From contig NIVC01000754.1 of assembly GCA_002269645.1 (NCBI GenBank), positions 124,001 to 188,000 of the forward strand: a stretch of DNA of 64,000 nt. The letters run 5' to 3'. The position numbers and the translations under genes are program-made. Source of the stretch: Macrostomum lignano (taxonomy: Eukaryota). Positions 1-64,000 of this stretch are shown one piece after another. The notes beneath the pieces are model-generated. The model searched no databases. It had not been told where the DNA came from and saw nothing but the letters and a program-made list of their open reading frames with translations. How positions within the stretch are numbered: position 1 is the stretch's first letter; each line of letters opens with the position of its first letter.

Positions 1-604
1 AAAGTGCAATGATTTCATCATTGTACGCTGGGCTCGTGTTTATGGGGAGATCACGTGTGCCCGGACCCATGCCTCCTCTGAGCAGAACCCGCTCGCTTGT
101 TGCTAAAATTAGCATCAGAGTCAGAGGTGACTCTCAGCGGGGGGTCTTTCGTTAAGTGGTGCAATCGATTCTCTCTATAAATGCAGCCCCTCTCATGGCT
201 TGGCTCAGTCAACCGTTTTCCGCGTTTCCTAGTTCGAAAGACCTTCAAGAATAAACCCGTATGTCGGATTTCCATCCTCCAAATATTTGTACTTTCTGTT
301 TTGGAAATCAGCCTCTTACTTTTCAGTCAGCCGTCTCCCTTCGTCTACCATGCGCTTCCCCACAGACAACCTCAACCGTTAATTCATGATAGATAATTAT
401 TCAGCTAACCTGTTCATTATTGTTAGCTCGTAGTATAAATACAACTTCAACCGCGGCTTAGGCCCTTCACTTCTTTTCTGCCCCGCTAATCACATATAGC
501 TCGTGTTATAAGTTTATTGTGTCTAGTTTCGTTTGGGCCACAAACGATTGCATCGACGGAAATTGTGAACTAAGTAAATTTTTGCGCGCCTTTTAGGCAT
601 CGAA

Positions 605-729
605 ACAGGAATACAACAGATTGCTTATCTGCGAATAGTCTATGGTCAAGCCGCCCCCATCTTTGGATATTCCCAACGGGTTATATTTGGATATACCCAT
701 TTGCAGATAAGCAATCTGTATATTCCTGT
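605..729. repeat. Small inverted repeat (about 33-bp arms, about 58-bp spacer), MITE-like hairpin
   Basis: 605-638 ACAGGAATACAACAGATTGCTTATCTGCGAATAG is the near reverse complement of 697-729. No convincing TSD. Confidence 0.55.
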
Positions 730-1341
730 ATCAATGCATTTGCGAGGATATTTTTTATTCAATACAACAAAGCTGAATAAACAGATTGTATACATGCATG
801 AAAACGGCCGTAACGTGGGTATAATGAAACGTGGACCAATTGTTCCGCAATAATCGAGGAGTAGAGCTAGAATCGACAATAACTACACTCACATCGGCCG
901 AATTGCATGGTTTGTTCCGCATGGGATCCTCGGGGCAAGCCTCTTCTTCGCTTGGCAGTGGTGGCAGAGCATCATCGTTACCGCATTCAATGAATCGGAT
1001 CAACTCCATCAACTCTTCGTCATCCGCCTCGTCACGTCCACCCATACTCAAGTACACCTGTACACCTATACTTCAAGAGCACTTCGACGGCTATTCAAAA
1101 TTGAAAGCATCTCTTTTGTCTTGCCTTCTTTCTAGCTTCTTTGATGAACGTCTGGATTGAGGGCCGCTCACAGTTATTATTCGCAAATTTTTCACAATTG
1201 ATAATGATATATTGACGCACTTTTTCATGAGCTTTAAAACATGACTTTTCTCTGTTGTTTTCAAGTTGAAAATATATTTTCAGATTCTCTTTAAAAATCT
1301 AGTCTTAATAAACGATGCCAATCGGTCAATCAGTCAGAAAA

Positions 1342-2282
1342 TCATCCACGCAGGAAAAAGTCTCCGTCGGTGCTGCTCAGACTGGCAGGCGGGTAGGCGA
1401 ACCTCAGCAGGTGGCACAGGCGCTGCTGGCCAGAGGAAATCACAGCCTGGCACTCAGCTGAGGCCTCGCACGGGATCAGGCAGTCCAGAGCTGTTTGGGC
1501 GGCGATGCTCCAGGAGGTCGGCAGAGTCGACGAGACGTTGAGGCTGGGCATCTGCGACTGCTTGAAGCAGCTCCGCTCTGAAGTAAACAAAAAGGGCTAG
1601 TTTTAGTGCAGGAAGCATCTCACTTGAACAGTAACGTCCCGAATTTTGAGTTCGGTTTCTTAAAGCTGCTCAAGTATAATCCAAGTTTAGGCTTCACAAC
1701 ATCAATCATAAACTCAGACTCAGATAGACTGCAAGTTTCTTGCAATCGCCATTGAAGTCTTGTTGTCATGTACTTGCGTCTCCAATTCATCAGTTCACTG
1801 TTTGAGCGTCTACCAGAAATAGACAATCAATTCTGAGTGAGTGCAATCTGAGTGCAAGAAAACTCACTCGGGTATTTCAGAGCGAACACCGAATTTAGCC
1901 AAAAGCCTCCACAGATTTGGCTGGAGTTTCCGTTGCAAGGCATGTTGCAGTCGCTTTCATTGGCTGGTCCGATCGAGCCGTAGTCCCAGCTGCAGAAACA
2001 GGCCCTTGCGTTCTGCAACCCGAAGTACGGGAAGCCGCCAAGTGCACAGAAGCCGCTGCAGAAGTCCTGAGTCATGTTGCCGCTTATCACTCTTGGTTCC
2101 GAAACGGAGATTTCGCCGACGCTTTTGATTCCCGATAAGCCTCTCATGTCCCTGGTGCTGCTATCCTTGAAGCAGCCAATGTAGGAGACTTGAATGACTC
2201 GACCGGCGGTGACGCCAATGACGAGCAGGAGAGAGCAGCAGGCAGCTGCCAAGACTGCTGGGCGATTGCCAAGAGGAGACAT
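1342..2282 (-). CDS. Secreted WSC + PAN/Apple domain protein, copy 1 (2 exons: 2282-1868, 1577-1342; 216 aa)
   Basis: Signal peptide MSPLGNRPAVLAAACCSLLLVIGVTAG. WSC motifs YIGCFKD, FCSGFC...YFGLQ...CFC, CNMPCNG...CGG. GTGAGT donor and TTCAG acceptor join in frame (YP-K-RSCFKQ). Exon 2 has a PAN-like Cys pattern (CLIPC...CQAV...CHL). Confidence 0.85.
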
Positions 2283-2380
2283 CTTGGTCTCTTCTTCTAG
2301 AGCTGAGAACTCTTTTGTCGCTGATTTATATTGTATACTACGAGCGTACAGCCTCATAGGCTGCATTTGGGCGTGAATCA
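2283..2380 (-). promoter_or_regulatory. TATA-containing proximal promoter shared with paralog 2
   Basis: TATAAA at 2330-2325 (minus). Upstream TTGATTCAC(G/A)CCCAAA(T/A)GCAGCCTAT is conserved with about 11188-11232, upstream of copy 2. Confidence 0.5.
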
Positions 2381-3151
2381 AGCCTTTTTCTTCGCTTCTT
2401 CATCTACTCCTGCTCCGAGTAGAGCTGATTGGATGTCCAAATTATAACGGGGATTGGGTGTATTCGAAGTACGCGGCTCAACCAGAAATGTTTCATGAAT
2501 AAATATTTTTATTTTTGCAGTCGAATGGAAATTAGGGTTATTGATGCAGCTGGTTTCATTCAACAATGTGCATGTACAGTGTACATTGCTACTGCGCTGA
2601 TCTGACAAATTTTATGTACTTAAGGATTAATTTGCAAGGTAAATATTATAATATTCAAACAAAGCTTTGGCCTAAGTTTGGCATAAAGCTTTAGGCATCC
2701 ATTCTTAGCCCCAACAGTTCAAAGCAGTAACTTCGGTGCTATATGTCAGGTCGTGAGTTTCGTACTTGAAAAGTGTCTACTCAATATGCATCTAAAAAAT
2801 ACAGAATTTCTAGAAAAACCGTGGCCACCTTTTGCAGCGTTTGCTAGTGTTGGATGACAAACACTGTTAAAACTGAAACTTTTCTTTGCATAGCGTAATT
2901 CAGTACAGGTGGCACGCATCGGATGCGATCGTTGTGCTTCACAGACTAAACTGAATGCCTTTTTACGAGTATTATGCTTTACTGAAACATAGAACTTAAA
3001 CAGCGGCAATTTAATTTTATCTACTTCTGCTACTATTTGTCTTCATATCTTCATGAGGCCAGTCGTACATGTTTTACGGCCATAATTTTCGTTTTGAAGT
3101 AGTAAAACAGTCAAGCAAATTAAATTAGATGCGGTGGTTTAGCTAATAATT

Positions 3152-4146
3152 TGTGGCGGCCCAATCAGCACGCAGCCAGCGATTGCGAGTACATCTGCAC
3201 TGAAACCCCCTGCCCGCCAGGCTGGGGGGTGGGTGTACTCGGACAGACAGCCAATATGCTAAGTCGGGGGGTTGGCCTTCAATCGTGCCACCTTTTTGGC
3301 GCACCTCCCCATGTGATCGCGTGCTTATTTATACTTACTGCGTAAAGCAAATAAACTTTCACTTTTCTCGCTTGCAACTTACTTCGTTTTCGCAAGCCGC
3401 TAAATTGGTGAGCCCGATATAGCTATTTCGTACAATGGCTTCCAACACAGAGGCAGCTGTCTCTCTCAAACTGCCCACGTTTTGGGCAGCTCAACCCCGC
3501 GCATGGTTCATTCAAGCCGAAGCCCAGTTTTCTCTGCGCGGAGTCACGCAAGATGCGACCAAGTACAACTAAATGGTGGCAGCGCTCGACCAGCAAACGG
3601 CCGAACGCCTCCTCGACATTTTAGAGGCTCCCCCGGCAGAGGGCAAGTACGAGACGCTGAAGCAACGTCTCAAAGGCACCTTCGACTTGACTAGGCAGCA
3701 GAGGGCCAGTCGCCTGCTCAACATGACCGGGCTCGGTGATCGGCGGCCATCAGAACTCATGGATGAGATGCTCGCCCTGCTGGGAGACCACCCACCGTGC
3801 CTGCTCTTCGAAGAGTTGTTCCGCCAGCAGCTGCCGCCGGACGTGCGCATGGCCATGGCGACCGCCGACTTCGCGGAGCCTCGGCAAGCAGCGCAGCTCG
3901 CCGACAGGCTGTGGGCCAGCAGGCTGCAGCTCACCGCTGCCTCCGTCCAGCAGCCAGCGGCGGAGACCTCCCCACCGCCTGACCAGCCGGCGGTGGCTTC
4001 GGCCAGCAGGAGCAGCCGCCCGGCCCGGCAGCATCGGTCCCCACAGCGCGGTCAGGACAGCGGGCTGTGCTTTTATCATCGCCGGTTTGGCGCGAAGGCC
4101 CATCGCTGCGAGGCACCCTGCAACTTCTGGGGAAACGGGCAGGCCG
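3152..4146 (+). mobile_element. 3'-truncated Ty3/gypsy LTR retrotransposon (5' LTR about 3152-3404, PBS at 3406, gag)
   Basis: TGTGGCGGC...GCCGCTAAA termini, followed by TGGTGAGCCCGA (tRNA-Trp-like PBS, one mismatch) and gag. Homology stops just after GGGAAAC at the gag end. Confidence 0.75.
3435..4146 (+). pseudogene. gag: Gypsy gag (DUF7041-type N-terminus) with in-frame stop at 3570-3572
   Basis: MASNTEAAVSLKLPTFWAAQPRAWFIQAEAQF..., then LGDRRPSELMDEML and C-terminal CFYHRRFGAKAHRCEAPC, typical of this gag family. Confidence 0.8.
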
Positions 4147-4273
4147 TCTATTCTTTGGTGGAGTTCGGCTCGAACCTGGATACTATTGCAATAAAAAGCC
4201 GATGAAAGACATCTCAGATTACTCTGCTGCAATGCACTGTGTCAGGTTAGTAAAGCTAACTTTGTTTCTATAT

Positions 4274-4601
4274 CAGTGGTTCGCAAACATGCGGCCAACG
4301 AAGCCTCTCTATTCGACCCTCGGGTCCTTTGAAAATTCACAATGGCCATCCGGGCCTGCAGAAGGCTTCCGTCCCTTCTTAGCTCTCTTCTCTCCTCTCC
4401 CCTCTTTTCTCCCCTTTTCTGTACTTTCATCTCTCATCTTATCTTTCATCTCTCCTCTCTTCTCTCCTCTTTCGCTCTCTTCTTTTTTTCTTCTTTTTCT
4501 TCTCTCGGATCTCTTCCTCTCTCCTTTCTTTCTCATTGGGCCCGCAGCCGTGAGCTGGATTCTTTGTCTGACCCTTGGAGTAAAAACGTTGCCGACCCCT
4601 G
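4274..4601. mobile_element. hAT-family MITE with internal CT-rich tract
   Basis: Starts CAGTGGTTCGCAAAC, ends GTTGCCGACCCCTG (hAT-type termini). 8-bp flanks TTCTATAT/AACTATAT match 6/8. Confidence 0.65.
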
Positions 4602-4899
4602 AACTATATGGAAAAGTAAAGAGAAGAAGCAAGATAAAATGCAAAAATTCCAAAAATCTAAACGCCATGCGGTCAAACTTTATTTTTGTAATATCAAGAA
4701 AACAGTAAATTACCATTTGATAAAGCCACGCTCTGGTCGCGGGATAGGGCAGGGGAACTTTTTCAAAAGTGCCTTCTATCGCCGTGCGCCCCCTGCACAG
4801 AGCTGTTGAGACTCGGCCAGGTCTTCGACCAGGCCTGGAGACTCCCGCTCTGCTGCACCCCCTGCTGCCTTGGCTCCGTCTCCCCTGCCGCCACACTTG

Positions 4900-5570
4900 C
4901 CTTTCCGGAGCTCCCCCTCCCTCTCTGTACCTCCCCCTCTACCCTATCTCTTCTGCTTTCCGCCCTATTCTTCGTGTACTTTTCCTGTCTCCCCTCTTTT
5001 TGCCCCTTTTCGCACTATTTTCCTGCGCTGTCCTCCCTTTCTCTGCGTCTACTTACAGTATTTTGTGCGCTCACTGTCCCCCATCCCTTCTTAAACTCCC
5101 AAACGGTGACGCAAGTCGTGTGATCCCTTCTTCCCCTCGATGACTCATCGATGACTCATCCCCGTCTCTTGCGCAACCTTTTCTCATGCTATTGTTATCC
5201 TCCCCAAATTTCTCATGCGACATCCACCCCACCTCCGCTTCTATTGTTCTCGTTTTTGATTCTTTTGTTCTCTTTACCCCCACCAATTATCACATTTTCT
5301 CCGATTTTCTCTTTCTATTGTTCTCGTTTTCGCACCTAATTATCACCTTTTCTCCAATGTTTGCTTTTCTATTGTTCTCGATTCTCCCCAATTATCCCCG
5401 ATTTCCAATTCCTTTGTTCTCGACCCCAGCACATTGTTCTCAGTGTTTGCTTGCGCAACACTTTCTCGACCTCCCGCTGCGTCAATTATCCCCCCACCCC
5501 ACCTCCGGATTGCGCAATTCTCCCATTTCTCATGTTGCTATGCCGTTCTCATGCTTCTCATCATGACTCA
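4900..5570. repeat. Pyrimidine-rich low-complexity region with degenerate minisatellite
   Basis: Recurrent TTCTATTGTTCTCG and CCAATTATCAC motifs at 5230-5430. The overlapping ORFs are composition artefacts. Confidence 0.5.
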
Positions 5571-5609
5571 TTCTGACGTCATTCTGCCGGCAGCCAATCA
5601 GAGAGAGGG

Positions 5610-5825
5610 AGTCATGGAAACGACCTTGGAGCGGCGGTCTGTTCCTTGGAACAAAATTGCTGGTTCGGACTGGCTGCGGCTCGAAGCGGCAGTGCTTCTG
5701 CGGCAGATACTACAGTCGTTTGAGAATAACAAATGAAACAGCTCGCAATTATCCTTGCTCGGGAAACTCGAGTCAGGTGTGCGGAGGTTATTGGCGCAAC
5801 TCGGTGTTCGCTCTGACCTACCCCA
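5610..5825 (+). pseudogene. Diverged, frameshifted WSC exon-1 fragment
   Basis: QCFCGRYY...YPCSGNSSQVCGGYWRNSVFALTYP ends at the same CCCA|GTGAGT donor as the intact paralogs. WFGL lies in another frame. No signal peptide or exon 2 nearby. Confidence 0.75.
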
Positions 5826-8800
5826 GTGAGTGTTTTAATGCCGTCTTGAGTTGCTAAAGGTTGAAAACCCTTTTAAATAATTTAATACGAACTACTATAT
5901 TGGTCTACGCATTGAAAAATCGAAAACTGTTTTGTTGTCACTATATTTGTTGTCAATATAGATTACTTCAGTCATCCTTGTAGAAAGTACATGTACAATG
6001 AATTAACATTAGTTGAGCTCAAATTAGTAAAAAGATGCTCGTATTATCTGGTTTATTTAAATTTTCCTGCTTTAATAGCTTGTCTAAAATTACTTAATTC
6101 ACCAGGAATTAATAACTTGAGTCCGTCTAATTCAAACTTCAAATTGACAATGGAAAGGAATTAACAGTTTCGAAGTTATTCACAGCAGGCATTCTGCGTC
6201 CGGCTATATAGAGTTTCAGACAGTTCATAATTCGGCAGACAAGGATTACTGGGCAAGGGCATATCACATGTCACGCGATCTTTGCAACTTGCTTAAACAG
6301 AGTGAGACTGTGCTGGAGTATCTCAATAAATGTGAACAGGTTTTAAGCTATCATACGTCCTGTAGCTATCAGCTCCTATACGTCCTGTAATTTGCATCTT
6401 GTCTGTAACAGTCCTACTATTTTGCAAGACGCCCAGCAGCTTCTAGACTTTAGTATGTTTGCGCAGCTCACATCTGAATTTTGATTGCTAATGAGAAAAG
6501 CCCGTGAAGAAGGAACAAGTGCTTGTCATTTATACGACTAGGAGCTGTCTGAGCTCCAAGTTTGTTTGAGAAACCTGGGGTAGGCAGACTTCCAGCTTGT
6601 ATTGCAACGTATACTTTTCTGCTGCAGTCACTCTGCAGTCACTCTGGTACACTACTGCAGCAAGAGATGCCAGTTCAACCTAGCTGTATAAGTGCTACTA
6701 AAATGTCATTTTTATCTAATCCTAGCTCTCAAACTAATCATCTGCATGCATCTTTATTCTCATCTGAAACCAATTTTGCAATTCTTGTACTGCAAACTGA
6801 TGAATTACCTCGCTAATTCGTGCATGTAGAAAGTGTCTGAGGTGTAGCATGTACGCATTTTAAAACATTTACTAAAAGTAGTATAGCGAATTTTCTATTT
6901 TGTTTCAAAACACCAAACGGATTTCTATCGCGTGTGTCCGCCCATTCGACTTTCCCATAATGAACATAAAACTTTTTCGCAGGCTCGTCAGGCGACTATA
7001 AAGCAAACACAGCAGTTCCCTGTGCGTTTGTGACACTTCTAAAAGTTGCTATTACACTCGTACGAATGAATTTTGTAGTGAAATTTTAACGCGAATAGTA
7101 TTCGCTAAAGTACGAGCGTATGTAGCTTTGCTTGCAAGTTGATGCGTACGAGTACAATGAGCCGAAGTACAGAATGCAAATCCTTTCCATTTTCATTTGG
7201 AGTGTATTTGCTCGCATGCAAAAGTGCACGAGTTTCTTCAAAGCCAATGACCATTTAACAATTAAACAATACTCATATTTCATCACATATCCCAACGATT
7301 CAGCTTGAGCTGAGGCTTTTAATAAAGCATAGACGATGCATTGCATCTTTTTATACAACCTTGTGATTTTTTACGTGCAACATAATGTGATTTTAGTAGT
7401 CCTTGACTTCGTGCAGACGGCTCTATATAGGAGAATCTTAACAAAAGTCTCATTGGTTTATGTTGTTAAGGTATTGATGTTTGCTACACCAATGCACAGC
7501 ATTCCTAAAGTTAAAATGAAGATTGGCAGACAAGAAGTCGTAATGGAACAGCTGTGCTAGGTTGAATAGCTCTCTACTCCTGATGCAGTTTGGGAGCTAC
7601 ATGTAGGATTGCTGAGCATATTGAGAACTGGAGAAGCACATTTCTTCCCACTATAGTTTCTACTCAATGGGTCTTTTAAGTAAAATGAATACCTGTCAAT
7701 AAAATTTAAAGATCTCCAAACGTAGTAGACTACAAGAAGTAGTAAGATAAAATTATGAACACCAGTTTAAAAATAGCTATGCGTCATACTCTATTTTTAG
7801 TAATACCAGTAATATCACGCAAACCTCGAGTGACTATGCTATTGTCCGAAAAACCGGTTCTCGACTTCTATTTTTAGAACTTCCAAATATGGTAAATGTT
7901 AACCTGAATGTGACCCAAGTCTCACCCCTCTCTATTCAAAAACCCCACCTGTCAAATAATAAAATTCCTTTCGTGACCTCATCAAAAAACCGGTTTTGAG
8001 CTCAAGGCCGACAAATTGTGTATAAATACAAACGCGAAGTCCGAGCTGAAATCTCAGACTCGGAGCAGCTTCCAAAGATCTTGGGCTTTGCAAAAGCAGC
8101 CAAACGAGGCTTTATCTCTGAGGAAGAGATAAAAACCAATTGGTAAGCTTTGTTCGAGTCTTCGTTATTTTGATTATTGAGAGCGATTGTTATTGCCGGC
8201 CGTTACTGTTCAGTTGATTTTATTGAGTCTATTGAGTTTGAGGCCTCCCTTTTCCTAAGGGATTGGGTAGGATCTGCGGACCGATTCCAATACTCTAAGA
8301 GGACTATTGATTGTTTGATTTGTTACCCTAGAGTAACCGATAGGAGCACACGACTCCGATTCCGTTATTTCTAGAAGAAGACGCCCTTTTTGGAGGATCT
8401 CGTCGTTGTTAAAGAATTGACTTTTTTATTAGGGCGCATCTCTGATTTCTGCACTCGAGGAGTACTTCGACGTCGACGAATTAAATTGTTAAGCTCTCAC
8501 GCTCGGCCGATTATAGAATTCAAGAAGACTACTCCGGAGGAAGAAGATTTGAGAAACGAGCTCGGAGAACCTGCGCAACAAAGAAGAGGAGCCGGCATCA
8601 GTAAATGATTACTGCATCCTGTTCCAGGATTAACGTCTGGAAGTGGGAGTTCGTGCGTTTAGACACTAGACTTAATTCTCTTTCTCTCTTTCTTTCTCTC
8701 TCTTTCTTTCTCTCTCTTTCCCTCTCTCTCTCTAGTGTGCTAAAGCGAACTCTTTAAAAAGCGGAGGCCTGTCTTTCCAGAGTTTGCTAATATTGGAAGG

Positions 8801-8962
8801 CAAACCCTGTTGGGACTCAAAAAGAATTGCATAGACAGCTGTTCCTACTGGCAATCAAAATTGGAAGTGCTTATCCCCACGGTCCCGTGCCGATAATTCC
8901 AATTTTATTCAAACGGATTCGTGTCGATAATTTTCAGTTTATTCCTACGGTAGCTTATTGCT

Positions 8963-9033
8963 TCATCCACGCACGAAGAAGTCTCCATCAGTGCTGCTCA
9001 GACTGGCAGGCGGGTAGGCAAACCTCAGCAGGT
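8963..9033 (-). pseudogene. Orphan 3' fragment of WSC-PAN exon 2
   Basis: Minus strand reads LLRFAYPPASLSSTDGDFFVRG*, near-identical to the paralog C-termini. The breakpoint carries a 12-bp duplication, AAACCTCAGCAG. Confidence 0.8.
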
Positions 9034-9399
9034 AAACCTCAGCAGATTCTTGTGTAAAAAAATTTAAAAAATATGACTTTATTAGTTATGATACTGGTTG
9101 ACGATTATGTCATTATAATCAGCGCGTGACACAGTGTCATTATACATGTAGTATGACTTATATTATATTATTAATCCATGCAACTTATATGCATGCAACT
9201 TATATTACGAGTATTCATCCATTGAGTACACTCTAGTACGTACACTATACACAATATAGTACACCTTTCTAGCTCTTCGATCCTCTCCTTTCCAGATAAA
9301 CTCTTAAAATGAAAATCTCACGCCAGCTATTTATCTTTTGTACCGAAGAAAACTAATTTCCTAACTACCGGAGATTTCCAAACCAAAAGAGCTTTTTTT

Positions 9400-9810
9400 A
9401 CCTAAGCTCTTCAAATCCGCACCTTCAAGTGCGAAGAGTGTCAGCAGGCGTTGAAAGGCGATGATTTGGAAGAGACGCCCTTTTGAAGCCAAAAAGTGGG
9501 CTGGGTGAAACAGGAAGCCTGATCGATAATCCCCAATAAGGCAGTCATATCTGCAGTCTGACAGATGGAGCGCACCTTCATGACAGCAGAGCTGTTCGTT
9601 CTGAAGAGGGGTGAGTCAACAGCTGCAAGAGAAGTTCTTTCCATTGTTCTTGCTAACATTCACAGGCAAATCAGAAATCGCAGTGAGCGCTGCTCTAGGG
9701 AGATGGCCAAGTGTTTGTCAGACTTCTGCATCACTGGTCAACTGTCAGCGGTCGCTCGCTCAGCAGAGAAAGAAAGGGTGCACAGCAAAGATGAAGACAA
9801 CTGGTGAGAA
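9400..9810 (+). pseudogene. Probable C-terminal relic of a THAP9/P-type transposase
   Basis: Across frames: FKCEECQQAL, GSLI..P, AVISAV*QMERTF, a short GTGAGT...CTAAC...CAG intron, then FVRLLHHW. These resemble P-type transposase C-terminal motifs (recognised from memory). Confidence 0.4.
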
Positions 9811-9951
9811 GAAGACGCTGATGCGAATAACTAACGCTGTTTACTGGGTGTTTTAACATTCGAGTTTGTGTCTTTCCATAGAAACTGACTCAGTTTTGAT
9901 TGACCCATTTGCATGTAGACATTCGATCTAACGTTAGGATTCATATCCGGT

Positions 9952-10640
<689 letters not shown>

Positions 10641-10875
10641 TTCGTTACGTATGATGCATGCAGCAGGGTTTTGGACACATACCTGATTGTTGTGACACTT
10701 TGAAAACTGTGAAACTTTGAAACTAACATTAGAATTTCCAATATACTAAAAAATTACCTACAAGTAAATCACTGGTGCAACTGCAATGGCATAGAACCTA
10801 TTGCTTAACGTTAGAGGCTTGAATTTTTAAATAAGCACGCTTGCAATTGACTCTTTTGCGTCATAAAGTAGCTGT

Positions 10876-11063
10876 CAGTGGCGCAATCAGAAATTTGTTG
10901 AGAGGGGGGGGCGGATACTGAAGGGTAAAGACCCAAGGGGGGGCAGAGGGGGTGCGGCTCTGTATTTTGGCGAAAATTCGCTTGGTCCCCCCTTTGATTT
11001 TTTTCTAGTCTCCACCTCCGCCCCGACCACCCCCTCGCTCCCCCCCCCCTGGTTGCGCCACTG
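10876..11063. mobile_element. hAT-family MITE (188 bp) about 210 bp upstream of WSC-PAN copy 2
   Basis: TIRs CAGTGGCGCAATCAG / CTGGTTGCGCCACTG. 8-bp TSD GTAGCTGT/GTAGATGT (7/8). Confidence 0.85.
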
Positions 11064-11274
11064 GTAGATGTAATTCTTCTGCTCAGCACAGTAACAAGGT
11101 GCACCGTAAATATGCATTGTTTCTCAAATTTGAACACGCAATCAGCTCTACTCAAAGCAGTAGTAGATGAAGAAATTCAAAAAAGTAATTGATTCACACC
11201 CAAAAGCAGCCTATCCGACTGTACAATATAAAGAAGTGACAAAATAGTTCTCAGATCTAAAAGAAGAGACCAAG

Positions 11275-12248
11275 ATGTCTCCTCTTGGCAGTCGCCCAGC
11301 ATTCTTGGCAGCAGCCTGCTGCTCTCTCCTGCTGGTCATTGGCGTCACCGCTGCTCGAGTCATTCAAGTCTCCTACATTGGCTGCTTCAATGACAACAGC
11401 TCGAAAGACATGAGAGGCTTATCGGGAATTAAGAGTGTCGGCGAAATCTCCGTTTCGGATCCAAGGGTGATAAGCGGCAGCATGACTCAGGACTTCTGCA
11501 GCAGCTTCTGTGCACTTGGCGGCTTTCCGTACTTCGGGTTGCAGTTCGCAAGCGCCTGCTACTGCAGCTGGGACTTCGGCTCGCTGGGACCTGCCAAGGA
11601 AAGCGACTGCGATAGACCTTGCAACGGAAACTCCAGCCAGATCTGTGGAGGCTCTTGGCGAAATTCGGTGTTCGCTCTGACCTACCCGAGTGAGTTTTCT
11701 TGCACTCAATCAGAGTTGATTGTCTAGACTTCTCGTAGCCGCTCAAGCAGTCAAGTGATGAATTGAAACGCGAGTTCATCACAGCAAGACATCAACGACC
11801 AGTTACTGCTTAGCACTTTTGGAATATTGACTTTGTACGCTCGTAATTTATCGTGTCATAATAAAATATCCTAAATGGGACCTTTGGACTTTCGGTAAGT
11901 GGGCTCCAGCAATATTCGGCTAATTGCAAGACAAAGGTGCTCGACTCAAAATAAGAGCTGTTACTGTTCAAGTGAGATCCACTCAAATTAACGCCCTGTT
12001 TGTTTGCTTCAGAGCGGAGCTGCTTCAAGCAGTCGCAGATGCCCAGCCTCACGGTCTCATCGACCCTGCCGACCTCCTGGAGCCTCGCCGCCCAAACAGC
12101 TCTGGACTGCCTGATCCCGTGCGAGGCCTCAGCTGACTGCCAGGCTGTGATTTTCTCTGGCCAGCAGCACCTGTGCCACCTGCTGAGGTTCGCCTACCCG
12201 CCTGCCAGTCTGAGCAGCACCGATGGAGACTACTTCGTGCGTGGCTGA
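11275..12248 (+). CDS. Secreted WSC + PAN/Apple domain protein, copy 2 (2 exons: 11275-11689, 12013-12248; 216 aa)
   Basis: Same exon lengths (415 and 236 nt), splice sites and domain motifs as copy 1. TATAAA at 11227. Confidence 0.85.
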
Positions 12249-12828
12249 GTCGGCAATTGCTAAAGATGAAGAGCAAGAGTTGGAATGTGCTTTGCTCGAA
12301 TCAACAACACAACAGTGAATGCGCAGTGAACCTAAATGATCATTTTGGTTACTTCTCTTGATAAAAATGTAATGTGAGCTAGTAGATTGCATGTGAAAAC
12401 CAATTGGCTCACTAATATCAATAAAAAGTGCATACTAGTGCCTCGATCATACTATTGAGCAACTATTTTTGACGATGATATTTTACTTGAAAATGCATCA
12501 GTAGTAAATAATCTTTCAGTTTTAAGGAAACTGCAGTCGGAGTTAAAATACGTGTAGCCGCGCAAAGAATAGACGGCAATAAGCATTGTAATAATGGTTC
12601 TTTGTTCTTTAGCTAACACTACTACTGTATGCAGTCCATCTGGAATAAAAGATGCTTTCGCAGCGCTCTAGAAGACATTCTGTTTCTCAAACTTAGCAGA
12701 TCTTAGCACTTTGTCTCTGTGCCATTCTTAGCAGATCTTCTCAGTCTGCTCGGTTCTTGCAGGATCTTCTAAGATGGGAGGTACATTTGTTTTGTTATTG
12801 AATTGGCTAAAGTGTTCTAGCTGAACTA

Positions 12829-13438
12829 TACTGTCCGTCAAAAGTTCCGGAACCCTTGCTACGATGTCTTCTAGCGGACATAATTTCAGTCCGTTTCAAT
12901 TGTAACTTGATTTAAATGAAAGCTGCGGATCTCAGCTCCATGATGTGGTCAAGAAAAAGTTTATTCGAAGGAGCGCGTGTGAACAGGCCAGTGTTATGTA
13001 CATAAAGGTTAGAGAAAAAAAGTGAGGAAAAGACAAACAAGCAATTGTCTATGGTTGCTGAGTCTATGGAGCAAACACACATGGGAAGGAATCGGTTTGC
13101 GCGCAGTGTTCAGCCTGGCTAACATTAGTCTATGGCCAAAACTTGTGTTGAAATCAACAGGCTCTTATAGATTCTTGTGCAGTCAGCTTTCATGGGAGAG
13201 TAAAAAAGAGTAAAAAACAATTGCTTGTTTGTCTTTTCCTCACTTTTTTTCTCTAACCTTTATGTACATAACACTGGCCTGTTCACACGCGCTCCTTCGA
13301 ATAAACTTTTTCTTGACCACATCATGGAGCTGAGATCCGCAGCTTTCATTTAAATCAAGTTACAATTGAAACGGACTGAAATTATGTCCGCTAGAAGACA
13401 TCGTAGCAAAAGGGTTCCGGAACTTTTGACGGACAGTA
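12829..13438. mobile_element. Foldback Tc1/mariner-type MITE (about 219-bp TIRs, about 170-bp spacer)
   Basis: 12829-13047 and 13218-13438 are near-perfect inverted repeats (a 2-nt indel seen). Ends TACTGTCCGTCAAAAGTT, with TA on both sides. Confidence 0.85.
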
Positions 13439-15337
13439 TATATTTATTTTATGACAAAAAAGGACAATACGAGATTAAAAATCGTAAATTAAAAAAATAT
13501 GCGATTCGAAGCTATAAAAAGATATAAAAGCTAAAATCTTGTACGATGTAGCAAGTCGCCCAGATCTGGTAAGTTTACCTAAGTATTATTACAGCGAAGA
13601 TCTTGCACGTTCTTGCAAGTTAATTGTTGCGCAGCAACCCAAGAAGATAGACAAGATCTGCTAAGAATCAAGTCAATATCTTTTAGGGCGGTTACCTGCT
13701 ACATGTATTTACACTACCGACGACACTGATAAAAGAAAAAATTCTCAACTCTATTAGTGATACAGCATATTCTCACTCAATTAATCTATATTTAATTGTG
13801 TATAACTAAATACATGCATTAGATTAATCGCCTTTTTTAACCAGTAGTTTTTGCTTAAGTGACTGTACTAGTACATGTACATGTACGAGTCTATAATCTC
13901 CCTTGTAGTCATTTCCATCGACAGTGACTAAGCGACAGCAAAATTTGTAAAATTTGAAGACAATGCATTTCAGAATTTTGAGCAGAGAGCACGTTTCTAA
14001 TGCAAATAATTAATCTAATGCAAACATGCAAGACTGAACAAACACACTACTATATCGATATAGGAAAACAGCCAGAAGACCTTACTTATCCCTAAATCTA
14101 CAAATGTTCAGATAATGCAGCAGTTCTACATGTATGATTTCTGAAAATTTAACATATACATGTACAGGGGCCGCAGCCTAGCGGTCTAGCGCGCAGCGCT
14201 CTTACATGTACATGTATGTGCTAACGACCGACCGTTTTGCTCGTGCAATTGACACCCTGCTCTTGAGGCCAACCCCCAAAGGCACAGCTGAAGTGTACGC
14301 TTGCCTATAGCTATAAATGTCGCTCAAATTGCGCCAGAGTGCACACAGCTTTTAATTTTAATAATAAAGCCTTTAAAGTCTTTAATAAAAAAGTTGCGCA
14401 CCCGCTGGTAAAAATCAAGTCGAAATGACGTCGAACTATCGACGTCGAAATTTTACGTCGAAATGATACAGTTTCATCGACGTCATTTTAGCGTTGAGAA
14501 TTCTAACGAGTTCTAGCTACAATCACGGGTCGCTACAGTACACGGCGTTAGGGCCACAATAAAAATGCGGCAGAGAAAAATCAATGCACAAGATTGATGC
14601 AGAAGATTGATACACAAAATGCACAAGACTGACAGTAAAGAATTAAAATCTTGTAAATTGTTAATATGACAAAATATGTATAAAGTAACTGATGAAATTG
14701 TGCATAATTTTATTGTACATTTTAATGTGATGTATCACTATATTGTAATTTACTATACCGGTAAACACTGAAAAACAATTCTTAAACTACATTTAACGTC
14801 CTACGGGTGTTACGCTCGTACATACACGGTATCTACATGTACTTGCATGCATGTACAAGTACATGTAAGCTACAGGCACGCGTACACCGCCCCCTACCTC
14901 TAGGTCGTCCCACTTTCTATTGGATACATAATTTTGCTATGCGTGGATCAGACTTAAAATCAGCAGCTGAGACCCATGCACCAATGCAAACAAACCCCCA
15001 GATCATGCAAAATCCATATTATCCATTCTAAAAAGATATCTGTGAAAACAGATGTATACAGTAATATGTGTTTAATCGTAGGAAAATGATTCATTAGGTT
15101 TTATTTCATTGCAAATACATATAGTTTATTTTCAAACTTAAAGATTTGACTGACTTAAAGTATTACGCTTTCAGATTTTAACAAATATAAATTTATCTGT
15201 AAACAGTTTAAGAAATTTTTTTTAAAGTTAGTTAATAAAAATTTAGCGTTTACAAAATTTGAATTATAAAGTATTAGTAAAATACTACAAGCTAGTTTTT
15301 GTACATGTATTCACAAATATTTTTTAAATGTTCACTT

Positions 15338-15576
15338 TGTAAGACTTGCACTTTGTCGAGACGTAATTCAAACTCGATTCTGATTTTATATTTCGAGGTG
15401 CCGCGTCACTACTCCCCCTAAGGTACCAACATGGTCTGATGCGAGAGCGCTTTTTAAATTGGGGCGCACTTTCGGAAGTTACAACAAAATACATCATCGA
15501 TAATATACACTAACAATCCTAACCCCCAACTAAACCAAAATGCATCCATTGAAATTCAATGATGAGATTTGCTACA
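15338..15576 (-). repeat. 3' LTR of element A
   Basis: No difference seen by eye from 23326-23564. Confidence 0.95.
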
Positions 15577-16498
15577 TTATCCCCCCCAACGGAAATTGAC
15601 AATGTCCTCATTGGCAAAAAAACTGCATTACACAAGGAGAAAGTTACATGTAGTTTACCTCAATTTTACAGTCACAAAGTGCACGATATATGCATATAAG
15701 TAGTGAGCACATCAGTACTCGGCTTAATGCTACAGATCGGCGAAAGAGGCGAAGCACCGCACTGTGAGCAGCCAAGACGCATCGCAGAAAAAAACGGGCA
15801 ACCAATGCTTCCATAACATTTCGGATGCTTGATTCCCCACAGAAATGCACAATACAGGGTTATAAACACATGAAAACAGCCCAAAGGGGACTTGCGACAT
15901 GCCAACTTGACAGTTGAATACATTGAATTGTTCGATTTCAATGGGACCAGGAACAGCAATCGGCGATTTAAGGGTACAATTGCGATTAAATGAACGAATA
16001 GTTGGATCGATAGGTTATGCCTTAATAAGAAGCAATAAAAGAATTTTTTTTTAAATTATGCGATTATTTTGATATTGAAATATTGAGCGATAAAAGCGAA
16101 AGAAATATTTGCACAGAAGGCATGAAAATAATAAGTAACACTGAAGTATTTCGCGAATGCATTAAAACAGCTGAAATAGAGCAGCACAATTAGATCAATA
16201 ATAAAAACACGACCGTAAATTCCAACAGAATTCTAAAGGGTATGCAGTACAGCGGCACGGCTGCGCCCAACTAGGGCCAAACTGAACAATTACTAATCCC
16301 CACAGTCCACAACCCGCCAAGCATCGACCACCGCCACGCAAAAGAGGACTCAAGACAGATGGGGCAGCCAAAACGCGAACAAAATTGCGATTAAAACTTA
16401 AAACATTGTACATGCTGAACTTCAATTAGAGAAAAATTTTACACTCTGCATTTTTTAAGTCCAAGGAACCTCAGCACAGTCCATATCCTCACACTTTA

Positions 16499-17799
16499 TC
16501 AAATGACGACCCAATCAGCGTCAAGCACTTCACTGCTGTCGTCACTGGCCGCTCCGCTCCGAGGCTGATCCGGGGGCCGTGGCTGATGCGCTCGCTTTAG
16601 TTTGTTGACGTGGACCACCCGGCCAGCATCGCCGTCCTTGTACTCAACGGGGCGGACCAGGTAATTACGATGTACGCCGCAGAACTCGAAACGGTCCGGT
16701 CCACGGTGCCTGATGCTTCGGTGGCAGGCCACTCGTCCGCGACAGGGCCGACGGCGGCACAAAGAGCCACACCAGGTCGCCTGCTCGAAAACGGCGCCGC
16801 GCCACCTTCTGGTCGTAATAGCGCCGCTGCCGTCTTTGTGCCGCTGCTGTCGCCAGCCTCACGGATTCGAAGGCGCTGAGCAGTCGATCTCGGTTGTCCG
16901 CGGCGAATTGTCCTGTAGTTCTCGGTGGCTCCGGCAGTCGGTAGACAATGTCCAGCGGCAAGGTCACCTCTCGGCCCGTCATCAGAAAGTGCGGCGTGAA
17001 ACCGGAGGTTGCGTTGACACTACTGCGGTAAGCAAGGAGACAGTGTGGCAACACCTCCTCCCACTCGTCGAACTGGACGGTCTGAAGGTGGCAGCGGAGC
17101 ATCTGGTGGAGTGTGCGATGGAACCGTTCTACCAGACCGTCACACTGCGGATGGTAACCAGACGTCCGCGTCTTCTGTACGTCGAGCAGTCTGCACAGGC
17201 TCCGGATTATTTTCCCGTCAACGGCCTTGCCACGGTCGGAGTGGAGGATGTGCGGTGCGCCCCACCGTGACACCCAATTGTCAAACAGCGCCCTGGAAAT
17301 TGTTGCTGCTTTCTCATCCGGCATAGGCACCAGCTCCACCCACTTCGTGAAGTAGTCCATGATCGTCAACAGACGATCATTTCCATGCCGAGACACGCCG
17401 ATCTTAACCACATCGATGCCTATGCGCTGCATCGGGAAACTGCTCACTATCGATCGAAGTGGTGCCCGCTGATGGCCGCTGGTTTTGGCGCGCTGGCACA
17501 CCTGGCATGCTCTGACTGCAACTCTGATGCTCTCGGACATTTTCGGCCAGTAACACCTCGACTTGAGACCTGCCAGTGTCTTCGCTTCGCCCAGATGACC
17601 ACCTTCGTGAATCTCATCGATCAGCTGCTGTTGCTGGCAACGCGGGATTACCGGCACGGGCTTCGACTCCACCAGTCTGTGCAGGGCTCCATCAACGAAA
17701 CATAGTTCTTTGATCTTCTGCGCCAGGATCAGGCTCCCTGGTGGTAGTCGGGCTCGTTGCTGGTCGCTGAGTCTTGTCTTGCCTTTGGCGAGAAGACGA
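16499..17799 (-). pseudogene. pol: Integrase part of pol A, with frameshift near 16670
   Basis: HEGGHLG...CQVCQ zinc-binding motif, IGIDV, LHSDRG, GLVERFHRT, GPFRV. The tail RNYLVRP...VVHVNKLK continues in another frame. Confidence 0.9.
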
Positions 17800-19236
17800 T
17801 GTAGAAAAAATACTAAACTACTAGACTACTAGACTAGACTAGACTATACTAGACTAGAGAGTTACTTGGAGTTAAATTGAATCTAAGATAAGCCAGTAAG
17901 TGGGCGCAGGGCCCAAACAAGTATATTTATACCAGACATTAACTTAGGGGGTTTGAATTGCAGATAATAAAGAGAGGGGGTGGAGTGCGCGACTGAGGAA
18001 AGAGGCGAGAACGGAGAGCCAATCAGAACGCAGCAAGGGAGAGAGAGATAAGAATAACAAGATTGAGCTAGACAGAGAGAGAGAAAACGGAGTAAACAGA
18101 GACAATTGAAGGTGAACTAAGAAATGACTAGGAAAGTCGCGACACTCCCCCCAAAAAATGGAACATTTTTTGAATTTTCGAGTACCAATAGAATTATGAA
18201 TTAGAGTTCAAGAAACAACTTTAAAACAAATTTAACAATGGTGTACGAGCTACAAATACGACTAAGAATTTCAATACAAAAACTGTAGAGACTAGAGTGA
18301 ATGCAAAATTGACCAAGAAATTTCACGTGTGCGATTTTAATGAATAAATTGTTACGAGTATAACCAATGAAAAAACTGACTGCATCTACCCTCCCCCCTA
18401 AAAAATTAATTTAATTTTTTACATTGTGAAAGAAAAAATTGAACGACGAATTAACGAGGCGATCCGGCAGGCGATGAGCGAAGAGACGATCCGGCAGGCG
18501 AGCCCTGAGGCGCCCCGGCCGAGAATTTGAACCGAGAGAGACCGAGGACACCGCAGGACGCACCCCCGGCAGACGATGAGTGAAGAGAGTCGAGACGATC
18601 CGGCAGGCGAGCCCAGCGGCGCCCCGGCCGAGAATTTGAAACCGAGAGAGACCGAGGACACCGCAGGACGCACCTCCGGCAGACGATGAGCGAAGAGAGT
18701 CGAGACGATCCGGCAGGTGAGCCCCGCGGCGCCCCGGCCGAGAATTTGAAACCGAGAGAGACCGAGGACACCGCAGGACGCACCCCCGGCAGACGATGAG
18801 CGAAGAGACGATCCGGCAGGCGATGAGCGATGAGATGACTGGTGGAGGGCTGCGACGATGACGATGGCATGGCCTTTGCCAGCCTTACTGAATTGACTTA
18901 ATTATTTTACATTGGGCGCCATGTAGAAAAAATACTAAACTAAAGACTAGAGAGTTACTTGGAGTTAAATTGAATCTAAGATAAGCCAGTAAGTGGGCGC
19001 AGGGCCCAAACAAGTATATTTATACCAGACATTAACTTAGGGGGTTTGAATTGCAGATAATAAAGAGAGGGGTGGAGTGCGCGACTGAGGAAAGAGGCGA
19101 GAACGGAGAGCCAATCAGAACGCAGCAAGGGAGAGAGAGATAAGAATAACAAGATTGAGCTAGACAGAGAGAGAGAAAACGGAGTAAACAGAGACAATTG
19201 AAGGTGAACTAAGAAATGACTAGGAAAGTCGCGACA
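17800..19236 (-). mobile_element. Non-autonomous TRIM-like LTR element B inserted in pol A
   Basis: LTRs 17800-18144 (345 bp) and 18922-19236 (315 bp). 5-bp TSD GACGA. PBS TGGCGCCCAA (tRNA-Lys type). PPT TTTTTTGGGGGGAG. The 777-bp interior is non-coding. Confidence 0.92.
18483..18830. repeat. Three GC-rich tandem units of about 110 bp inside element B
   Basis: GAGACGATCCGGCAGG recurs at 18483, 18592, 18702 and 18805. Confidence 0.9.
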
Positions 19237-21880
19237 GACGAAATACTGGTCCGATGTCAGCGTCTTTGAGCTGCCGCTCACGCAGCGTCAGAGACTCGTT
19301 CGACTGCATTGCTCTCGCCTGGCCGGTCTCATCGTCGCCATCATCATCCTGGTCATCACTATCGCTGAACTCCTCGCTTTCGCTTGGCCTCGGCTGCAGC
19401 TGCTGCTTCCGTCTAGATGGAGCGCGGCCAGCAGTCCTAGGGTCGTTCTGAGGGTCGGCTGCTGAAGGCGCAGGGTCTGTCGTCGCCACGTTGACCAGCG
19501 CGAGTTTAGTACCACCAGCTTCCACTTGACAGGGTGTTGATGCCGTTTGCACTGGTGTTTCAGCGAATTTTTCTGCTTGGTAAGCTACGTTCGCAGCCGG
19601 CCTCACTGTCTCCGCAATTGGCTCCGTTTGACAAGCTACCGTAGCTGACAGCTTCCGTACTTCAGCTGCCGATTCTGGCCGACAAACCCGGCACTGGCTC
19701 GTACATTTCGATGTCCGGCGTGAAAGTGCATCGGCATTCGAGTGCTGACGTCCAGGACGGAACACTATCTCGAAGTCAAACTCGTCGAGGATTTGCAACC
19801 ATCTCGCTAATTGACCCTCCGGTTCCTTGAAGTTCAGCAGGTACGTCAGGGCTTGATGATCGACTCTGATCGTGAATGGCCGTGTCAGCAGATAACTTCG
19901 AAATTTCTTTACAAATTCGACAACTGCCAGTAGCTCGCGCCGTGTCACGCAGTAATTGCGTTCAGCCCGAGACAGCGTGCGACTTGCATACGCCACGACT
20001 CGCTCTTCACCAGCCTGAATTTGCGACAAAACAGCACCAACTGCGCAATCACTGGCGTCGGTGTCCAAGATGTACGCACCGCCAGTGTCGCTGGTGTCCG
20101 GAAAGGCCAGGATCGGCGCGGATGTAAGCACTTGCTTCAACTGGTTGAAGGCCACTTCGGCGGCTGGTGTCCATTCAAAGCCGGTTGTCAGAGTCAGTCG
20201 CCTTAGCGGTTCTGCAATCTTGGCGTAGTCGCGAACAAATCTCCTGTAGTACGATGTCATGCCCAGGAAACTTTTGACGTCCTTTGGCGAGTGCGGTGTT
20301 GGCCAGTCGCGCACTGCTGCTGTCTTCGACTCGTCGACTGCAATGCCAGTCCTGGAGACTCGGTGACCCAGAACGATGATGCTGGAATTGGCGAAACGAC
20401 ATTTGGACGGCTTGAGACGCAAGTTGGCTTCGCGAAGACGCTCTAGCACCGCTCTTAGCCGATTGTTGTGTTCGGCCATCGTCCGGCCCATGACGATAAC
20501 ATCATCTATGAAGACAAGGCACGCTTGCCACGTGAGTCCCCGGAGCACTAATTGCATCAAGCGCTGGAATGTAGCCGGTGCATTGCGGAGGCCGAATGGC
20601 ATAACGTTGAACTCAAAAATGCCTTCGTGGCAGACGAATGCCGTTTTTTCTTTGTCTTTCTCATTCATTTCAACTTGCCAATATCCGCTTTCCAGGTCGA
20701 GTGCGGAGAAAAAACTGTTGCCCTCCAGCGCATCCAGCGTGTCGTCAACGCGAGGCATTGGAAATGCATCGGGCTTGGTTACCGAGTTGAGCTGCCGGTA
20801 GTCGAGACAAAAACGTGCCGACCCGTCTTTTTTTCGAACCAGGACAATCGGCGACGCCCACGGTGAAGATGATGGCTGAATGACACCTCTGCTCAGCATG
20901 TCTTCGACCAGCTCTCTTTGCTGCGCAATTGCCGTAGGAGCTGCACGGCGTAGACCTTGCCGGATCGGTCTCGCATCACCGGTGTCGATGGTATGGCTCA
21001 GCAGACGGGTGCAGCCCTGGTTGCCAGGTGATGCGAACACGTCGTTGAATTCCAAAAGGAGGTCTCTGATCTGCTGCTGTTCACTCGCTGAAATTTCGTC
21101 GGCAATGTGCACTTCTCGAAGCCATGGTGCATTGCCATCTATTGAGGTTGTCGCTGTTGCCATGCTGGTAGACTGGAGCTGCGTCCCGCCTTGACTGCTG
21201 AGTGGCGTGAACCATCCGATGGTGTCGCCTTCTCTGACAGCCACCGGTGCATCGCTAGCGTTGATGATCGCGACGCCCATGCCATTGTTCGATATTTTGG
21301 CTACACAGCGAGCAATCAAGACCTTCGATGACCTGCTACCGTTGACGATGCCGGGTGCCTCCGAACTTGTCCATGCGGTCACGTGTAACGGTCGGACTGG
21401 AACGGTCCAACCTTCACCAGGCTGTAACTGAACTGCTGCTGCCGCCACCAGTTTGCTTGACTGCGCTGCCTGCTTCGACTTCCGCAGCGGCACTGTTGCT
21501 CCAAGGCCATTGAAAACGAGACATCCCGAACCGAGATGAATTGAGCAGTCTTGCTTGTCAAGAAAGTCGCATCCCAGAATTATAGGTACATTTAATTCTG
21601 TCACCACCAGAAAGGTGTGTTGAAACTGGACGGATCCGAGAGAGAAGTACAAATGAATCTCACCCAGCACGCTCGCCGGATTGCCACTCACGCCATAGAT
21701 GGTAGTTTTGCTGGGTTTGAACTGCCGCCTGATTGATCGCGCGATGTTGAGACTGATACAGGAAACTTCGGCACCTGTGTCGATCAAGCAGGGCCGACGA
21801 CGTCTGCAGATGCGCGCGGTGACGAAACGCGCTTGACTGGGCTGGCAGCTGGGGCGTGAGGGCGGGGCCGATTTGCTCAG
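19237..21880 (-). pseudogene. pol: pol A protease-RT-RNase H, interrupted by element B
   Basis: LIDTGA protease, RFCLDYR, MPFGLRNAPATFQR, FIDDVIV, LDTDASD, NADALSR. Confidence 0.95.
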
Positions 21881-23280
21881 TGCCGAGAGGGCCGGTACTG
21901 GCCCTGTGGACCAGCCCCCCTGGCGTTTGGGCAGTTCCTTCGAATGTGACCTGGCAGATTGCAGCTGTAACACACTGGCATTGGTCGTTGCGACGGATGA
22001 TGGCCAGCTTGAGCTTGGGCCTGTTGCTGAAGTGGTCTTGGGGTCGCATGCGGCTGTCGATTCAGTGGCTTCCACGATGTCGTTGGGTCACTCTGGTGCT
22101 CACCCCCAGGTCGTTGCCCATGCATTGGCAGAGCTGCTGATCCCACCACGGGTGCCGACGTCGCCGTGCCGCGTTGATGCTGCTGATTTTTTCCTTGGCC
22201 TTCTAGGAATTGCTGAGTCTCGCGGATCTGCTGAGCCCATCGGAGCGCTTGCTCTGTTGTTGTCACTGGCATTGGCATATTAAGAAGACGCTCTGTCACA
22301 TAGCTGTTGTTTAGGCCCTGGATAAACTGGTCCAAGACAGCTTGTTGAAGGAACTCGTGAGCACCTGCATCAGGAAATGCTTTGACAGCCAGGCGTTGCA
22401 ATGCAGTGAGAAACTGTTCGAAGGTCTCATCTTTTCCTCGGCATCGACTTCGAAGCTCAAGCCGAAGCAAGGCTGTACTCTTTGCTCCTCCGTGGCGCGC
22501 TCGCAGAAACTGTAGCAGTGAGTCATACCGTGCTCCAGGAAGGTGCTCCAGGTTTGAACCAACTGGCAACCCATGCAGGACGCACTGCTGGTCGAACCAA
22601 GCTGCGTACGTGGCAAACGCGGGCCCTAGATAAGCAATTAAAGTTGCAATTTTGCCGTGCTCACTCAATCCTGGGAACCGACTCATGAATGCTGACATGC
22701 GGCTTAGGAAGTCGTCAAAATTCTCTCGGCTATTGAATGGTGCAGGCTTGGGCACTGGTGGTAAGGGAGGCTGACTGAATTGATGCTGCACTGGGGCATG
22801 CACTGCCTCTGCATAGGTTGGTGTCAGTCGAGCCCCTGGTGTTGGTGCTGCCTGTTGTCCATGGTACAGGTGAGGCATACCTGTGCACGGCCTGGTGTTA
22901 TTGCTGTTGGTTGCTCCTCCTTGCATCGGGAATGCTGTCGTAGGTTGAGGTTGCCTCTCTGACTGTAGTGGATCTGGCGAGCTTGCAGCTTCACACTGTT
23001 GTTGCACTTGCACTCGGTGCTCGGCATAATCAGCAGAAGCTAAATAATCATGGCACCTGTGTCTGTGTCTCCTTACTGGGCATGTCTCAGCACTGTTGAT
23101 CGCATCGTCGAGCGTTTCAATTGTGTCAGATTCATGGAGATCGTGGTAACTCTGTTTTCCTCGGTCCTGCTCTGGATGACTGGCTGCTGCAGCTGCCGCT
23201 GCGGCACCGTGTATGGCTGTAGTAGGTATAGGCCTTAGTACATCTCGGCCACGAAGTTGCAGAAAGTCTTGCCTCTACAT
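21877..23280 (-). pseudogene. gag: gag A (CCHC knuckle), nonsense codon at position 2
   Basis: The frame of ORF 21877-23013 stays open to ATG-TAG at 23280-23275 (M*RQDFLQLRGRDV). CYSCNLPGHIRRNC near the C-terminus. Confidence 0.85.
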
Positions 23281-23325
23281 GCTCAATCTCGCTCCAAGGA
23301 CTTCGGTCCTGGCGTGGTCGCCAAA

Positions 23326-23564
23326 TGTAAGACTTGCACTTTGTCGAGACGTAATTCAAACTCGATTCTGATTTTATATTTCGAGGTGCCGCGTCACTAC
23401 TCCCCCTAAGGTACCAACATGGTCTGATGCGAGAGCGCTTTTTAAATTGGGGCGCACTTTCGGAAGTTACAACAAAATACATCATCGATAATATACACTA
23501 ACAATCCTAACCCCCAACTAAACCAAAATGCATCCATTGAAATTCAATGATGAGATTTGCTACA
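23326..23564 (-). repeat. 5' LTR of element A
   Basis: Matches 15338-15576. PBS adjacent. Confidence 0.95.
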
Positions 23565-25626
23565 ACTTGACAGTATCGGTCACACTAAACGGCAATGGGC
23601 AATGAGTAGGAGTTCAAGGTTCGAGCGAGCGAGCTAGTTAGTATAGTTAGTAAGTAAGTACCTAGTAAATGAGAAAATGATGTCTTCAAAAAATTCCTAA
23701 AAATGTCGCTTTTAGCCAAAGACACTATTATTTTAGACATTGATCATGTCAATTCTCCGATAAACCTACTAGATATGCCTTAGGGGATGCATGCAGGCAA
23801 ATTCAGCAACAAACAAGAAACAACTTCGGCGACAGCAATTAAATGAACAAATTCGGCGATCTTTTACTTTCGCATTCGCACGTTATTATTATTTTATTTG
23901 AAAATTTTAGATTCTGTTCAGTTTAACAATGAATATCATAACGAATTCAAATTAGGCCTATTCAATGGAAATTGGAAAGACTGATCAGTTTCAAGTTTCA
24001 ACAGCAACATATAGATTATTAGGCGCCTAACTGCTAACTTGTGAAACTGGTGAATCACTGAATGTGAATGGGTAGTCCTAAAAAGCAACCTAAAAAAGAA
24101 ACAATGGGTGATTCTCATCGAGAGGTTTCGGAGGTTTTGAGGTTTTTCAGAGGTTTCATTTTGAACAAATATTTTTGCACAAAATTTTTAATACTGTACA
24201 AAAATTAAAATCTTATTAAAATTTACTAATGAATACAAATTTTCCTTAGAAAATAGCTCGGAGGTTTTGGATTCTTTTTAATTTTGCTTCTGATAGGCAC
24301 GCGCGGAAATTATTTAACTTAGGCAACTATTTTTATGCTTAAGAAAGTGGTTTTTAAAAACACTACACGCAACACAACACACTGGTAATGTCATCGTTGC
24401 CATTGGCATTTACATTTAAGGTGGAAAAAAATATTCGACTTGAAGGCGCTGCTTGAAATATACTGAAAACATATAGACAGCTGTTTCATCCGTTTCCTGT
24501 TTTTACTTGAGTGCTGCATACCATTTTGCATTCGAATTATGTAATGACATTGACGACCTGCATGCATACTGCCTCAGTGAAGTAAATAGAAGAATTATTC
24601 TTGTCTCAATGTTTTTTTAAAAAAAATATCTGAGGGCCTAGAATTACAAGTATGCATTTTAATTTATATTACTTACAGCTGTACTAGTGCTATGCCTTTA
24701 TCATAGTATACTCGAATGTTCTTTCAATGTAATAACTGTATATTCGAATCTTTCTTAGAAACTGAATCTACGCGAACGCCAAATAATAGTTTGTTTTAAT
24801 GCGCGAAATAAATTGGAGAATTATTTTTTTGTTTTAATCGTATGTGGGGAAAATCACTATATATAGGAGCGGTTTCGCGACAAATATACTCTAACTGTCT
24901 TTTACTCGTGAGCAAATAATTGCGAACAGAATAAGCAGTTCAATCTAAACCATTTCAAAGTCTTTGAGCTAAATAGCGACTTATTTATTTGCAAAACCTG
25001 TGAAACGATTCTAAGAAATTTGCTAAGAGAAGGGAATTGGGACTAATTCTTGGAGATATACCAAGAGAGGCGCCGTGACCCTCTAGTCTCGGTGAACGCC
25101 CGATTAGGACTATACACTAATACATATACCAGTACTAGACCGCTCAGGCCATAAGCTACTATAACGCTACCAGAAAGCAAGCCATAAGCTACCAGAAACG
25201 CTACTAAGAACGCTACCCAGAAATATTTAAATGAAATTCTAAGAAATAGTTAGGGAGTAAAAGCAAGTATAATCAGGATAACTGTAGTTGGCAAATCGGT
25301 GGGATTAAAATTGATAAAGTAAGAGGTGAAAGGCCTGTAACAACTTTGGTGGCAGCTCGTAGGATATTTAATAAACACTAATAGTTAGAAGTTTAGAAAG
25401 ACAGAGCCAAAAGGCCTGTCACAGCTGGTGGCAGCGGTGGGATTATTTCAGTGAGAGCGCCCACCCCTACGACAACTTGGTGGCAATAGTGGGATATTAT
25501 TAAGAAGGAAGTAAGCACTGTCACAGCTGGTGGCAGCGATAAGGATTAGAGAAACGGCGCGAACTCTCAAAACTAGATTCAGAAGAATTCCGAAGAATAA
25601 TTTGAAAAGTTTTTCGTAGAGAGAAG

Positions 25627-26634
25627 ATGAATCAGAATCAGGCTAATGACGCCATCGCCATGCTGGCAGAAGAATTGCGAAACCGACTAGAGATACGGCC
25701 GATGAGACACGTTAAGATTCAGAAATTCACACCTACGCAAGACATTCGGATTTGGCTAACAGCTTTCGATCAGCGCTGTGAAGTAGAAGGGATAGATGAG
25801 GAACATAGGAAGCAGGAATTGCTAGCTAATCTGGACCTGTCCACTGCATTCGCAGCGGTACAGCGCCTAAATCTGCCCGAGGATCTCGAATACGAAGAGT
25901 TCAAAGAGCGACTGATTGAGCGATTCGGAAGAATCGGTAGTTCCGCAGAATTCAGAGAGGAGTTTCGTGGAAGAATGCAAGGCAGAAATGAGCCTGTAGA
26001 GACTTTCGCAGACTGTTTGATCGAGCTGGCATCGCGTGCATTTCCGAATATGACGGTTGAGCAAAGGGAAGAAGAAATTGTTGAGCAATTCATCAAGGGA
26101 ATCAGAATTCCGTCAGAGACCCGTGAGAAGCTAATCTTTGCGCAGCCAGGCAATTTACAAGAGGCTAGAAGAATGCTAAGAAGGATGGAGGCTGCGTGGA
26201 ACATGTCTCACAAGAATGTCAACATGAGAATGGCCAAAGGCGAAGGCGAGAGTGAGCAGAAGGCAGATCAGGAGAAGCTTGAGGACATCATCAAGAAGCA
26301 GAGAGCAGAGTTAGAGCAACAGAAGAAGGCGATTGAGGAGCTGATGGAAGAGAAGAGAGCTAGCCGTCAGCAGTATCATCCGCAGAATCAATATCAAACG
26401 TACGCTCAGGTCGCTGGACCGCCGCAGCAGCCGAGATATCGGCCGCAGCAGCAGCAGCAGCAGCAGCAGCCAGTATGGCGCGGTCAGCCTCAGTTCAACA
26501 GGCAGCCACAGCAACAGCAGCAGCCTCGAGCCTGCTACAATTGCGGGAAGCTTGGCCACATGGCGAGGAATTGCCAGAGCGCTAGGCCAAACGGTCAGCG
26601 AGTGATGGACTACCAGAAGCAGCAGGGAAACTGA
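25627..26634 (+). CDS. gag: gag C (335 aa, CCHC knuckle)
   Basis: Intact ORF with QGRNEPVETFADCL and CYNCGKLGHMARNC. Confidence 0.92.
   Translation: MNQNQANDAIAMLAEELRNRLEIRPMRHVKIQKFTPTQDIRIWLTAFDQRCEVEGIDEEHRKQELLANLDLSTAFAAVQRLNLPEDLEYEEFKERLIERFGRIGSSAEFREEFRGRMQGRNEPVETFADCLIELASRAFPNMTVEQREEEIVEQFIKGIRIPSETREKLIFAQPGNLQEARRMLRRMEAAWNMSHKNVNMRMAKGEGESEQKADQEKLEDIIKKQRAELEQQKKAIEELMEEKRASRQQYHPQNQYQTYAQVAGPPQQPRYRPQQQQQQQQPVWRGQPQFNRQPQQQQQPRACYNCGKLGHMARNCQSARPNGQRVMDYQKQQGN
26625..26631 (+). promoter_or_regulatory. -1 ribosomal frameshift slippery site G GGA AAC
   Basis: Canonical X XXY YYZ at the gag stop. The -1 frame is open into the protease ORF (in frame with 26817). Confidence 0.75.
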
Positions 26635-29600
26635 GTAGCGAGGGCCGCTTTGCGAGGCCACGTCCCTCTAGCAACAATTATCGCGAATTTCAGGCCTCTG
26701 AATTTGTAAATAATGCGTATCGAAGTAATGCCAGACAGTATAGTAACAGCAGAACGCATGCCGAATTCAATAAATTTCACAGAAAACCAAATAAAAATTT
26801 TGCACCTCGTGTACATATGCCGCTTGCACCTAGTCATGCGTCTGCTAGCCACAGTAGGCCGAATAATAAAGTACAAAGTACAGTAATTCCGAATGAGCAT
26901 TCGAAGAGAGAATTCGAAGAAGATACGGAGAGAAAAGGACGAGAAGCAGTCGTCAATGGAATGCTAAGAAACCGAAAGGTCTACTTCTTGCTAGACACAG
27001 GAGCTGGACATAATTTCCTAAGCAAGAGTACTTGGAAAAAGATGTTCAGAAGTGATGAAATTGAGTTGACTACTCGAAGAGTGACTACGTTTGACGGATC
27101 AAGTGTGCGAATTGAAGGAGAAGTCAGAACGAAAATACGATTCGGAGAGATAGAGATTGAGACAGAGTTCCTGCTGTGCAATCACGAGTGTGACGACATA
27201 CTCGGGATGGAGTTCTTCATGAACTTCTGCGACAGCATCAGCCTTTCCAGAGGAATGCTTGTATTAAAAGAAGGAACCTGCATCCCAATTCAGTTTACAA
27301 AATTACCCGTACGGGTTTGCCGAATCTACAGCCATAACAGCGTGACTATACCAGCGAATAGCGCTCTTCGAATTCCAATTAGAATGACTAAAGGATCAGA
27401 AGCTAACTATGGAACGCCAATGGTCATTGACACCATTGGAGGCCAAGTGACTACGAAGAAAATTCCTTAGAGATGATTCCTACTCTAGTGACCATGAACG
27501 ATGGAACAGGAGTAGTGGAAATAATCAATCGACAGAATGACGATATCAGACTGACAAGATCTACGCTGATTGGAGTGGCCAAACCCTTGAAGCCAGGAGG
27601 CCTGGCCTACTCTATTAACAGCAAAGGTCAAGCCAGTTCAGATGATGCAATTAGGACAGTGAAGAGTGAAGAGAGTGAGTACAGCTGGATAAACGAGATC
27701 GATTTAGGAGAAGAGCTAACATCAGAACAGAAAGGACTAGTGATCGATTTGCTAAAGAAGAACAAGGAAGCATTTTCGCAGACCAACCAAGACATGGGTC
27801 TCACCCATCTTGTGACTCATGAAATATCTCTAAAAGATACCACACCGGTCAGGATTCCAACACGCAGAATTCCACCACATCTGCAAAAGCAAGTAGATGA
27901 GCAACTTGACGACATGCTTGCTAAGAACCTGATCCGACCGTGCTATAGTACTTATTCGACGCCGCTAGTGATAGTTCCTAAGAAGGATGGATCCATAAGA
28001 ATCGTCAGTGACTTCAGGGTCCTGAATTCGAGAGTGAACTATTACCCATATCCATTACCGAACATACAAGAGACTTTCGCTCAGTTATCTGGAAGCAAGT
28101 ACTTCAGTAGTCTAGATTTAAACTCTGGATACTGGCAGGTACCTATCAAAGAGGAGCACAAATTTATGACAGCCTTTTCCACCCTTACCAGAGGCCAGTT
28201 CGAATATCAGGTCATGGCACAGGGCTTGTCTAACGCTCCTGGTACATTCCAGAGACTCATGAATTTGGTGCTGATGGGAATACAGCACAAATTCGCAATG
28301 TCGTACATAGATGATATTGTGACATACTCAGAGAAATTCGAAGATCATCTCGGTCATCTGCAAGAAGTATTTCAAAGACTAATCTCAGCAGGACTAAAAT
28401 TAAGACCAAAAAAGTGCAACTTGTTTCAGAAAGAGCTAAAGTACTTAGGGCATATCGTAGGAAGAGAAGGGATTAGAACAGACCCAGCTAAGATCGAAGC
28501 GATACAGTCATGGCCTACGCCGAAAGAGGTCAAAGAACTGCGAAGCTTCTTGGGGTTGTGTAACTACTACTGCAGATTTGTAAAGAATTACGCAGAGGCA
28601 GCGCATCCGCTATTTCAATTAACTAAGAAAGGTATTCAAAACTTTAGGGAAAAGTGGACCAAGAAACATGACGAGGCTTTCCAGCAGTTGAAGCAGAGAA
28701 TGACATCGACCGAAGTACTCGCGTACCCAGAATTCTCAGAGAACGAGAATGTTCGAATGGTATTAGACACCGACGCAAGCGAAGACCGAATTGGTGCTTG
28801 CCTGGGTCAAATACAATCGGACGGGGTTGAAAGACCCATTGCTTACTTCAGCAGAGCAATGAAAGAGTCTGAGAAAAGATATCCGATTACCAGAAAAGAG
28901 CTATTAGCGCTAGTAGATGGCATGAAACACTTCCGATTTTACCTAATTGGCAAAAGGTTTCTGGCCCGCACAGACCACAAGGCAATTCTATGGTTACTGC
29001 GCCAGACCGAAGCCCAAGGAATTCTCGGAAGATGGATTGAAAGACTGAGTGAGTTTCAATACGATATTGAGCACCGCAGTGGAGCCAAACATTCCAACGC
29101 AGATGGATTGTCACGGCGACCCTCGGAACCACCAGTTGAACAGAAAGATGCTAAGATCAAAGAGAATGAGGCCGAAATTCCTAAGATGACAATAGAAACC
29201 AGCGCTGTGAAACAAGTCGTGACTAACAGCGTGAAAGATCAGAGTTGCCAGACCGACTTCACAGAAGAGTATGAATCAGATTCCGAAGACGAATTCGCAG
29301 ATGATGAATACGAAGATGCCAGTGATCAGTTCGAAGATAATGATGACATCTATGAAGATGCAAGAGACTATTTCGAAGAGGAAGAGACAGTGTGCAGAAA
29401 GCTTCTGACAGATTACCTCTCGGTTCCATTGAAGAAAGAGCAGCTGACTTCAGCGCAGCATGCTGATCCTTCTATAAGAACCTTGATGGACTGGAAGCAG
29501 AAGAAAGTGCGTGAGCCGAAGTTGCCAGAAAATGCATCCGGAGAGTTGAAGAAGATGGTTAAGTTCTACGAGCAGATGAAAATCGAAGATGAAATGCTGA

Positions 29601-31134
29601 CAGTCAGTGAAGACGGTAAACGGAAAGTAGTATTGCCAGAAAGGATTGAGAAAGATGTATTCAAAGAGCTGCATGACAGTCCGCTAGCAGGCCACCTAGG
29701 TCGGGACAAGACGCTACAGCGAGTCCGAGACCGATTCTGGAGGCCGGGGTTAGTGACTGCAGTTGAAAAGTACATCGCAGAATGCATCCCGTGTCTGGAA
29801 AGTAAAAGCGGAAATAAAGTACGAGCACCGGTGCAGACCTTTCCGATATGCGAGCCATTTCATCGGCTGCACATAGATTTGATCGGTCCAATATCAAAGG
29901 AAAGCAGAAGAGGACACCGATATGTACTTACTGTCGTAGATAGTACAACAAAGTTCCCATTCGCTTTTCCGGTTCGGAATCAGAAATCCGCGACTGTTAT
30001 CAAAACGATACAAGAGAGAATTTTCAGCGAGTATGGCCAGTGTCAATGGATACACACTGATAATGGCAAGACTTTTGTAAGTCACCAATTTCAGGCATTC
30101 TGTACCCTATACGGCATTAAGCATACTTGCACTACGCCTTACCATGCTCAGAGTAACGGGCTTGTCGAAAGATTTAACAAGCAAATTAAATCGATTGTAA
30201 CCTGTTTGATTGAAAAGGATCATTCAGATTGGGATCTGCTCATACCCGCCGCTTTGGTAGCTGTGCGAACCAGTGTTAATCAAACTACTGGGTTCACACC
30301 ACACTACTTACTATTCGGGAGAGAAGCAGATTTGCCAATAGATAGCATTGTGAAAAGGCCAAGACTATACCGAGACTATCCTAGCTATGTGCTGGATCAT
30401 GCGAAGAGAATCGAGGAGACAAAAGCAATTGTGCGAAGACAACTCGAAAAGGTGCGAGAGAAAAGGCAAGAGGACGAAGTTGAGAATCGTCAGCCTAAAA
30501 ATGTGCCAGTTGGCTGTCTCGCTCTCATCAACAATCCTCAACTTCACCAAGAGGAGAGCCACAAATTTCATCGAAAGAAAAGAGCAGCCTATCGAGTTCT
30601 TGCGAAGATATCTGATACAGTTTTCCGTGTGCAAAGAGAAATCAATGGCGAAAGGAGCGGAGAAAAACTATTAGTACATAGAAATAATCTGACTCCAGTG
30701 CCGAAATCCGAAATTGATTTACCAGAGGAAATTAATAATAATTTAAAACCAGCACCAGTGCCAACTAAGAAGAAAGAACAGCCGAAGCCGAAGAAAAGAA
30801 TTTGCCATAGACAAAAAGAAGTTAGAATTCCAGAAGTTCAAATTTTAGAGGAGGAAAGCTCAGACGAAGAAAACAGAATTCAATGGAGAGTATTCGCAGA
30901 TCCGAATTCGCAGAGTGAAAACAAGGAAATGAAGAATTGAACAGTGAAAATACAGAGAGAGCGACTGACTCAGATGAGCCATCAGAAGAAGAAGAAGGAG
31001 CATTAGAGTTAGAGGAGGAACGAGTTCAGCCAGAGAATAGGTATAACTTTAGGATGACTCAGCGAAGGAGAGAAAGAGAAGGCGCGACAGGATTTGTGCC
31101 CCGAAGGCGCTACGCGAAATATTTAGCACCTTAA
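26632..31134 (+). pseudogene. pol: pol C (PR-RT-RH-IN) with apparent frameshifts at about 27468 and about 30935
   Basis: LLDTGA, SDFRVLN, YIDDIV, LDTDASED, HLGRDKT...CIPC, HTDNG, GLVERFN. KKIP*/MIPT is most simply a 1-nt deletion. The acidic RYNFR tail is in a shifted frame. Either lesion may be an assembly error. Confidence 0.9.
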
Positions 31135-31383
31135 ATCATGACGTAAGCAATTTCCCATAAGAAACAGTGTTAAATAGTTAAAATTCCGTATTAGAATTAC
31201 TTATCTGCTTATAAAATTTGACATGCTGTACATAGAGCGAATCTGTAAATACCATATTAATCTACAAAATGCGATCTTTAATTTGATACTTTACTCAAGA
31301 AAATCTATCAAAAAATAAAAAAGTTATAAAAAGAAATAGAAAATCCATAAAAATTTAGTTGTCAAATCTGTCAAATCTGGCAT

Positions 31384-31450
31384 GCCCCGCCCCACGCGCG
31401 AGGGAGTGCTTCGAAGAGGTCCAGTTTTTCGGCCCGCCAGCCTATAAATA
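31384..31450 (+). promoter_or_regulatory. Putative internal Pol II promoter for ORF3
   Basis: GC box GCCCCGCCCC at 31384 and TATAAATA at 31443, about 90 nt before ATG 31532. Preceded by an AT-rich spacer with AATAAA at 31314. Confidence 0.5.
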
Positions 31451-31531
31451 CGAGCACCCTGCAGGCCCCACAGATCCCATAGCTCACTGCTAGCTTCCTT
31501 TCTATTCTAAGAGTCATTCGAAGAGAACCAT

Positions 31532-32405
31532 ATGGATAACTCAGTCGACATTCTGCAAGAGTTGATCGGTGACCTGTCAGACGATATGGAGCCTCAGCCA
31601 GCGCCCAACACCGACGAAAATGAGGCACCGCTTCGATGTGCAACACGTCCAAAGGCGCCTGGTGTATCCAGCAAACGGCCAAGAACATCATCGCCAGCTT
31701 CATCGCCTTGCCGCCAAATGAGGGTCGAAGGCCCCGAACAGAAGCGCGCCGCCCTGGTGGCAGCACAGGCAGCTGCGCCTGTGCGCTCCTATGTTGTCAA
31801 GGCCACGCCAGGATCGTCGACATCAAGCCGAACACAGCAGTTGGTGTCACCGCCAGCTGCCCCACCATCGAGGAAGACCCCGGCACCACGGCAGAAGAAA
31901 TCGACAGCTGCGACACCGCCAGCTCAGCAGCCAGCGCCGCAGCCGAGCCTGCAATCAGCGCAGCAGTCAGCGCTGCAGCCGAGCCTGCAATCAGCGCAGC
32001 AGTCTAGCCAGCCATCAGCACTACAGCCGAGCCAGCAGCAATCGAATTCGCAGAGATTTTCATCGCATCGTCCGAGAACTTGTGGAGACTCTCGGAGCAG
32101 AGGTGGAAAAGCTACGCTTCCACATTGAGCAATACGCACTGAAAGTAGCGTACCACCGATCCGACAGCCGACAGCGCTACCCCCAATGCTCGCAAATTTG
32201 GACACACCTGAAGTTTCTGAGGGATCAATTCAGTTACCAGGAAGCTGTCGCTGTTCTCCAGGACGTCGCCTATCGCCTCCAGCGAGCTATAAGAGCCAAC
32301 CCGCCGCCAGCGCTGACGGTCCTCGACGAAGAGTACCGATGGTTTTTCGCTCAAGTCGGCTGGCCCTACTATCGCGACCTCCCGGAGCCCTGCATGTTTA
32401 TCTGA
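31532..32405 (+). CDS. Element C ORF3, unknown non-env protein (about 290 aa if one frameshift near 32030 is bridged)
   Basis: The acidic, P/S/Q-rich N-half (frame of 31532-32128) overlaps a helical-looking C-half RIRRDFHRIVREL...WPYYRDLPEPCMFI (frame of 31791-32405). No signal peptide or TM segment. Confidence 0.6.
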
Positions 32406-34599
32406 ACTATTGAGGTGAACTAACTTTTGCGTTGCCTTTAATAACAATTTTGCCTTTTATAATACTTTTATAATAGTTCGTTTTGCTTCCATAATAGTTC
32501 TCGCTTTAATGGTTTACCTACATAATAGTTCTATCACAACCATTTTATGCACCAATTGTTTTAGCACTGAATTGTGTTTTCTGCACCTTGCTTTGCACCT
32601 TTTCACCTGCATTTTCCTACGATATCAATTTTTCACTGTATACATATAATATAGTATTTCGTTCAAAATTTGATATATAGAGGAGGAAAGTTGTACTAGT
32701 GCTATGCCTTTATCATAGTATACTCGAATGTTCTTTCAATGTAATAACTGTATATTCGAATCTTTCTTAGAAACTGAATCTACGCGAACGCCAAATAATA
32801 GTTTGTTTTAATGCGCGAAATAAATTGGAGAATTATTTTTTTGTTTTAATCGTATGTGGGGAAAATCACTATATATAGGAGCGGTTTCGCGACAAATATA
32901 CTCTAACTGTCTTTTACTCGTGAGCAAATAATTGCGAACAGAATAAGCAGTTCAATCTAAACCATTTCAAAGTCTTTGAGCTAAATAGCGACTTATTTAT
33001 TTGCAAAACCTGTGAAACGATTCTAAGAAATTTGCTAAGAGAAGGGAATTGGGACTAATTCTTGGAGATATACCAAGAGAGGCGCCGTGACCCTCTAGTC
33101 TCGGTGAACGCCCGATTAGGACTATACACTAATACATATACCAGTACTAGACCGCTCAGGCCATAAGCTACTATAACGCTACCAGAAAGCAAGCCATAAG
33201 CTACCAGAAACGCTACTAAGAACGCTACCAGAAATATTTAAATGAAATTCTAAGAAATAGTTAGGGAGTAAAAGCAAGTATAATCAGGATAACTGTAGTT
33301 GGCAAATCGGTGGGATTAAAATTGATAAAGTAAGAGGTGAAAGGCCTGTAACAACTTTGGTGGCAGCTCGTAGGATATTTAATAAACACTAATAGTTAGA
33401 AGTTTAGAAAGACAGAGCCAAAAGGCCTGTCACACAGCAGAGCATTTTACTTTTAATCATAAAAATTATTTTTAACTACTAAAAGCTATTAGCTTTTCTC
33501 TCATAAATAACACTAGTTGCACAACTGTTACTGCTGACAAAAGCTCTAACACCTTAGATTTAGTTCTTATACAAACAAAATGCTTGCAGTATGACTTTGT
33601 ACACATTTTGACATTGTTTTTTAAAAATATTATAATTTCTTCAATATAAATGTATTATTGGAATCTTTAAAGATTGCAAGAACAAATGTATAGGAAAATC
33701 ATTGTTTATTGACTTTTGAAATTGATTGTTTATGAAAAGTTATAGATGAAAGTAACCATAATCAATACCTTTTATTTCAACATACTTTGTTTCAGCTGCC
33801 AATACCATGCCTGAACTACCGCTTGCCTGGTCTCCTGCCTGCATTCTGAGCCTGTACAGGCCAACAATGCTTCATGTTTGTCTAATCTAATAACTGTCAT
33901 TATGGCATTCCATGTCCTATACCCACTTATGTTGCGACTCAGTGCAACCTAGCTCACCATCGCCACCCTTAGAGCTTTGGCAGGCTGGTTGCTTTGGTGG
34001 TGGCAATTGGTTTGGTTGTCAGCATACAGAAGATGGCTGTGCTCTAGCTACTAACCAGATGACATCAACCGACAGCCTAGGGGCTAATCTACTGCGCACT
34101 GCCTTCGAGATGAATGACTGAAGTTCTTCAACTGCTTGCTGGCTGACGCGCTACAGCCTTCATTTTTGCAGGCATCGTCTTTCATATGCGCATTAAATTT
34201 AGTTAAGAAAAGTTAAGAACTTCACTTTCATCTGAGTAAATAACAAGAAAAGACTTATATTCTCTCATGTAAAGATCTGAAATGGGAACTTTTAAACTGT
34301 TTTGATTTGACTCTCAAAGAATATTTATAATATAGTGTATTTAGGCAATGTACAGCAATGTATGGATAAATATACATACTGATAAAGAAAATACAAAACG
34401 TTCCTTCTTTGATTGTGAAATGCATTCTTGCAATGTTCGATGTTTTAAAAATGTAAGGCCTAAAAAAAAGGCAAGACCAATTGGCAACTACCGTGAAGCT
34501 AATTTGCTTGTATCAAGTTGGCGTACGCTGGCTGACATTGGATTATCTATGAGACTTGGAGTCTCGCTGCACTAAACCCTTGAAAAAACGTTAGCCAGC

Positions 34600-35594
34600 C
34601 TTTTGAGATTCAGCATAGCATTCCAGGTTCAATGGCATGTCTATGAAGATGCATCCTACATCGTCAAGACCACCGAGGTGATCGAGACCTCAATATTGTA
34701 GGGTGAGGAACATGGGTGATGCTTCTCCAGTGCGCGGTTGCCGCTACGGCCAGCAAAGTGCAATCGGGCAGTCGCATTATGTCAGTTGTAGTGAGTTCCA
34801 TTTGGATCAGTAGCACTCGGCTGCTGCTGCTGCTGGACAAAAATGCTTGGTGTGAGTTCCCTTGGCACAATTCCCGCAGGGCAATCAGGTGGGCTGCAAA
34901 TTCCTCTCCAAGATTGGCACCAGCATGCCTGACATTGGTTTTCATGGCCTCCAATTGAGACTATCGAACCAGTTGATGCTGGAAGCCCAAAAATGCGACA
35001 ATGGGACTCGAGTGCTGCAATGATGAGCAACAACGCTGAAGTCGAGCTGCACCAAAATGTCCTGTAATGGGTAATAGTGAAATGAGGAATTTTATCTGTC
35101 TAATCATTGGAATGAACTTTCCTGAAAGGTCATGCCATAACTTTTGCTGAAAATCGCGCCATTAAGAATTTAGGGACACTAGCCATGTAACATGTATGAA
35201 TGTCATCTCTTGCCCCAACCATTGGCCTTTGCTTTTAGCTACCCTTGATCCTCATAACATGTATATTGGAAAGACAGCATTTAGAAAATTTACTCACTTG
35301 TTGCAGTCAAATGTAGTGAAGACCTTGGGGTGTCAAGAAAGACACTTGGTGGATTAATTTAATCGACTTCTAGAAGCATATCATCTTGTGCAATGGTATT
35401 TTAGTAGGCCATTGCTTTGCACGAATTTCCATAGTTTGATGGGCTCTGGAAAGATGGCATGATTGATAAAGGAATACAATGTTAGTCTTACATTTTAATA
35501 TATGAATGTAGTGTAAGTACTTAACATCATAAGAAAATCTAAAGATTAATAACCTTCTCCCCAACATGGTTGGCACCATGCATTTCATTGGCAT
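34600..35594 (-). pseudogene. Decayed THAP-domain P-type transposase of the long-TIR element
   Basis: Matches the 61.3-62.5 kb transposase: MPMKCMVP vs MPRKCSVF; AKQWPTKIP vs VKHWPSDAP; INPPSVF identical; LGFQHQLVR*SQLEA vs LGFQPTLKRWSQLDA; VPHPTIL vs LPHPRTL. Confidence 0.75.
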
Positions 35595-38500
35595 GATAAC
35601 TACTGTGGATGATAAGAGAGTATATTGGTTTAATATTAAAACAAATCACTTATAAAGTAAATTAAAAACTGAATAAAAATGTGATAACTAGGCATACATA
35701 AGTACAAGCTACTATTTACTTTGAATATTTGCATAAAAAGACAAAAACTAAAGCAAGTTACTAATGTATAAGAGTAATAGAAATTGTACTCACCTATATA
35801 AACTTAAATTATAACTGAATATAAATAGCTATTAATAAATTATATTTAAATTTAATAAGTAAAAATTTGAGTTCATTAGAGCTTTCAAATTTATACGCAG
35901 AGGTAGAGCAATCAAAAAAAAATTGTCATTTTTAAAGCCGGGTGAAGAGAATTATTCACTAGGATTAGAGACTTAGTCTTAGGTAATAAATATTTTTATC
36001 CTATGTGCATAGTGTGTTAGGATTTAGGATGATGATGTAAAAATAGTAAAATAATATAAAATAAAAATATTTTTTAGTATATTGGATGTAAAATAAAAAA
36101 GAATATCAAATAAGTGAAATAAAAAATAATATATTTTACATTAAATATGCCTAGTAAAATACTGAGGGCCTTTAGTTAGTTAGACTAACAATCTATATTA
36201 AATAGCAACTGATACTGACTTGATGAAAAAATACTGAATTGGTCTTGTTAGTGTTAGTCATAATTTAAGTCTGGCTTAAAAATTGATAGCTTTCTTAAGA
36301 CAAGTAAAAAACAATATGAAATTCGCATTGGTAAATAGTGTCTGTATTTAATTACATGGACAGGTCTAGTAGAAATTAGGATAGTTACGAATATGCATTG
36401 AAAGGGACAACACACACTTGTGACGGTTCGCAACTTTGCGCTTATGAAATGAAATGTGTCAGCCTACCACTTCGCACAAAAACAGTTAAATAATTTTCGC
36501 GCGTGCCTATCAGAAGCAAAATTAAAAAGAATCCGAAACCTCCGAGCTATTTTCTAAACAAAATTTGTATTCATTAGTAAATTTCAGTAAGATTTCAATT
36601 TTTGTACAGTATTAAAAATTTTGTGCATAAATATTTGTTCGAAATGAAACCTCTGAAAAACCTCAAAACCTCCGAAACCTCTCGATGAGAATCACCCAGA
36701 AACAATAAGCAATGGCTAGTAGGTGTAGGTGGGCAGCCAGCCATAGTTTTTGGTGGTACATTAAGATATTTGAGTCACATGACTGCTTGAGCTATAAGTC
36801 TATTGCATTTGCCCCACATTGACTTGACCATTGACTGGCTAAGTTTATGGTTGACAGTAATTTCATCTGCTGCTAATTCGTTTGCATTCTTTCATCTGCA
36901 AAAATTTGATGCAGTCATTTTGTCTCCCACAAAATATTAAGCCTAAGTACGATGCTGCTACATATTATAATGAAAATAAATATCTATATATCTTAAAAAG
37001 TATGTTATGTTAGAACTAGAAGCACAAAAATACAATCTAAAAATAATTTTCCGAAGGGACCCATAGTATACATAAATAGGCCTATGTACATTTATTTTTT
37101 ATATGAATTTTGTAGGCTGAATAATTGTTCATAATAAAAATGCATTATCATCATTGGATGGGGTCATAATAATGCTCACAACAGGTAACAGCCAGCTAAT
37201 CATATTCAACAGTGAACTCTGTCTCTGCCTTCAATATTTCTAACTGCAGGATCCCTTCCAATCAATATTAGGCCTAAGTTCTTTTCTATCAATGTATAAA
37301 ATTTATATCATATTTCTTTGATATATTGCTAAAAACAAAATTTTTAGCTTGTAAAAACGAAACAAAATATCCCCAACTGATAATGATAGTGATATACTTT
37401 GTGCTAGAGAAATCTCTCATGCTGTAGGCCCTATCATTCTATACCTATTTGAATTAGAAATTTCTAAGAAAAAAATTTAAATATTGGAAAGTAGGCCTAC
37501 TAGAAGATTCTCTAATTAGGCCTAAGTAATTAGGCAAAAGCAAATGTAGCAATAGAAATAGACTAGGCAAATTTGGTGACAAGTCTTAGAGAAGAGAAAG
37601 AGGCAAAGCAATTAAGCCGATTGTGTTAAGATTCAAGAAAGCTTTAGAATGAAAAAAAAGAAGTTTGAGTTTGAAGAGTTAAAGGTAGGCCTATTGGCTT
37701 AGGTTGTAGGCTTGTAGGCTTGTAGTTTATAAATAAAAGGATAAATTGCAAGCATATTATACTCAAATTTATGGCTTTAGTAGAAATGGAACATTAAGAA
37801 TTGTGTTTATGGAACATGGATTCTAGGGTACTGATTTTTATAAGCTCAGAGAGGTAGGGTTGGCATTTGGTCTGGGCACATTTCATTGAAAAGAAGTAAA
37901 CTAGTAGGCCTATTAGTCAAAGACTACTAAAGGAAATGGGACTTGATATTAAATACCATGTGTTTCTAGCAATGAACAGTGAGTAATAGCATTTTATCTA
38001 AAATAAATTCATTTAGCCATTAATTAGCTCTACTGGTAAGTGGCTAATGAGTAGTAAGGTAGATATATTATTAACTGAAACATTTCAAGTATTTGTCATT
38101 AGGGCCTATTCAATATTTAAATATTTGATTTGATTCAAATTTAATCTAATTGGCTAAAAATTGTTTTATCTTATCTTTAGACAAGAATATAGCATAGAAA
38201 CCATAAAATATTTTTGGTAGACAAGCTATATGACATCTTTATATTATTTCTATGCATTGTTTCTATGTCCTAACCTATGATTTTAAGACCTATAAAACAT
38301 AGAAAATAAACATTAGAAAATGCAAGTTAGGTTAATGAATAATTTGATTTTTATAACAAATTTGCAATAAATTTTGCACATTAAGTGCATCAAAGATTAT
38401 TTGTACATGCCAAAATTTTCATGGCAAATGCTGTATTCTTGAATATAGACTTACAAGTATGGCCATACAAAAATGCTGTAAGTATAGTATTGCATACTCT

Positions 38501-38782
38501 TATCTTTGTTCTTTCAAATAATTTATTGCAAATTTCTTTGGTAGTTTTAGTGTTTTTTAGTGTAGGGCTATGTGTACTGCAAAATATCTTTTTACCTGGG
38601 CCTTCTCTAACTTTTCCAACTTACATTATACCGGTTATGCAACTTTTAACAAAACTGCTTGTTTAATGTTTGTTTAAGCCCTAGCTGTCCATTTGTAGCT
38701 TTTTGTTCCTTTTTGCTTTTCGTTCACCTTTTTGTACAGCATCTTGTGTTTTTGTTGTCTTTTGTAGATCTTCTAGAATCTA

Positions 38783-39065
38783 AAATCGAACCCTTGACCT
38801 TCAAGTTGTGAGTCTAATGCTCTAACCACTAGGCTAGAACTTAGTCTAACTGGAAAAACTTGTGTCCTTGAGCTTAACTCTGCATTGCTTCAGTTCACCC
38901 AGCTGTAAAATGGGTGCCAGCATTAGCTGGGGTAATTGAGGGTGTGCAGCGACCCCCCAGTCCTTGGACTGAACAGCCATATGAAGCCTTCATATGCACC
39001 GCGCAATAGCTGCGGCTGAGCTGTCGGTTGCCCATCTTTCCCAATCGGGGCAGGTGTAATCAATT
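38783..39065. mobile_element. tRNA-derived CORE-like SINE (head on minus 38783-38837, body on plus about 38860-39065)
   Basis: Minus-strand TAGCCTAGTGGTTAGAGC...GGTTCGATT gives A and B boxes. Plus-strand TGTGTCCTTGAGC...CAGTTCACCCAGCTGTAAAATGGG resembles the SINE CORE domain. Confidence 0.65.
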
Positions 39066-39201
39066 ATTGTTTTTTATTATTTCTACAAAGCAAATTATTT
39101 CAACTTCATACTTCTAACCTACTATTAAGTAGTACTTGTGCATATATATCTTCATATTTAAAAAATGTAAATCCAGTCAAGCTACAACTTGCTGCTACTG
39201 C

Positions 39202-42200
39202 ATGGCAATGTCTGGCACGCCGTTGCGCCAGCAAATGTCGTTTGCAGGCGGCGGCGCCACTGCGCCAGGCAGCGATCCGCGCGCTGGCGCCTCCGCCGAG
39301 GTGGCGGCATTTCGACGCAAATCGACTCAGCACGCTTCGTTGAAGCAGTTTCGCCAGGTGAAGGAGGAGATCAACCAGGTGTACGCGCAGATCTCAGCTT
39401 ACATTGACGAGTGTCTGGAGTTCTTCAACTCAGATTGCTCAGCTAACACACCGGGAGCAATCGGCGATGCAGCCTCGGCGAAGGTCGAGGAGGCCTGCTT
39501 CGCTCGGATCCTCACGCCCGCCGCTGTGCAGTCGGTGACGGATTTTCGGGCCAAAGTCAGAGGCATCCGGGAGGTGATCTCGCGCAATCAGATGAAGTGC
39601 GCCTTCTTTGGGCGCACGTCCAACGGGAAGAGCACCGTGATTAATGCTATGCTGGGCAGGAAGGTGCTGCCATCTGGGATCGGTCACACGACTAACTGCT
39701 TCCTGCAGGTGAGCATATTGGTGCGCTTTTGTCTCATCCCATCCCGTTACTGTCTCTTCAATCCCATCTCCCATTCTGTCTGATCCCACCCCCGATTCTG
39801 TCTGATCCCATCTCCCCTAATTCTGTCTGATCCCATCTCCCCTAATTTCGTCTGATCCCATCTCCCCAAATTCTGTCTGATCCCATCTCCCCTAATTCTG
39901 TCTGATCCCATCTCCCCTAATTTCGTCTGATCCCATCTCCCCAAATTCTGTCTGATCCCATCTCCCCTAATTCTGTCTGATCCCATCTCCCCAAATTCTG
40001 TCTGATCCCATCTCCTTAGTTACATCTGATCCCATCTCCCCAAATTCCGTCTGATCCCATCTCCCCTAATTCTATCTGATCTGGCATCTCCCCTAATTCT
40101 ATCTGATCCCATCTCCCCAAATTATGTTTGATCCCATCTCCTCAAATTCTGTCTGATCCCATCTCCCCAAATTCCATCTGATCCCATCTCCCCTGTTTTA
40201 TCTGATCCTATCTCCCCAAATTCTGTCTGATCCCATCTCCCCAAATTCTGTCTGATCCCATCTCCCCAATTCCGTCTGATCCCATCTCCCCTGTTTTATC
40301 TGATCCCATCCCATCTGATCCCATCTCCCCAAATTCTGTCTGATCCCATCTATCCAAATTCTGTCTGATCCCATCTCCCCAAATTCTGTCTGATCCCATC
40401 TATCCAAATTCTGTCTGATCCCATCTCCCCAAATTCTGTCTGATCCCATCTCCCCAATTCCGTCTGATCCCATCTCCCCAAATTCTGTCTGATCCCATCT
40501 CCCCAATTCCGTCTGATCCCATCTCCCCTAATTCTGTCTGATCCCATCTCCCCTAATTCTGTCTGATCCCATCTCGTCAAATTCTGTCTGATCCCATCTC
40601 CCCAATTCCGTCTGATCCCATCTCCCCAAATTCTGTCTGATCCCATCTCTCAGATTCCATCTCACCCGCTAACTCAACAACCCTGTCCCAGGTGGAGGGC
40701 ACCAGCAAGCAGTCGGCCTACCTACAGACGCCGAACAGCTCGGAGGAACAGCCCATCGAGTCGGTCAGCCAGTTGGGCAGCGCGCTGTCAAACGAGAAAA
40801 TGGACTGCGAGTCCTTGGTTCGAGTCTTTTGGCCCAAGCAGCTCTGCAGCCTGCTCAGAGAGGATGTGGTGCTGCTCGACTCGCCCGGAGTTGACGTCTC
40901 TCCCGACCTGGACACGTGGATCGACCAGTTCTGCATGGACGCCGACGTGTTCATCCTGGTGTGCAACTCCGAGTCCACCCTGATGAACACTGAGAAGAAG
41001 TTCTTTCACAAAGTTGGCAGCAAGCTGAGCAAGCCGAATGTATTTGTGCTCAACAATCGGTGGGATTGCTCAGATGGCGAGCTGGACTCAGCCGAGCTGG
41101 TACGCAAGCAGCACATGGATAAGAGTGTGAGCTTTCTGGCTGACGAGCTGAAGTCCTGCACCAGGTGACTAGCTTTTTATATTGTTTTAATATTCGAATT
41201 GCCTACTGACTTAGTAGTGTAGTAGAATAAATAGCTAATTTCTTAATGATTCACCACTAATTGTTCCTCAGATCTGAAGCCGAATCTCGAGTTTACTTTG
41301 TATCGGCCAAGGAGGCCCTCGTGAATAGGCTCAAGGAGACTAACCAGGGCTTGGAGTCTCCTTCACCAGGTAAAATTTACTAATGCCTATACATGTTAAT
41401 GGTGATAGTGCCTCTTTTATAATGTGCTCATACTACTCATGCCACTCAAAATTAGTGCTCATACTGCTCAAAATTAGTGCTCAGCCTACTCAAAATTATG
41501 CTCATACTACTCATAATCAGTGGTCATGCTACTCAATCAGTGCTTATATGCTCATACTACTCATAATCAGTGCTCATACTACTCATAATCAGTGCTCATA
41601 CTACTCATAATCAGTGCTCATACTACTCATGCCACTCATAATCGGAGCTCATTACTAATTACTGTACCACTCACTCTTCAGCCGGCTCCCTCGCGGACGG
41701 TTGGCAGTCTCGCTATTTTGATTTCAAAAATTTCGAACGCGAGTTCGAGCTTATCCTGTCCGAATCGGCCATTCGAACCAAATTCGCCGCACACGCCGAG
41801 CAGGGCCGGCATATCGCCGGCCAGATGTTCTCCATCTTGGAGGCCGTGTACGAGGGCTCGGTCGAGGAGAAGGACTCGGCAGTGCGGCAGAGGCAGGCAC
41901 TGCAGAGGGACTTGGAGAATCTCCGAGTTCGGAATGCCAAGGTATTCAATTTCGTTTATTGAGTTCTTCACTCAGTTTCCTTCATCCAGTGCCTGCATCC
42001 ATTTATGCAGTGTCTGTATCCCTTCATCCAGTGTCTGTATCCCTTCATCCAGTGTCTATATCCCTTCATCCAGTGTCTATATCCCTTCATCCAGTGTCTA
42101 TATCCCTTCATCCAGTGTCTAAATCCCTTCATCCAGTGTATATCCCTTCATCCAGTGTCTATATCCCTTCATCCAGTGTCTAAATCCCTTCATCCAGTGT

Positions 42201-44952
42201 CTGTATCCCTTCATCCAGTGTCTATATCCCTTCATCCAGTGCCTACATCCTTTTATCCAGCATCTCACATCCCTTCATCCAGTGTCTGTATTCCTTTATC
42301 CACTGTCTGTATATCTTTATCCAGTATCTGTATTCCTTTATTCAGTGTCTATTCCTTTATCCAGTGTCTGTATCCCTTCATCCAGTGCCTGCATCCCTTC
42401 ATCCAGTGCCTGCATCCCTTCATCCAGTGCCTGCATCCCTTTATCCGTGCCTGTATCCCTCGATCCAGTGTCTGTATGTGTCTGTATTCCTTTAATCAGT
42501 GTCTATTCCTTTATGCAGTGTCTGTATTCCTTCATCCAGTGTCTGTATTCCTTCATCCAGTGTCTGTATTCCTTCATCCAGCATTTCATATCCCTTCATC
42601 CAGTGTCTCTGTATTCCTTCATCCAGCATCTTACACTCCTTTATCCAGCATCTCACTTCCCTTCATCCAGCATCTTACACCCCTTTATCCAGCATCTCGC
42701 ATCCCTTTATCCAGCATCACGCCGCAATCTCCCCACGCATCCGCAGGTCGCGGCCAGCACCGAGCGGGACATCCGCCAGACGCTGGAGGGCATCGAGCGC
42801 AAGGTGGCCGGCACCCTGTCTGAAGAGATCCGCCGCCTAGTGGAAATTGTGGACGACTTTGACCGGCCGTTCCACCCGGACAGCATGTCACTGGTCGTCT
42901 ACAAAAAGGAGCTAAACGAGCACGTGGAGCGAACGCTGGGCCTGCGATTAACAGAGAACTGCGCCAGACAGCTGGCCAAGGAGGTTCGGCGAGGCCTGAC
43001 AGCGATGCAGGACCGGTACACGGCTCTGGTGGGGCAGGAGACACGGCAGAGAATGCAGGCACATGTGCAGCCCGGCCTGGCCCATTGGGAACCGGCGTTT
43101 CACATCGATTGCCGGAATATCTGCGCCGATTTTCGCGAAGATATCGAATTTCGATTTTCGCTTAGTCCTACCGCTCTGCTGGCTAGGCTTCAGGTTGGTT
43201 GCTAGGGGGAAGGTGTTGCTATGAGAACAGGGATAGTTTGTAAGATGTCTCACAATGCATTCCCGTTATAAAAAACGTTGCCGTAACACGAATCGCTAGA
43301 GTCATTACATTCCTAACAATGCACTACTAGTGACTCAAGCAACTATGGGGCGACTCCTGTGACTTTTTAACGACTGAATGCTACAAGGTACATGGTACAA
43401 GCCGTCAAAAAGTCGTCAAAGAATCGCCCACGAATCACTTTGAAGCTTTCTTTATTGCCTGCGACTCTGAAACGACAGTTCTTGGACGACTCTATCGCGA
43501 CTCTGTTACGGTTCTGCAACTGACGTGACGCGCTTGTGACGCAACAGTCGCCTCTCCGTCATGAGCGCATCACATGAGCTGCGCAATCGTAAACAGTCAT
43601 GACAAAGTCGTCCAAAAGTTGTTATAAATGCGAAATGCGACTCTTTTTCATAAAGTGATGCAGATGCGCTTGAGCGCAACTCTGTGAATCTACAGCGACT
43701 CCGGCACGCCTCGGATAGGACTCTACGGCCAGAGAAGAGCCACTTGCATCGCCCCAGAGTCGTTTCAGAGTCGCAGACAATAAAACGAATCAAATTGAAT
43801 CTTGAAGCGACTCTTTGACGACGTTTACCGTGACATCTTGTTCGTTTTTAGTCCTCTAGAGTCACTTTTATTTAGTGACTATAGTTCCTATTTAACCTGA
43901 GTCAGGGGCGTCGCCAAATCGCCATTGATTTTATGATGTGAGGGACAGAGCCAAGAATTCAACATGTACATGTTCATGACTAAATTCCTACATGTTCATT
44001 ATATTGAGAATCGGTGTTGTCAGCGCTCATTTTAGCGCCAAAGGCGCTATATTTTGCGCCCTGAAGAAAAATTATTGATTACCACAACGGATCTGAAGGT
44101 GGAGAAGTGGTGAGCAAAGCATTGACATGTCCCCCTCATAGATTTTACTGCGGAGGGACATGTCCCCCCCCCCCTGTCTTGCAACGACTCTGGGATGCTT
44201 CTTAGCTTGGATATCGTTTTTATCGGGACAAAAAATTACCCAATTCGAAATTTTTATTCTAGCTCTCCATCTAACCCAACCCCCACCCGCAGGGCCGCAA
44301 GCCGCACGAATCGCAGCAGGTGGTTCTACAGGCCTCCGCGGCCACCCCTCGAACTCCGTCGAACACTTCGAACGCTCTGGCCTCGGCCGCAGCCTCCAGC
44401 ATTCAGCAGCATTATCATCATCAACAGCAGCAGCAGCAGCTTCATCAAGCGGCGCCTCTAGCTGCCCAGTTTCCCCTGCTCCTGGCCGCTTTCCCGTCGT
44501 TGATGTCTCGAAACACCCTCGGCGCCGTGGCAGTCGTTGGCGTCGTGTTCAAAGCCACAGGCTGGCGGGTGCTGGCAGTCTGCGGCGCGGTTTACGGAGG
44601 CCTGTACCTGTACGAGCGGCTGACATGGACCGGCCGGGCCAGGGAGCGCCTGTTCAAGCGGCAGTATGTGGACTATGCCACGGCTAAGCTCCGGCTTATT
44701 GTCGATTTGACTTCGTCTAACGCTTCGCATCAGGTTCGCCAAGAGCTGGTCATGTGCCAGAAGAAACTGCTGCATGAGGTCGAATCTGAGGAGGCTTCGA
44801 AAATGTCCGAAGCGGAGAGGCTGGAACGCCTCATCCGCAGGCTAGAGGAGGTCTGCTCAACCGCTAAGCGGCTGAAAAATCAGGCAGCCTTTTTGGACAA
44901 AACTTTGGCTAATTTTCATCAGACCCACATACTGCAGGACCGGCAGGAATAA
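39202..44952 (+). CDS. MFN: Mitofusin (6 exons: 39202-39708, 40692-41164, 41272-41369, 41682-41941, 42747-43193, 44293-44952; about 814 aa)
   Basis: GTPase motifs GRTSNGKST, LPSGIGHTTNCF, DSPGVD, NNRWD. VYFVSAKE, DCRNICADFREDIEFRFSL, TM region GVVFKATGW...YLYERLTWT, C-terminal heptad repeat. All introns are GT-AG and phases are consistent. Confidence 0.95.
39770..40655. repeat. 24-25-nt minisatellite (TCTGATCCCATCTCCCCAAATTCTG) filling mitofusin intron 1
   Basis: Directly visible tandem array. Confidence 0.95.
41420..41645. repeat. About 22-nt minisatellite (CTCATACTACTCATAATCAGTG) in intron 3
   Basis: Directly visible. Confidence 0.85.
41975..42715. repeat. 21-nt minisatellite (TCCCTTCATCCAGTGTCTATA) in intron 4
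   Basis: Directly visible, degenerating at the 3' end. Confidence 0.93.
43290..43880. mobile_element. Degenerate foldback/MITE-like element in mitofusin intron 5
   Basis: Nested inverted matches: 43410-43427 with 43807-43825, and a perfect 16-mer 43461-43476 with 43759-43774. Many GCGACTC/GAGTCGC motifs. Confidence 0.55.
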
Positions 44953-45124
44953 CTGCTCTCTTTTATAGTTGGGTGACTTGCTGCACTTTTTATTTGGCTG
45001 GCGACCCCGCAAATATACTGACTGGGGCATGGAAAATTGATTTTTTAAACTAGGTCATAAAGACACTCCTGGTTCGTCTCTTGCAACCCCATGGTGCCAT
45101 TTTGGTGCAAAGTCTATTAAAAAG

Positions 45125-45765
45125 TGACGCTACATCTATAACCCTAGTGGCGCTACATCTATAAACCTAGTGGCGCTACATCTATAACCCTAGTGGCGCT
45201 ACATCTATAACCCTAGTGGCGCTACATCTATAACCCTAGTGGCGCTACATCTATAACCCTAGTGGCGCTACATCTATAACCCTAGTGGCGCTACATCTAT
45301 AACCCTAGTGACGCTACATCTATAACCATAGTGGCGCTTCATCTATAACCCTAGTGGCGCTACATCTATAACCATAGTGGCGCTACATCTATAACCCTAG
45401 TGGCGCTACATCTATAACCATAGTGGCGCTTCATCTATAACCCTAGTGGCGCTACATCTATAACCCTAGTGACGCTACATCTATAACCCTAGTGGCGCTA
45501 CATCTATAACCCTAGTGGCGCTACATCTATAACCCTAGTGGCGCTACATCTATAACCCTAGTGGCGCTACATCTATAACCCTAGTGACGCTACATCTATA
45601 ACCATAGTGGCGCTTCATCTATAACCCTAGTGACGCTACATCTATAACCCTAGTGACGCTACATCTATAACCCTAGTGGCGCTACATCTATAACCCTAGT
45701 GGCGCTACATCTATAACCCTAGTGGCGCTACATCTATAACCCTAGTGGCGCTACATCTATAACCT
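45125..45765. repeat. 23-nt minisatellite (TCTATAACCCTAGTGGCGCTACA)
   Basis: Homogeneous tandem array between the mitofusin and coactosin stop codons. Confidence 0.95.
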
Positions 45766-46554
45766 TAATGATTCTGTGAAGACAACCTGACTATGTAATG
45801 GAACATCATGTAGCTTTAGGAATAAATGCCGACAATAGGTAGTCTCATTTTCATGCAGTCTTCTAATCTAAAACTGGTACTCTTAAGTATCCTTAGATTT
45901 AGCATCAGTATGGTACTCGCGCGCGGTTTTTATTTGTTTTCTTAGTTAGTAAATTATCACCTGTAGCTGTTTATCCAGATTTGGGGAACTTTTAAATCCT
46001 ACTTCCTCTAACACCTCAATCGTAGTTGAATACATTGTTTGTGCTTTGAATTGCCATCCTCGCAATCATTTATTACCTAAGCTTATTGACTTCATCCAAT
46101 TGTTAAGTTTTGTTATTGAATATTTTTTACCATCTTATTGTTACCTTGGCTTATGTAGTATTTGACAGTGTCAGCTTAATAAATACCGATCCGTTGAAAT
46201 AAAATATTCATTTGACCAGCCTATTTTCTGTTGAAATATAAATGAAGAAACATTTTTTGGATACAAAACCAAAATTTGAGCAACCGTTAGAGTACCTCTA
46301 GTGTCATTCATTTATTTGTTTTTATTTTTAGAGTTGATTCTTCTAAATTTATTAATATTTATATAGTGTTTAATAAGTAGGATTTGCTTTGTGTAGATTT
46401 TAGATACTGAGATACTAATTATTGTCAACCTATATACTCGTAAGCCTACATAAGTACTACGAAAATTAGTTATTAAAGCGCACCATTTCAGATATGAATA
46501 ACAGTCTTTGTCCTAATAATCATGAATAATTATTATTTATGAATGTCGCAGAAC

Positions 46555-49500
46555 TCAACGCTCTCCGGTGCCATAGTTGGCTCCACCAGCCTTCACCAGC
46601 AGTTCCTTGATGTACTCCTCGGTGAAGTTCTCGGCGTTCTCTTCGCCGAACAAGCATTCGACTGCGAAGCTCTAGAAGGACAGAAAGGAAGGTTATTCTG
46701 ATCTTTGAATGGTACAAGCGTCAGTCGTGCCTTGGCTTGTGTTCTCGATGTCTGCTTCTCCCTGGAAAAACTCTTAAAAAATCAAAAAGTGATGCAAGGG
46801 CTGCGGCCATCTTGGCGCTGGAGGGTTGTTTTGCTTATTTTAACTTCTGCTAAAGCTAATGTAGAAGACGAAGGCAAAAAGCCTTGGAGGTTACGATCGT
46901 TCTTCCAGTGAGTTATGGATTAGAATTTATTCGGTGTTATCGATGTTTTATTATTTCCTCTGTGCAGACAACTATGGGCCGAGAATTCATCATCTCTTAC
47001 CTTGATGATCTCTTTAACCATGGTCTTCTCGGCGCCAGTTTTGGCTCGCTTCAACGGCGACACGCCGGTGCCAATCCAGGTGATGAAGACGAACTTGGCC
47101 CGCTTGCTCAGCTCGTCGCCAGTGTACTGCCGCAGGAATCCGTAGGTGCGCTCGTTGTCTGCAGGAGTTTTTTGTGACTTTTAATTAATGCTTCTTTGAT
47201 GGGTCAGTGGTCTACTGGTCTTATTTATTACCCTAGTGGCGCCGCATCTATTACCCTAGTGGCGCCAAATCTATTGCCCTGATGGCGCCACATCTATTAC
47301 CCTAGTGGCGCTACATCTACTACCCTAATGGCGTCACATCTATTACCCTAGTGGCGCTACATCTACTACCCTAATGGCGTCACATCTATTACCCTAGTGG
47401 CGCTACATCTATTACCCTAGTGGCGCTACATCTACTACCCTAATGGCGTCACATCTATTACCCTAATGGCGCTACATCTATTACCCTAATGGCGCTACAT
47501 CTACTACCCTAATGGCGCTACATCTATTACCCTAGTGGCGCTACATCTACTACCCTAATGGCGTCACATCTATTACCCTAGTGGCGCTACATCTATTACC
47601 CTAGTGGCGCTACATCTACTACCCTAATGGCGTCACATCTATTACCCTAGTGGCGCTACATCTATTACCCTAGTGGCGCTACATCTACTACCCTAATGGC
47701 GTCACATCTATTACCCTAGTGGTGCCACATCTATTACCCTAGTGGCGCCACATCTATTACACCGCTTGAAGTAGAACACAACAAAATTAGTTTCCACTTT
47801 AGACTAGGCTCTCAGGTACATGCTTGACTATTCTATTCTAAACAATTATTTCTAATGACAGTGTGAAAACCTGACAATTAAATAGAATATCAAATAGCGT
47901 TGGGAATAATGCCGACAATGGGAAGTTTCATTCTCATGCAGTTTCTAATCTAAAACTCGCGTACTTTTCGGTGTCCTTAGTTCTAGCATCATTATGGTAC
48001 TCGGTCTGTGATGGCGGGGACTCGTACCAAAATTGGATAATTACACTGACGCTTACCAACAAACTGACTGCGAAACTCGGCAAATTCGGCACCCTTTGCT
48101 GCTAGCTCGATATCTCCTTCTTCGTTGTACTTCAGAACTAGCCTGAAATGTTGGCGGTATGTTCGTTTTAGAAGTTCAAATTTTTAAACTTCCTCTCGAC
48201 TGGCCGTCTTGGTTAGGCTCTCCCCCATTGGCGACGGGACCGACACATATCACAACTCCGAAAGCAATTCCCATCACAAACCCGAAATATCATAACTCCA
48301 AAAACTAAGCACATTGCTAGCACTTTCAGAATTATGATTTTGTCGGTTTTATGATGGTGAGCCCGTCTTGGCGACCATAGCTTTTGAGTTACGAGTTGCG
48401 GAATCACCATAGAGTCACTTATGATGTCTCTTAACTCTCATCTTATGAAATATTTTTATCCAGAGTTTTATGAACCGTACCTGTAGAACTTTACAGTAAA
48501 AAATCTAAAGAATAATCGAATTTAAAAGTATTATAAATGCACACGAATCTTGTCGTAGTTTACTTCACTTTCACAGCGGAAAAAAAAACAGATTTTTTAA
48601 TTATTAACCAAGGAAAACTAGAGATCTGCTCGATGCTCCAAGGTGAAAAAAATTGGTAGTAAACGAAATGGTGTTGGCTTTATGCAGTGCCTTTGCTAAA
48701 CTTCACTTCTTGGTGCTCATCCTTTGATAGGAGTTCTGCGTACTTTGTCGGGCCTTCATGGCCGTGCTGAAGCGGGATGCGTTGGCGCTCAACAAGCTTT
48801 GGCAGAGAATCTTCGACGCTTTGATTTCTTGCTGGAGGAACCGGCTGCAGGAGTTAAATTGAGGCAAGATGCAGTTTCAGAAAAAAAACGTTCTTACAGA
48901 CGTTCTGGGAGAGACTAACTGATAATACAAGCCTCCCTGTGTATTAATACATGTATACCCAGCAACATCGAAAAATCGCCATCACAGAAGATTCCGTTTG
49001 TGGTCGCCACTTTTGAGAGTGCAGGTAAAGTCTCTCAATCTTTGCGAGTGACACAACTCAGCTACGCCGTGGCAGACTTGAGTTGAGGAATGGAGTGGGA
49101 GGGGATTGGTGTGCGAGGGTTGGACGGATTAAAGCTACCCCGATCGATCAGTTTTCTCGTATATTTTACTTCAGAATATTCCAGGAGAAATTTCTCACTG
49201 GCGCATAGATTGGCGACTTTTCAATGTTGCTAAGTATAGGTGTCAACGGCATCCTGACTTGGACTATATTGAGGGGCTAATATTAGCGGTTGCAGCGCCA
49301 CAAAACACTGGGAGGTTTATTGTACTCACTACTTGTAGATGCAGAGCGCCTCTCTGAGCGTGTAGCTGTAGTCGTAGTCCCTGGGCAGTATGACACCTCG
49401 CTCCCGATGCACTCGCTTGACGGCTTCGAGGTACCCGGGCAGTTTCATCATCATCTCTCGCTTCGCTTGCCTAACAGAGACCTTCTTCGAATTCTCATTG

Positions 49501-51031
49501 TTTTGAGTAGCCGTTGATGGGGATGCCATATTTCTCTGGTGTGTGACTTTTATGCTCTTTTGTTTGTTAGTTTGAACTCCAGCGTTCGTCAGTGAGAGCC
49601 AATTTACAACGCGTTACATTTATATAGCTAACTAATCATAAATTAGCTGTTTTTGTTGGGCAGGGCTACCCTTATATGTCTATGTGCTTTCATAACTACC
49701 AGTTGTAGCTATGTTGTTTCTGTCTAATTAGGAATACCGTCATAAAGTGCTAAAATTATACACTTTGGGGAGAGCATTGAATTTCAGACATCGAGCAGTT
49801 AAATTCAGACTTTAAACTCAGAAACAATAGACAAAAAGTGTGTATTTTGTGACGCTTTTGTCGGACCCTCCAGCTCCATTTGCACGTCGGGCATGCCTTG
49901 TCCTGAGTTTTACGGCTTTCTGTGTCGTGAATTCAATGCCTTGTCTGTGCCTGGGCCATAGACCTGAGACGGTGTTTTGACCATAGACAAAAGTAGAAGC
50001 ATATGGTTGAATAATAATTGGCAGTGTCTTCAAACTCTTTTATTGAATGTATCAATACATTGATGCACACAGATCAAGGAGAAACAATTCCAATAGGCGC
50101 CCTCTGAATTGGAAATTAATGCCTTTCAAAAATGAATGTTAATATTTTACCATGACCTTTGTGCCCGCTAGGCACTTATTCTTGCCTTTTAAAGCCATAG
50201 ACTACATTTAGGCCCGCTTGCAGGAAAGAAATATCGAAATTAGCGGGCAGTTAATAACATTTAAACCACTTTAAAACTCACTTTCAGGGAGGTTATTGAC
50301 ATAGATTTTATTTTGCGGGATTTAATCGATCACTCTCCCGGACATACTGCAATGATTATTGTATGTATCTAAATAAGCGAGCTTCTCTCTTCTCTTCCTT
50401 CGTGACTCGAGAAATTTCTTAACTTATACTTAATGCCCGATTATTCTGTCCCACTTTGTCAAGGACACAAATGTCTATGGCACAATGAACTACTGTTAGG
50501 CCTGTTGCGTGGGGGGGGGGTTGGGCGTGCGCTTTTACTCCGCGTATCATTTGTGATTTTAACTATGTGCGTGTGCTCATTGTCCATTGCTCACGCTCTT
50601 TGCACGTCTCAGCTCTATTGTGATTGTAATGTACACTGCTGGTGTTTTAGCCCTTGCGTTGGGAAGGCTGCTATTGAACCTCGCTTATAATAAATCGTCT
50701 CAATGTGTTTGTCAGTGCACTTGGCACTTTTGTCTCGCCTCACATACTCTCTGCTCTTGACTTGCTCCTTTTAACAAATGCTGTTACATCAAGATGATTC
50801 AATATCTATGAATTATATATTATAACATTAGGGACGATATTAGATATTAGAAAGATCGTAATGAGAAGAAAGTATGGTACAGGTAGGTGGCACAATGTAT
50901 CAGCGTTAAAACAAAAAACTTTGGCACTTTTGTTTGGCATTATAACCGCCGACTCACCAATGCGTGTCAGTTTTGTCGTCTCTCACATCCTCGTAGGCGG
51001 CCAATATTTCGTCTTTGTCGATTTTCACCAT
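46555..51031 (-). CDS. COTL1: Coactosin-like ADF-H actin-binding protein (4 exons: 51031-50958, 48142-48057, 47158-47001, 46671-46555; 144 aa)
   Basis: Spliced product MVKIDKDEILAAYEDVRDDKTDTHWLVLKY...TGDELSKRAKFVFITWIG...KRAKTG...LVKAGGANYGTGER carries the coactosin signatures. All introns are GT-AG and in frame. Confidence 0.93.
47225..47765. repeat. Second 23-nt array (TCTATTACCCTAGTGGCGCTACA) in coactosin intron 2
   Basis: Same unit family as 45125-45765. Downstream flanks are homologous (about 45770-45920 with about 47850-48000). Confidence 0.92.
48703..49529 (-). CDS. Candidate small basic orphan protein nested in coactosin intron 1 (2 exons: 49529-49330, 48844-48703; 113 aa)
   Basis: A strong TA|GTGAGT donor removes the ORF stop. 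The CTGCAG| acceptor restores frame: ...ALCIYKYRFLQQEIKASKILCQSLL...QRMSTKK*. Composition is coding-like within an AT-richer intron. Confidence 0.6.
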
Positions 51032-53308
51032 ATTTTGCGGTCTGTATCGGTCTAGGAGAAGTAAACCCTTGTTAGCAGATAATAAGGAGTTAAAAGTTAG
51101 TGCGATCTGCGCTAGCAGTTTCTAAACGCAAAGTCTGTCTAATATATTATTAATAGCTAGCTACACACAGCCGAATTAACTTCGCCAGGCAGTGGTAGAA
51201 AATCTGGTTATAAGTCTTACAAACACATTCCACTCGAGCGTGCCAAATTCCATGCACAGCTGAGCTAATACAAGCATAGTCAGATATCAAAGTACAGTTT
51301 GCACAAGTTACGGAGCCGTGAACACTGTAGCTCGTTCTGCGCAGCATAGGCTGGCACTGCCAGAAATGAGGAGAGGCGTTCGATGGTATCTGCATGCTTA
51401 TTCGAATGGCACGGCAGAATGTTTATGGAATGGCAATGGCAATGGCAATCCAATCCAGTTCAAGCTAAATCGCTTTTTCTGCGCTTTACTTTCTTAATAG
51501 ATAAGCCGGCGCATGCAGCCCCAAACCACCATAGCTTTGCAATCCAACTACTATTAGTAGGCATTTGTTGGATATTTACAAACTCTAACGTAAGCCAACT
51601 CAAAGCACCAAATGGAGACGTCGTATTTAGGCAGATTAACAAAGTTTACCGATAAGATAATTAAGGTAGTTTCACTACTTTTGTATTGCAGAAACCCCCC
51701 GGACAGGTAGGTACCGTTGCTAGTTCACTTTTTAAGGCTAATTTTAATTCTGATCAAGTTTCACCTCGTTCAGGCATTTTAGTGTATACACAAGTTTTCT
51801 TACTTAAGTTTGTTATAGTAAATTTTGTCAGACTCTACAGAAGCTGTTTATCGCTAGTAAAAACTTTTCTCTGCAAAGATTCACACAATCAGTATAGAGT
51901 CAACTATAACATGCTGCTGGTCGTAGTAGTTTCAACATGTCGCATATTAACTGCACGTAAAGTTTTCGAGAATCTGAATTTTTTCAACTACAATTGGACA
52001 GTTTTTTTATGCTGGCATGAGGATATAGTATGAAGCTCGTAACTGCATCAATAGTCCGCAGCTTGTATGTAGGATATTGCGAGCATTTATGCATCCTGGA
52101 GTATGAAGGCCAACTGCAAATCCCGGAGATCCTATATACAAATGTCAGTCTGAACAAGCAAGCTTTCTAAATAGTCTTTTATTTCGAGAGGCGTCTCCAT
52201 CTTTTCTGTCTGTCTTTTCCACTGTTTCTATCTACCTCCCGCCTACGCAGATCTGCTCAAACTGAGAGAGCCATTTTTTATACGCTCATAGCCTCGTTTC
52301 TATTTTTACGGCAGCCTTTCGTCACCTCAACTCTCTCTTACCTCCAGCCCAGACGGTTCCAGCCAAGCCGCTGGTTTGTTTAAATTTCAAATATTTGCAT
52401 TGAATTTTCGCACCAAGACGCTTCTTTAGAAGACATTTTCTACTCGGTCTGGAAGTTTATTAAAGTTTGTCTAGATTAAACTATAAGATTACAGTTTAAA
52501 AATTAAATTACACTCGTGATTTTGATCGGATCAGAAATCTAGAGCCATAGAAAATATGAGGCTTTTTTCGTGAAGATTTCTTTTGCAAGAAATTAATCAA
52601 CGTTTAACATTCCTTTTCTTTCTTTGCTCAACACTGAATTTTGGATGAACTTGACATTAGCTGGAAAGTTAAAGCCTGATACAAAAGGCTGAACGCTCTC
52701 TGAAAATCTTTTTCTCTCTTTCCTACTAGCCCTGTCTTTTTAAAAGAGATAGAAGAAGCCCTGACACAGCCACTGTCACAGAGCAGAAGATGTGGGGGGC
52801 AGAGAGGGGTCCATTGTCATTGAGCATCGCTACAGCAAGGAGCGGACAAAAGAAGCTCTCTAATGCCAGCTGCACTTGAGCACAGAGCCGCTCACAGAAC
52901 ACTACTTGCAGAGGCTGAGAAGAAAAGCACTGGCTAAGGCGTTTTAGGCCACCGTGTTATTGACCCCCAAGCTATTCAGCGCTGCATACAGCTCTCGCTG
53001 CGGCACGCGTTCGTGAAACACGCATTCCTCCCGCCCCGAGCCCTTCGCCCTGCAAGGCTAATGTAGGAGACAGAAGTGAGATGCCAGCAATGTGTATTTA
53101 TTTACAACCGAGAGATCGTCTATGCGCTCAAGTTTCCGGCTTTGAGCTGTTTGTGTAATTTTGTTGTTTTGCTCGCTCCGAGCTCTTGAACGCGACTTCG
53201 GAAATAGCCATTGTCGGGCGAAAACAAGCCAACAACAGGCTGAGTCAGGCGGCAGGGTTGGGTCGCGCCGCAGCTACGGGCGGGGACGTGGCGTCGACGA
53301 CCCGTCTG

Positions 53309-54928
53309 ATGGCTCAGCCGGCTCAGCAGCTGCTGCTCCATCTGCTACTGCTGATGCTGACAACCTCTCTGCTGACCTCGCAAGCCTCCAGCGCCGCTGT
53401 CAAATCCTCGGATAAACTCGAAGAGGAGCTGCTGCAACTCCGCGAGCTGATCGCCTCCGAGCTTGAACGACGAGCAGCAGTTAGGCTAGAAGATGGCGAC
53501 AGTCCGGCGCTGACTGACAGGAAAGCTCCAGCCAGCCTCGCCGATGTCGTGGCCGGCGCCAAGGCCTACGCCTCCGGCCTGGCTACCTCTGCGGCTCCAC
53601 CGCCGCCTGGAACCACGCTTGAACTTAAGGACGAAGCTGTGACGCCGATATGGAGCAACAGTTCCAGCAGAGTGAACGGCACCAGCCCCGCGGGTCTGTT
53701 CAGTCCGCAGTGGTTCGCGCACCTGCTGACCGTGATGCCGCTGGCCGCCTGGATCGCAGTGCTCTGCGGCGCCGGGCTGCTGCTCTGCGCCCTGCTGGCT
53801 CTCATCATCTACTGCTGCTGCTGCCGCTCTAAAGATTTCTACGACGGCTCACGGCAACGCTTGAAACGGCAAGATGGATACGGTATGACGTTCAAAGATT
53901 TGGACATTGTTGGCAAAGAGCAGCCTCCGTACGGCGTCATTAACTATTCGCTGGAGTACGACGTTCCCTCATGCGAGCTCATCATCACCGCGACCAGCTG
54001 CATCGGCCTACCGAAGGATCTCAAGCAGCTCGATCCCTACCTTGTAATGCACGTGTCGCAGGATTCCATTGCGGGCAAGAAGAAGCATCGCTCGCACTCG
54101 GCAGGGCAAACTTCTGAGCGCTCCAAAATAGTGAAGAACACCGTCAATCCGGCCTTCAACTACACCCGGGTAGTCAAGATCAGGGATAAGCGGCTGCTCA
54201 GGCGAACCGTCATCAAGTTTGAGATCTACGACTACGACATCGGCAGTCGGCACCAGATGATCGCTCGCCGAGAGCTGAAGCTGGCCAAGCTGGGCGAGAA
54301 GCTGGACGACATCCTCGGTAGGAAGGTGGAGTACACGAAAAACTTGAAAGCAGGCATTAATGAGGAGGCCAATGGACCTGGTGACATCTGCCTGGCTCTG
54401 TGCTACAGCACAATGGACAAATTGAACAAGTACCTGTGGGTGCATGTCATCGAGTGCAAAGGCGTGTTCATTCAACGCTTCGGTGAGCCGGATTTCGACA
54501 CCCTGCCCAACACCTACGTGAAGCTGGCACTGCATGTTCCCGGCAGCAGGCGGACGATCCAGTCCACCAAGCTCATCAAGGCGTCGAGAAATCCGTACTT
54601 CAACGAACAGTTCATATTCAAGACAGAGCTGAGCGAGTACATCAGTCTGAGAGTCTCTCTGATGCACCGCTCCGAGACCCTCGGTATTAAGCGGGTGATC
54701 GGGTCGCAGACGCTGTCGATGCAGGCAGACAAAGACAGCATCGAGCGGCTTCACTGGAGAGACGTGCTTGAGAAGCAGGACATCCCGAGCGCGCGCTGGC
54801 ACAGTCTGGTCACGCCAGAGGATGAGCGCAAGACCACGGAGCGCAAGGAGGCCGAAGAGCGAAAGCGAAAACTTGAGCGGGCGGAGGATGAGGCAGCGGC
54901 GGCGGCGGCCGCGGCTCTGTACCAGTGA
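53309..54928 (+). CDS. Intronless synaptotagmin-like tandem-C2 membrane protein with N-terminal signal peptide (539 aa from the first true ATG)
   Basis: MAQPAQQLLLHLLLLMLTTSLLTSQASSA signal, TM AWIAVLCGAGLLLCALLALIIY + CCCC, C2A (LDPYL, NPAFN, YDYD), C2B (GDICLALCY, TYVK, NPYFNEQF), and SARWHSL motif. Confidence 0.88.
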   Translation: MAQPAQQLLLHLLLLMLTTSLLTSQASSAAVKSSDKLEEELLQLRELIASELERRAAVRLEDGDSPALTDRKAPASLADVVAGAKAYASGLATSAAPPPPGTTLELKDEAVTPIWSNSSSRVNGTSPAGLFSPQWFAHLLTVMPLAAWIAVLCGAGLLLCALLALIIYCCCCRSKDFYDGSRQRLKRQDGYGMTFKDLDIVGKEQPPYGVINYSLEYDVPSCELIITATSCIGLPKDLKQLDPYLVMHVSQDSIAGKKKHRSHSAGQTSERSKIVKNTVNPAFNYTRVVKIRDKRLLRRTVIKFEIYDYDIGSRHQMIARRELKLAKLGEKLDDILGRKVEYTKNLKAGINEEANGPGDICLALCYSTMDKLNKYLWVHVIECKGVFIQRFGEPDFDTLPNTYVKLALHVPGSRRTIQSTKLIKASRNPYFNEQFIFKTELSEYISLRVSLMHRSETLGIKRVIGSQTLSMQADKDSIERLHWRDVLEKQDIPSARWHSLVTPEDERKTTERKEAEERKRKLERAEDEAAAAAAAALYQ

Positions 54929-55589
54929 GAGCTGCGTGCATTCAGGTGTGCTCAAACATTTTATAAGAAATTAAGCACCATTCTTAAAACATAAATATAT
55001 TTTCGGGCCAATTTTTGTAGTCGTGTGTTCCGACAATTACCTACCCCCTTAGTAAACAACGTACGATGAGATTCACTGATACTGCAGCAGGTCTTTCGAC
55101 CACGCTGCGGTTTTCGTGGCTGTTGCCGCTCTGGTAATTATTAAGAGTATATTTTAAGCGTAAGCGTGATCACTATAATATTTTTTATTAAATAAATGGC
55201 TAGACAGACAGCTCAGTTATATATTTATTCTGAGTAACAAAACTCATTTCTTTACGTCTTTCTTTACGAGTAACGTCTTCTATACTCGTAAAAGCAACTA
55301 TCTCGAATCGAAATAATATACTTTACAGCTTGTCTACCTACAGTAGTGGCTAGCTAAATTCAAATTTATAGCAGCAAAGTTGTTTTATAACGAACAAAAC
55401 AAAACACATGTCAAATCAGCACTCATGACGGGGCACATTCAAAATTCAACTCCAGCCACGCTATAACAACCAAGCCCAACCCAACCGAGTCTGTCGTTGG
55501 AAGGACTCGTACTTTTGAATTAGAAAATTGGTAGCTTTAACGAGCTCGAAAAACGAGTAATTGAGGTCTTTCCGAGTCGTTTGTTTTAA

Positions 55590-56065
55590 GGGGTCGCGGG
55601 CCCTTTAAGACTTTACAATGGCAATCCAGCCCGCCCAAGGCTTGTCTCTTCAGCTCTCTAACTCTAATAATCCCTTTTCTTTTCTCTCCCTTTTCGCCTC
55701 TCGCTTCTCTCCTCTCAATCCTCTCCTCTCCATCCTCTCCTCTCCATCCTCTCCTCTCCTCCCCATCCTCTTCTCTCTCCTCTCCTCTCCTCTCCTCTCC
55801 TCTCCTCCCCTTTCTTCTCCTCCTCCTCTATTTCCTCGCCTTTCCTTTCTCCTATCTGTCTTCTCTCTTCTCTCTTCTCTCAGACCTAATATCTCTCCTC
55901 TCCTCTCCTCCCCTTTCTTCTCCTCCTCCTCTATTTCCTCGCCTTTCCTTTCTCCTATCTGTCTTCTCTCTTCTCTCTTCTCTCAGACCTAATATCTCTC
56001 CTCTCCTCTGGGCCGCAGTCTTCCACTTGGTGGCCCTAGAGGTAAAGAAATGTTGCCGACGCCAG
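55590..56065. mobile_element. Decayed copy of the 4274-4601 hAT MITE family
   Basis: CCCTTT..TTACAATGGCAATCC, a CT-rich core, and GGCCGCAG...GTAAA..GTTGCCGACGCC align to the first copy. 5' TIR not found. Confidence 0.55.
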
Positions 56066-56399
56066 GTTTAGATATACAAGTTTATGAGACTTACAACGAT
56101 ATTTGAAGTTGTGACTGAATTGTGAAACCATATGCGGTGCGCACTTGTGCGATCGTGTGTACAAGGAAATAGATGGGCTTAGGACACCTTTACGCTCGGT
56201 AAAATTTCAATTAGAAAAATTCTTCATTTCTTTGATATAAGCAGCGAAATTTGCGCAGTAAACGCAAGAACTGATATTTCCGCTGAGTGCTTTAAATAAA
56301 CTCTGCAATTGTTCGCAAGGAATCGTACTGCAGGTATTCAAGTATATGTATTCGACTATTTAGTAATTGAATCATGGAGTGTCATCACTGTACTACTTA

Positions 56400-56620
56400 T
56401 ATAGGGTTCAGGGTTAAATTTAAAGGTTAGGGTTGAAGGAGATAGGATAGGATCGAACCAGGGACCCGTTAAACCAGTTGTCCCTGGGTTGAACGTTTAG
56501 AGTAAAAGGGTCAGAGTAAAGCTGGGGTTACGCTAAAAGAGTTAGGGTTAACGGGTTAGGGCTCACGGGTTCGGGTTTGAAGGGTTAGGGTTGAAGGGTT
56601 AGGGTTGAAGGGTTGGTTGT
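56400..56620 (+). repeat. Short degenerate GGGTTAGGGTTGAA array containing a 28-bp CAGGGAC...GTCCCTG insert (56459-56486)
   Basis: Same repeat unit as 60057-61128. Confidence 0.7.
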
Positions 56621-56980
56621 TGAAGCATGTAGTAGGCCTGTAAAACATTTTTCATGTAGGGGTCTCCCTAAGTAGAATTAGTAGACGTAGCCTAGTAGAA
56701 TTACTCTTAGTAGAGTTATTACCGAAGAATACGCGCCACGTTCTCTCCTACGAGTATTGCAAAATTAAACTACGTGTGGTCTAGTCTAATGTCGGTAAAA
56801 ATCTAATTGCGTCGTTGGATATTGCCCCCAACCTACCACTGCGGTGCATTCTTTATATTAGCTGTCGACCACTCACTGACAAAACGCTAGCGTTACCGCA
56901 TGGGCATCGCAAAAACACCATTTTCAGTCAGCCACAATCGAAAGAAAAGCTACAACAAAGTAACAAAATCAATCGACTCT

Positions 56981-57727
56981 ATGACGGCTCGGGTGCCAGC
57001 TGGAGAATACCGCTGCGACTTCTCCGATTTCGGCTGCAGATTCGTGTCCAACGGCCCGCAGTCTGAGACCCAACACTATGAGTCCCCTGACGGCAGGCGT
57101 GAGCACATACGCTTGGCGAGCGACAAGTTGCGCAATCTTCAACAGACAGTCGATCGTTTGACGCAAAGCGTCAGGCAAAACCAGCAGGAAATTGATAGAA
57201 AACAGTTGGAAATCGACGAGCTCAATAGGAGGCTGCATCGATTGGAGGCACACAGCGAGCGCGTGATCTCCGTGTTCGAGCTGAGCATCCGGGATCTGCT
57301 CGCTGAGGACCCCGGCTGGCACCGCTGCCTCACGCAGCAGTTCGGCTACGGCCTGGATATTCAGACCAGCCTGCTCGAGTCTCCGACTGGCGCCGAGTTT
57401 CGCCTCCGGCTGCGGCTGCGACCGACGCCGCACGACCGAACTCTGCGGTGGCCGTTCCGGTCGACTGTCCGGGTCGCCGTTTTTCCTCCGGACGGCCAGC
57501 CGCAGCTTCTTCTGGAAGGGAGCTCGGTCACTCTGCTTCCGGAGAGACTTCCGGCCGATCAGCGGAGGCTGCTGGAGAGACCTGAGGCAGCTGGAGTTGA
57601 AGAACGGGAACGGAATTCCATTGAGATTCGAGCTCCGGCTCGACTCAGCAGGGCCCAGCTGCTTGGTCTGCCTGATGGAAGCTCCTTCGCTGCTCGGGTG
57701 GTCCTGCTGCCGGAAGGAGCTGAATGA
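56981..57727 (+). CDS. RING-less TRAF-like protein (single Zn-finger remnant, coiled coil, divergent TRAF/MATH domain; 248 aa)
   Basis: CDFSDFGCRF...H, heptad stretch LRNLQQTVDRL...LNRRLHRLE, and TRAF-C signature HDRTLRWPFRSTVRVAV. The upstream ATG at 56900 is an alternative start. Confidence 0.75.
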   Translation: MTARVPAGEYRCDFSDFGCRFVSNGPQSETQHYESPDGRREHIRLASDKLRNLQQTVDRLTQSVRQNQQEIDRKQLEIDELNRRLHRLEAHSERVISVFELSIRDLLAEDPGWHRCLTQQFGYGLDIQTSLLESPTGAEFRLRLRLRPTPHDRTLRWPFRSTVRVAVFPPDGQPQLLLEGSSVTLLPERLPADQRRLLERPEAAGVEERERNSIEIRAPARLSRAQLLGLPDGSSFAARVVLLPEGAE

Positions 57728-58399
57728 GCACGGATTGCAGGGGTGCAAAATGAGTCCTGTCGGTATTTGACCTATTGTTCGTGACCTCTATTTCATATTC
57801 ATTCAGTTCATGATTCAGCTTTAAGGCTTATCTGCATGTACAATAATTAATTCCTTAGTTTTACCAATGCGGAGTTAGCGCGGTAAGATGTGAAGCTAAG
57901 ACACTTTTTATTCAGCTTTCTAAGTCAGCACTGTAATTTTCATTTGCGCCTCTTGCCAATGATACAAATTTTTATCATTTCATAGAACTTTTTTGAAGTC
58001 ACGGTCATGTACTCGCATAGCTTTTACCATCAGTACTTTTGTTAATATTTCTTTGAATATTTACTTTTTAATTGTTTTTCATATTTTTTATAGGAAAACA
58101 GGCTATTCAATAATGATTGAGCAATACCTAGAGGTACCTATACACATGCAATATTTGTCTGTTCCTTCGGTTTCTGTGCAAACAAAAGCCGCAGAAAACA
58201 AGTATGCAAAGTTTTTTGTTCCTCGTTTCACCCTAAGAGACGCTCTGCTCATGTACCCCTGTAGATATAGAGAAATATCTATGGTAAAAATCTCTACTTC
58301 AAAGTAGAGTAATCCGCATCACTCCTATTGTTTTGGTCAGAAATGAGAGGTTCCGCAGGCACATGCCCTTTGAGAGAGTCGTGTAACCACGTATATCCC

Positions 58400-59520
58400 C
58401 CTCAGCATCATTCACACCTCAGCAACATTCCCCTCACCATCACCTCCCTCACCATCATCCCCCATCACCATCATCCCCCATCACCATCATCCCCCATCAC
58501 CATCATCCCCCATCACCATCATCCCCCATCACCATCATCCCCATCACCATCATCCCCCATCACCATCATCCCCATCACCATCATCCCCCATCACCATCAT
58601 CCCCATCACCATCATCCCCCATCACCATCATCCCCCATCACCATCATCCCCCATCACCATCATCCCCATCACCATCATCCCCATCACCATCATCCCCCAT
58701 CACCATCATCCCCCATCACCACCATCCCCATCACCATCATCCCCCATCACCATCATCCCCCATCACCATCATCCCCCATCACCATCATCCCCCATCACCA
58801 TCATCCCCCATCACCATCATCCCCCATCACCATCATCCCCCATCACCACCATCCCCCATCACCATCATCCCCCATCACCATCATCCCCCATCACCATCAT
58901 CCCCCATCACCATCATCCCCATCACCATCATCCCCCATCACCATCATCCCCCATCACCATCATCCCCCATCACCATCATCCCCCATCACCATCATCCCCC
59001 ATCACCACCATCCCCCATCACCATCATCCCCCATCACCATCATCCCCCATCACCATCATCCCCCATCACCATCATCCCCATCACCATCATCCCAAGCATC
59101 ATCAGAATCATCCCCCTCAGCATCATCCCCCTCAGCATCATCCCCCTCAGCATCATCCCCCTCAGCAAAATCCCCCTCAGCATCATCCCCCTCAGCATCA
59201 TCCCCCTCAGCATCACCCCCCCTCAGCATCATCCCCCCTCAGCATCATCCCCCTCAGCATCATCCCCCTCATCAACATCCGCCCTGAGCATCATCCCCCC
59301 TCATCATCATCCGCCCTAAGTATCATCCCCCCTCAGCATCATCCCCCCTCATCAACATCCGCCCTGAGTATCATCCCCCTCATCATCATCCGCCTTAAGT
59401 ATCATCCCCCTCAGTATCATCCGCCCTGAGCATCATCCCCCCTCATCATCATCCGCCCTAAGCATCTTCCCCCCTCAGCATCATCCCCCTCAGCATCATC
59501 TGCCCTGAGCTTCATCCCCA
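58400..59520. repeat. C-rich 16-nt minisatellite (TCATCCCCCATCACCA), shifting to CAGCATCATCCCCCT variants
   Basis: Directly visible. Confidence 0.95.
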
Positions 59521-59663
59521 TTCAGCATCATCCTCACTCAGCCCCTCTCTCTTGTCTTCTTTCTTCTCTATTCCCTCTGACACGATTTCTCTCCTCTTCT
59601 CTGGACCGCAGTCACGCACTGGGGTGGCCCTACATGTAGAGGTAAAAATATTGCCGGACCCCC
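59520..59663. mobile_element. 3' relic of the same hAT MITE family
   Basis: CT tract, GGACCGCAG...GGTGGCCCTA...GTAAAAATATTGCCGGACCCC. Confidence 0.5.
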
Positions 59664-60056
59664 AATTTACATATACGAGTTTAATTTTGAGTCTTTTGAC
59701 TTTTAAAAAAATGTGAAGTTATGAATGTCGTACAACCCCATGCGAAGCGGGCTTGTGCGGTCGTGTGTACAAGCAGTAGATGCACCGGGGTTACGCCACC
59801 TTTACACTCGATAAAATTTCAATTAGGAAAATGTCTTAATTTATTCTTTGTTATAAGCCGCTGAAATTCACAGCAACCACAAAACTGATACGATTATTTT
59901 TGCTGAAAATGTTTTGACAAAAATTTCTACAAGGTACTACGGTTTTGAGTTCTACTGGAATCGCACTGAAAATGTTTGAGTATGCTAAATAATTTGCCAT
60001 TGAAGCTAAATTGATATAGTTATCGCTGCACTACTCATGAGTCTTAATAACAGGGT

Positions 60057-61128
60057 TCAGGGTTAGGGTTGAAGGGTTAGGGTTGAAGGGTTAGGGTTGA
60101 AGGTTTAGGGTTGAAGGGTTAGGGTTGAAGGGTTAGGGTTGAAGGGTTAGGGCTGATGGGTTAGGGTTGAAGGGTTAGGGTTGAAGGGTTAGGGTTGAAG
60201 GGTTAGGGTTGAAGGGTTAGGGTTGATGGGTTGGGTTGAAGGGTTAGGGTTGATGGGTTGGGTTGAAGGGTTAGGGCTGAAGGGTTAGGGTTGAAGGGTT
60301 AGGGCTGAAGGGATAGGATTGAAGGGTTAGGGTTGAAGGGTTAGGGTTGAAGGGTTAGGGTTGATGGGTTGGGTTGAAGGGTTAGGGCTGAAGGGTTAGG
60401 GTTGAAGGTTTAGGGTTGAAGGGTTAGGGCTGAAGGGTTAGGGTTGAAGGGTTAGGGTTGAAGGGTTAGGGCTGAAGGGTTAGGGTTGAAGGGTTAGGGT
60501 TGAAGGGTTAGGGTTGAAGGGTTAGGGTTGAAGGGTTAGGGTTGAAGGGTTAGGGCTGAAGGGTTAGGGTTGAAGGGTTAGGGTTGAAGGGTTAGGGTTG
60601 AAGGGTTAGGGTTGAAGGGTTAGGGTTGAAGGTTAGGGTTGAAGGGTTAGGGCTGAAGGGTTAGGGTTGAAGGGTTAGGGCTGAAGGGTTAGGGTTGAAG
60701 GTTTAGGGTTGAAGGGTTAGGATTGAAGGGTTAGGGTTGAAGGGTTAGGGCTGAAGGGTTAGGGTTGAAGGGTTAGGGTTGAAGGGTTAGGGTTGAAGGG
60801 TTAGGGCTGAAGGGTTAGGGTTGAAGGGTTAGGGCTGAAGGGTTAGGGCTGAAGGGTTAGGGTTGAAGGGTTAGGGTTGAAGGGTTAGGGTTGAAGGGTT
60901 AGGGTTGAAGGGTTAGGGTTGAAGGGTTAGGGCTGAAGGGTTAGGGTTGAAGGGTTAGGGTTGAAGGGTTAGGGTTGAAGGGTTAGGGCTGAAGGGTTAG
61001 GGCTGAAGGGTTAGGGGTGAAGGGTTAGGGTTGAAGGGTTAGGGTTGAAGGGTTAGGGCTGAAGGGTTAGGGTTGAAGGGTTAGGGTTGAAGGGTTAGGG
61101 TTGAAGGGTTAGGGCTGAAGGGTTAGGG
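60057..61128 (+). repeat. Telomere-like 14-nt array (GGGTTAGGGTTGAA)n, about 1.07 kb
   Basis: Alternating TTAGGG and TTGAAGGG, with GGGCTGAA variants. Confidence 0.97.
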
Positions 61129-64000
61129 CAGGGACAACTAAAACCCTCGGGACGCGAAACGAGCCAATTCATGGCAAAAAATCTGAGGGGCTCGCTTAAA
61201 AGTATTGTTCTATGGCTTTTTCAAGTCTTCTCTGCTATCAGGCAAATTAAAATTGCTTTAGCTGCGGCCAGCAGTGAAGCTAAGCTGAACTATATCAAGA
61301 GAAGCATTTTTTATTCACTTGATGAAATGCCAAGAAAGTGCAGCGTATTTCCGTGCTCGTCAAATTACAACTCTGAAGCCGTTCGAACACGGACATTTGC
61401 GTTTCCCAGAGATCCACAGGAGCGAGAGCGATGGAGAAAGGCGCTGCCAAATATTCTCCAGGTAAGAAACCAGATCATTTGCTGTCATTACTGCTGCAAA
61501 ATTCCGCTTCGATTCTGCATGCCAGTCTCGTCTAAACAACTTGAAACCCAAAATTTATTATTTTAGAGAGTGACTGACAATATGGGCGTGTGCGTAAAGC
61601 ATTGGCCAAGCGATGCTCCAATGGTCAAGAAAAACTCTACCGAAAGGCCAATTAATCCTCCTTCTGTTTTTAATGGAGTTCCTAGCTCGTGTTTTGTTCA
61701 GAACCAAGGTACGTAACTTAAAGATTGCTCAACACTTAGCGTCTATATCGATTTTGCCGCTCACAATTATCTTACTTTTATTTTTACTCTTATTTTAAAC
61801 CAGGACCGACAGGCCGAAAAGCGCGGTGTTCTTTCTGACGCGAGGTGCGGCGACATCGATGAGATGGACGCTTTTCAGCTGCTTGATTTTTTGCCGGCAT
61901 GGGAAAGTTTTCGAGCTGAGGTGAAAAATTCGGATGTCGTATCTCGACATGCACTGAACACAGCTATTCTGAACGAAGACGTTTACTTGTTTACGTTAGA
62001 TAAAAATGGAGACCTGTCTGTTCGAATTTTTGTCTCACCTAACTTTCTGATTCGTGCATTCAAACTGCATACACCGATTTCGGTTCGAGACTTGTTGGGA
62101 TTTCAACCGACACTCAAGCGCTGGTCGCAACTGGATGCTGTTGTCGTGCGGTGCAAAAATTCCGACGCCAATCCCCAACGTGAGGTCGAAGCGTTTGTTA
62201 GTAGAATCAGTGATGATATAGATTCTGACTCTGATTTGGATCCGTCGCTTCAGTTTTTGATTCGACAACTTAGCCTTACATTAGTAAATCGGAACAATCG
62301 CCGCTATGACATTTCACTAGTGCGACAGTCAGCATTGCTCTACTTGATCAGTAGTTCGGCTTACTCTTACCTACGGAAGCTATTGCCATTGCCTCATCCC
62401 CGAACGCTGCAGCTGCAACTAGCAGGTACAGGAGAAGTTGGCACAGAAACCGACGCAGCCGATGTGATCCAGTCAGTTTTTGCTAGTCTATCAGGAGCTC
62501 AGCGAAACTGCGTAATATGTTTGACGAAATGTACATACAACCGTCCGTTCGATATCGATGCCGTCACCTTCTGGGTCGAGCCGTCGACGATCCGGACCAG
62601 GTTGCTAGGACAATTTTGGCCATAATGGTAAAGCCATTACTTGGTGGAAAACCGTTTGTAGTCCAACTATTGCCGACATACATTTTGTCTGCGGAGTTTC
62701 TGCGAAAATGCGTCAGCCAATGTATTAAAGCAATTAACAACAACGGTGGCCGTGTCGTTGCTCTCGTCAGCGACAATCACCCTACCAACCGCAAGTGTTT
62801 TGCTTTATTTAGCGATGGAAGAGAGAAGCCATGGATTGGAACGGATGCTGCACAGGAGTCGGAATTCTTCATGCTGTTCGATTTCGTTCACATTATCAAA
62901 TGCATTCGCAACAATTGGCAAATGGAAGCGAATGGAATTCTAAGCATTTAACCTCCTGGCGCTGACAGACAGATATCCGCTAAATGGTCAGACGTGGTAC
63001 GCCTGTACCAAATGGAGAAAGACCACGTAGTCAAGCGCACATGTCTAACTCATGAGGCCTGTTATCCCACAAGCATTCAGAAAACTAGAGTCAGTCTCGC
63101 TCTCCAAGTTCTCGATGAAAGGGTTGCCGCTGCATTGAAGTGTGATGGATACTCAGACACTGCGGAATTTATCAAAACCATAGTGAGATTCTGGAAAATT
63201 GTCAATTGTAAAAATCCTGATCTACACGCACGACTACGGGATCCGGACAGGCGACCAGTCTATTCCGTTCAAGATGAAAGCATACAATTTCTTAGCGCGC
63301 TCGCGGATTCGTTTGATTCGACACATTGTGGAAAAGGCCGAGCTCGCCATCATTCATTGACGCCCGAGACCAAGTCAGCGCTAGTAAACTCACTGCGCGG
63401 AGCCTGTGAGATGTGTGAGGTTCTTTTGTCCGACCCACGAATCAGCTACGTTCTGGCTGGCTGGCTGGCTGGCCAAATGAGCGGCGGCAACTACTACGAG
63501 CGTATGTATCTGTGGAGCAAGTGCTGCTCAGTGCTCGACTCCGACGAATGAAATTATTGGCATCCCTTGAATTAGCAGACTACAAGCACCATCGGAGCAA
63601 ATGTTGGAATGAACAGCTGAATGAAATTGAACTGGCGACCATTGATAATTGTGCTGCTAAATCAGAGGAGCTTTCCATTTCGGAGATGGCTTCGCTCTAC
63701 TATATCGCAGGTAAGCTGGATATTAATTAAAATTTAATTCACAACGAGGTTTTACACAATCTCATAAAAACAATTCAAACCGTGCTTTATTGGAAATTGA
63801 CAGGTTATACAGCGACTAAAGAAGGCATCAAAAGAACAGATTTGATATCAGAGACGAACATTCCAGCCAGCGAATTCACTGAAGAGTTATCTCGCGGAAA
63901 GCTTTGTCATCCTCCACAATGGCTGTTAGACTTATCCTGTCTCTGCTACAGCAGTTTTATTCTGCACTCTCCTACGTGCGCAACTCGCGTGTAGAAGCTG
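61129..64000 (+). mobile_element. P-superfamily (THAP9-like) DNA transposon, right end beyond the window
   Basis: Begins CAGGGACAACT exactly where the array stops, followed by a THAP-transposase gene. The left boundary is inferred. Confidence 0.75.
61327..63994 (+). pseudogene. Intron-containing THAP + P-element transposase, disrupted
   Basis: THAP C2CH split by intron 61462-61566 (MPRKCSVFPC...W...CVKHW...NPPSVF). LPHPRTL, FDEMYI, LVSDNHPTN, FDFVHIIKCIRNNW, QMSGGNYY. Frameshift at about 62515, stop at 62949, deletion/frameshift at about 63470-63510. Confidence 0.9.

What the first reader, a model, noticed from the sequence alone, without database searches (positions are those of the whole stretch)
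25288..25548. Array of five LTR-end/tRNA-Leu PBS-like cassettes straddling the 5' LTR boundary of element C
Seen: PBS-like motifs at about 25288 (TTGGCAAATCGGTGGGATT, degenerate), 25347 (TGGTGGCAGCTCGTAGGAT), 25426 (perfect TGGTGGCAGCGGTGGGATT), 25478 (TGGTGGCAATAGTGGGAT) and 25528 (TGGTGGCAGCGATAAGGAT), separated by unrelated spacers. The last four each follow an LTR-end mimic (TGTAACA, TGTCACA, TACGACA, TGTCACA). Two lie inside the LTR and recur in the 3' LTR. Established: LTR elements normally have one PBS, and 3' tRNA fragments can silence elements through it. Inference: alternative priming sites, decoys for tRNA fragments, or a record of stepwise U5 extension by PBS shifting.
Basis: partly seen in the sequence, partly recalled or inferred. 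Interest (0 to 1): 0.7.

Follow-up and report, generated by a model that had tools for sequence, protein, structure and literature searches.

The report
Shuffling primer-site array in retrotransposon LTRs
A family of flatworm jumping genes carries a string of "end plus start-site" modules at the edge of its terminal repeat, and sister copies end at different modules and hold them in different orders, which likely records copying that starts at alternative sites and swaps modules between elements.

Summary
The five motifs are real and at the stated places. They belong to a young Ty3/gypsy element whose RT is identical to a protein named Macrostomum lignano. Each module is an LTR end, a linker, a tRNA-Leu PBS and a spacer. 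A sister insertion has the same five modules, but its LTRs end at module 5 instead of module 3 (102 bp longer); both copies have 4-bp target duplications. So two primer sites were likely used. The extra spacers come from other LTR subfamilies, and the site just after the shortened LTR is the exact tRNA complement. The same three stages recur in another subfamily and in a sister family. Arrays are lineage-wide: 55 of 70 sampled LTR-motif loci, about 30 spacer types in variable order, and four related families. Inner sites look silenced: mostly 3-5 edits here, often masked by predicted hairpins in sister families. Module 2 was never seen used (0 of 69). Best reading: modules are captured at plus-strand transfer, fixed by distal priming, then silenced. 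A tRF-decoy role is weakly supported. Ten literature searches found no description; function is untested.

The parts
24676..24679 (+). 4-bp target-site duplication CAGC (repeated at 33435-33438)
24680..25423 (+). 5' LTR, TG...CA, 744 bp, 99.7% identical to the 3' LTR; TATA-like box at 24858
25288..25306 (+). Unit 1: likely a half PBS (3' half intact) fused to upstream LTR sequence at a GCAAA microhomology; no LTR end before it; inside both LTRs
25307..25346 (+). Spacer 1, LTR-end mimic CCTGTAACA (25334-25342) and linker ACTT
25347..25365 (+). Unit 2 PBS: 10-nt match to the tRNA 3' end, 4 edits; inside both LTRs; never seen used
25366..25423 (+). Spacer 2 with AATAAA at 25370 (possible poly(A) signal, inferred) and the real LTR end CCTGTCACA of this copy
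25426..25444 (+). Unit 3 PBS: exact complement of the 3' end of tRNA-Leu(AAG/TAG); likely the primer site that set this copy's LTR end
25424..25525 (+). 102 bp that lie outside the LTR here, inside both LTRs in the C269 copy, and are absent as a block from most copies
25445..25477 (+). Spacer 3 (type shared with other LTR subfamilies), LTR-end mimic CCCTACGACA and linker ACT
25478..25496 (+). Unit 4 PBS: degenerate, 8-nt match at the priming end
25497..25527 (+). Spacer 4, LTR end CACTGTCACA (the real LTR end of the C269 copy) and linker GC
25528..25547 (+). Unit 5 PBS: the family's commonest leader-proximal allele; 11-nt match, mismatched middle, GGATT kept
25627..26634 (+). gag with one CCHC zinc knuckle
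26586..30940 (+). pol: protease (26586-27470) and RT-RNase H-integrase (27431-30940), in two frames in this copy
31511..32405 (+). Two overlapping frames with no Pfam match; related to a third ORF of about 300 codons in other copies
32679..32690 (+). Polypurine tract
32692..33434 (+). 3' LTR, with copies of unit 1 (33299) and unit 2 (33358); ends at the unit-3 end

Best explanation
The five motifs are modules (LTR end + linker + tRNA-Leu primer site + spacer) of a variable array at the LTR edge of a Ty3/gypsy lineage; sister copies end their LTRs at different modules, and the array likely grows by capture from sibling elements during reverse transcription. Steps. (1) Shown: the LTR ends at unit 3 here and at unit 5 in a sister insertion; by the standard model the site that primed sets the end (inferred). 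(2) Inferred: plus-strand strong-stop DNA carries an 18-nt copy of the tRNA end and sometimes lands on an inner PBS-like site of a co-packaged sibling RNA. The product has the donor's LTR, a reset perfect PBS, and the sibling's distal modules in the leader, as in this window. (3) Inferred: priming at the distal site in a later round moves those modules into both LTRs; landing on the distal site deletes them. (4) Inferred: inner sites are then switched off, by 3-5 changes in this family or by an anti-PBS hairpin in sister families. The array would be a self-renewing by-product kept in check by selection against active inner sites. Steps 1-3 have about 0.85-0.9 support and are shared with rivals 1 and 2; the 'no positive role' part is the uncertain one.
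For: Same five units, two LTR ends, each copy with its own 4-bp TSD and 99.7%/100% LTR identity. The LTR ends upstream of the last PBS in 4 of 50 elements examined; in 3 of the 4 the next PBS is perfect while the distal one is mismatched. A second series has all three stages: L147 no extra unit, L145 unit in the leader, L141/L150 unit in both LTRs. A sister family shows two stages, L297 against L294. The captured spacers exist in other subfamilies behind degenerate PBS alleles; one spacer start is preceded by 5 alleles, another by 6, each set including the perfect one. 140 distinct spacers in about 30 types give 65 array strings in 154 LTR regions, with 7 type pairs in both orders. The perfect leader-proximal allele (13 of 45, plus 2 near-perfect) is unclustered on two trees, and 4 of 8 shared leader haplotypes carry both alleles. 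The perfect match stops at 18 nt, with position 19 variable, as expected for copying up to m1A58 (own knowledge). 89 of 104 distinct inner sites are 3-5 edits from the primer tRNA; their priming end pairs at a median -13 kcal/mol against -21 to -23 for distal sites. Predicted masking of perfect inner sites, z -2.3 to -3.0 in 5 of 30 contexts folded, while 7 leader-proximal perfect sites score z +0.7 to +2.0.
Against: No reverse-transcription intermediate or RNA end was observed; all steps are read from integrated copies. The window-like state can arise by capture or by re-priming at an inner site, and the data do not give the direction for each copy. Many inner perfect sites show no masking (for example L255, L256, L257, L273, L298), and window unit 3 is not significant (z -0.9 and -1.2). 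Degenerate units as a class do not fold unusually (median z 0.07; whole leader z -1.28). Arrays persist across four families at 57-61% RT identity, and sister families often keep the inner site perfect, which a pure by-product explains poorly. The perfect allele is unclustered but not over-dispersed (P = 0.29), so selection against it is not shown; recombination also blurs those trees. Distinct units are related by descent, so the edit-distance and position counts are not independent. Absence of LTRs ending at unit 2 could instead reflect loss of the AATAAA in spacer 2.
Confidence: 0.62

Rival explanations
1. Same turnover mechanism, but inner sites are kept because they help initiation: they would load extra tRNA-Leu, pair with the T-arm part that the mismatched distal site cannot pair with (a split or activator-type site), or serve as back-up primers.
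For: Arrays are near-universal in the lineage (55 of 70 census loci by a strict parser) and shared by four families. Sister families keep an exact 18-nt inner site with a dedicated complementary stretch. Unit 1 keeps exactly the half that unit 5 lacks. Ty1 and Ty3 use bipartite sites (PMC5371799, passages).
Against: Unit 2 is unused in 69 of 69 junctions. Several arrays with a mismatched distal site lack an intact 3' half upstream (L134, L137, L146). Copies with no second site detected within 130 nt sit inside three sister families (L302, L309, L310).
Confidence: 0.22
2. Inner sites are decoys that would titrate 3' tRNA-Leu fragments away from the working PBS, whose mismatched allele also escapes them.
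For: Inner sites often keep the 3' half and carry insertions before positions 8-9, a target-mimic-like layout. The distal allele is mismatched at positions 12-15 in 30 of 45 junctions, like the mismatched common alleles of mouse ERVs (PMC7472051 section 4.3).
Against: Only 36 of 104 inner sites keep an exact 2-7 seed. Extra sites on the same RNA should add silencing targets (inference). Perfect inner sites are often predicted to be masked. No small-RNA data could be examined.
Confidence: 0.1
3. Neutral tandem duplication of the LTR end at DNA level, or an assembly artefact.
For: Some arrays elsewhere hold exact tandem copies of one unit (L159, L298, L299). Two window spacer pairs align weakly (p = 0.02 and 0.05 uncorrected).
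Against: No tandem repeat is found over the window's units. The extra spacers come from other subfamilies. The same junction lies at two insertion sites with different TSDs. The site after the shortened LTR is reset to the tRNA sequence.
Confidence: 0.04

Closest known systems
Standard LTR-end/PBS junction and tRNA-templated PBS inheritance of retroviruses and mouse ERVs (ETn, MusD, IAP; PMC7472051, section 4.3 read)
   Same: LTR ends in CA, 2-4 nt linker, 18-nt PBS. The commonest allele is mismatched, and perfect alleles are scattered across the tree as if reset by copying the tRNA.
   Different: One PBS there. Here several complete end+PBS modules lie in series, inside both LTRs, and are exchanged between subfamilies.
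Yeast Ty1 and Ty3 bipartite PBS (PMC5371799, passages)
   Same: Ty3/gypsy-type element with more than one stretch complementary to the primer tRNA.
   Different: There the parts pair with different arms of one tRNA, and the tRNA sequence is reported not to be inherited. Here each module repeats the same 3'-end complement with its own LTR end, and the allele pattern suggests the tRNA sequence is inherited.
Engineered HIV vectors with two primer-binding sites (Voronin and Pathak 2004; only the reference line seen; paper not held)
   Same: Its title reports frequent initiation at both sites of a two-PBS genome.
   Different: A laboratory construct; here a natural, lineage-wide and variable array.
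Ty3/Mdg4 families of Macrostomum lignano (PMC12801592; parts 1-2 of 6 read, whole text and 5 supplements searched)
   Same: Same host by the source's name for an identical RT; same superfamily.
   Different: The paper has no occurrence of PBS, primer binding, tRNA or tandem in its main text, and this LTR's motifs were not found in its supplements. The clade of this family was not determined.

Membership tests
Ty3/gypsy LTR retrotransposon | Paired LTRs TG...CA with a short TSD | tested here: met
   (4-bp TSD; 36 of 45 copies scored)
Ty3/gypsy LTR retrotransposon | gag, then PR-RT-RNase H-integrase order | tested here: met
Ty3/gypsy LTR retrotransposon | PBS complementary to a host tRNA next to the 5' LTR, PPT next to the 3' LTR | tested here: met
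   (12 tRNA-Leu AAG/TAG genes in 13 loci)
Named gypsy clade (Gmr1/Osvaldo, Mdg3/micropia, Mag, CsRN1) | RT groups with reference members | not tested
   No reference RTs were on hand; the tree holds only host copies and unnamed relatives
Retrovirus-type PBS inheritance | PBS reset to the 18-nt tRNA complement in part of the progeny | tested here: met
   Indirect: 13 of 45 perfect, unclustered, both alleles on identical leaders; match stops at 18 nt
Ty1/Ty3 bipartite PBS | Separate segments pairing with different arms of one tRNA | tested here: inconclusive
   Unit 1 keeps the half that unit 5 lacks, but other arrays do not
Small-RNA target mimic (tRF decoy) | Seed kept, central mismatch | tested here: inconclusive
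   Exact 2-7 seed in 36 of 104; central insertions common
Small-RNA target mimic (tRF decoy) | Bound by tRF-loaded Argonaute or PIWI | not testable with these tools
   No small-RNA reads available
Simple tandem repeat | Head-to-tail homologous units | tested here: not met

The most novel reading that the evidence does not exclude
The lineage has evolved a recombining primer-site cassette system: PBS repeats act as built-in crossover points that shuffle LTR ends between autonomous and non-autonomous partners, while attenuated or hairpin-gated inner sites are kept by selection to capture tRNA-Leu (or its fragments) and to switch priming between sites, so that LTR length is chosen at each copying round.
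Probability: 0.3. Interest if true: 0.85.

Novelty: new variant of a known kind. Interest (0 to 1): 0.68.

Why it matters
It catches LTR boundaries moving: the short, captured and fixed states coexist as young insertions, so how LTR ends evolve and how a primer site is chosen become directly testable in a tractable host. It also suggests that an animal Ty3/gypsy lineage inherits its PBS from the tRNA like a retrovirus, unlike what is reported for yeast Ty1 and Ty3. It gives a natural test of the trade-off between priming and tRNA-fragment silencing outside mammals. Practically, PBS-based annotation would misplace LTR ends in this lineage.

Tried and rejected
Literature: ten full-text searches found no description of such arrays. 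The library lacks most subscription papers; the earlier classification of this host's LTR elements (reference 16 of PMC12801592) was not seen, and supplements of preprints are closed. PMC2790888 (one passage) was irrelevant.

Relatives outside the host: one exact 25-nt pattern gave 0 hits in metagenome contigs; the pol protein gave none in phage records.

RNA: no RNA holder listed. Contigs of 4 runs guessed to be RNA hold the region, the 102-nt-shorter form and other module orders, but show no ends. No poly(A)-tailed retrocopy behind the spacer-2 AATAAA, and AATAAA lies in only 45 of 111 array regions, so the R/U5 border is unknown.

Structure: no unusual folding of the leader; no partner-specific pairing of LTR end and PBS (13 of 200 swaps as low).

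Other tRNAs: no host tRNA gene for the unit-5 allele by pattern. 16 of 104 inner sites are closest to a second tRNA-like end, but ARAGORN did not confirm that locus as tRNA-Leu, so a multi-isoacceptor reading is left open. No three-unit heat-shock element in this LTR.

Counts: the de-duplication was wrong (it dropped two tandem units and kept one duplicate) and was redone; 5 of 50 junctions were dropped as duplicates by flank. The comparison of PBS and spacer divergence is biased by conditioning on spacer identity and is not used as evidence.

Full report
OBSERVATION. The motifs are at 25288, 25347, 25426, 25478 and 25528. They sit at the 3' edge of the 5' LTR (24680-25423) of an 8.75-kb element whose 3' LTR (32692-33434) is 99.7% identical. 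The element has a 4-bp TSD, gag with a CCHC knuckle, and PR-RT-RNase H-integrase in gypsy order. Its RT region is 100% identical to a protein that the source names Macrostomum lignano; the two other hits named for that species are 58-63% identical, and the rest of the 120 listed are 51% or less. Twelve host tRNA-Leu genes (7 AAG, 5 TAG, in 13 loci) end in the exact complement of unit 3. Chance is excluded: 0.007 comparable hits per 871 shuffled bases. Unit 1 is likely a half unit made by a switch at GCAAA.

TWO ENDS FROM ONE ARRAY. Of 30 loci from the first genome search, 27 have only motifs 1-3 followed by the leader. One other insertion (C269) has the same five motifs, but both its LTRs run 102 bp further and end at unit 5. 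It is a separate insertion: TSD TGCA against CAGC, LTRs 100% identical, internal region 96-98% identical with a deletion of about 1 kb. By the standard model the LTR end is set where the primer binds, so unit 3 likely primed here and unit 5 there. Among 50 elements examined, 4 have the LTR end upstream of the last PBS (window, L144, L145, L146); 4 others had no 3' LTR in the fetched stretch and several ends were cut or tandem. In 3 of the 4 the PBS right after the LTR is perfect while the distal one is mismatched. L147, L145 and L141/L150 repeat the series: no extra unit, unit in the leader, unit inside both LTRs. L297 and L294 show two of the stages in a sister family. Eleven different 10-letter ends are followed by a matching TSD in 36 of 45 copies scored, duplicates included, so ends of the 'mimic' type are real integration ends elsewhere.

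WHERE MODULES COME FROM. The window's extra spacers occur in other LTR subfamilies, behind degenerate PBS alleles. In 175 de-duplicated LTR regions, a parser anchored only on end and linker gave a bimodal score and 257 inner units with 104 distinct PBS sequences. These have 140 distinct spacers (median 31 nt) in about 30 types and 65 array strings in 154 regions; 7 type pairs occur in both orders (single-linkage types are rough). In a census of the first-listed 70 of 532 hits of an LTR motif (13 control hits), 55 had at least one inner or adjacent unit by a strict parser. Three further families, 57-61% identical in RT, carry arrays too, and all four form one branch (SH-aLRT 91, 19 rows, quick tree), with three copies showing a single detected site nested inside. 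One tRNA-Leu-primed element with a 714-bp LTR (L323) and the window's other gypsy element show a single PBS.

RESETTING OF THE PBS. After dropping 5 duplicates from 50 junctions, the leader-proximal site is perfect in 13, near-perfect in 2 and mismatched in 30 of 45; 25 share the unit-5 allele. No tRNA gene for that allele was found. The tRNA-like label is unclustered on a leader+gag tree (14 changes, shuffled median 13) and on an LTR tree (12, median 12), and 4 of 8 shared leader haplotypes hold both alleles. The perfect match stops after 18 nt. This fits copying of the tRNA into plus-strand DNA, as proposed for mouse ERVs; the same review and a Ty3 review say yeast Ty1 and Ty3 do not inherit the tRNA sequence (PMC7472051 section 4.3; PMC5371799 passages). 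Selection against the perfect allele is plausible but not shown (P = 0.29 for over-dispersion).

INNER SITES LOOK SWITCHED OFF. 89 of 104 distinct inner sites are 3-5 edits from the primer tRNA and 5 are within 2; the score threshold limits the upper end. Positions 5-6 and 9-11 are least kept and insertions fall before positions 8-9; G-to-A bias, CpG decay and shared descent may contribute. The 11-nt priming end pairs at a median -13 kcal/mol against -21 to -23 for distal sites. Unit 2 was never found as an LTR end with a non-A flank, and 69 of 69 junctions keep it degenerate. In sister families the inner site is often perfect and followed by a complementary stretch. Of 30 distinct perfect-site contexts folded, 5 scored z -2.3 to -3.0 (all inner or captured), 3 more inner ones -1.6 to -1.8, and the other inner ones near or above zero; 7 leader-proximal sites scored +0.7 to +2.0. 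Window unit 3 is predicted paired on both halves but not beyond chance.

MECHANISM. Best reading: capture, fixation, silencing. Plus-strand strong-stop DNA with its tRNA-copied end lands on an inner site of a sibling RNA (inferred; 20 of 45 copies are short RT-less partners that must borrow enzymes). Distal priming then moves the captured modules into both LTRs (inferred from C269 and L141/L150). Inner sites decay or are masked (pattern shown, cause inferred). Whether the array also does something useful is open. Its persistence across four families argues for a role in initiation (0.22). A decoy role fits the bulged sites but not the low seed retention, 36 of 104 (0.10). Neutral duplication or artefact is largely excluded (0.04).

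KNOWN AND NEW. The element is an ordinary Ty3/gypsy member; its clade was not determined. It works like a retroviral PBS junction repeated in series. Ten searches found no account of natural, shuffling end+PBS arrays, and the host's recent LTR survey does not mention PBS (PMC12801592); coverage of the library is incomplete. Earlier unchecked notes of this scan describe repeated PBS modules in other genomes; they are leads, not support, and suggest the layout may have arisen more than once. What this locus adds is the set of intermediates.

VERDICT. Observation confirmed; interpretation partly supported; new variant of a known kind; interest 0.68.

Noticed in passing
L136-L181: 20 of 45 family copies are short (3.4-4.1 kb internal) with no RT match but a divergent gag-like start and the third ORF; they share LTRs and leader with the full-length copies, so they look like non-autonomous partners.
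   Followed up: partly
L139/L140, L166/L167, L179: Tandem elements that share one LTR (LTR-internal-LTR-internal-LTR).
   Followed up: no
window 31511-32405 and family copies: A third ORF of about 300 codons without Pfam match is kept in both long and short copies and diverges between subfamilies; here it lies in two frames.
   Followed up: partly
L285-L297, L312-L321: Three sister tRNA-Leu families often carry a perfect inner PBS followed by a complementary stretch inside both LTRs; 666 exact PBS matches genome-wide, many inside LTRs.
   Followed up: partly
window 25155-25222: A 12-bp repeat of variable copy number in the LTR upstream of the array; present in related forms in most subfamilies.
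   Followed up: no
window 15338-23564, minus strand: A second gypsy element with 239-bp LTRs and a single, different PBS; no array.
   Followed up: partly
L236, L239, L248, L250, L251: tRNA-Leu-like 3' ends that ARAGORN does not call cleanly; possibly intron-bearing tRNA genes.
   Followed up: partly
L141, L147, L150, L275, L290: Leaders with short tandem repeats directly after the distal PBS.
   Followed up: no
window 12856-13409; 24105-24319 with 36484-36698: A 193-nt perfect inverted repeat with a 168-nt gap, and a 215-nt inverted pair flanking the element region; possibly small DNA transposons.
   Followed up: no
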